The position numbers and the translations under genes were made by a program. DNA of 63,138 nucleotides, counting the filler, from Intoshia linei (lineage: Eukaryota; Animalia; Orthonectida): NCBI GenBank assembly GCA_001642005.1. It is 5 parts of 5 records of this genome, joined end to end, with 100 filler letters (N's around TTAATTAATTAA, not from the genome) between each part and the next. Parts side by side here need not be neighbours in the genome. Positions count along the whole stretch, not along the records: positions 21,078 to 35,262 come from LWCA01000976.1; 4 more parts are not named here. One strand, 5' to 3'. Below the pieces are notes generated by a model, which was not told the origin of the DNA, ran no database searches, and saw only the letters and a program-made list of their open reading frames with translations. This document shows positions 1 to 63,138 of the stretch, piece after piece; the stretch's first letter is position 1; each line of letters begins with the position of its first letter.

Positions 1-194
1 TTAATAAAAATTAATAATAGTATGGATAATTACAATTATTTTTAATGTTATGTAAATTTTTGTAATTTATAATGTTGAATTTTTTAGGTCGAAAATAACA
101 CTAAAAAATTTAAATAGACAAACATTTATTAAAAAGACGAAAGTATTAATAGTTTTATCATAGAATCATGGCACATTTTATAATAACTATTTAT

Positions 195-3100
195 TTACAT
201 TGATTTAGAAGGCGATGAACATAAAGGATTTTGATTATCAACGGGTGTACTGGAGTTGATTTCAGAGGTAGAATTTTCTTGGCATAAATCAGTGATTTCG
301 GCACAATATCGGTCAATAATGGATAAAACAGACATAATTGCCGGTGTTCCGTATCCATGTGTTAAACGGTCATAATCAGTGAAAATATTTTGTGGTGTTA
401 GACTAGAAGAGCAAATATTTGTTGATCCGTCTTGTTGATCTTGTTTAAAGATATTCATCATTTCTTGTAATAATTCTCTAATTAAAACTAATAATTATTT
501 CACTATATCGATACCTAGTATGAATACTTTTTGTTTTTAGTCTAATTTTTTCTTCAACAGTAGAGTATGGTTTAACATGATATTGAGCAAACATTTTGCA
601 AGGAAAAGCGGTATCATTTAAATAACTCCAATCTCGTGCAAATCTGATGGCTTCACCTAAAACCAATCAATTAACATCATAAACTTAATTAAGCGTTTAT
701 AAAAAGACTTGAAAACAAACCTTCGACAAGAGAAGTAAATAAAGTAACTGGAGCAGCTTTTCTACGACCCGCTGCGATAGATAATCCAATATTTTCCAGC
801 TCTTTTCTTAAAAATTTTCCACCGTTTTTCGATTTTGCTCTAAATTAGATTTAAAAATTTAACATTTCAAATAAATTTGCCCACAGGCACTCAAATATTA
901 ACGCTCATCATGTTTTATATATTGTATAATTGCGCCATGCATTAATATTTTAATTATTTTCCACATACTTGGAAATTTTCAAGTTTATTTGCTCATTGAA
1001 CCCAATTTAATGTAATTGTTGGTCAAATAAATTGTAAATATTTAAATTTTGTTTATACATTTTGTAGTTTGAACTAAATTTTGCATGATAAATACCTTCT
1101 TAAAACTCCACCAAGTAAAGATGCATTTAAACATTCTGGAGGGGAAAGTCTGCGTTGTATTTCACCAACGTTCACTTTATATTTTGAAGTTGAACTTAAT
1201 AATGACATGCGACCTGGAACTGTACAAAATGTATCATTTGGACTAGTTTTTTCGTTTAAAATTAAACAATGAGATTTTGTATTTTTCTTGGTCAAGGCTA
1301 TACATTTTAATTTAAAAATCATTAAAATTGAACAATTTTACCTCCATCTCGTTTCATATAAGGACAATTGTTTTTGATATGATCTTTTGGCATTCTAATA
1401 TTATCAAAATGCATCTATTAAATGTAAATTAGATTATAATAATTAGTGCATTAAAAGTTATATATTTAATATATAAATAAGAATAAAATCATCCGGAAAA
1501 TCAATTTAACTTGATAATGTAAGAATAAATACATAACCTGTGACATCCGGTCTAGTCCGCCAAATGGAGGCATGTTTTGCATTGGCATTGGGTATTGCGA
1601 CATTGAATTTGTAAAATTTACATTGTAATCATTACAATTTGGATTAAAACTATTTGATCCTACAGGGATTCGCCATTTATCATTATTTTTGAATTGCTCA
1701 TTCTTTGGTATACCAAGGGGGAAATTTGGTGGAATTTGTGAAAATTCATCTAAACATTATATTAAACATTTTAAGTGGGTTTGTGTAATCTTTTAAACAT
1801 TTCTCAGCAAAAATGGCCGTTTTAGAGAGTTAGAGAGTCGCTGGTGATCAGCTCACTGCAAAGTCGCAAATATTTTGAATTATAGTCAAAGTACATGTGG
1901 ACCCTTGGTTCATGTGTACATGTCAACGGCAGTTTTTTGGGTCTATAAAAAAAATTTATAATTAAATTATTCACAGGAATAAAATAAAGTGAAAAATTAT
2001 ATTTCCGCAATAATAGTAATTATTTCTAATTACGCCATCTAATTTAATATCTATTATTAAAAATTTACAATAATTTATAAAAAACGTAATAAATTTACAT
2101 TTACTTAGTAAAAAAATGAAATGAGCAATTGAGATTTTGTTTATGATAGTCAATAAAAATAGAGTATAGAGCAGAGGTTGGCAATCAATGACCCGCGGGC
2201 CAAAAGTGGCCTACAGAATAATTTTAGTGAACCTTAAAGTAAATATGTAAATTATTTTATAAATTATGACTAGAACCATTTTTCTTCAGTTAAAGGTGAA
2301 ATGTATCATGTGTAAATTTTTGAAAACGGGTCTCGTATAATTTATTGATATAAAAAGTTGCCACGAGACGAAAAAAATTGCCACCCCTCATATAGAACTT
2401 TATAGATAAAATTTTTATTAGCAAAATTTTTGGTTCATATATATTCGTTACAAAATAATAATTTCCGTTAACATGAAATTTTTACCGTTAAAATGAAATT
2501 TCCGTTATTATAAATTGAATTAATAAGGACTTAGACTGTATAATTACAATTTAAAAAGAATACTGAGCATAGTAAAATTTCATAAAAAAATACATCGGTA
2601 TGTATGTGAAACATACAATTATTATCTATTTATTGACAATTCAAAAAGCTTCTATTCAAATTTCAATTTCTGAATAAAAATTTGATTTTAGAAAATTACA
2701 AATAAAAAAGTTTGTTATTTTTAAATACATTTTTATATTTGTATAATAAAACCACCAATCTAGACCAAAATCAGGCATTCAAAATTTTTGTTAACAATAC
2801 AATGTAGAACCAATTCTAAGAAACGACCAACAATTTTTAATGTATTAATATAAAAATACATTTTATTATGAGTTTTAAAAGAAAAATTTAACTTAAAACT
2901 CTATGGATCCATTATTCCATTTAAACGTTTTCTAGACCCCTTAAATATTTATAAAGCATATTTTAAATATAGTGAATATTTAGTAGATTAACGCTTAGAT
3001 AATAATAAAAAGTCAATTTAGAAAAGGCTAATTTCGCAGGTTGAAACTTTGTTTTATAATTCTCACTAAAAAGGTTTATACTATACATTTAAAATTGGAA

Positions 3101-4418
3101 CAATATATGAGGTGTTTGTACTGATGTTGTACCAGATATGCTTGGATCAATATCCGGGTTTCAGGTAAAAATAAAAAAAAAAGTTGCTGGTGTTAAAGGG
3201 TAAATTTATCATTAATTTAAAGTAATTTTATATTTTTAATTATTATAAATAATTTTTTTAGATTGAAAAAATTTCAAATTTATTAAAAGTATGTAATATA
3301 ATACATTTATTTTAATCTGTTTTGAAACTTTTTATAAAACAAGAATTAACATGTAAGTAAAGTTAATATTTAAAATATAAAAAAAAATCGTTTGTTCGTA
3401 ATAAAGAGAAGAATTAGCGAGGTATAAAAGGTTGAGAACCACTGTTTTATAGTTTTTAATATAATTTAATATTTAACGAATTTAAATATTTTGGTTGACC
3501 AGGGCTTCAAATTCTCCTGGTAATTTCAGTTCTCTCCGTAAAGATGCAAATTTCTTGAACTGAAATTTGTGATAAAAATCTAACTAGACAAAACTGTATA
3601 TGATACATATTACAATAAGTGAATGATAAATTTGATAATAATAAATAAACAAACATTATATTTTAATCATAATATTGGTATTATCATGTTTTAGACCTAA
3701 GTATTAAAAACTATTTCGGGATCCTAGAAAATTAAACGGACTCTCAGGGTCCGCGGACGATTTAAACTCTTTCATTTTTCGTCGAAAATTAGACCAGAAT
3801 GCGGCATCATCGACATTGAAAAACTAAATCAAATTTGAATTAAATTATCCGTCTTAAACTAAAACTTAGACTAACTTAGTGAATCTTTTAGATAATGCGT
3901 CAAAATATACACAATATACAAAACATTTTAAATGTATCCATTCGAATAATTGATACATAACAATTTTAAATTTGTTATATTTAGCTGTGAGGTTAATCGT
4001 ACAATGTAAAACTAACTACAATGACAAAAAGGTCATATTTAATTTTTGTATCTACATGTAATTGCAAATAAAATTGAATTTTTAAAGTTGTTTGATTAAT
4101 TATTTGTAAAATAAATTATATAATCCATATAACGATAAAATTTGCAAAATTACTTTGATTATGACATAAATTTCTAGAAGAATTATTAAAATATTGTGGT
4201 ATTTCTAAATCAGGTTTAAATGCATTTCTAGAATGGATTGGATATCCAAAAGGAGAAGAATAATTTGAATTTTGTAAATTTGTTCCACTAAACCTTTCAA
4301 TAGATTCTGAATTTGCAAATTTATAATCTGAAAAATTGGCATATTGGTTTTTCAGGTATTTATTTGGAGGTTGGTAATTTCCACTTTCATCCTTACATTT
4401 TTTTGTAACATCATTCAT
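195..4418 (-). CDS. TFAP2: AP-2 family transcription factor, paralogue A (7 exons: 4154-4418, 1538-1749, 1342-1414, 1096-1297, 721-839, 515-656, 195-477)
   Basis: The spliced translation contains the AP-2 basic/helix-span-helix signature [52 protein letters not shown]...[19 protein letters not shown]...LTHGYG. All introns are GT-AG and phase-compatible. Confidence 0.93.
1890..2538 (-). mobile_element. pogo/Tigger-like MITE (family with CAGTCTAAGTCCTTATTAA terminus), partial, carrying a nested hAT MITE
   Basis: The terminus TAATAAGGACTTAGACTG|TA lies at 2521-2540, and the body is homologous to 6018-6516 and 48851-48985. The left boundary is approximate. Confidence 0.65.
2172..2389 (+). mobile_element. 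hAT (Charlie/Buster-like) MITE
   Basis: Imperfect TIRs CAGAGGTTGGCAA...TTGCCACCCCTC with a degenerate 8-bp TSD GTATAGAG/ATATAGAA. Homologous to 39784-40086. Confidence 0.7.
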
Positions 4419-4574
4419 ATTACTAAATTTATCATTGTATATTTTTAATTTCAAAAATTGCATTTGAAATAGTCTATGAATGTGTTTATATTATAAATCA
4501 AACTTTTAAAAATATACACAAATGACACATTGTAAATTTTATAAATGTCAACTGGACAATGATTAAGTTATTTA

Positions 4575-4583
4575 GCCTTGGGC
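4575..4583. promoter_or_regulatory. Candidate AP-2 binding site GCCTTGGGC upstream of TFAP2-A
   Basis: Exact GCCNNNGGC consensus ~157 bp upstream of the ATG, conserved in paralogue B as GCCTTAGGC. Confidence 0.5.
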
Positions 4584-5593
4584 ATAATTCATCATTTTTA
4601 TACGTATATTTTCAAAAAACTGAATTTTTTCAATTGGCCGAAAACGTTTAGACATTTTTATTACCAATTTTTAACGAAACCGTCAAAAAAACGAAAAAAT
4701 CGGTTCCAATTCAATAAAAAACACATAACTCACTTTATTAAAAAAAATGTGGTGATTTAATTATTGTCGACTATATCCAGCACATATTAGAAATTATACC
4801 TTAATTGTTTATATCTTTTCATCTTACCGTTTCAGGGTATTTTCAAATAAAACTAGCAATTTAAAATTTAATAATTGTGTATAAATTAATTTTGATAATT
4901 TAAAATGAAAAGTTTGTTGATTAATTCAAAGTTGTATTTACAAAATATTCTTATACTTGTATTCAGCCTCGGGAATAAGGTTAATCCGCCTCTAGGATGG
5001 ATACATTATTTCCAGCCTAAAGCTATTTTTAAATATGAGGCGTGGTTTCTTTCATAAATCATAATTAAGAAGAGATAATGATTTCTGATCCAATAAGATG
5101 TTAGTCGTTGAATAAAATACATGATATCAAATTTTGTCATATATATACATGTTTTAATCGTACGGTATAGTTATTACAATTGTTAAATTTGACACTTAAA
5201 TTTTGTTTATATGCATGTTAATTGTATGTTAATTTTTATACTTGAAGAATTTAATATCGTGCGCAACATACAATTATAAATTCTTCTATTATTCAAATTT
5301 GTATTGTAAATGACAATATATTTGTTTATTTTGTAATATATTTTGCTTTATATTCCTTTTATTTTTGTTGATCTAGTAAACAACGAGATAATTACTGAAA
5401 CGACTAATCTATAGAAATTACAGATAAATCAATAATTACCGTCAGATTAAAAGAACAATTATCAATATTTCAATACCGGTAAAATATACCAAAAATTAAA
5501 TAATGCAACATGATAATAACTGTACTGTAGGTTATATTAATAATGAAAAAATTGATATACAAGTACAAATAAATGTAAATTATTATATTACAT

Positions 5594-5960
5594 ATCTTAA
5601 CTTATATAACGATTTTTTTTTGTCCGTTTGTCTGTGTGTTATCGTTTATTTATTTTAATAACAAAAACTTGTAGAATTTTAACAAACACAAATTCCAGGT
5701 CAGATTTTTCCGTGAAAGAAAGTAAGATATATTTTAATTTCAGAAACTTACATCTCACCAGTCAAAACCTTCAATTATCTTTTTTTTGAAAATCAAACGA
5801 TTCTTAAAATTAAAAAAATTATACACTCTGATATATATTTTAAAATCATGACATTCTCATAAATTTCAATTTCACAAGGTTATATTTTCAGAACCAAAAC
5901 TACAATTATACTTCATACAGTTATCTCCAGTTAACACACACATACATTTTTGATTCCACT
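5594..5960 (+). mobile_element. Non-autonomous Helitron, 5' fragment
   Basis: Starts TCTTAACTTATATAAC and aligns by eye to the full copy at 12015-12636. Confidence 0.65.
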
Positions 5961-6017
5961 AAAAAATTACCTTAAATTGACATTAAAATATTATTTCAAA
6001 ATACTGTATAAGACTTA

Positions 6018-6516
6018 GACTCTAAGTCCTTATTAACGGAATTTTTGTTTGCGGAAATTTCATTTTAACGGAATTTTGAATTATTTATTTGTTCTTAACT
6101 AATTTGTATGAACCAAAAATTCCGTTAATACAAATTTTATCTATAAAGCTCTAGAATCTATTTTTAATGACTATCATAAATATAAACTAATTTCTTACTA
6201 ATTAAAAGTCAATTTATTACATTTTATATCAAATTTTTAATAGATATTAAATTAGATGGCGTAAACATTATTTTTAATGATAATTTTATTTTATTTTTGT
6301 AAATAATTTAAAATTTTTCAAGGACCCAAATAACTGCTGAAGACCCAGAAGTCCATATTGACCTCGTTGATAATGTTTGGTGTATATTACTTAATCATGT
6401 ATTATTCAAAAACTCATAATAACAAACAATATGACAATTTAATGGTTCTTATTTAAAAAAATTCAATATTAACGGAATTACGGAATTTTCATATCCGTTA
6501 ATAAGGACTTGAAATG
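6018..6516 (+). mobile_element. pogo/Tigger-like MITE
   Basis: TIR core AAGTCCTTATTAACGGA / TCCGTTAATAAGGACTT, flanked by TA on both sides. Confidence 0.7.
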
Positions 6517-6670
6517 TATCATGTAAATATGTTTAAATAAATTATAGAGATTAAATTAATTTGATATTTCAAAAAAATTTACAGGTAAAAATTTATGCGA
6601 TAAATTACCAATCCTAGTTATGATCAACTTAAAGAATTTCTAAGATGGGCATCGTTAATATTATAATGAT

Positions 6671-7490
6671 TAGTGATTGTGCCGAGAAAAAAATCGGGAC
6701 AAAATTCTCGAAATTTTTTCGATTTCCCGGGATTTCCCGTAAAAAATTGAGACATATCTGTATTTGATTTGTTTGCTATTACTATGAAAAAATGATTATA
6801 TTATAATATTTAAAATTTACCATTTCAAAAATACCATTTCAAGCCCTCATGGAAAAATTGACTTATTCTTTTCAAAAATCCGATTTTACGTTATCTTATG
6901 AAAAAAATCCACTTCATCAAACCACAAATAAAAAATCTAATTTTCTAGTCCTTAATGGAAAAATATCCTTTTTCCAATACTTTTTTTAAAAACCTCTTAT
7001 TTCAACCACAAATTACTAAAGCTTAAGGGAATTATCTTTTTTTTTCAATATTATTTTGAAAAATATTATGAGTTGTTACAAACTGGAACGCTATCATCAA
7101 AATTGTTAGAATTAAAGAAGCCCTTATGACCGTTCAACCTACGTCAACACAAAATGAAAGAAATTTTTAGTCTGCTTTTAATTTCGTTACAAAACGTAGA
7201 ACGCGTTTAAAAGACGAATCGATCAATATTATGTGTGTTTTAAAACGCTGTTTAAACAATCTAAAATAAATAAATTTTTTTCTAATTAAATTTGTAAATT
7301 TCAATCTAGATTTGTGTTATTTCATTAATTAAATTTCTTTTTGTTTCTATAATTAATTTAGGTCTAAATTTTTTAATGCTTTTATATTATATATGGATCA
7401 AAATTTTTTATTTTTTCTATGAAATTCCCGGGACCCGGGAAATTTAATTTTTAATTTCCCGGTTTTTAACTTTTGTCATTTCCCGGGATC
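6671..7490 (+). mobile_element. Non-autonomous hAT element (TAGTGATTGTG family), 3'-truncated
   Basis: Has the 5' TIR TAGTGATTGTG, CCCGGG subterminal repeats and a decayed hAT dimerisation-domain fragment. Homologous to 56798-57570. Confidence 0.8.
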
Positions 7491-7989
7491 TTCTTTTTTT
7501 TGATGTAATTCTAAGATGAAATCGTATTACGATCATCGTAATTCCCTACTGGTTTTTTGGAATTTTAGATATGCTTCAAGGTCCAAATTATAACTCATAT
7601 CTTCTGTTATGCATTGCTTGAAATTAACTTATTGTTTCATCATTTGATATGGTTTTTTGAAAAGTAATATCTGTTTAAAAATTAATTGTTTTAATTTTTT
7701 TAATATTATGAATTTCATTTGTAATATCAGATTTATTTTTAATTAGATTAAATAATTTTATCGATTTTTATTATTAAATTTTTCTATATGAATCACGTTT
7801 AGCAATTTTTTTTGTTTTAATGAAATTTCAGATTTTTCTAGACATGGTCCAATTTTTTATTAAATTTTATTATCAAATGATTATGTCTTGTATGTTTTTA
7901 AGATTTTTTTTCTGTTTTGAATGAAATTTTAGTTCAAAAAATATTTTCTAAAAATCCCTACTGAAAATTTAGTTCAAAAAAAATCTTAA

Positions 7990-8149
7990 AAATTAATTTC
8001 GATAACCAATGTGATTCCCAAGGGTTATTTTAATTTTTATATAACGAACGATCGATTAAGCAATGTATAGAGTTCCTAAATTAAAAAAAATTATAGGGAC
8101 CTACAATTTTCATTATATTAGGACTTACTGCTAGCTCTCCACGGCCCTG
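7990..8149 (-). mobile_element. hAT MITE fragment (CAGGGCCGTGGAGAG family)
   Basis: Terminus CTCTCCACGGCCCTG. The body is shared with 23870-24117, 30188-30423, 38490-38738 and 42880-43025. Confidence 0.6.
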
Positions 8150-9887
8150 ATCGGTAACCACTGGACTAGAGAAATATTGTAAAATTAGGCAAATTAGAGA
8201 GAATACTGTAGTTTTACTTTTTGTAATTTTAGTTTCTTTATTTAGCGAACAGCTAAACTTCATGTCGCGGGTAGCACTATTGACCAGTAGGATGCATTAT
8301 ATAAAATATAACCATTACACATGTACGCGTTTAGGTGAAAAAATAATGGGGATTTAAAATTGCTGAAGATTATTGATTATTCATGTTAAATAACTTAAAT
8401 AACACATCATTTCATAAAAAGTCGTAAATATTATTATAGTTATATTCTAGTATTTTCTATAATGTGGCTTCAGTGCAGTTAGTTATCTATTGATAAAAAA
8501 AAGAAACAAGTTGGATCAAAAGTCAAAAGTCACATAATCAAAAGAGGAGTCCTGCGTTTACAGATTACAAAAATGGTGTTTCAAATATAAAATCTTTAAA
8601 AAAACACCAAACTCAAAAATCACATTAATATATATGCATAAAAAAGTCTGTTAGGAATTACTATGGAAATATTTATTACAAATTATGTTGGGGCGTAGAA
8701 ATTTCGTAAAGATAAAAGTGGAGTATGACACTTAAAATGTTAGGGAACCTTGGTATACACAGTCTGACCTACCAAGATCCTCCATTTTCATCTGACTTTA
8801 ACCTCTTTTTTTCTGACTTTTTCAGTATTATTCCTGAGTTTGCCACTGCCTAATTATTTTTTTTTGGTTTAATTTTACAATTAATACTCTCTAAATATGA
8901 GAATTCAAGATTCCTTTTATAGCTATATGGAATAAATTGGAATACCCTTAGGATTACATAATATTTAATTAATAGTTTATTATAAAAATTAAATTGTAAA
9001 TTGTATAGAGTTAAATAAAAATTTCTAACTGTTTTTATTTACTGTTTAATAAACTTTAAATGGATGTAACGTTATAATTAGCGCTTCATATTACATAAAC
9101 CTCCAATAGATAACAAAGTTAAAGCATATGTCGATTTAAATAAACTTGTCTATTGTTTTTTACGATACCCCACTGTGTAGTAGAAATTTATAAGTTAAAA
9201 CAAATGTTCAAGAAATTTTTAATAATTATGTAGTTTATTATTACTATGAATATTTTTCTTGTAATTTTTATCATACATATTTGTTAAATAACCAAAAAAT
9301 TATAATAATGACATGCATTAAATTAGTAATAATATAAATATTTTTAAACGAAATTTGAGGCAGAAAATTTTGATTATTTCTTAAATTTTAGAGAATAGGG
9401 TGTCAAACTAAATTAACCGTAAAAGTATACAAATTGTTTAACTGTTGTAATAATATTACGATAATTGAAATGGTTTGAAATAAATGGCCATATTGATAGC
9501 CATATGTTAATTAATTAACTAATTGTTTTATTTTGAAACATACTCGATTATAACACATAAAAAATACGTTAAAAAAACACATTAAAATCTCAATGCTGTG
9601 ATTTAAAAAATAAATAATTAACATTTAAAGTTTATTTCATCTATAAAATGTTTCACTAGATTTTTATTTCCCCAGAGTATCAAAAGCAACCCATAATTTT
9701 CCAAGTTATAACTTGTTAATTACGACATATATCTATAATTTAAAATGCTAAAAGTAAAAATTTATTATCTATTAAAATTGAATGTTATATTTAAAATTTT
9801 AATTTTAATATTCTAATACATTTTTATGTATTATATTAATAAAATTATGGATATCAAGAATAATAACATTTAATAATAAACAAATAT

Positions 9888-12800
9888 TTACAATGATTTG
9901 GAAAAAGACGAACAAGAATGATTCTGATTATTAACGGTTATACTGGTGTCATTTTCAGAGGTAGCCTTTTTTTCACACAATTTAGTGATTTCTGCACAAT
10001 GTCGGTCTAAAATTGACAAAACTGACATAATTGCCGGTGATCCAAATCCATGTGTTAAAATATTATAATCCATGAGTATATTTTGTGTGGTAGGATTTGA
10101 AGTACAAACATTAGAACACTCTTTTAAATTATTCATCATTTCTTGTAAATATTTTCTAAATAAAAATATAAAAAATTTTTTATTCCCATACTGAATGTTT
10201 ATTATTTTTGTTTTAAGAGAAATTTTGTCTTCAATAGAAGAATATGGTTTAACTTTATTTTGGGCTAGAATTTTACAAGGAAATGAGCTATCATTTAAAT
10301 AAGTCCAATCTCGCGCAAGTCTGAGTGCTTCACCTAAAACCAATCAATCAATACCATTAATACCATTAACTTAATTAAGAGCATATAAAAAGATGAAAAC
10401 AAACCTTCGACAAGAGAAGTAAATAAAGTAACTGGAGCAACTTTTCTTCTACCCGCTGCGATAGATAATCCAATATTGTCCAGTTCTTTTCTTAAAAATT
10501 TTCCACCGTTTTTCGATTTTGCTCTAAATTGGATTTAAAAATTAAACATTTAAAGTAAATTTGCCCACAGGCATTCACATATTAACGGTGATCGTATTTT
10601 ATATTGTGTATAATTGCGCCACACATTAACATTTTAATTATTTTTAATGTACTTGGAAATTTTCAAGTTTATTTGCTCATTGAACCCAATTTAATGTACT
10701 GTTGGTCAAATAAAGTGTAAATATTCAACTTTTGTCTATAAATACATGATAAATACCTTCTTAAAACTCCGCCAAGTAAAGATGCATTTAAACATTCTGG
10801 ATGGGAAAGTCTGCGTTGTATTTCACCAACATTCACTTTATATTTTGAAGTTGAACTTAATAATGACATGCGACCTGGGACAGTAGAAAATGTATCATTT
10901 GGACTGATTTTTTCGTTTAAAATTAAACAATGAGATTTTGAATTTTTTTTGGTCAAGACTAAAAATTTTAATTAAAAAATGATTAAAATTGAAAAATTTT
11001 ACCTCCATTTGTTTTTGCATAATTCCAGTGATATTTTTGATTTGAATTGTCAGAATGTATCTATAATATTCAATTAAATTTAAATTAGAGTGTAATTATT
11101 CTACACATCAAAAGTCATGAACTCTATATTTGAAATTCGAAAAAGACAACCATCTGTTAAAAAAATGTAATTGAATTAAAAAATTTATTGAAATTTTAAA
11201 TAACCTGTGATATTCGGTCCAATCCTCCAAAAGGTATGAGTATATCTAGAAGCGTCAATGTTAATTTAATTTAATAAATATAATTTACTTTGATTATTTG
11301 CATTTGGTTTAAGAGAGGAATTGGATACTTGGTTTGTTTCTGGGTTATTTCCACTTATATAATCGTTTGAATTAAATTGAGAAAATTGATTACTTTCATA
11401 TTTATTAATTAGATTTAAATCAGAAGGTAAATTTGATGAAAGTTGTGAATATTCATCTAAAATTTTTCAGTTTACATGAATATCAATATAATATTCTTTT
11501 TGAGTAAGATTAATTAATAATTCCTTATTAATAGGGTTTCTTAACATATTTTTGCATCGTACAAAATTTGGGTACATAAAATATAGAGAAGCCGCATACA
11601 ATACTATTAAATTTACTACCTACTATTCTAAATTAATAGAAAATATGAAAATGATTTTAGTACTGTGGAACAAAAATTTTTTAATCTAGCAGGGTAATGC
11701 TGCAAAAAAGCTAAATAATGGATGGAGGAACTAAATTTTTTATAAAAAATTGCATGTAGCGAGTCTAGGATTTTCATTTAGCACGGATTCCCTGTAAGCT
11801 CTCCACGACCCTGGTATTAAAGCGGTTATACCATCTGTGTATCCATAATCCTTCATGAAAAGTTACACATTCCAAAGAATTAAAATACAATTTTTGGTGG
11901 TCTCCATGAAACCTTGAATAATTTCAAAATTTCATGAACGACAAATATATTTTATTATCCCAGAGTTTATATGGGATGACATTGCGATATCTGGTGTATG
12001 GTAAAATATGTTAATCCTAACTTATATAACATGCTACGCGATTTTTGTGTGTGTTACGTTTTATTTAAATAACTTCCCGTCTTAGAATTTATAAAGTCCA
12101 TATTTCAATTACAGTTTTTTACGGGACATATAATAAGATAAATTTCAACCTTCCAAACTCACATCTTACGGGTCAAAAACTCCCATTGTCATTTTTTTTT
12201 GAAAATTAAACTAGTTGGAGAATTTAAAAAAATATATACGCTGATACGGATTTTAAAATCATAAAAATTATATCTTCAGGGCAAAAACCCCAAATTACCC
12301 TTCTTTTTTAAATGAAAACAGCCCTAAAATTTAAAAAAAAATTACAGGTGGTACAGTTGGTTCCTGTTAACACACACAAAAAATTTCAATCCAAATAAGT
12401 GACGACTTCACAAAAAAAATTAAGATAGAATAATTCACTTTAAAGTAAAAAGTAATGTAATATGATGGTTCCATTTGAAACAAATTTGGGAACCACTCCT
12501 TTATAAGATTGATAATAGTGAATGGTAGTATATTTAAGTTAGATTTTCAACGTGAATTTATTTTTTAAGTATAATAAAAATGTGCCTTCAGCAGAGCTAG
12601 GACCTGATTGTGGGTATTACATAACAGTCAACCTAGTATAAATATATTATCTTGCGTTTTTTATTTTGGGATTAAATTAATTGTTAATTTGGATTGCGCG
12701 GTTAATAAAAATTAGTAAAATTCTTATTTAGATTGAAATTATTCTTATTTACATGTTAGTATCTGAAATATATACTCAATTCTGTTATAGCTAAACGATC

Positions 12801-13790
12801 AGATACCTTGCAAAATATACTATACTAACTACATACACGACCGTGGAGAGCCAAAAATGGGTCCAAATCAGATGAAAGTCAAATGAAGGTTTGTAGGCCT
12901 TAGTTGCAAATAAAATTTTTTTTTCTCTATCCATTCTTTACAATTAGACTTTAATTCATCAGTTGTTAAACTTTTTTTGAGTGTTGTGTTACCATCCGAA
13001 GTAAAAAAAATTGGCCCAAAATACGAAAATTTTATCAAACAGCACTACATTATATTAGTTTAAAATTCTGTCCTCTGTCGGTCTGTAATCAGTTCCGAAC
13101 CTACCGTACAGAGATCTTCGGGAACAAGCTTTGACGGAATTTTTGTTAAATGGGGGCATAATTTTCCCAAATTAAATATTAAATTAGATCTTAGATAAGT
13201 GGCTAGGGCTATATTACACTACTTTCAGAAAATTTGTGATTGCGGAAAAATTTTTTATGGACCTATTTTTTATTTTCATGTGACCTCGAGTTTAGTAAGT
13301 TTGGCCATGGTTGTGATGATCGTGCCTTCATATGGCGGTTAGACCCTCCACGATCCTTTCTACTGGAGTAAAAATGACTAAATTTAATAAATAAAAAATT
13401 ACTTTGACCATTTAAATTTAATTTTTGGAAACAATTTGGAACTTGATTAGAAAACGGTACATTTCCATTAATATAACTATTAACTGTATTTGAATTAAAT
13501 TGAGAGAATGGATGATTTTGATATTTATGGTTTATATTTATTGAAAGTTGAGAATGATTAAAGTATTGTGGTATTTCCAAATCAGGTTTGAATGCATTTC
13601 TAGAATCGATTGGATATCCAAAAGGAGAAGAATAATTTGAATTTTGTAAGCTTGTTTCATTAAACCTTTCAATAGATTCTGAATTTGAAAATTTATAATC
13701 TGAATAATTAGCATATTGGTTTTTCAGATATTTACTGGATGATTGGTAGTTTTTACTTTCATCCTTACTCTTTTTTGTGACATCATTCAT
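9888..13790 (-). CDS. TFAP2: AP-2 family transcription factor, paralogue B (8 exons: ~13403-13790, 11289-11456, 11205-11245, 11003-11060, 10757-10958, 10406-10524, 10192-10333, 9888-10155)
   Basis: Contains the same AP-2 signature ([16 protein letters not shown]...[22 protein letters not shown]...LTHGFGSPA). Introns are GT-AG and the gene is colinear with paralogue A. Confidence 0.92.
12015..12636 (+). mobile_element. Non-autonomous Helitron, copy with both termini
   Basis: 5' TC and 3' CTAG, inserted between A and T, with no TSD or TIR. An imperfect hairpin (CTG..TGT...ACATAACAG) sits just upstream of the 3' end. Confidence 0.8.
12838..13356 (+). mobile_element. Putative hAT MITE related to the GGCCGTGGAG family
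   Basis: Imperfect inverted termini GACCGTGGAG...CTCCACGATC with a locally GC-richer interior. Confidence 0.4.
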
Positions 13791-13946
13791 ATTACTAAAT
13801 TTATCATTGTAAATTTTTAATTTTAAAAATTATATTTGAAGGTTCTATGAAATGTGTTTGTATTGTAAATCAAACTTTTAAAAATATACACAAATGACAC
13901 ATTGTAAATTTTATAAGTGTCAACTGGACAATGATTAAGTTATTTA

Positions 13947-13955
13947 GCCTTAGGC
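13947..13955. promoter_or_regulatory. Candidate AP-2 binding site GCCTTAGGC upstream of TFAP2-B
   Basis: Exact GCCNNNGGC consensus at the position homologous to 4575-4583. Confidence 0.5.
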
Positions 13956-16013
13956 ATAATTGATCCTTTTTATACGTATAATTTCAAAAAACTTTATTTT
14001 TTCAATTGGTCGAAAACGTTTAGAAATTTTTATCACTAATTTTCAAACAAAACCGTCAAAAAAACGAAAAAGTCGATGCTTAATTCAATAAAAAACACAT
14101 AACTCATTTTATTAAAAAAAATGTGATTTAATTATTGTCGACTATATGCAGAACATATTAGAAATGATACCTTAATTGTTTATATCTTTTCATTTTACCG
14201 TTTCAGGGTATTTTCAAATAAAACTAGCAATTTATAATATAATAATAATTATTGTGTACAAATTAATTTTGATAATTTAAAATGAAAAGTTTGTCGATTA
14301 ATTTCAAAGTTTTATATACATAATATTACTATTCTTGCATTCAGCCTCGGGAATAAGGCTAATTCGCCTTTAGGATGGATACATTATACACAGCCTAAAG
14401 CTATTTTTTAATGTGAGGCGTGGTCTATTCATAAATCATAATTAAGAAGAGATAATGATTTCTGATCCAATAAGATGTTTCATTGAATAAAATTACACGA
14501 TATTACAATTTTTCATGTATACCAGTTATAATTGTACGTTATAGTTATTAAAAATTGTTAAAATTGACACTTGAATTTTGTTTATATGAATTAATTTCTT
14601 AATTTTAACTTTTGTTAATGTCGCGCGTCAATAAACAATTATCGTGTCGCTATTAGCCATGACAAATAGCTATTATGAAATGTATTTCAATATTATGCTT
14701 GTATATTTATAGTGTTATATTTTGTTATTTTAAATTTCTTTCATCTTTGTTTATTTCTATTATAATTACCGAAACAATTAATCTAAAGAAAACGCCGTTA
14801 GATTAATACTAATCTTGTAATTAAAAGCTCAATTAATCTAGAATTTACTAATAGCCATTTTTAAATTATTTTAGACAATGCGGCACCGCACTAACGGTTT
14901 CTGTTATATTCTATTTAAAAAAGGACTATTATAATAGTTATTGTTTAATATTATTTTATTATTGCAATATATTGTATCGTAAAATATTAATATTTAATTT
15001 ATGGATTATCACAAGGATGAAATTGAATGAAAGTGTTTTTTTTATAAATTAGTGCATGACCACACTTTATCGCAGACTAACTTAATATCATTATCATCAT
15101 TAAATTGATACTGAATATTAGGGGTGTGAATTTTTTCACTTTTTTGCGAAAATAAATTAATTTATATTTGATTATTTAATACATTTAATTTATATTTTTT
15201 TGTATTTATTCAGTTTTCTCATTGGAATCGGTTTTTTTATCAATTCGGCGTTTATGATTCGCTAGACGATAATTTTGCGCATCTTTATAGCTATTTGTAT
15301 AAAAAATTTTATATTTAAAATAATATTTTTAAGATAAAATTGTCATATATTAGTTACTGTGAGCGATACATTGTTCAAAAGTTTAGAGGCGATGCCTCAG
15401 GGTTTTTTTAACAGTTGAGAGGTAAGATTGGGTGCAAAATGAATATTTTCAAAATTTTCATATGGTGGAAAGGTGAAATTTTGATATAAAAATTCGTTCA
15501 CATTCCTAATATATATATATGATAATTTATCACATTGAAAATGACAAAATAATTTTATATAATTTTAATTTTTCTGGAATTTTTGCTATTTATGACAATT
15601 TTTAGAATTGGACTGTTTTTAGTTTATTTTTAATATTATACACACAATATTATGTTAATATGTTAAATTCAATTTTATCTTATTTATTTTTGTTTTTAGT
15701 AAAAATTTTTATCAATGAAAAATTATTGATAAATTGAAAAATTGAAAAATTATAAGAACTTTAAACATTAATAAAATAAAAACTAAACGAGGTAATGTCA
15801 GACTATCCGTGGAAACGTAAGTTTGTAAAGTTGAAAATTGTACAGTGTACATTAAAATTATTTCAATTGGAATAACTTTAATGCTGATTAAATATTGTTT
15901 TATTGAAATAATTAGATATTCAAAGTAATTTGTTCAGATTATTAATTTAATAAATAACTAGAGATAATCCATTCAAATAACACCTGTCAGAAGTCGATTA
16001 ATTACTAAAGAAT

Positions 16014-16679
16014 ATGCCGTTTCACAAATTAATATTGATGATTTTGTATATCGAAATGATATTGCACTTACACTCAAACAAACTTCCAAATAAAATCATA
16101 CATCAAAGGAAAAAATATGTAATCCAAGAAAATAAAAATATGAGTGAATTGGCAAAAATGGTGTTTAATATATTTAGTATTGATATTTTATCTCAGATTA
16201 TCAATATAGAGATAATAATTTTGCCAATTTTCAATATACCATTCATACGTTATGTTACGTCATTTAATGTCTATAATTATAATTATAAAGATTATACCTC
16301 GAAACTTTTTAAATATGATTTAATATTGGTGGTATTGGAGTTCATGTTTTTTACTACCTTCACATGTGTTTTTGATATCTTATCTATAGAAGATCCGTCC
16401 TTTAAAAAAGGGAAAAATTGCCTGTTTAATTTAGACATGAATACGATTATATCATCATTTATATTTTCATGTATTAGTGAATTTTTATCATTTAATTTAC
16501 TAATCTACAATAGTAAAAATAAAAATTTAGCTGAATACGACTATAAAAACTTTGTGGTGATTAAAATAGTGGTTTTAGTACTCCAATTTAGTTTTGAAAT
16601 AAATCGTTACGTTCAATACCTACAAGCAATCAAAATAAATGAAAAATTTTATATACGAATAAAACATGTCGGATCATAA
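16014..16679 (+). CDS. Hypothetical intronless membrane protein, 221 aa
   Basis: Long stop-free ORF in very AT-rich DNA with a hydrophobic N-terminus and about four further hydrophobic segments. No motif recognised. Confidence 0.5.
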   Translation: MPFHKLILMILYIEMILHLHSNKLPNKIIHQRKKYVIQENKNMSELAKMVFNIFSIDILSQIINIEIIILPIFNIPFIRYVTSFNVYNYNYKDYTSKLFKYDLILVVLEFMFFTTFTCVFDILSIEDPSFKKGKNCLFNLDMNTIISSFIFSCISEFLSFNLLIYNSKNKNLAEYDYKNFVVIKIVVLVLQFSFEINRYVQYLQAIKINEKFYIRIKHVGS

Positions 16680-17264
16680 ATAAAATTTTCACTTCAATTC
16701 ATAGTAAAACCAACGTTATTCTCTCGGTTAATTTTTATTTATTTCGAGTCTAAGTTATCGATCTAGTATAGTAGAATTCTATAATTCTCCCGATTTCGGC
16801 ATTTGCCCGAAATATTTCCCACTTTAAAAAAGTTAATCGTTACTTAACTATAAATGTAACTTAAGTTTAAATTTAACACAAATTAGTTATGATATTGAAA
16901 AAATTTTGTAATACTCATATTAGTAAATAGATGCCCCCATTTAAAAAAAATTTGGTGGAAATCCCGATGAAAGATTCCGTGGAAAATATTCGTAGGGATC
17001 TCGGATACGGTATATTCGGCACTAGTAGTTCGCCATAGGTATGTTTGAAACTAATATGTTTTTTTAATTACGCATAGATCAGCGGTGGGCATACTACGGC
17101 CCGCGAACCGCATGCGGAATCGAATAAAATTATTATTTATGAATAATTAGCTAATTTTTGTTTAAATTTGCTCAAATTTTCTTCTATTCTTTGCATATAC
17201 CCTATTCTCTCTATAACAACCCATTCTTGGGTTTTAGAAAAAGTTGGCACGATAGAGAATTTAT

Positions 17265-17961
17265 AACTATATATAAATATGATTATATTATAATATTTAA
17301 AATTTACCATTTCAAAAATCCCCCCACTAATAAAATTTAATTAAAAATACCATTTCAAGCCCTTGTGGAAAAATTGACTTACACCGATATTCTTTTTAAA
17401 AATCCGATTTTACGTAATGTTATGAAAAAAATTCACTTCATCAAACTACAAATAAAAAATCTAATTTTCTAGTTCTTAATGGAAAAATATCCTTTTTCCA
17501 ATACTTTTTTTAAAAAACTCTTATTCCAACCACAAATTACTAACGCTTAAGGGAATTACCTCTTTTTTCAATATTATTTTGAAAAATATTGAGTTGTTAC
17601 GAACTGGAACGCTACCATCAAGATTGTTAAAATTAAAAGAAACCCTTATGATTGTTCAACCTACGTCAACACAAAATGAAAAAAATTTCTCTACTGCTTC
17701 TAATTTTGTTACAAAACGTAGAACGCGTTTAAAAGACGAATCTATCAATATTATGTGTGTTTTGAAACAATTTTTCAACAATCTAAAATAAATAAATTTT
17801 TTTTTAATTAAATTTGTAAATTTTAATCTAGATTCGTGTTATTTCATTAATTAAATTTCTTTTTGTATCTAAAATTAATTAAGGTGTCTAAATTTTTTTA
17901 TCGTTTCTATATTATATATAAATAAAAATTTTTTATTTTTCCCTGGAAATCACAATCACTA
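17265..17961 (+). mobile_element. Non-autonomous hAT element (TAGTGATTGTG family), 5'-truncated
   Basis: 3' TIR CACAATCACTA. ORF 17579-17791 encodes a hAT dimerisation-like motif, QPTSTQNEKNFSTASNFVTKRRTRLKDESINIMCVLK. Confidence 0.82.
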
Positions 17962-19816
17962 CTACATTATGGTCAAGCTGGTTGCTAATAAAATAAAAAT
18001 TTTATTTATAAATATAATCTATTGCATAATTTTTTGATTTATTCTAAAGGGCTTCCCGATAATTCAGTTATTTCGAAATTTTGTTGATCAATCTAAATAA
18101 TGTAAAATTAATGACTACACCATGCATATTATTATTATTTACATCGTATTCTGTCTTTTTTTGTTTAAATTTACGTTGATAATAACTAAACGAACCGTTT
18201 TTGTGCAATTTGAATAAAACGATTCCCATTATTATGAAAATAAACATTAAAGCGACACTAATACATCCAGCTATAACAATTGTTTTTTTGGAATTTTTTT
18301 TTGCTACAATAAGATAAATAAAAATATAAAAAAATAAAAAAAAAATATAAAAAAACTCACAAATTTTATTTATAATATCTAAAATATATAAATTAGGAAT
18401 ACTGAGAAAATTTTTCGAAATCCTATAATTATGATGGCATTTATCAGAAATAACAGATTATACTAGGATTCAGAAAAATACATATACAATAGTTGATCTA
18501 CATGTACTACATACTACATGTTAATTGTAATTTTTCATGTAAAAATGTTATATTAAATTTTACCATTTATTGTACCTTGAAATGATGTGTAATCATCTGA
18601 TAGAATATAAAATTACCATTGTTTATATTGTTCACGATTGTAAAATTTTCTAAATTATCAAATTAACAAATAAAAAAAAATTAATTAATTAATTTGTAAA
18701 TAAATTCCATTTTTATCCCATTTCAATTACATTGTTTAATAAAATAGTGAAAATAAAATAATATATTGGTTAATATGATAGTTTTACGCATCACAGTGCG
18801 ATTTTGATGTTTTATTTGTTCCAATATTTCTAAATTATAAATTATAAGTGTGCATTTAAAATATTCAATTTTATTTACCATTCGTTTTTATTGTATTATT
18901 ATCAGAAATTTCTACAAAATAAGAAATAAGTCTGCAATTAATAATATTAGGTATATTTAGTCAATCATAAAATATATTAATCTTATATTAACCTTTCATT
19001 ATAATTAAATTGGCATTTTGTATTCCTATAAAATTAAAAAATTATTATATTAATTTATTAATTGTATAATTAAAATGTTTATTTTATATTGACGTAAAAT
19101 ATGTAAAATATTATATTAATTCTGTATTTGTCAATGCATTATAATAATGGGACATACATAATTTTGACATGGTATTGAACCTACAACCCATTAGCTGATC
19201 TATGTGGGTGCTGGGGCGGCGCCCCTGACGTGACAAATGTTCCACTAAAATATTTTAATTCGTGTATTAACATTGTGAAAAATTAATAATTTTTTTTAGG
19301 ACCCATCGTTTACGTTTTATGTATATCATTTATCATTAACATTTATTATTTTTTATGCTAGTAACATCAGTTTCAGTTAAATTATCGGACTTTACATTGT
19401 TTATAATCGAAAGAGAACTTGCCGAAAGTATGGATTTTGATACAGTTAAACAACTCAACAGTTGAGTGTTCAACATTGAAAAATTTAGTAGAATGAAAAC
19501 TAGAAAAAACATATAAATTATTATTATAGATGGAAAATTGTAGAGAGAATAGTGTATATAATAATATGATATAAATATTCAATTACCCTTTATACAAAGA
19601 AAAACTAAATTTTACAATTATAACCTTATATAAATAATTTGTCATACTAAATTTTATAGATTTCAAATAATTACGCATTACTAAATGTATAATTGTAGTA
19701 ATTCAATTTTACTAACCTTAAGGCATGTTTTATGTTTACAGTAGTGTTGTCAAACCGGTTTTTTCGGTAAATGTTTTATTAAATTATTTACAAATAAACA
19801 AAAACTAATTAATTAA

Positions 19817-20081
19817 TCCTTACTTATATAATATGGTACACAATATTTGTTTGAGTGTCTGTGTGTGTGTTTCCGTTTATTTCAATAACTACCAGTCTTA
19901 GAATTAGATTATGATGGTTCCTGAAACAAGTTTGGGAACCACATCTTTAAATGATTGATAATGGTAAATAGTATGATTGTTGAGTTTGATTTTCAACGTG
20001 AATTTATTTTTTTGGTATAATAAAAATGTGTCCTCTCAGAGCTATGTGCTGTTTGTACGTATTACATAACAGTCCCCCTAG
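19817..20081 (+). mobile_element. Internally deleted non-autonomous Helitron
   Basis: A|TC...CTAG|T termini with the subterminal hairpin CTGTTTGTA-CGTAT-TACATAACAG. Confidence 0.8.
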
Positions 20082-20977
20082 TATAAAATATATTTTAAAA
20101 TCATTATAATTATCGGTTGCCAAATTGAATAGGAATGATTATACTTTCTGTAAAGTAAAGGAGTAATAACTTACATGTCGAAAAAATTAAGTTTTTTCAT
20201 CAATACAAAATCGACTAAATCCTGAAATGCTTCATGCACTGGTTTTCTTAAAATATTTTTTTAAAAAAATTGAAAAAAAATAAATTTTATAATTTTTTTT
20301 TAATTAATCTTTATTATTTTTTATATTTGGCAATGTCTTCGACTAATTTTTTTATTTTTATAAGATTGGTTCACTACTCATATGTCGACAGTTTTGATCT
20401 ACATTTAACTAAAATTTTCGTTATTATACGTGAATTCGATTTAATGGAAAATTAAGAAAAAGTAAATTGGTGAAATAATATAAAATTAAAAGTCCCGTAT
20501 GCTTGTGTGATTCCAAAGTATCTTTATTAAACCCTTCCAGGGATTCTCTTTTTGAAAATGTTTTCAACGCAGTTATGAAATTAACTAGGGTTACTTTAAT
20601 ATCTAAAATGGACAATCGACATTCCAATAAAACCTGTTTTGAAATTTTCGGTACACTTGACAACACTAGTTTACAGTCATATTTACAGTACTGTTATGTT
20701 AATATTTACCATCTATAAAAAAATATTTTAATTTTATTAAATATTGATTAGTTTATGTTGCCTAACAATTTTAGTTATTGTAGTAATTTTGGCGTAATTC
20801 AAAATAAATAAGAATAAATCAAATAACTTTAATACTTTGTAGTATAATAGTTTGTAATTAAACGATAATGTAAATCTGTTGCGTTGATTGTGAACTTTAT
20901 TGTATATAGATTATATGAATTATATTAAAGTGATTACATTCTATTTAAAAATATATACTTAAAATCATATATGTTAT

Positions 20978-21077
20978 NNNNNNNNNNNNNNNNNNNNNNN
21001 NNNNNNNNNNNNNNNNNNNNNTTAATTAATTAANNNNNNNNNNNNNNNNNNNNNNNNNNNNNNNNNNNNNNNNNNNN
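20978..21077. other. Assembly gap with synthetic six-frame-stop linker
   Basis: N44-TTAATTAATTAA-N44, identical at all four gaps. Confidence 0.95.
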
Positions 21078-21590
21078 CATGATAAGAGTTAATTTAGAAT
21101 AATATAAATATATTTAATGGCAAAATTTGGAGTTTGCACATAGTTTTGCGGTGCAGTTTATAATGATTAATCAATCGCTTATTTTTTGATTGGTGTGTCG
21201 CGAAAAATTTTGAATTTTTCGAAACCAAAAATGGTTGGAATGCACTGAGTTACAGCCTCGCATCCGTCAGTATTAGAAACTTAATAAATATATTTTTTAG
21301 GAAACTGATAATATGTTCCTGGACAGGATACAATCGAAAGTAAGTAATAAATACAGCATAGAGTTGGCTTAAGATTATAGGTGTAATGTTTATTGCTAAA
21401 TAAAACCAATACTGCATATTTCTAGATATCTATACAATATTTAGATATATATACATATATATAGATATTTACACAAACCACCATATTAAAATTTTGAGAG
21501 GAATGTCAAATATGTTAGTAATGGAATTGGGCAGATTTTTTTATTTATATTGCGGATTAGAGCAATCATGATATTAGGTTAAACAATTAC

Positions 21591-24500
21591 ATCAATGGTT
21601 TGTATATTTTTTCCTATTGCTACATCCCAAAATTTAATGGAATCATCATCAGCGATACTGCTTAGAACAAGTCCGGTATATTTAAATGTTAAACATCTTA
21701 TCCAAGAACCGTGTCCTTTTAAAATGTATAATATTGCATTTTTAGTTGGATTCCATAAAATTATGCATCTATCATTGCTTCCTGACGCCTAGTTAAAAAA
21801 CAATTATCAAATTGTATTGTAATGTAAATTAATGTAAGTAGACTCATTTATGCAGTCCATAAACATTAGTTAGACCTGCAGCGGTGGAGACGGGTGGTAA
21901 ATCTTTATATTTATTTTTTAGTGAATGGAATTCTGACATAAGAATATAATTTTGATAAACAAAAATATGATTATAAATATGATGACCTAAATTAATTAGG
22001 TCCAGTCTTCTTGAATGAAGTATTAATATTTCATTAACCAAACTTTCAACATCAAAATTATAGTCACAGTGGCAATTCATGAGGGCCAGTCCACATAACA
22101 AAAGGTCTCAAGTCACATGATCAATTGTTCATGTAATGACATGTAATGTTATGCGCCATCTATATTGTTTTAATAAATTAAAACCTTTTTCAATTATTTT
22201 ACAAAACATTAATTAAAATTTAGGGGTGCAACCAGAGCCGTCTTAAGCCACTTCGTGACCCTGGGCTAAGCAAAGGACCGGAGGCCCTTTAAAGTTTTGA
22301 GCGAAGCTATAAAAAAAATTTAGGGTCGATTTTTTAAAAATTAATATGAGAAAATTAAAGATTTCATACTTTCTTTTTTGAATAATCAGTTAATAGAAAA
22401 GTTTTAATGTTTAATATTATCATTTGAAACAGTTTTTATGTCAATATTATATGATAAAAATTGTAGAATATATTTTAAATTGAACATTTACCAGAACTTT
22501 GATTTTTTAAACTATTTTTTTTCTAGCTATTTGAATTCCCACACTTCCAACTTATAAAAATTCTGCCCAAAAATTACTATAGTGATATTTTCCCTTTTGA
22601 TGAATTAATCCTATACTTGTATAATAGTTAAATTTGCATCAAAAAATAATAATTATATAGTGATGAAACAGCAAATCAAAGTTTTAGGTTTTTTATATAT
22701 TTTTTAAAAAAACATAAAAATCATTTACGTTTTGTCGATTTATTCAAAAACTCCCTTAGATTATTATAATGATATAATTCATTCTTTAAATTTTGAAAAT
22801 TCTCATTCATATGATAGTAATTTTGTCTGGGTGCACGATAAAAAGTTGGAAATTGTCTATTAGTGTAATGGAAAAACAAAATATTGGTTATACTGATACA
22901 AAATACTTAACAAATTAGTACTGTTTGTACTAAATACAAATCATTCCAACTAGTAAACCGTACAATCGATAAAATGTAATTTAAAAATAACCAAAATGCC
23001 ATGTTTTGAAAAAGCAACGCAGTTTACTCTACCCTTGTGACCTTTTAATTTGGTTCCTTCTCCTATAGCAGTTATTTTTTCAAATTTCCAAAAGCGAACA
23101 TATAAATCCCAACAACCGGTAGCCTAAAATGTACTACATGTAGTATTAAAAATTAATTAATTAATTATAGAAGCAAACTTTTGATTAAATTTTATTAAGA
23201 ATATTAGATTTCGAAAGCTTATACAGTGTATAATATACACTGACCGCACCATTCTAAGTAATTTTTAACAGTATTCGATATTTAAAGTTAAAATTATATA
23301 ATTTCACTATATAATTAACCATTACCATTCGATTATATTCATTGTTGAATGCAATAGATTGCACTAAACTTTGATGACCATCGATTGTTTTAATGATTAT
23401 ACCTTCTTGCTAAACATTTTAATGAGAATTAATTTAAGAACATGAAAAAACCTTACATATAATATGATTATCGAAAATATACATCTAAACATTCAAAATT
23501 ACCCACAAATCCCACATAATCACTTTACGATCCCATGAACCAGAGAAAATATAATTGGCATCCTTACTAAACTTTATGCATTCCACTGACTTTGTGTGAC
23601 CTTAATAAATAAAAAATGTATGATGTATATCAAAGTTTCTCAAACTCGATCCAAATCCTAAGTTTCCCCATATCATTTAAAATTTCGTACAAGATTATTC
23701 TAAATTTTCGTAAATGACAATTTTTTTTTATGATTTAGTATGAATTAGATCGTAAGCAATAAAAGTTTGAAAAACTTGGCGTTTGATATACGATTAAAAG
23801 TATTTTTAAAACAATTGATACCGATTTATTATTGAATATTTATTAATAGTATAGCATTTATAATAATATTAGGGCCATGGAGAACCAGCAGTAGGCCTGG
23901 TCAGATGGAAATTGTAGGCCCACTATAAATTTTTTTTTAATTAACACTATAAAATTAAGACGTCTATACATTGTTTAGTCGTTCTTTGATTGCCTAAAAA
24001 TTAAAAATAACAGTTGCAAATTGCATTGGTCATCATAATTTTGACATACTTAAAAAATTTGCCAACATTACCTATTAATGAATTAAAATATTAGGCCCCT
24101 TATGATAATAGGCCCAGTACTAGTGTTGATAACCGGTTAATTTAATTCTATATTTGTTTAAAGAAATCAATGGTGAAGCCACATGTACTGCGTGTTCCAA
24201 AAAAATTAAATGTGGTGGTGGTTCTATCTCATCTTTATCATACCATTTAAAGGTTGTACATAATATCACTCGTGACAATAAAAATTCAAATCAACCAATC
24301 GTAGATAATTATTTAGCAAAAAGATTTATAGATGAAGATGTTTCGCTACTAGCTTGTAAAGATAGATTAAGTTTTAATGTTATAGCTAAGAGTTCATTCA
24401 TTCAAGAATCTTATAAAAAATATAATTATGATAATTTACCACCAAAGAGTCATTCTTTCGTAAAAAATATTACTGTGAGATTTTTTGTTGACAAAAAACA

Positions 24501-27500
24501 ACAATTACAAAAATATTTTAAATAACAAATTGAATTGGGCACTAGGTATTCCCTAACCCTAGATGAGTACACTTCCATTAAAAACAAATGCTACATACAA
24601 TAACCATGCAACGAATGTAAACATTAATGTTCATGAGAAAGCAAAAAATTGGTCATTCGGTCTTATGAAATTAAATGGATCAATTTAATGTGCTAAACTG
24701 ATTGAAATACTTTCCAAAAAATTAAAAGAATTCAATATTTGTCTACATAAACACATAATTGAATGTACAACAGCGTCAGTTATGGTTAAATTTCGAAAAA
24801 ATAATGAATCACTAAATCTGTATAGCACACATATATGTCACCCAATTTATTTAGCAATAAGTGATACACTATACACCTCAAATAATAATAATGATCTTTC
24901 GGATTCAGATGCTGAAAGTGAAAATATCGATGTGGAAGAACTTGACGCTTTCGAATATATTGAAAACATAACTAATCTTGAATTAAACGAAAACTATAAA
25001 AATATTATACATAAAGTAAGACCAATTAGTAAATTTCTAGTAAAATTTTTAGAAAATCCTCAATTAAAAACGAAAAATTGCAAGATTTCGTTGATGGCGA
25101 ATTTGGTAAAGAAATGAATCCATTAATCGACATTAAAATTAGATGAAATATTCTATTATTTATAGATTATTAATAATAATAATATTATTACCTATTATAA
25201 TTATTACCTATGATTATTATATATTACCTATGATAACACGGTTTATAAAACTAAATAATGGTATACATAGAGCTCTCAGAGTAATTGGATCAACGTATAC
25301 AATTAAAAAACAGAATTAACTACTTTACAACATTTTATAGATGTTATAAGTCCTATAGAAGTTGTTACAAAAAATATATGCTCTAAAAATGCTAATTTTT
25401 TTGATGCAGAATCATCTACAATTTCTACTTAAAAAACTTAAATTAATTAATACATCAATTTCATTAAAATTTTATGACTCTATTTTTAAACGATATACAT
25501 CACATAGAAGTATAAAAAAATATATATCATATCTACATGATTTTAAAAATATGAGGGACAGTATTTTTCCATTATTGCCTAAAAAAATAATAAGATCAAA
25601 TATAGAAATACAACTTAAAAGATTGAATATTGACGACAATTTTAGTGAAAAAAAAACAATTCCGTGAACCTCAAATAGATCACGATATTTTTAATATTGA
25701 TAATCAATCTCAATTTTTAAAAGAATACATGAATACCATGAATACAAACATCATACCTATCAATAATAACATCAGCACTGTATTAAAATGTTATGAAATT
25801 ACACAACTAAGAACTCAACCTTTAGAATGATTATATAGGTTTATATTGTCTATTCTAGCGACAAATGTGGAAGCAGAAAGAACGTTTTCATCAGTTGGTC
25901 TACTTCTAACTAAAATTAGATTTAGGCTTTCAGATGAAAATATTGATGCACTATGTTTCTTAAAACAATTTTTTAAAGATGTCTAATAAATTTTAACCGG
26001 TTAATTTTTTTCCGGTTATTTGTCACCCCTACCCAGTATATAGTACCCAGTATAGTAATATATAACCATTCAATTTTTATTTTAATCGAAATATTTGAAA
26101 AATATTGGTTGAATATATATTAAAAATTATTTTTCACCGGGATTGCGTAGATTTCAGAGGTTGAAATTTTATATTTATATCAACTGGAATAAGCTGTATC
26201 AGAATAATTTTTTTTTTAAATTTTCGGACCGTTAATTATTTTATATTTTTTGTTTTAATAAAATATTTCGGAAAAAAAATATATGAATACTAAAATTTTC
26301 TTTTACAGTGAAGTTGTCACTTATTCGGATTGAAATTTTTTTTGTGTGTTAATAGGATACAACTGTACCACCTGTAATTTTTTTAAATTTAAAATTATGA
26401 TAATGTTTATGATTTTAAAATCCGTATCAGCGTATATATTTTTTTAAATTCTCCAACTCGTTTGATTTTCAAAAGAAGGACACTTAGGGTTTTTGACCCG
26501 TAAGATGTAAGTTTGGGAGGTTGAATTTTTTTTGCGAACACCTCAGGAAAAAACTGTAATTGAAATGTTGACTTTATAAAATTCTAAGACGGGTAGTTAT
26601 TTAAATAAAGTGGAACACACACAAACAAAAACTTACTTATATAATTATATAAGTAAAAATTAATAATCTGAGATTATGTATTAATCTTCAATTATCAATA
26701 TGAGTCACTCATATAAATTACCTGTCAATGTCATGATACAATTCGCTTTTCTAAATTTCCATATTTTCAACAAGTTATCTTTAGCACCAGAAGCAAATAG
26801 TTTATTCTCATTTGATAAGCTTATACATCTAATTGGCCCTATATTAATTATAAATAATATTAATATAGTCACATTTGAGTTTACATACGAGTTAATTTGT
26901 AGAATTTTTTAGATAATTTACAAATCTATAACATGTAGTTGCGATATTTTTTAGCTACATGTTCTAATTTGATTTAAATAAATGTATACCTGAATGCATT
27001 GAGTGCTAAGCACCGAAAAAATTCGCAAATTTTTCAAAAAATGTGACACCTTAATGCACACTAGTGCGTACATACAGTGCCAAACCTACCATGCTCGAAG
27101 CCACCCGAAAATGAAAAATAGGCTTGAATTTTATTTAAATTTCGGCAAGACCAACCTAAGAGGAGTCTCACAGTACGGTAGTTTTGGCACTTCGTATACG
27201 GTCGCAAATTATGCAATGCACATCCGTTTTTAAGTAGTTGCACAATATTTTGTACCTGAGTCTCAATACTTTATATGTACAATGTACATCGAAATTACTA
27301 TACCTTATGAAAAATACCTAGTAACACCTTGACATAACATAACCTATATAAAATTCGGTATGGAGGTTCTGATAGTTATATTCAACGATGAGAGCAATGA
27401 TTATGTGTTTAAATACAGATATTAAGTTTGAATAAAATCGCTGCAATAACCTTTAACCTTTCGCTGTCTAGTAAAATAATGAAAAATTTTATTCTTTTAA

Positions 27501-27785
27501 AGTGAATATAATTTATATAATATAATTATACAGCGAAAGAGTTAATTAAGTATTCTTTATCGTCATAAAATAACCAGTATGTCCGTTTAATTTGACAATT
27601 AATTTGTTTTTTAAAACATTGTATATCCTTATTCTTTCATCGTCTGAACCAGTGATAAGTATTTCTAAGTCCTTAGAAAATTCAATGCAATTTATATCAT
27701 CTTTTTGTACGCCGTGTTGACTAATATTGGGGTAATGATATCTTGTATATATTAAACTTTTAACTTGTTGCATGTTGCTTTTCAT
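21591..27785 (-). CDS. WDR38: WD40-repeat protein, WDR38-like (exons 27575-27785, 26722-26838, 23502-23600, ~23327-23408, ~22992-23123, 21591-21788; last exon not found)
   Basis: The spliced translation ITGSDD..LNGHTGPIRC..FASG..GHTKSVE..SGSWDRKVIMWD..GHQSLVQS..ATGCWD..GHKG..GILASGS..LKGHGSWIR parallels WDR38 repeat by repeat, from recalled sequence. Confidence 0.78.
21878..22125 (-). mobile_element. hAT remnant (P52rIPK/ZMYM1-type C-terminus) in an intron
   Basis: The translation LCGLALMNCHCDYNFDVESLVNEILILHSRRLDL resembles the end of a hAT dimerisation domain. GC-rich terminus CCCGTCTCCACCGCTG. Confidence 0.6.
23870..24117 (+). mobile_element. hAT MITE (CAGGGCCGTGGAGAG family) interrupted by a larger hAT element
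   Basis: Colinear with the intact copy at 30188-30423 up to the insertion point. Confidence 0.7.
24121..26031 (+). mobile_element. Decayed hAT transposon (transposase pseudogene)
   Basis: BED finger CTACSKKIKCGGGSISSLSYHLKVVH, catalytic YSLTLDEYTS and dimerisation motif ATNVEAERTFSSVGLLLTKIRFRLSDENIDALCFLK, broken by stops and frameshifts. Imperfect TIRs TAGTGTTGATAACCGG / CCGGTTATTTGTCACCCCTA and TSD CCCAGTAC/CCCAGTAT. Confidence 0.9.
26070..26645 (-). mobile_element. Non-autonomous Helitron fragment
   Basis: Reverse-strand homology to 12015-12400 and direct homology to 55735-56380. Confidence 0.7.
26996..27269 (-). ncRNA. Putative intronic structured RNA of unknown family
   Basis: Nested helices include GUAUUGAG/CUCAAUGC, GGAUGUG/CACAUUU, GUGCCAAAACUACC/GGUAGGUUUGGCAC, GUGAGAC/GUCUUGC and AAGCC/GGCUU. 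Many G-U pairs form only on the minus strand. Single copy in this window. Confidence 0.55.
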
Positions 27786-28961
27786 TTAAATTAGCTTTTG
27801 TGGTTGACATTTAACTGTATATACAAATAGTGTCTATAAATTAAACGTTTCAGGTATAGTTGATTTGTATGTAGACAACAGTACTGAATATATAGACTAT
27901 TTTAAACATTTACAATTGTTAACATTGTAGATACTTTACATTGTATTTTATATCATAGTATCGAGGTGTGTACAATGAACACTGTTCATTGATTACATAT
28001 AAAATAATTATCTATAGCAGTATATTCTACAACTATATTACACTGCTAATTTAGTTAATTATAATGTATAACAATAAATATAATCAAATATAAAGCATCA
28101 TTTACAATTTTAGTAAATGATTGATTAATTGAGTTCAATTTACAGTATGGCCAATTAATAAAATTAACAAATGTAATATTTTAAATGTTTTTTTTGTTAA
28201 CGTGATAAATGCGTTTACCGGTAAACAGTAAACTCCTTTGTTTAAATATACTCCAATCTAATATATGTAAATGTTCAATATAGTGATGCAATTATATTTA
28301 ATTATCCTCTTATTTTATGTTACACAAATAATACGTATTGATGAAAGAAGCTGAACCTATTTAACAATTTTTTAGAATTACAATCAAAATTACTATTGGC
28401 TAATATCACGTTTTATAAAGATTACAAAGAAAAGAATGTTTTATTTCTTGGCATAAATTTTAATTACAATGGGATACAAACAATCAATCTCACTTTAATA
28501 AAAAATTTAAATTTAAATGATGTGTCTATTGAATTAAATGAAAAAAGTTATAAAAAATAAAAATTGAACAACAGGGTTAATTTAATTATATATTTCAGCG
28601 TTTCGTAAATTTTAACTACCATGGAACCATACATACCCGACAAACAATATTTTATATATTTGTATAAACTATGACCAATGACATTGTTAATAGTATATAA
28701 TTTAAATATCATCTTTTCCAAAATTAAGTTTCATATCATAACGTTATACGTTTAGATTACATATTATAATAATTATGACAAAAACGCTATCGTGTCGATA
28801 ACAAAAATCAAGTCTGCACTGCAAATTAAATAAAGTGAGAATGCTGTGAATGTCAATCTGTTATATGTAACTAAACTTAAAATATTATATATTTTGTAAC
28901 AAGATGTACTTTATATAATAACATTTAGAGAACTTTTAAATTTGATAATGTTTTATATCAA

Positions 28962-31491
28962 ATGACTTATAATAACTCAACAAATATTTATACGCAATAT
29001 TTAAATATAATAAAGATTCCAAAAATATCAAAAAAGACTGACCATATTAATAATAAGAATATAAAAAATAAAAAATTAAACTTCAAAAATGTGACTAAAT
29101 TAAAAAATTGTAAAACACTGGCATGTATTAAATGTAATATTAAAAACAATAATAAAACATTAAATAAACGACGAATTAAAAGAAATTCAAAATATGAATA
29201 TGGAAATGAAACGACAAATTATTATGTTGAAATAATCTTTTTACTAGATTACACAATATGGAATCAGTAATATTATTAATTCAAATTTTAAACCTACACT
29301 TCCAAGATCCAATTCTACTATGCAAGAACCCGATTAATACACTCATTTCATTACCTTCTATTTTTTATTATTTTTTTCACGAACTAAATTACAAACAATA
29401 TGATTTAAATTTTCATATAACTATAAAATAACATGATTTTTTTATGGGTAACTTTGTAATCAAGAATTTGGTTTCTTATCAGAAATACATCGTTAATTAT
29501 GTATGTATTTATGAATCCGCTCACGAATTGGCTCACAAGTAATATTTTGATACCTGTTAGTCCATCTCAAGAGTATAAACAATTCTCTAAGTATCCCTCA
29601 CATACGACTAGTTCTATTTCGTCCATAACTCCACCATTTTCATAAATTGTCACCTTCTATAATACATAATATTTCTAGAAATTAAAATGAATGTGAAAAT
29701 TAAATACAAGGTTATATCGATTCCTTCTTATAATATTAGTTTCTGATTTAATTTATCATTTTTTAAATTAAAAATATGAATTCGTTTGACTAAGTTGTCA
29801 AATGCAATCAACAGTTGCTTGTAGCAAACTGTAAATTAAATTATTTGAAGGAATTTTGAACTTATTTTTAGTTTGGGAGCTGATCATGATGGTGATAATA
29901 ATAATTGCAAAAGTTCAAGCAACTATATAATGACACCTATAGGTGGAACTGCAAAAGAAAAAAATTATAAAAATTCGTATAAATTTTCTTCTTGCAGCAT
30001 GAAAAGTATCAAAGAAACTTTAAATGGAGATTTAGATAGGTAGTTTACAAAATTTTAATTATTTGGTTAATATTTTATTTTTAATTGTATACAGTAAATT
30101 TTGTCTATAAGAAACTATTTTTAGTTGTTTTTATATAAAGAGTCGAACATTAATTTAGTGAATAATAAAAATTTTTGTACATTAGTGTAGGGCTGTGGAG
30201 AATCAGCAGTAGTCTCCGCCAAATGGAAATTGTAGGCCCTTATAAAAATTGTTTCAAAAATGGTACCTCTATAAATTACTGAATCGATCGTTCATTATAT
30301 AAAAATTTCGAAATTTTGGTATACTTAAGAAATTTTCCATTATCTATTAATACATTAAAAAGGTAGTCCCTCATGATTGTAGTCCCAGGCATATTGCCAT
30401 AGCCCACCCTCTCCACGGCATTGCATTAGTGAAAAAATTTACCAAACTATGGAAATATTGAAAACTGTTTTTATAGAGTGTTCTTATATACATATTTTAC
30501 TATAATAATTTTCTTATTTATTAGATCTATAACTGAATAATCTTTATTAATATAAAAGTAATATACATATATATTAGAAGTTAAATTAGTTTAATAGAGT
30601 TCGTTAAAATGCTGCATTCCTCTGACAGATTAAAAAATACATTGAACTTTTCTTATCAATATGTGAATTTCGATAAAAGTATCAATTTCTGATGTTTCAC
30701 TGTTTAATTAACTCGATATCCAATTATACTGCATAACTCACAATCACAATGAGAAAATTAGTATCTTTATTCATGTATCCTGTTGTAGCTAATTTATGAA
30801 ATTGTCATGATCAAAACTATTATATATTTGAATTCTACAAATACGATTCTACAATAACTACAAAAATTCCTTTAACACGGTTCTAAGCATAACTTTGGAC
30901 TGTATTTAGCAGATTCGAACCTACCGAAACAACCTAAACAATTGCGACTACGCAAGGTTCAACTACGTCTAGTCTTATTATCTCTACAACAGCTACAACG
31001 ACCTCAACTCCAGTTACAAATACATCAACTACGGCGACACCCACTACTCCTCCTCCAACTACAGTTCCTATTACAACAACTACAATGAGTACAACACGAA
31101 CACCAACAACAACTACAGCGACAATAACAACATCGACTATGACTCCTTCAATATCATCTACCACTGCGACAATTTTAACATCCCCGCCTACAATCTTTTG
31201 ATGGTAATCATTATATAATCAATGATATATGACTGATTTATCAATACTTAATATATTTTTTAGAAAATTGTTCGGACACATTCAGTGAATGTGGTGCCAT
31301 CAAAAACTTATGTAATACGAATAACTTTGGATTGGAAATGTTTGAAAATTGCAAATCTACATGTAATCAATGCCATTTAAGTAAATTTTTAAATAACCAT
31401 TAATATTTAAAATAAATTAGCATGCTATGAACGTGAAAGTGCAATTTTCCATGTCTATAAGTTGGGTACTTATGTATGGATACATTGCTAA
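28962..31491 (+). pseudogene. Reprolysin (M12B, ADAM/ADAMTS-like) metalloprotease with Thr-rich mucin stalk and ShK domain, probably decayed
   Basis: Furin site RRIKR, then YYVEIIFLLDY, the spliced zinc motif HELAHN-LGADHD, Met-turn YIMTP and FSSCS. Thr-rich tract at 30912-31200 and ShK-like CSDTFSECGAIKNLC..FENCKSTCNQC. Stops occur in 29330-29440 and the catalytic domain is too short. Confidence 0.72.
30188..30423 (+). mobile_element. hAT MITE (CAGGGCCGTGGAGAG family), intact
   Basis: TIRs TAGGGCTGTGGAGA / TCTCCACGGCATTG with a perfect 8-bp TSD CATTAGTG. Confidence 0.85.
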
Positions 31492-32095
31492 GAGGCTTTC
31501 AAAGATGGTCAATGCGTAAATCAAATTGTCAGTATATTAACAATAATGAGTTGGTAAAAAAAAATGGAAAAATACACCCTTATTTTTAAATAGGCTTTAG
31601 AAATCTTTATTAATGACATAATAGCAAACATGTTTAAAGTGAGAAAGACTAGAGCTAATACGATCGGCAAAACTTCATTCCATGAGGAAATCACGGTTTT
31701 AGGGTTAATTCGTTGTAAATGTTCCATCATTGATAATGTAGAGAATGTAACAATTTAAATAATCAAAAGCTTCAAATGTTTTGTTGATCTCTTTATGTGG
31801 AAACAGTGGTCACTGTCTATTCTATTATAAACGAATTATGAGAATGTGGCGCTACCATGTCAATTAATAATAACATTTTAACAAATTTCAATTTAATTAA
31901 ATCTACACATGTATTATAACTATTAATAATTGTAATTATATTTATTCACGCTGCAAAATTAAGCGCCATTAATGTCACTTATAAATGATAATTTATCAGT
32001 TACATTAGTTAATTATGTTTTCAATATAATCAAATTGGAATAATTAAAAATGTATTAAGATAAAATTCAAATTTATTAAAATTTCAACAGATATA

Positions 32096-33341
32096 TTAGT
32101 CATCTTTGAGCCATTTTGCTATCCAAGGAGCATAGTAAGTTATAATCAAATCAGCTCCTAATTGAAAATATTAAGATATTAAAATAATATATTTAATTTA
32201 AATTAAAATTAGAGGTATCATTAATGTTCACTAAACTTAAAAAATGTAGTTGTATCACGTAAAGTCGATTATATCATATATTATGTAGCCTCATCCTCGT
32301 GCCCGCGAGAAAATTGATATTTTTATGGAAAAATTTTCAATGTTACTATCCACTTTATTGTGATACAGACAAACCTGTTTATTTTAAAATTTGATTTTGT
32401 TTAAAATAAAAATATTTTTGACGAATTTGTGACACTAATAAATGGAATTTACATGTACAAAAATATATATTGTTTATGTTAAATGATTTTTAAATATATT
32501 TGGATCGGGGTCATATCATTATAGATAAAATATTTGATGCGATAAGTTATTACCTTGATTTAGAAACAAAAATGTACATTTTAAATTAAATTTAAAATTT
32601 AGTTGTAAATTTGATACAAAACAAAATAAAATCAGGGTTATTTTAAAATAAAGTTTTTTAAAAAGTTTTATGTGTACTAGCTTGACTGTTATGTATTTCG
32701 TACAAACAGCATCGTAGCTCTGCCGTGGGCGAACTTTTTTAATTCTATCAAAAAAATAAATTAAATAATATAATCTTAATTAAAAATGCTGACTCACTTT
32801 TATCAATCCTTTAAACGTTAAATTAGTGTTTCTAAACTTGAATTTCACATTATATTTGAAAATAAATAATAGTATTTTTCTTGCCACTTTAACTGAAGGC
32901 TTCAATTTCTGAGAATAACATTAGCGATAAAACATCACTCTCGAAAAAATATATTAAAAATTTGGTTTTGACAATTCAAGGACAGTGGTTCTCAAAGTGG
33001 TACTTTTGTCCACATGAAAAATATTGAAATCTAATAAAATGAAGATAATCTTTTTTTAACAATAAATTAAAATTAGATTAAATTATTATTTATTATCGAT
33101 GTATTAACTCTTAATAAACTATTAACTCAGTATCCATCGCACGAGTAAGTGTATCATAATATCAATAAATAATGTAATCGAAAAGCCCATGTGATTGATA
33201 ATAAACAAATAATATACCAGCTCGTTTTATAGATTCCATAACTTCAAAGACTGCAGACTGTAGGTTGCTTTCATCAAAACATTTATTCAACATCATACAT
33301 TCACCTGAAACATGATAAGCGGCCATAGGATAATCCGGAAA
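32096..33341 (-). CDS. ALAD: Delta-aminolevulinic acid dehydratase (porphobilinogen synthase), last two exons only (33218-33341, 32096-32157)
   Basis: The spliced translation FPDYPMAAYHVSGECMML...AVFEVMESIKRAG-ADLIITYYAPWIAKWLKDD* matches the metazoan ALAD C-terminus. Confidence 0.85.
32677..32850 (-). mobile_element. Helitron 3' end fragment
   Basis: ACTAG-CTTGACTGTTATGTATTTCGTACAAACAG is the reverse complement of the family hairpin plus CTAG end. Confidence 0.7.
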
Positions 33342-35262
33342 CTAAATAGAAATGCAATATATTAATCAATTAATTAAAATAAAACTACGAAAATGAACCT
33401 TACATAATAGTCTCATACAATAGATATTTTTCCACGCGTAACTGGGAAATTCCATGTGATACGACATATTGTAGTAACCTGACCAATGGTCAGTGACCAT
33501 CTTCAATTTTAATAAAAATTTGCAAAAATAATAATTATAGCACTTAACACAATGCGTGTTACATATATGTATATTTTATTAACGATTTAATTTCCCAAAT
33601 TCTGGCAATTTACATTATTTAAATTGTATTCAATGCATAATATGCATTGCATATAATTTAGCAAAAATCCAAAAAATTGAACTAGAAACAAATTTAAAAA
33701 AATAAACTGTATAACTAAACACGCAGAACAATATTATAAAGCGGTACCACGTTTAAAAGCTCAAACACCAATTTCCGTTAAAATAAAGTTCAGTTTTAAT
33801 TTTTTCATAATATTTTTAAAAGGATATTTAAAATAACAAATGCAACTTGAATAGATAGCGTTAAATGTTTTTGATTGCGAATTAGTTTTTCTATTTTAAA
33901 AATTACACACTTTTAGTGCTAATTGCCTTAATTGTTTGATGGGTGTGACACCCTATTGTATATACATGACCGCTACGTTATTATTTAAAAAATCTCACTT
34001 TTATCTCACGATAAATACAATTTAATAAAAATACCATTTCAAATCCTCATGGAAAAATCGACATTTACCGATATTTTTTTGAAAAATTCACTTAAATTAA
34101 GTCTTCATTAAATCCCAAAATAAAAAATCCACTTTTACCAAATCTTAATGAGAAAGGACCTTTATTTTTTTCATAAATGTTTTATATTTCATTTTTCCTT
34201 TGAGGTACAAAAAAATAAATATATTGAAATATGGGTGCGTACACTATTTGAAACGGGAACCACTGGACTAACACTTAGTGATTATTTATCTATTTAACAT
34301 TCAAATTGCAGTAATTCGGAGTTATCTATTTCTGATTCATTGAGACATTTCATCATAAAAATTTTTTATGATACTATCGGATTTATTAATACACTCTTGT
34401 ATAGAATTACTACTCATATGTTTAAATGCAAATTTGAGACGATTTGAAACATCAGACAAATTGTCTGAGACAATTTAGTGTTAAATGATACATTCATTTA
34501 TTGACAATAAACAAAAATATAAATTTATTTTGTATCATTAGTATTGTGTACGTAGGGGTTTTTATTTTAAAATACCTAAACTAGGAAAGCAGGTATACCA
34601 ATCAAGTATACATGTACAATAGAGTGTTAACTTTTACTACTTTTATCAATTAAAAAAAAAGTATATTTCGGTATCTGGGTTTTTTGCTATGCTGAACAAA
34701 ATGGTAAAAAAATTTTTTAATTTCGTTAAGAATAACCCTCGCGCATTTGTCATTTATCAACAATTTTCCAAAAAATAAAAATAAAGTTAATTTCGGTAAA
34801 AATTAGTAAGTTGCCATCACTATTCGTGTACCTGTAGCCCTGGAAGTGCGGGACTTCTATTATTTTCATGTGGTTACAATATTTACATACATTTCTTCGA
34901 TTAATAATACATGATTTTATATACTATTCTTCGATTTGTGCTGTCAAAACTCTTATTATATTCCAAAAGATATAGACAATAAATATTGCTGTTTGATATA
35001 CCAATCATCATGTTAGGTATGTATAGATTCTGTTCGGATAAATGACATAAATCGAACTCTTAGAAAATATCACAAAATATCATGACATTAGTATGCAAAT
35101 GAAAAAATTGAGCTTTATAAAACATTTGACAAAATATTTTATCTGAAATCTAAACAAATAGAAATTTATGTTATTGCTACAATGTAAGAAGAGATGATGA
35201 TGAAAGCCAAGATGTGAGTATATCAGTCAGTATAGTCATAAAATTAAAAAAACAGTAAAAAT

Positions 35263-35362
35263 NNNNNNNNNNNNNNNNNNNNNNNNNNNNNNNNNNNNNN
35301 NNNNNNTTAATTAATTAANNNNNNNNNNNNNNNNNNNNNNNNNNNNNNNNNNNNNNNNNNNN
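35263..35362. other. Assembly gap with synthetic linker
   Basis: N44-TTAATTAATTAA-N44. Confidence 0.95.
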
Positions 35363-35533
35363 TTCATGATTTGCTAGACGATAATTTTGCGCATCTTTAT
35401 AGCTATTTGTATAAAATATATATATATATATAGTATTTTTTTAAGTTCATTCATTTGAAGATGGATAAATTATAATTTATATTATTTTTAATTATCATTT
35501 ATTGTATTTTTCATAAATGTTGCATATTAATAG

Positions 35534-36858
35534 GACATAAATTATGATGCTAGTTTATTAGTAACATGTGGATTAGATCATTGTATAATGCTGTATTCAC
35601 TTCAGGACCAAAATTTAATTGATAACATTGACAAATGTGAAATGCTAATCAAAAAAGGAAAATGCATTAACCAAAAATCGTTTTATTTTCTCTAAAAGTA
35701 TACATTTTAATTTAGTGAAATTTATCCAATTGTGTATCATTTCCCAGTCAATTCTACTCGTAAAATTCATACAAATTACGTGGACTGTGTCAAATTCTTT
35801 GGAAAATTTATATTATCAAAGGTAATTATTTTATTATGTTAAGATGCTGTGTAATTTAAAATACATGTACGTTATTGTTGACGATGTTTACTTGACCGTT
35901 ATGGTCAATTTTTGACTTTGTAGTGTCTAAAATACGCTCACCAATTTTGAGAAAAATGACAATTATGTTGAATTATTGATTTTATCAAATTTTAGAGTAT
36001 AGAAAACAAAATTGTAGTTTGGCAATTTTCGGATAGAGTTGATTCTTTATTAGAAAAATTAGAAATACGTCATGATGAAATTTTTACAGAAAACGTTTTT
36101 GTAATCAAAGAATTTCTGTACGACAATAATGAAATTTGGTTCATTAAGTTTGATATTTCTCCTAATCGAAAAGTACTTTTTATATATAAAAGAAATAAAT
36201 GAAATTTTTTTATTATAGATGCTTTGCACGGGTAATCACCTCGGAAAAGTTTTCATTTGGGATCTATTGTCCGATAACCTCAAGTAAGTTAATAAAATAG
36301 TGAGAAATACAAGGGTTGATTTTATGCCTTAATTTTTTTTAGTCCTTACAAATTTTACAAAATAGATACACTTTTTATTTTATCTAAAATATGTCTGTCG
36401 GTACAGACTCTGTAACCGATTATTTCAGAACGTAAGACGTAGAGTTTTAAGAATCTACATTTATTATAAGGTTTTTCAATAGTGGGTTTTATCTACAATT
36501 TTATGGTCAAAAATTGGGTCCTTCAGGGTAAAAAACCAAATTAACCTTTTTTTAAATTTAGAAAAAAAAATTTATCGTGATTTTTACATTTATAATATTT
36601 GATTATAAAAAATGAAAAATAACTCATTTTTAAACATGACCCGTCGTGTTATATATACGTGTATCATATTTATTGGTGCGTTATGAAAAAAGATTGAATA
36701 CATTTTCACTATTTGAAATTTATTTAATAATTAGATGCCATTCACTCGATACTGGAGTAACTGTACCCGTTCGAAAAGTCACATTTGACAGAAATTCAAA
36801 TACCATTGTGGCTGTAAATGATTTGTCTTCTATTTATATATGGAGACTTGTACAATAA
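35534..36858 (+). CDS. EED: Polycomb PRC2 subunit EED/ESC, 5'-partial (five exons)
   Basis: The spliced translation [93 protein letters not shown] matches the C-terminal WD repeats of EED. Confidence 0.9.
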
Positions 36859-36886
36859 TGTAACAAATATATTTACAAGTATGACA

Positions 36887-39800
36887 TTATTTTTTTTTGT
36901 CGTGTCTATAAAAATTGTTGAAATTTGCTACTACGACGGGAACTGGTAGAGCGATAGTTAATACACCTAAAATATTTTTAAATGTTTATATTACAGATAA
37001 ATGAAACCTGCAATCACACACACAGCTCCAACCATCTTTCCCCATATTCCCACTGGCGTTACATCTCCATATCCTACTGTTGTCATCTAATTATAATTTT
37101 GAATGCAAATATTAATATATAAAATGTTTTTTAAAGAGATTTTTAATTGAAGTAATCACGTTCGAGTGATTGTTACTTTTTTATGTATGCTTGGTAAAAA
37201 AATAATTTAAAAAAAGTCATCTGTTAAATTTAAAATAAATAGTAAATTACGATTAGATTGTATATTACTAAAAAACTAGTAGTTTGATAAATTGATAAAA
37301 ACCCAATTTTAAATTAAATTTAATGTAAACGAAAATTGTTAAATGTCTAGAAAATTATTTCAAGCGCAAGATTAGAATATCTACTCTGTTTTTAATTGTT
37401 TTGTAGGTTTTTAAGGGATCTTCAAAATCTTTAAAAATTGGGTCAAAAAATTTTCCCCAAAGAAACCAACAAAAATTCATTTAAAAAATCATTAATGTGA
37501 TAAATTAGATAGATCCATGATTATGTCGCTCTAGAGCAGAGGTGTCAGACTCAATTTGCTTGGCGGGCCAAATGTGAAAAAAAATTATTACGCGGGCCGC
37601 ACAAAAAAATCTTTACTCAAAAAATTATGTTAAAACTAACAGATTTAATTAATTTATAACAATTTTAATTAATAAAATGAAATATGAAACAATAAAAATT
37701 TATATTATAACGCGGCCCGCACATTCCACAATTGGGGTCCAAGAGTCGCATAATTGACACCCCTGCTCTAGAGTAGTGGTAACCGATTGGAGATCCTTGA
37801 TCAATGAGATTAAAATAAAATATAACAAAAATTTTCAACTTTTGTTTATTTTTATAGGAGAATTTTAAACCCTTAGGGGAAATGTACTTTTACCGATATT
37901 CTACTTTTGAAAAATCCCCTTTTTGTAATAATATTTTCATAAATCTTATATTTCATGTTTCCTTTGGGCTCCAAAAACATAAATATTTTGAAATGGGATC
38001 CCTTACACTATTTGAACCGGGAACCACTGCTCTAGAGAATGGACGTCGGAATTATTATACAATAAAATCCAAGAATTTATAAAAATGGAGATATCTCGAA
38101 TATTGATTTAAAAAAACAAATTATACCACCTTTACCAGTGTATTGTATATTATACACTCTGAGTATAGTTTATATCAGTGATTCTTAACAGAGAATTTTA
38201 CTATATGAAGGTGGGAGATTAAAAATTCAAAAATTAATCACTTAAAAAATACATTAATTAAATTCAGGTGGAACCATCATATCACATTACTTTTTACTTT
38301 AAAGTTTAAAGTGAATTATTCCATCTTAATTTTTTTGTTAACATTTGCGTATAGAATTTTAAAAACAATACCGTTGTAGTTATCCAATTTTTTTAACTTA
38401 TGAGACAGAATGTGTGTATAATATTAAACATAAAGTAAAAACAGTCCAATCCTAAAAATTTTCATAGCTAGCTTGGCTAGAAGCATATGGCCCGAGCCTA
38501 CAATCGTGATGGCCTACTTTTTAAATGTATTAATAGGTAATGTTGGAAAATGTGTTAAGTATACCAAAATGTCGATAATCAATGCGATTTCTAACGGTTA
38601 TTTTTAATTGTTATATAATGAACGATCGATTAAACAATGCAATGCGATAAATAATGCAATGCAAATGCAAACAAAGAGGTCCTATTTTAAAAAAATTTCA
38701 ATCTAGCCCGGGCCTACTGCTGGCTCTTCACGGTCCTGATCTTGTTTGTAAATACCATTCTAATGGTAATATTTTTAATACATAATGGCCAATTATTAAT
38801 GGTATGAACGAAAATAATATAATAGCTCACTGGGCTGATAAAATGAGAAAAAATAGTTCACCAACACTAGTTTATTTTTTCGATTAATTAATGAATTATT
38901 ATTAATGGTGTTATTAAGTGTATTGTGTCATTAAATACACAATGATTAAAAAAGCAACTATACATTAATTAAAAATTAAATAAATTATATACAGTCAATT
39001 CTGTTATATATGAACATATATGAATGACGATAATAATATAATTAAAAGTTTCGAAATGTCCAGTAAATGTTTGTTCAAACAATATTTTTTGTTGTGTTCA
39101 TATGGAACTGAGTTCATATTCTAGGATATTCATATAAAACAGAATTGACTGTATTATTATTAGATTAAATTTTTTTAACAAGTAAATAATACAATGTAGT
39201 TGAATGTTTGCTTAAGATGCAATTTAATCATTTCATCAAGGAAAAAAGTAGAATAATATTGCATATTTTAGTTTTTTGTTCTGATTGTTAAGTTGCTAAT
39301 AAATTGACAAGATTAATGCATTTTTATTACATTATAAAACGCACGCATGCGTGTCCTAAATAATATTTGCAAACAATCCTGTCAAGTCAATAAAAAAACA
39401 ATTAATTGGTTGATTCCGAAACTGACCGTAAAATAAAATAATTACTGTAACAATAGCCCACCAAAATGACTCTGGTATACTTGTTAATTTACTGTTAGGT
39501 TCATCTATATCAGCATAGTACGCAGCAGAGGAAAAAATGACCATTGCAACAAGTAAAAAGAAGAAAAACATTCCCAATTCTCGTAATGATGTTTTAATAG
39601 TTAGTCCCAATATTCGTAGCCCTTCAGAATGCTAAATATTTTTATTTTATTTATGAATTTATACAATTAAACTAGCCGCCAAACATTTTTCATCTTGGAC
39701 CCAATTTAAACCCAATAAACCCCTAAAACATAATTTTTAAAGTGAATATTACAGTTAATTAAAAACATACAGTACATGTAAAGCAGGGGTCGGCAACAAG

Positions 39801-41412
39801 TGCCCCATAGAATAAATTTGGTGATCCTTTGAGTAAATATGTAAATTATTTATTTTGAAATTTTTCAACTTTTGAATGCCTGTTAACATTTTCTACTAAA
39901 ATTGGCTCATTATAATCATTTTAATACTGAATTTTCAAATCGCCCTAGATTTTATTTTGTTGAATATACTAGAACCGTTTCTTTTTAATTAAAATTGAAA
40001 TAATTTGTAAATTTTCAAAAACGGGACCCGTTGAATTTTTTTGTATAAAAAAGTTTCCCACGAGATGCAAAAGTTTGTCGACCCTAATATAAAGTATAAA
40101 TTTAAAAATTAAATAAACTGTTAATAAAATTGTTAATGGCCCCTCGAATCAAAAAAAAAATTTTTTTAATCACTGTCCAAAACGATCAATTAAATTAAAT
40201 TTAATTTGAAAGTATAATAATCACAATTGTAATTTATTATAAAAAAATGTTATTTACCTTGGACAATTTAAAAATTCTAACAATACGTAATACTCGAACA
40301 ACTAAAAGTGATCCATTTTGAGTTGTATCTTCACTACATTCAAAAGAAGATAAATTTGAAATAAGACTGATAAAATATGGAACAACAGCTAAAAAATCAA
40401 ACATGTTCATAACATTTCTCAAGAAATGTAATCGAGACGGACAAGCATATAATCGCAACAACAGTTCCAAAACAAACCAACTGATACAGACAGTTTCAAT
40501 AATAAAAGAATGGTCATAATAATTGTGCAACAAAATTAATTTTCCTTCCCTATCTTTGAGCATAATGCAATTATTACGTCGTATGGATGGAATAGTTTCA
40601 ATGCAAAAATTGACAATTGAGACTACAATCATTAATACTGAAATTAGAGCAAAAACTTTTGCATATAAAGATGATGTTGGTTCTTCAGTCATGAGCCAAA
40701 TTGTTCTTTTTACTTTAGTTTGTGGTAATAATGTCTCCTTGGTGACTAAAAGTCCCTCCTTTTCTTTAAATTGGTTTATTAATTCAAAATCAAATTCAAA
40801 AAATATCAATTCATTGTAAAATATTTCTTCTGGTACTTCAATGGGGCGACGTAGATTGCCGCCACTTTGATAAAAATAAAGAATTGCCTAAAATAATTTA
40901 AATTTAAATAATTATAATTATTGATACAGTAGTGTGATTTAGTATAAATTTTTATATAATACCGAAAATGTTGGTCGATGTCGAGCAAAATAATATAAAT
41001 TACGATCTTGATCCCAATATTTTTGCATTTTTGACGGATTTCCGAGTAAAGTATTTGGAAATCTATCTAATGTGCCTGAACGTTAATTTAATAATGTATA
41101 ATTTTATTTACTCTAATATATTACTTCGTTGAGTTTCAAAAATTAACCCTCCAATATTGATTATAACTCGATGGCAATTTAGTTTAATGCAATCATGAAT
41201 GTGTGATTCTTGAGTGCATATCAGTGCAATAGGTGCTTTTGAAATGTTTTTTGTGGCATATTTACTAAAAAAAGATTACCAATGTATATTAAACTATCAA
41301 TTTACTTTTTACGAAACACCGAACTATGCTTGGCTAAATAATGATAAAATGTCGGTCTTCTACCGACAAATGATGTAAAACTAAAATTTAGTTTTCTTGA
41401 ATTTAAATTCAT
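36887..41412 (-). CDS. Shaker: Shaker/Kv1 voltage-gated potassium channel (exons 41306-41412, 41125-41264, 40963-41075, 40258-40887, 39446-39631, 37008-37086, 36887-36966)
   Basis: T1 domain [38 protein letters not shown], segments S1-S4, pore [16 protein letters not shown] and S6 [16 protein letters not shown]. All splice phases are consistent. Confidence 0.95.
37537..37765 (+). mobile_element. hAT MITE
   Basis: TIRs CAGAGGTGTCA / TGACACCCCTG with a perfect TSD CTCTAGAG. A partial homologue lies at 48780-48850. Confidence 0.88.
37774..38029 (+). mobile_element. hAT MITE (second family), adjacent to the previous one
   Basis: Termini TAGTGGT / ACCACTG with CTCTAGAG on both sides. The 3' end is homologous to 34190-34265. 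Confidence 0.8.
38992..39151. mobile_element. pogo/Tigger-like MITE
   Basis: TA|CAGTCAATTCTGTT...AACAGAATTGACTG|TA. Confidence 0.85.
39784..40086 (+). mobile_element. hAT MITE
   Basis: CAGGGGTCGGCAA...TTGTCGACCCTA with TSD ATGTAAAG/ATATAAAG. Homologous to 2172-2389. Confidence 0.78.
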
Positions 41413-43369
41413 TCTCAAATTTTAATACATATCGAACCCTAACAAAACATCAAAATGATTATAAGATCCCTTGTAATTACCATTATGATAGTATAATTTG
41501 TACATGTTAGTCTACCTAGAAAATATGACATTACATGTTAAATAAACAAGGAATGAACACTGGCCTAGTGCCCCATATGAAAACAACTTACTCGTATCTT
41601 TCTATACTGCTCGCTGTAGCATTTATACTCGAAATCATTTTGGAGAAATGTTATTTAGAGAATTTTGTAATATGCAACTATTATTAATGTTTGTACATCT
41701 TTCATTTTTAAAATTTTTTGTAATGAAGTTAATTTAATATAATAATTATAATGCAATAAATCCATAAAATAAAATTATATATTTATTGATATTATTCTTA
41801 ATAGTTTAATTATTTTCATTTACCTTTCATTTACTTTTAATATTTAGATATTGATTTATCACACTATATACGCTCCATTTTCATATGAAATATTCAATTT
41901 CAAGTTGTATTTGAGGCAATATTTGTGTTTTATTAATGTTTATTTGGCTTTAGTGTTTCTTTTAATCAGACTTTGTCTGTTGGTATTGCACGAAATATAT
42001 AATTTGGTATTTAGTTAATTTGATTCAATTGTCCAAATTATAGTTTAATTTGTAGATTCAAATTTACGTTTTAACATAATATCAATAATTTACAATGTAG
42101 CGATTTTTGAAACGTTATAATATGTAATTTATAAAACATAGTTTTCACTAGTTAATTGGACTGTGATAGGGAGTAAAAGGTGATGTTTTATTTTATACGA
42201 ATTAAGGTTAAGTACAGTCCATGAAAATAATTATCTTTTCTTTTTTTAAAGTAAATTTTACACTATACAATGTTTGCAAAAATACAATTTGTGGGTACTT
42301 TTTTATTATCGAGTAATATTTAAAAAACTGGAATCTTTGAAATAATTACACCGTTGAACGTAGAAAGTAGTTATTTTACAATAGTTAATTATGATAAAAA
42401 TTTTCACGTGAATTTAATAGATTTATGACAACTTATAAATACCATTTATTCTTTTCAATTTTAATTCAGTCTGACACAGATGAGACTGATGAACAGGAAA
42501 TAATTATAAATATTATAGGATATATATAATTTATTTATTTAATTTTTTTAATAAAAATATAGAACCGGAATTAATTAACAAATTGGCTGATGGTTCACAA
42601 ATTAAATCTATAAAGTTACATTAAATGAAATTATTGTTTATAATAGACATTACCGTAAATTATTAACGTGGTCCGTTGACCCTTGGGTCCACAAAAAAAT
42701 ATTGACCTATTCAGATTCGACAACTTATTTAGTTTATTATTTAATTTTAGTTTTTTTGGTGATATATGTAAAGCCAAAACTACTTATCTATGATGATGAA
42801 TAAAAAATTTCGGCTTAAAATTTATTCCGAATAAACTAAAAGTGATAGTACGTATTTTTCTTGCCACTTTAATTAATAGGTTATGTTGAAGAATTTCTTA
42901 AGTATACCAACATTTCGATAACCAATGCTATTTCCAAGGGTTATTTTTAATTTTTAGATAATGAACGATCGATTAAGCAATGTATAAAGGTCCAATTTTT
43001 AAAAAAAATGGTATAGGGGCCCTGGTGTTACCTTTTATTTACAAAACTCAATTTCTAATACGGCTTTCGAGAATTCTATTTTATGTGCAAACTTCAAAGA
43101 AATTAAGTACTTCAGGGTAAAAACGCAATTCCTATTTTTTTATAACAATAATCATGGGTCGATTTGCTGATACCAGCAAATTTATATTTTAAATTAATAA
43201 TTTTTTAATATAAATAATATATGTAAATACATAAATAACTAAAATTTGTAAAATGTAAACTTAATACAATGACGCTTGTGAGTCTCATAAATTTTTAATG
43301 TTTTGAATTAAGTAGCCGGAAAAAAAAATATTTTCTACATGCAGGGGCGAATCGAAGCGAGCAATATAT

Positions 43370-43752
43370 TTAACTTAGCCGAAAGCGAAATTTTATTAGG
43401 AGCGTCTCTTTTAATATCAAGGCATCTAGTTTGATTTTAACAGTTTCTTGGCAAACTACAAAGATAACACAAACAGGTTTGTTGTAGTGTTCCATAAAAA
43501 AATATTCTAATTCCCATAATTTTTGGAAAATTTTGCATTCAGAGTCCACTTTTCTCTTTTTTATTGTCTTGCTCATTTAAGGACGATAAAATATGTTACT
43601 ATTTAAATTTTTAATCTCTTTTAATGAATTGTAATTATAATGTTTAATTTAAAATTTTAACAATAATTTGTGTATTAAAAAATAATTTTTATAATAAAAA
43701 TTATTGTGGGCCGGATCTAAACAGCTCGCGTGCCGTATGTTGCCCATCCCTG
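43370..43752 (-). mobile_element. SPIN/Buster (GTF2IRD2-like) hAT 5' remnant
   Basis: Terminus CAGGGATGGGCAACATACGGCACGCG followed by the transposase N-terminus MSKTIKKRKVDSECKIFQKLWELEYFFMEHYNKPVC. Confidence 0.8.
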
Positions 43753-46288
43753 ATTTATACAGTTGTGGATAGACAAAGTCAAAGTTTGAAAAGTTGTCTA
43801 ATTAAGTTTTAAATTGATAATACAGATGACACACCACGAACCTGCGAAAAAGTGTACCTAAATATTGTACTACTACAATGTAGTAACTACATAAATTTAG
43901 GACTTTATTCATTTTTACAAAACCGTGGAATTTGGGGTAAAATGATGAATTATAAAAAATTTTTAACATCTGGTTTACATCATCATTTAAAACACGTAAA
44001 TTTTATGATTAAAGCATTGTGTGAATTGTGAATTGTAAATAAAAAAACAAACAAAAAATCCCAATAAACAATGTATTTAAAAAAATGATGATAGAATAAG
44101 TTGAAAAAATGAGCAAGATTGAAGTCATAATTGATTACGTACGATGGACTAACCATAAACCAAGTTACCCGATAAAATTTTATTCAAGACAAATAAGTTA
44201 CAATATTTCTACAATAAAATGTAATGGTGAAAAATATCATTTGATAAGTGGACCATTTTTAAAAATAAAAAATATTTGCATATACATGTGTAAAATACAT
44301 CTTCTTTATGGTCTCAAAAATTACTTTCATCTTGGACTTATTCCTATATATGAAGTTTTGATCAAACAAAATGTTAAATAAATCGCATTTTTCTCCTACC
44401 TTGGATGTTTTATTTAAGATTTTAAAGTTAAAAACCGATTAAAACCAGATTGTAATCCTTTATTATTTCGAAAATATTAACAATTTTGGAACTGTTAATA
44501 CTTTTAGTTTTTCCATAATTAAAAATTTTTATTTTATTACTAATAGCATGAGTTAATTTTTTTCTCGAGAATTGTCGAAAAATTGCAAGTACAATTGTAG
44601 TGAAAATTGTACTAAGTACAGTGCATATAAAAAAAATTCTAAAAGTTAATAAAGCTACCAAAAATAAATCTAAAGATTATTTTTTAATTTATATAGGTTG
44701 TTAAAAATCTTGCCTTGAATAATACATGTATGTTTATTTAATGTTAAATTTAATTGTTGGCTAGTTAAATTAAAAAAATGATATACATTAGTTACTAATA
44801 TACTAATGATTAATAGGTAGTGATTTTGATTTCCCATAAAATTAAAAAAAATAATTATTTAACGAATAAACAAAAATACATAATGTAACATGTTTGAAAC
44901 ACATAAATCGTTCATCCTTTAGTTGGGTTCTGCGTTTAGTCATACAATTTTACATAATCTCTTTTATCTCATACCAATTTTCAGAATACACTTCTTTTTT
45001 ATATAAATTAAATATTGGACCTCTAAGAAAGAAAAAATGATTATGCATTCTTTCAAACGTTCCGGAGATGTTTTTAAGGAAAATGGAGAAAACACAAATA
45101 AAAAATCATTAATTAAACTTTTCCAACTCTACTTTCACTTTTTTGTCCATTCCCACAATGTTTTTCCTAATTTAAAAATGAACTGTTGACTAAATGTTGA
45201 AAATAAATGTGTCATATAGGTAAACTTCTTAGAAGCCTCGTTATGTGTCATCTGTATTATCAATTAAAAACTTAATTATCAACTTTTCAAAATTTCACTT
45301 TTTTTGTCCACAACTATATAAAGTAATTTAGTTAAAAATGTATGTCTGTTTGTTTATTTGGCTGTTACAATTTATTTGACAAAACTAATTAGATTCTTAT
45401 TATTGCCTATTATAATAGGCGAAGAGTTTTAATAATCTATTTTAATAGTGTTTTTCGAGATTTATGTTTTATCGCAAATTTCATGTTCAGAAATCGATTC
45501 CTTCAAGATAAAAAACCAATATCTTTTTTTTAAAATTAATATCACTATTAACATTATTATAAATTTCAATTTCAAAATCTTACACCTTCACTGCCAAACC
45601 CCCATATTACCCTTTTTTGAAAAATGAATAAAGTCCTAAAATTTTATTTTATTTAATTTATAATTATAAATGGGATAAAAATTTTAATTAAATTATAATC
45701 ATTTTTATTATCCTTTACTTCAGCATTTCTCAAATGTTGATCCATCAAAACATTTACCGGCAGCGAAATAATTCTGAAAAATTTTTACAATATTCATGTG
45801 AATTTATTACGTTTTTTATCAAAATTTATTTAATGTTGCCTAGTAATTTTTCGTGAACATAATTTTCAGCATTTAGAATGATTTAAAGAATTTTAAATTA
45901 ATAATATCGACTTTAATATTTTAACTTCAATTATTTTTGTATCTTTTTCTTTTTCAATGTTCAATTACCCGATAATATGAACACTAACAACATTTGGAAT
46001 CATCACGTTCATATTGAACAGGATTGACTGTATTTTGATAAAATTGAATGTGCTTTTACAGTTTAATTAAAAATTAAGCGTCTGATAATTTAAACTAACC
46101 CAATTTCTGGATCTGTATTTCGATAGTGATGCTTTATCGTAAATTTAATTTTCAGAAGTTGAGTCCTTCAGGGTCAAAAATCCAATTTCCCCTTTTTTTT
46201 AAAATATAATCAATTTTAGAACTTTAAAATCCATACATGATGGGACACCTTTTAAAGCCACTAATATTGTCGTAAATTATATTATTAA

Positions 46289-46921
46289 CGGCGTGCATTT
46301 ATCGCGTCAGTATTGGTGATGGTTTGTCAGTAGAAACATTGATTTTTCAGTATTGTAGATGGTTTGTCAGTATTTTAGGTGCCAATTGACAAGGTGTCAG
46401 TATAAATAATTAATTTTCAGTATTTAAATTGGAAGGTCAGTAAAAAAAATTACAATTATGATGTTTTCAAATATTTGCATTTTATTAACATTTTTATCTT
46501 TAACCCTCTCTTTACGTTCTAATAAACACACCATAAAATATTTTTAATTTTTTTGTAATATGGTATCTTAATATTTCAGTTTTAACTTGGGTCTGTACTG
46601 GATGATATATTATTTAAAAAACTAGATTTTTAATTTTTATACTGACACTCTAAAATCATCAAACTTACAATTCAATTTTTTTACTGACAAAATATTTTAT
46701 AAAATCTGTTTATTTCTATATACTTTTTTGTTGAGTTACTTACAATTTTCGATGAATACTGATCTAGTTAATATATTTACTGACAAAAATACAATTATGT
46801 ACTGACAAGAAAGCAATTAACAACTGACAAATATGTAATTAAATACTGACAAAATACTTTTTATTACTGATATTTTAGTCTGTATACTGGCCATTAACTC
46901 CAACAAATAAATTACTCCCCA
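46289..46921. repeat. Foldback-like element with opposed GTCAGTA / TACTGAC motif arrays
   Basis: At least five GTCAGTA motifs at 46300-46445 and about eight TACTGA(C) motifs at 46640-46890, with weak terminal inverted similarity. Confidence 0.6.
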
Positions 46922-47669
46922 TTATTAACAAGTTTGTTCATTGAATTAAATTATAATTGTGTAGTTACAATACCTTTATTATTTATAAATGATTATATAA
47001 TACCTTTTCAGTAAAGCATAATTAAGTTCGGATTCGTTTATTTTTGATGAATTTGACCATTTAACTGGTATTAGCCATGGAGGTAAATATCTAATATATC
47101 AATTATAAAATTACAACAACATTACTTTGGCATTGTACTTTGTTGGTAGAATGTACAGATTAAAAAAAAATATGAATTTAATATATGAAATATTTAATTC
47201 TAATATATTTTTTACCATCAAACTAATTAGCTAATAATGATTTTTAGTTTACAATTTATGTTTATGAATTTATAAATATTAAGCTGAGGGAATTGTATGG
47301 CATCGATTATACTTAATTATATTACTTATTGATTCATATTTTCTAAAACATGTAATGCCTTGTAAATTTCTTATTTACAATTAATATGAAAATTTTACAC
47401 TTTATTTAATTTAATTTTGTATTCACTGCAATAATATTTATGTATAATATAGATTTATGCTGAAAAATCTATAATTTGGTAATTTTTTAATGATTTCTAA
47501 TAGTGCTAATCTGTTTTAAGAAAAGAAAATAAATACTATTTTGTGTCATTATCAAATTAGACGGTAAGATTTTATATTATCGATTAGACACTTAAATGCT
47601 TATTTTTATATATTCCACAGATAATTAACTATAAATACCAATTCATCCATTAAGATTTTGTATAAATTG

Positions 47670-48595
47670 ACTAGTTTCACTGTTATGTATACGTACAAAC
47701 AGCACCTAGCTCTGCCGAGGGCACATTTTTATAAAAAAATAAATTCAGGTTGAAACTCTAACTTGAAGATCCTACTATTCACTATTATCAATCCTTTAAA
47801 TTAATGGTTCCCAAACTTGTTTCAGGTGGAACCGTCACATTACTTTTTACTTTAAAGTGAATTATTCCATCTTAATTTTTTGTTGGTTAAAATTTGGATA
47901 AAAATTTTTAAAAAGAATTGTTATCCCATTTTTTTTAATATAGACAGAATGTGTGTATAATATTAAAAATAAAGTAAAAACAGTACAATCCTAAAAATTG
48001 ACATAAATAGCATAAATTCCAAAAAAATAAAATTATAAAAACCTATTTTGTCATTTTCAATGAGATAATATATATTCAGTAGCAATTTAATAAATACATA
48101 AAAATACACACTATATATCAATAATTAACCGAATCTTCACTTTATAAACATTTCAGTCGAATTTTACCATTATTGCAAAGAGTTGTAATATAAAAATAAT
48201 ATTAATAAAGTTTTTTTAGTTTTGTTGTTTAGTTTCTTATTTAAATTTAAATGTTTTAATAAAAATGTTTTGAAATCAAAATTTGAAATTTAAAAATTGC
48301 TTAGCAATGAAAAAAATTTCGAAGGAATGAATTATATAGATTTTCACCCATATTTCTTTATTGAAAATGTGTAGAGGTTCAATACACACTTTTTTGAAAT
48401 TGTAGGAATTTATATTTTTAATTTTCAAAAAAAGGATAATTTGGCTTTTTGGCCCGTAAAATATGAGTTTGAGAGATTGAAATTTATTTTGCTAAAACCC
48501 AGGAAAAAACTGTAATTGAAATGTGGACTTTGTAAAATTCTAAGACTTGTAGTTATTGAAATAAATGATAACACACACACTCAGACAAACAAAGC
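47670..48595 (-). mobile_element. Non-autonomous Helitron, long copy
   Basis: The reverse-complement CTAG end and hairpin lie at 47670-47703, and the family 5' region lies at 48400-48595. Confidence 0.72.
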
Positions 48596-49155
48596 ATTAG
48601 CTTAGCATTAGTTTAGCGTTGATTAATGCTAGTGATATAGAAAATTAATCGTTTTTATGTTGTAGATATAATTTACCAATTTTTATAATATAAATTTATT
48701 TTACTTTTACTTTTCTACTTTAAAAAAAATTATAAAAATTTAGAGACAATAATGTTTAACAATGTTTTGAATAAAGATTTTTTTAATGTGGCCCGCGTAA
48801 TAATTTTTTTCACATTTGGCCCGCCAAGCAAATTGAGTCTGGCTCACCTGTTCTAGAGCTTAAGAGATATAATTTTTATTAACGGAATTTTTAGTTCATA
48901 CAAATTCGTTACTAAAAAATAAATAATTCAAAATTCCGTTAAAATGGAATTTTCGCTAACAAAAATAATAAGAACTTAGACTATGTATTTAAAAATGTAT
49001 TGTTAATCAATAATTATTAAATTAAACATTGTACCATGCGTGGTTTTAAAAGCAAGTTGTATTGTATGGAAATAAATGTCTTTTTATGTTAATATAATTT
49101 TTTAAAATCGATTTAAAACTATTATATAATATATATAATATTATAATATAATATA

Positions 49156-49448
49156 TTCTAACTTATATAAAATGCGACGCGATTTTTTGTTTTGTTAATT
49201 TGTGTGTGTTACTTTTTTGAAATAACTAGCACTCTTAGAATTTTTTAAAGACCACATTTCAATTACAGTTTTTTCTGGGGCGTATAATAAGATAAATTTC
49301 CACCTCCCAATTTCAGATCTTAAGGGTCAAAAACCCCTGTTGTCCCTCTTTTTGAAAATTAAACGAGTTGAAGAATTTTTTTAGGCAGAATAAAAATATA
49401 CATAATATAATTTTAAGCTAGGCGTTGTTTGTATAACAGTCAACCTAA
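49156..49448 (+). mobile_element. Internally deleted Helitron copy
   Basis: TTCTAACTTATATAA...ATAACAGTCAACCTAA (both termini are single-base variants). Confidence 0.7.
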
Positions 49449-49842
49449 TATACCTATAATAACAATATGTTATCCAAAATGTAAAAAACTGTACAATTTT
49501 ATGTAATATATAAAAGATTATAATGTCTAGTAATATCGCCATCGCACATAAAATATATTGTTGGAAATTTTCAATGAAAAGATAGTAATCTCGATAAGCT
49601 ATAATTAAAAGTTATCGATTATAATCGATTAATAATGATATGGATTTTTTTTAATATCTATCAAGAAAGGATTCAATGCAAGTACAAATGTACATTGTAC
49701 AAATATATAATATGTATGTTGCATAAAATGTGTACAACTGTGAAATGTACACATTCCACGGGCAAAAAGTAGAATGTATTTGACTAACAATGTGTCTTAG
49801 ACGCCAATTCAGAGTTAGATACATAATTGATGCTTTGCTAAC

Positions 49843-49942
49843 NNNNNNNNNNNNNNNNNNNNNNNNNNNNNNNNNNNNNNNNNNNNTTAATTAATTAANN
49901 NNNNNNNNNNNNNNNNNNNNNNNNNNNNNNNNNNNNNNNNNN
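49843..49942. other. Assembly gap with synthetic linker
   Basis: N44-TTAATTAATTAA-N44. Confidence 0.95.
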
Positions 49943-51151
49943 AGTAAAAAGTATTGTGATATGATGGTTCCACCTGAAACAAATTTGGGAACCACTCTTA
50001 AAAGATTGATAATAGTGAATAGTAGGATTTATAAGTTATATTTTTATACTAAAAAAATTTTTGGCGTTTAATTTAAACTTTAAAAAATGTTTGTAGGATA
50101 ATTAAATGTAGAAACTTTTTCTAGCGTTTTGAAAATTTTAGAAGTGTGGCCAGAAATAAACATATTATCACCTTTAGTTTATTTGGAATAAATTTTAAGC
50201 TGAAAATTTTTATTCGTCATCATAGATAAGTAGTTTTGGCTTTACACTTAAAACTTAAGATGTGTTCTAAATGTAGAGTAATAATTTTGAAAATTAGAAT
50301 AACTGTCTACATTTATTTATTTACCAAAACAAAATGATAAATATAATTTTAAAAAAAAATTTTTGATATTATAGAATATAGTCCATTGTGCATGAACCTA
50401 ACTCATTAAAATATACGAATAAACTTAAATTTTTTGTTAATTACTTAATTGACAAGCATAACTTCGTTAACAATATTTTTGAAAAACTATTTTTGATTTC
50501 TATTCAAAATACACATGATCTATCTGATACGTTTTGAAAAATCGCAAAATTTAAAATAAATGTGACACCCTTTGTACATGTTTATAATTTTAAAAAATAT
50601 TCCATCTTGGCAAAACTACCTATACTGTATATTTCAAACAAACAACGCACAAGTTATATACAATATATGTATAATATGTTAACCCTGAATTTGTTACATT
50701 TTTAATACCAATTGTATTCAACTTTCCCTAGATAGACAACAAAAAATTCAACTTGAGTTATGAAAATTTTAGCGTCGATGTTTACGAAAAAATCCAGAAA
50801 AAATGGTTAAAAAGATCTCCAAATTTGTTTAGGTATTTCATACAAATGTAAAAATTACAAAAAATTTATAGTAAAGAAATTCCAAAAATAATGCCAAAAA
50901 TATCAAAAATGGTTGACAATTGTTTACACCTGAAAGAGTTTATTGATTTCGAAGATCACTTGTATTGTACTTCCCATGATTGGAGGAACGAAAACATAAA
51001 CAATTACATTATAGATTAAATTTTCGCCATTGTTTCTAATAAATTTGTTACTGTTCCACTTAATAAGTACACTAAATTGCAAAGATTTGCACATAAAATT
51101 TTATTTCGTTTTTAGTTTATTTAGGCCAATTTTTAGGAAAACAATTTAATA

Positions 51152-54100
51152 ATGTCCCCATTGCAAATGGACGTTACTAAAAATGATACCCACACTAAAG
51201 AGCGGCCCGCATCCGCTTTGACTCGACCATCAAACATTAACAAAATATATGGTGAAAAATTAAGTATATACAAAAAGAATGAAAAAAGTGCTCAAAACAA
51301 ACACTTTTTTCAAAGAAAGTCAATTGGTGTAATGGAAAACCTTTTCGCTTCAGATTTGCTTTTTAAACCAATAGATAAATGTAATGCTTTACAATTGGGT
51401 CAGAATATGATGTCGACGATTGAAGAAAGAATCGGTATCAAAGCTATGGAAAAACTTAAAGAAGCGTTTATTGAAGCCGATACAGACAGAAATGGTGGTT
51501 TAGATATTTTTGAGTTTAAGGAATTGCTTATTACACAACTACATTTAAAACGGAGTCAGGTAATTTTGTTTCCGCTAATTTTTCAGTTTTTTATTTTTTC
51601 ATTTCTCCAAAAATACTACCTAAAAAGAAACACTGTCAAATTTTGTAATATAAATAAAACTTAATTAGATTAATGAAATTGAAAACCTTTTCCACAAAAT
51701 TGATTTATCTTCAGAAGGGACGGTTAGTTGGGATGAATTTTGCACTTATTTACAAAATGAATACTCAGCAAAAGAGATGCATTCAAATTCCATCAAATCA
51801 ATGACATTTAATTTACCAGCTAAATGTGTAGGTTCTCCACAAAGAGATAATTTCCTCAAAATTTGCGGTTTGGTAGATGGAAATTTTGTTGCGTGCGGTA
51901 CAGAAGGGTCAATTTCATTTTGGTCTCCTAATGCCGACTTGAAGCGATCAAAGTCACTTTTAAACGTGGATGTACTTTTATAATATTTCAAAATAAAACG
52001 TTATTTTTAGAAAATTAGAAAGTCAAATACTAAAAAAGTTACAGATTTTTTAATATTTAGTGAATACAATAAATTAATGCTTAGTACTGGGTATAATTTT
52101 TGATCGTTATTTTTATTATTAATATTAATTTTTTTTAGAGAACGTGAAATTCAATTTTATGAACTTTCATCACTGGAAACGTATTGCCAAATACGTGGTT
52201 TTCAATCTTTACCCCTTGTCATGGACTACAGGTATTATGGTGTCATTTCAATTATATATTATATTCAGTGTTATGAAAAATACGCGATTAGATACCTGTT
52301 ATATAATTTATGGTGATTCAAATGGTTGTATAACAATTTTGACTATTCAAAAGGTCGGGGAGTGTCTTAGGTACTAAAATTGTTTTTTTTAGTTTTCTTA
52401 ATTTTCAACTTTAGAAATTGGAAAAACATGAAAAAAGTAAACGGTATGGCTTCAATAAACATTGAAAACGCTGTAAATCGTTTTGGAGTTAATATGGTTG
52501 TATGGAAAGTACATACAGATTGGGTTCAATCGGTTCAATATTGTCCAGAAATTGATCGTATCATTTCATGCAGTAATAGCACGGATAATGCCATGGTCAT
52601 TGGTACAGTCTCAAATAATTTAAATCTTGGAATAACTAAAGCCTATGAAAACGTCATAATAACCAAAGAGTTTATAGATTATTCATGTTAATATTTAATC
52701 AACAAATTTAGTGGTAAACCCATCGATAAACATCAAGAAAGAAAATCTCTAATTTCATTCAAAGTTAATCCTAGAAAAAGAAATCCTAGTGATCAAATTG
52801 TGTATAAAATTTATAAGGGAGTTAAAGTTTTTGATTACAGTAAAAAGAAAAATATTATTGCGACGGGAGGTAATACACCATTCGTTATGTTGATTTTAAT
52901 GTATGCTTCAAAATTTGTATAAGAATTTGTTTTTATAAAAGTTCTAGGATTTTTTCATTTAAAAAAACAAATTTTAATTTGTGGTTTTGGCCGTTTAGGT
53001 GCCATTTTTGTAGTTTCAAATTCATCTTACTTATTTAGGCATGGACCGAATTGTTCGAATATGGAATCCGTATGTTCAAGGGTAAATTATTTAAAATATA
53101 ATAATATAAAAATTAGAAAACCGGTAGGTATAATTGCTGGTCATAATGCACCGATTTGTTTCATACGAATTGCAGAAGAAGAAGAACGGATTTTTAGCTT
53201 TTCTACTGATAATTTTTTGATGGTAATGTGCCAATTAATTTGATTATATTGTTAAAAAAATTATAATAGGTCTGGGATACTCAAGATTACACTTGTTTGT
53301 TAACGTTAAGACCAAAAACACATAAAATACGTGGAGATATTGTATCCTGTTGTTATAATATACAATCTAAATCACTTCTTGTGACAACGGATCATATTCA
53401 TTCCTTAACCATTAAACAAAAAACAGTATTAAAGGATTTTACCAATGTTTCTCACAGCGTTGCATTAGACTGTTGTTTGTATAGTAAAAAATTTGATCAT
53501 GTTGTGACTGCTTCTCATAATTCGGTAATTCTTTTTAAATAAGAAAAAAAATTATTTTATTTTAAATTTATTTATTTATTTTTAAATGGGTGTCTACTTA
53601 AATCCAATTATTTTTACTAAAAATCAAAATTTACCAACATTAAAAGGAAAAATTCAGTTTTAATAACCTTTAAAGGAAAAATTCGGTTTTAAAAACCCTT
53701 TAGAGAAAATTCCAGTTTTACCGACCTTTAAGGGAAAATTTTAGTTTTACCAACCTTTAAGGGAAAAATCCAGTTTTACAAAATTGCGGAGTATCCCCTA
53801 AAAACTCAATATCACCAACAAAACAAAATGAAATTCTCAAATAGAAAGATTAGTGATAAACAAGTTATAAACGCTTAAGGGGTTACTTAAACTAATGAAG
53901 AAACAAAGCACACTTTTTAAAACAAAATAAAAAAAATTTTATTAATTATGCATTTTTCTGTACTTGAAATATTTTGTATTTGCTTTATTAGATGTTTTTA
54001 TTGGTCTTTCTCTCTTTCTAATTATTTTTAAGTGCAAATCAACTATCCAATCCATCCAATCAATACATCAATATTACATCCAATCTTTTATTTCACGAAG

Positions 54101-55447
54101 TACATCGAAAACGTGGTAGCATTTTTTTTAGAAAATTTTTTGCAGCTGCACTTAATCGATTTATAATCAATAATTTGCATTAAAATTGTTACAAACGCAT
54201 AATGTTTAAGAAATTTTGAATGATTAAGGATTTTTCCTTAGGGGTTTGAAAATGTGAGTTAGTAAAACTCAATTTTTCCATTAAAGGTTGGTAAAAGTGG
54301 ATTATTCCCTTAAGGGTAGGTAAAAATCGATTTTTCCATTAAAAGTGGGTTTTCCCATAAGGGTTGGTAAAATTGGGATTTTTCCTTAAGAGTTTGTAAA
54401 AGTGGATTTTTAGTAAAAATGGTTTGATTTAAGTAAAAATGGTTGGGTTTAAGAATATTATCTTTTTAAATTTTACACATTTAAAATTTTTCCTTTTAAT
54501 GGTAATGTCTACAAACGATTATTCTGCCTTATTAAAATTGTAATTGATTTCAAGGTGTAATCTTATAATTTTAAAATTATATTTAGACAGTTAGAGTTTG
54601 GAGTTTGCAATACGGAATTATTATCAATGAATTTAAAAATGCTCATGGAAATAGTGTCATCAGTAGTATGTGCTTTGATTCGACCGGTTTAAAGTAATAT
54701 TCATTTTTATTATTGCAGGCGTAATTTTCAATTGTAATGTAAACCCGGTCTCTAGTATTGAGTTTCAAGTGATTTGAAGGTATCAACGGGATCGCCTATA
54801 GTAAAGGGTCTATAAATAGATATGATGTTTACATTCAATATTCTTAAACTTAGGTTGGTAACAGCAAGTCATGACGGTACAGTTAAAGTTTGGAACTATA
54901 CAAATGGATATTGTTTAAAAACAATTAAAAATGGTAATTATATCGGTTTACATAAGTAGTTCCCGATTTAAATAGTGATGGACCCCAATATCAAACTATT
55001 TTTTTTGGACTCTAAGAAAAAATGAGTATATATATAACTATTTATGAAAAAATAAAAGGTTTTTCTTATACAATTTGGTATCATCGTGTTTCAAATGTTA
55101 TATTTTATTAAATTTTATTAATTGACGAATAAAAGTGGGATGTTTCAAATAATAATGCATCGGTCGTATCAGATTTGGAATAAATTCCCAATATATGGCA
55201 ATTCGGTAATAAATATTGTAAATATATAAATAAAGTAAAGTTGGTAAAATTTAATTTATTTAAAATGTCTTATTTGAATCTCATGGACCCCAGATGTATA
55301 TTTTTGGATCCACTAGGGGTCTAGAGATCCAATCGTGAACCACTGGTGGATATCATACGCAAAAAATATTACATTGTTAAATTATTAATTTTTAGACAAC
55401 CCTTGCGAATTATGCGATGTTATATATGCTAAATTAAATAATAATAG
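51152..55447 (+). CDS. EF-hand + WD40 protein of the WDR64/WDR49/WDY family; 3' end not found
   Basis: EF-hands LKEAFIEADTDRNGGLDIFEF and LFHKIDLSSEGTVSWDEFCTY, followed by WD repeats over about 13 exons (VHTDWVQSV, IATGGMDRIVRIWNPYV, GHNAPI, LVTASHDGTVKVWNY). Confidence 0.8.
53587..54465. mobile_element. Foldback-type element with long TIRs made of ~31-bp tandem units
   Basis: About five units of TTTTACCAACCTTTAAGGGAAAAATCCAG at 53630-53780 are mirrored as the reverse complement at 54230-54420. Confidence 0.75.
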
Positions 55448-55639
55448 GTTTTATTATATATTATAATTTCTTATATTAAATTAATATATAATTAATGAAA
55501 TATTATAGACATAGTTTTTTGAAAAATTTTTTTGTACCAAATTTTTAGTTTAGGAACAAACGAAATTAAGGAGGTTTCCAGTTTTTTAATTGTGTGTCTT
55601 TCATCTTATTTACGAAAATAAGATGTGTAGAGTTTTAAA

Positions 55640-56382
55640 AACACCAATATCTAATGCAGTTTTTCTAGGACACTTTCGTGTATAATTTCAATGCATATTT
55701 TTTTTGAAATTGTAGGATCAATATTTACAGTTTCAATTTTTATTTTAATCGCAATATTTGAAAAATATTGGTTAATAATATATTAAAAATTATTTTTCAC
55801 GGGGAATACGTAGATTTCGGGGTTGAATTTTTGTATTTTTATCAACTGGAATAAGCTCTATTAGAATAATCTACTTTTTTCAATTTTTGGAAGGTTAATT
55901 ATTTCACATTTTTTGTTTAAAATATTTCGGAAAAAAATATATGAATACTAAAATGCTTTTTAACCATGAAGGCGTCACTTATTCAGATTGAAATATTTTG
56001 TGTGTGTTAACAGGATACAACTGTACCACCTGTAATTTTTGTATATTCTAGGGCTGTTTTCATTAAAAAAAAAGGTAATTTGTGGTTTTGGCCCTGAAGA
56101 TATATTTTTTTTTAAATTTAAATTTATTAGAATATTTATGATTTTAAAATCCCTATCAGGGTATAAATTTTTTTAAATTCTGGAACTCGTTTGATTTTCA
56201 AAAAAAAGGAACATTGGGTTTTTTGACCCGTAAGATGTGAGTTTATGAGGTTAAAATTTATTTTGCTAACACCCCGGAAAAAACTGTAATAAAAATATGG
56301 ACCTTATAAAATTCTAAGACTCGTAGTTATTGAAATAAACAATAACACACACAGACAAACAAAGCATTTTATATAAGTAAAG
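55640..56382 (-). mobile_element. Non-autonomous Helitron, 5' part
   Basis: Ends TTATATAAGTAAAGA (reverse complement of the TC start). Homologous to 12015-12400 and 60300-60983. Confidence 0.72.
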
Positions 56383-56797
56383 ATAATTTTCATTAATATT
56401 GAACGTCGACTTCGGAAATATCTTAATGATTTGAATCAAAAAAATTGCTTATTTATTTAGTAAATTTTTTCAACGGGCGGTATAAAAAATGAGTTTGAGA
56501 ACCCACGATGTAGTGTATATTTCAACGCTATTTCTCTGAAAACGACTAAAATATATTAATAAACATGTTATTTTCGATTGTTGACTCGTTTTGAGATATT
56601 ACCATTTTAAATTAATAGGGTATCGTTTATATTTTAATTTTTCAAGCAAATTTGTTTTTTCAATGGCTAATACAGTTACAGGTTGAGTACATTTAGCGCT
56701 AATATGGTAAGTATCAAGTTCCAAAACTAGTTCAATATCACCTAAACATTAAACTAAATTTTTTTTATTAACAAATAAATTATTCTTAACAAATGAA

Positions 56798-57570
56798 TAG
56801 TGATTGTGATTTCTCGGGACAAAAAAAATTTTTTATTCATATATAATATATAAGCATTAAAAATTTTAGAAACAAAAAGAAATTGAAATAATGCGAATCT
56901 AGATTTAAATTTACAAATTTAATTAGAAAAAAATTTATTTATTTTAGATTGTTGAAAAAGTGTTAAAAGTGTTGTAAAAAAATACACATAATATTGATAG
57001 ATTCGTCTTTTAAACGCGTTCTACTTTTTGTAACGAAATTAGAAGCAGTAGAGAAATTTCTTTCATTTTGTGTTGACGTTGGTTGAACGGACATAAGGGC
57101 TTCCTTTAATTTTAACAATCTTGATGATAGCGTTCCACTTCGTAACAACTCATTTTTGGAAAAAAAGAATAATTCCCTTAAGCGTTAGTAATTTGTGGTT
57201 GGAATAAGATGTTTTTAAAAAAAGTATTGGAAAAAGGATATTTTTCCATTAAGGGCTGGAAAATTAAATTTTTTATTTGTGGTTTGATGAAGGGGATTTT
57301 TTTCATAATATTTCGTAAAATCAAATTTTTGAAAAGAATATCGGTATAAGTTAATTTTTCCATGAGGGCTTGAAATGGTATTTTTGATTAAATAATATTA
57401 GTGATGGGATATGAAATGGTAAATTTTAAATATTATAATATAATCATATTTTCATAGTAATAACAAACATAAATAAAATACAGGTATGTCTCAATTTTTT
57501 TCGGGAATCCCGGGAAATTATTAAATATGCTGGGAATTTTGTCCCGGTTTTTTTCCCAACACAATCACTA
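56798..57570 (-). mobile_element. Complete non-autonomous hAT element (TAGTGATTGTG family)
   Basis: Perfect 11-bp TIR TAGTGATTGTG/CACAATCACTA, TSD CAAATGAA/CACATGAA and a hAT dimerisation fragment at 56963-57148. Confidence 0.9.
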
Positions 57571-57690
57571 CACATGAATTGCTAAAATAAAATTATATCC
57601 AATGTAAGTTCCAGTGTAATAAAGAATTAATTCATTGAATCTTGATTTATTTTTTCCATTTTTAAAAAAGGGTTGATTAGGTAAAGATTA

Positions 57691-59199
57691 TTAAAAGACC
57701 GTGAAGATGCAAAGTTTTGAGCGTGAAATGTATCTTAGTTTGTGTGTCTGAAAAATATGATTTAAAATTTTACTTTGTAAATTTCTGGGATTCAGTTTTA
57801 TAAATAAATGGTGGTAGACTCTTACACAGACAAACACATTTTTAGCAACTTTTATTTTATAAATTATAATATAACGTTTATATAGGTAAGGATATAAAAT
57901 ACCAATTATTTGGTTTTTCCCAATGGTTATAAGAGAAATGCTTGTTTTTAATGAATTAGTAAGAGATAATGTATTATTATTTGGTTTAATGTTGTTTTCA
58001 AAGCTGTTTATCAAAGTCTTTTTAACTTTATGTAGATTTGAAAATAAGTTTGTACGTCTAAAGTTGATTTAAAAAGTATATACAATACAGGGTACTCTTG
58101 TTCACTTGAAAAATGCTTTTTTAAAAATTTCTGGTATTGCTTTTCATGTTTTTTTGCGTTAACACTTATTATCACTTCCCCACTAAAATATTTAAAATAC
58201 CTTCATGTAAATGTATATAAACCTTACATTATAAAGTGAAAAATAATAATGACACTGCCAGTTTAATAAAAATTCAAAATTAAAATAATTAAATTAAAAT
58301 GTATTATAAACTACATGGTATGTATGCAATTTATGCCCACAATTAACTAAACCAGGGATGTCCAACCTGTCAATCGCAAATAATTTTCTAGTCGATCGCC
58401 AAATTAAAAAATTAGAATTAATTTTTTATTAATTAATATAATTACTCGTTATTAAAATGATTAAATATATCTATTTTAATATTGATATATAATTTATTTT
58501 TAATTTTTATGCTTTCTACGATCACAGAAAGAATATTTAGTTAAACATTTTTTATTGGGTTCCGCAAGGCGATTTTTTTAAATAGGTTCCAATCAGAAAC
58601 ATTTTTCTAGTCAATGTATTAGTCGATCGCATCAAAAAAGGGTTGGCCACCTCTGAACTAAACTAATCAAACCTTAAAATCGAGACATTTTAGAAATAAA
58701 TAAAACTATAAAAACGAACCTTACAATCAAATATATATATGTAAATTGCTGTCCTTGTTTGATAAGATTTTCACCAAATTGGATATCAAGTTTTTGAATT
58801 CTGGGAGAAATGTCGTTCAAATCTCGCATTAACCAATTTTTAAAGAAATCGTGTTGTTTAATAATATCAAATTTTTCTTGAACATGTTTACGATAAATAT
58901 CAGAAATTGAACGTTTATACAAATCTCGATGAATGACTACCAATTCACAAGCACTCTCAGTTAAAATTGATGCAGTTCTAAAACAATCGGATCGCAACAA
59001 AGCAATTTCTCCAAATGCACCTCCTCTACCGATAGTATTAATTAAATTACCCAAATTTGAGTTTTCTGGGGTGTTTGATATTGAATCTTGAGAATTTTGT
59101 TCTGTCACGTTGGGTTTCATTTCCTTGACTATGTCTTCCACAACGTCGTTATTACTTTTGATATATACTGCAACGCTGCCACTTAAAATTATGTACATT
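57691..59199 (-). CDS. Cyclic-nucleotide-binding-domain protein (CNBD1/2-like), partial; clearest exon 58720-59199
   Basis: MYIILSGSVAV...GGAFGEIALL...RTASI...CELVVI, with a second CNB domain beginning FGENLIKQGQ..IYLIV-SGEV and continuing into ~58090-58182 and ~57902-58064. The 3' boundary is uncertain. Confidence 0.78.
58353..58655 (+). mobile_element. hAT MITE
   Basis: TIRs CAGGGATGTCCAACC / GGTTGGCCACCTCTG with a perfect TSD AACTAAAC. Confidence 0.88.
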
Positions 59200-59268
59200 C
59201 TAAAAAGTTGATATAATTTTTATCAAGATATTTTGAGAAAATTTATTTATTAAAGTTTTTTGAGCCTA

Positions 59269-59600
59269 CTGTCTTTTCTCGATTATAAGCAGACCATGAA
59301 ATACAAATTTTCAGTGAAATTTTTTAACTAAATAAAATTTGAATATAAGCAGAAACTGCTTGTATTCGAAAGAAAGAACTTTAAACAAAAAATAGACAAC
59401 ATATCAATTTATTTTTAAAAAATAACTTTCTTCATACAATAGAATGTCTTTTTTATAAATTTATACTAATTAGAAAAAAACATGTAGTGTATTTTTTATA
59501 TTTTTCAAGGTCTGCTTAAAAGTCTGTTTGTTTTTGATTATAAGCATTTTTCCTTCTACTCTCGAATATAAAAAGACTTCTTATAATCGAGAAAAGACAG
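59269..59600. mobile_element. pogo/Tigger-like MITE
   Basis: Perfect 22-bp TIR CTGTCTTTTCTCGATTATAAG-type with TA flanks. Confidence 0.88.
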
Positions 59601-60983
59601 TAGTCTTAATTTTGAGTGGGTTGTCATGATAGGTTTGATCGGTAGTAGGGTTCACATGTATCTGACAAAAAAGGGTGATGATTACTAAATTTCTTCATAT
59701 ATCAGTGTATCCTAACCTTTTTTGTCCGGTTCCCACTTTCACTCTTAAAAATCCATGCCCCACTTCAAAAAATTACTATTAGATCTCTTTTTTTTGGGCT
59801 GATATAATAAATCAATCAAAAAAAATTATAATTAATTCAGTGACAATTTTTTACTATACATACTAACATGTTAAAAATATAATTTTCTAATAAATTATCA
59901 TTCGAAAGTTTTTATTGTCGAAAGTCGAGCTAATTATAATATTTATTTTATAGAATTAATGATATCACTAAGCCTTATTATTCTTACAGATTTTCTTAAT
60001 ATTAGTATGAGACATGATAATTATTTACTTGTATAAAATTTAATGTCAATGTTTGTTAAAGTTTACTAATTAAAATTAAAATTAACGTTAATTAAAAAAT
60101 TATTAAAAAATTGAAGTCCTATAAATAAAAAAACATCAAATTTTAATACAGTTTTTTCAAGTGTCATGTTATAACAAATTTTATTTTGAGAATTTCATAA
60201 ATTGAGTCTTTCAAGATCAAAAACCCCAATTATATTTTTTTTACATAATTTTACATAATCACAGAATAAATTTTAATTATTTTCTTACATTGTAGATAAA
60301 AATGAATGTCTGTGTGTTACCGTTTATTTAAAAAATTGACGGTCGTAAAACTCAAAAAAACCTAATTTTTAATACAGTTTTTTCCAGAACGTCTTTATAT
60401 CTATTTTTCAGTTTCCGAATTTGAGTAATTCAGGGTCAAAAACCCAATTTCCACTTTTGTTTAAAAAATTAATCAGCCTAAAAATTTAATAAAACAGACA
60501 CGCTGGCACGCGTTTTAAAATAATTAACATTGTCGTAAATCTCAGCCTCAGAACTATATTATATATATATATATATATTATATAATATATAAATACATTA
60601 ATAGTCAAAACTCAAAATGACCCCTTGTTTTAAAAATGAAACATGTCCTAAAATTTTATAAAACATAAATTATGGAATAGTTTTTAAAATCATAAGCATT
60701 ATAATAAATGACAACCTCAAAAAAGTGAAATTTCATGACCAAAATCCAAATTGCCCTTTTTTTTAAAAATGAGAATAGTCCTAGAATTTAAACAAAATTA
60801 CATCCGATACAGTTATATCCAGTTAATTAACAGTTAATAAGTTAACAGTTAACCTACACAACAAATTTGAATCTGACAAAGTGACACCTTCACGGTCAAA
60901 AATGCACTTATATAGATTTTCAGCCATATTTCTTTATTGGAAATTTGTTGACGTTCAATGCAAATTTTTTTTGAAATTGTAGG

Positions 60984-61083
60984 ATCAATATTTACATTTT
61001 CAANNNNNNNNNNNNNNNNNNNNNNNNNNNNNNNNNNNNNNNNNNNNTTAATTAATTAANNNNNNNNNNNNNNNNNNNNNNNN
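60984..61083. other. Assembly gap with synthetic linker
   Basis: N44-TTAATTAATTAA-N44. Confidence 0.95.
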
Positions 61084-63138
61084 NNNNNNNNNNNNNNNNN
61101 NNNAAATTATAAGTAGTATTACATTAAATAAAATATAAAAAATATCAAATATTATTTTAAAAATATATGACACACATTGTATTTAAAATATAATACATAA
61201 ATCAAATTTGATTATAATACATACAAAAATATAAAAAAGTATTCACGATTTAAACTTTATTAAATTACAAGTCATATTACATTTTTATAGTAGGTAAAAA
61301 ATATAAAAAATAATTTAAATAATGTCACACAAATTGGATTTATAATTTAACTATAGTACATATTATAATATAACACATCAATCATATACAATTTAAATTT
61401 TTTCAAATTATAATTAATACTACATTTTACTAGTAAGTAAATAATATAAAATATTATTTATATAATATATGAAACCATTTTATTATATATTTTAACGATA
61501 ATACACATTATAATATAAAACATAAATCATTTACGATTTAAATTTCATCAAATTAAAAGTAACATTACATTTTAATAGTAAGTAAGAAATATAAAATAAT
61601 ATTTATATAATATATGACATAATTTTATTATATAATTTAATTATAATACACATTATAATATAACACATAAATCATTTACGACTTAAATTTTGATAAATTA
61701 TAAGTAATATTACTGTTTAATAGGACGTAAATTATATAACATTAATTATTTACAATTTAAATTTCATTAAATTATAAGTAATATTACTGTTTAATAGAAA
61801 GTAAAAAATATAAATTATTATTTAAACAATATGTGACACTAATTTAATATAAAATTTTACAAAAATACAAATTATAATACAATACATACATCATTTACAA
61901 TTAAAATTTCATCAAATTATAAGTGATATTACATTTTAATAGTAAATATAAAACATAAAATATTATTTAAATAATATGCAACACCAATTTAATATGAAAT
62001 ATGACTTAAAATAAAATTAATTATAATACTAATCATAATATAACACGAATCATTTCATATTTAAACATTATTAAACTATAAGTAATATTATTGTTTAATA
62101 GATAGTAAAAAATATAAAATGTTATTTAAATAATTAGTGACACAAATTTGATATAAAATATAACTTAAAATAAATTTAACAATAATACTAATCATAATAT
62201 AACACATACATTATTTACGATTTAAATTTATTTAAATTATAAGTAATATTACTGTTTAATAGAAAGTAAAAAATATAAAATATTATTTATATAATATNAT
62301 AATACACATTATTATATAACAAATTATTTACGATTAGAATTTCATTAAATTATAAGTAATATTACTGTTTAATAGAAAGTAAAAAATATAAAAAATTATT
62401 TAAATAGTATGTTACACTAATTTAATATAAAATGTTACCAAAATACACATTATAATACAATACATACATCATTTACAATTAAAATTTCATCAAATTATAA
62501 GTAATATTAAATTTTGATAGTAAGTAAGAAATATAAACTATTATTTAAACAATATGCAACACAAATTTAATATAAAATATGACTTAAAATAAACTTAACT
62601 ATAATACAAATTATAATATCAAACCACTCATTTAATATTTAAACATTATTTAACTATAAGTAATATTACATTTTAATAGATAGTAAAAAATATCAAATAT
62701 TGATGAAATTATATGTGACACAAATTTAATATATAATTAAACGATAATACACCCTATTATATAACACATAAATCATAAGTAATATTACTGTTTAATAGAA
62801 AGTAAAAAATATGAATTGTTATTTAAATAATATGTGACACCAATTTGATATACAATATGACTTAAAACAAATTTAACAATAATACTAATTATAATATAAC
62901 ACATAAATCATTTACGATTTAAATTTCATTAAATTATAAGTAATATTACGGTTTAATAGATCGTAAATAATATGTGACACACATTTGATATATAATTTAA
63001 CTATAATATATATCATAATATAACACATAAATTATTTACGATTTAAATTTCATTAAATTATGTCATATTACATTTTAAATGCAAATAAGAAATATACAAA
63101 ATTATTTAAATAATGTAACACAAATTTGATATAAAGTT
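61084..63138. repeat. AT-rich tandem satellite, ~145-160 bp monomer with length variants
   Basis: The motif AAATTATAAGTAATATTAC...TTTAATAG.AAGTAAAAAATATA...GACACAAATTT...TCATTTACGATTTAAATTTCAT recurs about 15 times. Confidence 0.9.

Follow-up and report, generated by a model that had tools for sequence, protein, structure and literature searches.

Does a GC-rich, strongly folding block of 274 nt in the first intron of a WD40-repeat gene of Intoshia linei encode a structured non-coding RNA, or is it an inverted repeat of DNA that is merely carried along in the pre-mRNA? The locus lies in a window of 63,138 nt (five parts of assembly GCA_001642005.1 joined end to end), in which positions 21078 to 35262 come from record LWCA01000976.1. 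All coordinates given here are those of the window; the piece from this record, about 14 kb long, has a GC content of about 26%. A preliminary description had presented the block as an unclassified, multi-branched RNA in the sense of its host gene. Our analysis favours a decayed foldback or MITE-like inverted-repeat insertion that is passively transcribed within the pre-mRNA, a reading to which we assign a probability of roughly 0.55.

The WD40-repeat gene is located on the minus strand of the piece, and its first two exons frame the block as follows:

27576-27785, minus strand: exon 1 of the host WD40 gene, an open reading frame with its ATG at 27785 and a Pfam WD40 match of 28.9 bits.
26842-27575, minus strand: intron 1 of the host gene, about 734 nt, with donor and acceptor both read; it contains the 274-nt block.
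26727-26841, minus strand: exon 2 of the host gene, with a Pfam WD40 match of 24.8 bits (E 3e-05).

The donor (ACTG/GT, at about 27576/27575) follows an exon 1 ending in ...NGHT-G, and the acceptor (AG/GG, at about 26842/26841) leads into an exon 2 that continues G-PIRC.... The junction ...GHT-G-PIRC..., from which the intronic position of the block had been deduced, is therefore confirmed, and both exons match Pfam WD40; the score of exon 2 lies under the Pfam WD40 cut-off of 27 bits and is supported by matches to several beta-propeller families. More WD40 exons of the same gene were found at about 23600, 23410, 23122 and 21788. Of the earlier label "WDR38-like" the general part holds, with WD40 or beta-propeller Pfam matches for all exon pieces (each searched singly), and the specific part does not, none of these matches being particular to WDR38. 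Exon 1 had no relative in a protein collection searched within a length window that leaves out full-length proteins, and its 446 pattern matches among metagenome contigs yielded no confirmed hit; the search of a representative library with exon 6 was dominated by giant multi-repeat WD40 proteins and returned no orthologue. Also close by are an ShK-domain exon, a reprolysin-like exon and an ALAD exon.

Within this intron the block stands out by its composition. Its GC fraction of 0.394 (0.417 in the inner 192 nt) compares with 0.252 and 0.195 in the intron flanks, in agreement with the enrichment first noted, and the boundaries of the GC island are exactly those of a palindrome whose parts are the following:

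26996-27269, minus strand: whole inverted-repeat block, 274 nt, delimited by fold and arm alignment; GC 0.394.
About 27269-27136, minus strand: 5' arm of the block, from the arm alignment.
About 27135-26996, minus strand: 3' arm of the block, from the arm alignment.
27034-27225, minus strand: inner rod of 192 nt, from GGAUGUG to CACAU and then U6; the most GC-rich part (GC 0.417).
27172-27200, no strand assigned: arm of the core inverted repeat nearer the minus-strand 5' end, including the 14-nt near-perfect half (13 of 14).
27067-27095, no strand assigned: partner arm of the core inverted repeat, from repeat finding.
27096-27171, minus strand: apical region in the minimum free energy (MFE) and centroid structures; it holds a T5 and a T4 run.

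When the reverse complement of the last 140 nt was aligned to the first 134 nt, 90 columns were identical, 33 were mismatched and 28 positions were gaps, so that the arms agree at 90/123 aligned columns (about 73%). The two core arms, 29 nt each and 76% complementary, are separated by 76 nt, and the block is closed by an 8-bp helix that includes one U-G pair (7/8 of the outermost nucleotides match). The helices listed in the preliminary description do exist: the MFE structure contains the closing helix, the pairing of GGAUGUG with CACAU, the long arm with its 13-of-14 helix and apical hairpins. Their arrangement as a multi-branched RNA did not stand, as both the MFE and the centroid structures are mostly one long imperfect hairpin, or inverted repeat, with a loose AT-rich apex. 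The apical region consists of a 7-bp hairpin (two G-U pairs) followed by an AT-rich stretch with small alternative hairpins, and the separate 5' and 3' hairpins proposed earlier are local alternatives to the long-range pairing. Over its full 274 nt the sequence can be aligned with its own reverse complement, so that the supposedly multi-branched fold amounts to a single palindrome whose apex is loose.

The block is single-copy locally, as had been stated: in the 14-kb piece only its own reverse complement resembles it (self-inverse blastn, E 0.002). Its two-arm DNA pattern found no match in metagenome or viral contigs, blastn against plasmids gave none, and a string search of papers with sequence strings from the block was equally empty. 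Open frames over the block on both strands matched no Pfam family at E up to 10, nor did a search of the protein collection return any relatives. A coding exon or a transposase remnant was considered as a reading of the block and was ruled out by the lack of a Pfam match. A scan for bacterial-type promoters and terminators returned nothing relevant.

The anatomy described above is compatible with a non-autonomous inverted-repeat DNA, of foldback or MITE-like type, that would have been inserted into intron 1 of the WD40 gene. Its two halves would formerly have been near-identical inverted copies that have decayed to the present identity of about 73% of aligned columns. Transcription of the block would occur only as part of the host pre-mRNA, in which it would fold into a long imperfect hairpin, to be removed and degraded with the intron; it would have no dedicated RNA function. 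While we infer both the mobile-element origin and the absence of function, several properties of the piece point in this direction. Host introns without insertions measure about 94 and 200 nt, and the long host introns 2 and 5 carry insertions or GC-rich transposon-like blocks; by analogy, intron 1 may owe its 734 nt to the block that it holds. Intron 2 contains a decayed hAT transposase on the plus strand, in which Pfam matches mark a BED finger (24154-24522) and a hAT dimerisation domain (25846-25983); the hAT open frame had no relatives in the protein collection. Two transposon-like GC-rich blocks, 23870-24130 and 30188-30420, are 76% identical over their first 67 nt and both start with a hAT-like TAGGGCYRTGGAGAA string, and a third GC-rich non-coding block lies at 22225-22320. 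The remaining GC-rich islands of non-coding DNA in the piece thus look transposon-like.

A target-site duplication was searched for as a direct repeat abutting either candidate boundary of the block, and none was seen; it may have decayed. We know of no transposon-superfamily terminal motif that matches the ends of the block. Long direct repeats flanking the core, as a possible trace of retroposition or duplication, were rejected, as their score of 45 was equalled or exceeded in 37 of 101 real controls. Also counting against the mobile-element reading, no second copy is present in the 14-kb piece, the host-sense strand gives the more stable fold (one-sided 11/250 in the test described below), and the block is the best composition-corrected window of the piece; the last two observations fit a role at the RNA level.

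These two observations also speak for a structured non-coding RNA embedded in the intron and belonging to an undescribed class. It would be about 190-274 nt long, host-sense, single-copy and conserved, and would be freed from the WD40 pre-mRNA to act in trans. Such an RNA would be released from the spliced intron and owe its protection to the closed rod that it forms or to proteins bound to it. We consider this unlikely, though it fares best among the alternatives. The fold itself is not in question. On the minus strand the block reaches -77.8 kcal/mol (z -3.39), a value that none of 200 dinucleotide shuffles equalled, and it outfolds the plus strand (-61.4 kcal/mol, z -1.91), both as the preliminary description would have it. 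The inner rod alone (27225-27034) folds with -58.6 kcal/mol and the same z of -3.39, its long arm being retained in the centroid. In addition, a GC island of 0.39-0.42 within an intron of 0.20-0.25 and a single copy in the 14-kb piece are what an RNA gene of this kind might present, and there is a precedent in the Caenorhabditis telomerase RNA, which is located in the nmy-2 intron (PMC12921731).

The positive case for an RNA gene had rested on the strand asymmetry of wobble positions, said to comprise over a dozen G-U against about one A-C and to be incompatible with a decayed DNA palindrome. The count was reproduced on the minus-strand MFE structure (14 G-U and 1 A-C in symmetric loops); a strand-neutral alignment of the arms gave 9 G-T against 3 A-C. 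The 14:1 ratio is biased because the MFE structure is itself chosen to favour G-U pairs. The plus-strand MFE structure has 8 G-U pairs of its own, and only 30 pairs are common to the two structures. We then applied a swap test, in which the non-identical columns were exchanged between the arms at random and the sequence was refolded, so that Watson-Crick pairs are kept and G-U turns into A-C; exchanging all columns yields exactly the plus strand. The null distribution had a mean MFE of -72.6 kcal/mol (sd 5.6), and the observed -77.8 was attained in 72 of 400 trials. The plus strand, at -61.4, lies on the weak side of this null, with 9 of 400 trials as weak. A difference between the strands as large as the observed 16.4 kcal/mol arose in 23 of 250 trials when its sign was disregarded, and in 11 of 250 with the same sign as observed. 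About 11 of these 16.4 kcal/mol are already present between the shuffled means (-63.5 for minus, -52.7 for plus) and are a matter of composition, G+T amounting to 55-57% on the minus strand against 52% in the piece. The strand bias is thus weak: at 9:3, marginal in the swap test and not significant two-sided, it does not serve as a mark that excludes a decayed DNA palindrome, which can show such a bias, and the asymmetry is suggestive at best. The strand-neutral tests accordingly weaken the earlier argument for an RNA gene. What they leave in its favour are the 9:3 ratio, the one-sided strand difference, and the z-scores of the two strands; against it, a plain palindrome explains the fold. A transposon-type palindrome, which the preliminary description had itself named as a refuting alternative, is at least as likely as an RNA gene.

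No known RNA family fits the block, in accordance with its initial description as unclassified. Rfam 15 was empty at gathering score over the whole piece, and no match to the block was supported at E up to 10. With lax filters at this threshold, only two chance-level matches of about 17 bits fell within the block, both on the plus strand and far under their gathering scores (SNORD42, E 3.6; ceN23-1, E 1.9); a chance-level snoRNA match on the minus strand lies outside it, at 26683-26743. The Rfam models of RNase P and RNase MRP RNA, which represent the P4 core (CR-I/CR-V), returned nothing at gathering score, nor when E was relaxed to 10. C/D boxes were absent as reported, the minus strand of 26960-27300 having neither RUGAUGA nor CUGA. 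The minus strand carries 11 ANANNA and 6 ACA strings of the H/ACA type, strings that are frequent in AT-rich sequence; the block folds as one long hairpin in place of the hairpin-hinge-hairpin of H/ACA RNAs, and no H/ACA family of Rfam matched. No Sm site pattern was found on the minus strand of 26960-27300 (an A-U6 there is followed by C), and no snRNA family of Rfam matched. A tRNA- or SINE-like head was also considered and rejected: ARAGORN predicted no tRNA-like gene, and likenesses to A and B boxes, judged by eye, were poor. With no C or D box, Sm site or Rfam match on the minus strand, there is no known route by which an intron fragment would be stabilised; any stable RNA would have to be cut from a Pol II intron without the usual protective box motifs.

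The fold might also reflect chance or base composition: among the many windows open to selection, a patch richer in GC could simply happen to fold best. To place the block among its neighbours, the MFE of 308 windows of 274 nt, all taken from the piece, was regressed on their GC and G+T content. The minus strand of the block had the largest negative residual of all (-20.5, or 3.1 sd), closely followed by -17.7, -17.1 and -17.0. The fold is beyond chance, yet with so small a margin over the runners-up it does not stand in a class of its own. Judged simply as an inverted repeat of DNA, the block has a score of 55, where the piece averages 34.6 (sd 8.7); 21 of 696 windows, mostly AT-rich palindromes, match or exceed it. 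Locally it is unexceptional in this respect; its distinction is thermodynamic and due to its GC content. The runner-up of -17.7 and the 21 windows speak for a compositional effect, but the failure of any of the 200 dinucleotide shuffles to fold as well, an inverted-repeat alignment that spans all 274 nt with the 13-of-14 core included, and the coincidence of GC island and palindrome make it distinctly unlikely that nothing more than chance is at work.

A cis-acting structure in the pre-mRNA is a doubtful proposition, with slim odds. Here the rod would bring the 5' splice site effectively closer to the branch point of the 734-nt intron, or provide a double-stranded substrate for editing or dicing. 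The host-sense strand is the one that folds better, the block is centrally placed in the intron, with 306 nt separating it from the donor and 154 nt from the acceptor, and it offers about 25 bp of duplex broken by small loops. However, other host introns, at 94-200 nt, need no such device, so that the hairpin would merely offset its own insertion, and an apex of about 85 nt is unlike that of animal miRNA precursors.

An independent Pol III small RNA gene, which would start at GGAUGUG (27225) and end in the U-run behind CACAU (about 27034), is highly improbable: the inner rod begins with G, has a 7-bp terminal stem, a U6 end and a z of -3.39, and is preceded by an AT-rich stretch (-26 to -19) and, further out, by TATAAA (-51 to -46), but such "promoter" strings are expected by chance at 75% A+T, the minus strand has a T5 (27118-27114) and a T4 (27111-27108) in the middle of the rod that would halt the enzyme after about 110 nt, T4 runs occur inside on the plus strand too, the full 274-nt form contains two T6 runs (at 27041 and 27021) before its 3' end, and neither 7SK, Y, vault or other Pol III family matches nor GAUC were found.

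As an old insertion of the foldback or MITE type, the reading that we favour, the block would in itself be ordinary, and its interest would lie in a caution, namely that GC-richer palindromes in the introns of a very AT-rich genome yield convincing hand-drawn RNA folds and a seeming G-U bias. If it were instead truly single-copy, conserved with covariation and discretely expressed, it would represent a new intron-hosted structured RNA without boxes of the snoRNA type. The RNA reading, if true, would be worth pursuing, considering that the intron-hosted telomerase RNA of nematodes was long overlooked.

The suggested resemblance to 7SK and RNase P/MRP RNA broke down in each feature that could be tested (Rfam, GAUC, T runs). 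With 7SK the block shares a GGAUGUG paired to CACAU and a 3' end in a U-run. However, it has no covariance-model match to the Rfam 7SK and Arthropod_7SK families even at E 10, and GATC is absent from both strands of 26960-27300, as the preliminary description had recognised for the GAUC motifs of 7SK. It is moreover half the usual length, is interrupted by the T5/T4 runs and has no separate 5' and 3' hairpin domains. Y and vault RNAs, like 7SK, recall the block by a terminal stem that joins the 5' and 3' ends and by a U tail, a likeness that belongs to the Pol III reading.

A further comparison is with telomerase RNA. The Caenorhabditis RNA sits in the nmy-2 intron and, though functional, went unrecognised for years (PMC12921731); short insect telomerase RNAs have a median length of 187 nt, a figure that is cited in the same paper. 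The block resembles these as an unannotated, structured RNA candidate of about 190 nt on the host-sense strand of an intron in a protein-coding gene. A telomerase template was taken to require one full telomere repeat and 2 nt or more of annealing sequence, and 8 nt was the minimum template match for the nematode candidates (PMC12921731). The best template matches in the block are of 7 nt, AAGCCTA on the minus strand (for TTAGGC) and AACCTAA on the plus strand (for TTAGG), which is about chance; a telomerase template was thus rejected. Unlike the Caenorhabditis RNA, the block therefore falls short of 8 nt in its template match, and no H/ACA domain is evident in it.

With pri-miRNAs and hpRNAs the block has in common an imperfect duplex, about 25 bp long and interrupted by small internal loops, that forms part of a longer stem, as well as an intronic, host-sense location. 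Its branched apex of about 85 nt is far above the terminal loop of animal precursors, and it does not have the form of an animal miRNA precursor, which is one hairpin of some 60-80 nt closed by a small terminal loop. Its stem is far shorter than those of known hpRNAs.

The remaining comparison is with MITEs and foldback elements. The block differs from these in having no recognised target-site duplication and no second copy in the 14 kb, and in an arm identity of only about 73%. It resembles them in its length within 200-300 bp, in inverted halves that extend over its full length and in its lack of coding capacity; it is intronic and, like the transposon-like blocks of the same piece, richer in GC than its AT-rich surroundings, and the intron next to its own bears the hAT remnant.

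The composition-corrected fold of the 274-nt block, the GC-richer imperfect inverted repeat in intron 1 of the WD40 gene, is almost equalled by that of an AT-rich region upstream of the gene start (27903-28176, both strands), for which the residuals of fold energy regressed on composition in 308 windows of 274 nt were -17.7 and -16.7 on the two strands, against -20.5 for the block. A plain AT-rich palindrome would be expected to fold in this way on both strands.

Intron 1 also holds, 30-70 nt downstream of the block, a small near-perfect hairpin (26927-26966) with 12-nt arms, 92% complementary, and a 16-nt loop. An 18-nt string in the 5' part of the block (27234-27251) recurs with 78% identity on the loop side of this hairpin, a likeness that is probably due to chance in AT-rich DNA.

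The other features annotated around the block comprise transposon-related sequences and neighbouring protein-coding exons:

22225-22320, +, GC-rich block of ~100 nt in the AT-rich DNA of WD40 gene intron 5
23870-24130, +, first of two GC-rich blocks, immediately 5' to the hAT open frames
24150-25990, +, decayed hAT-family transposase in WD40 gene intron 2, with several broken frames
24154-24522, +, its BED zinc finger domain
25846-25983, +, its hAT C-terminal dimerisation domain
29849-31400, +, exons of a secreted-protein gene
29849-30040, +, its reprolysin-like (M12B) piece
30188-30420, +, second of the two GC-rich blocks
30938-31198, +, Thr/Ser/Pro-rich mucin-like stretch of the secreted-protein gene
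31233-31400, +, its ShK domain, a hint of cnidarian or nematode-like origin
33165-33341, -, delta-aminolevulinic acid dehydratase (ALAD) gene, one exon (Pfam PF00490, E 2.9e-07)

The GC-rich block in intron 5, which is adjoined by an 85-aa open frame (21844-22101, minus strand), looks transposon-like, of no assigned class. The paired GC-rich blocks share their start, with 76% identity over the first 67 nt, and both open with the hAT-like string TAGGGCYRTGGAGAA. The first may be the end of the hAT element in intron 2; the second resembles a short, non-autonomous derivative.
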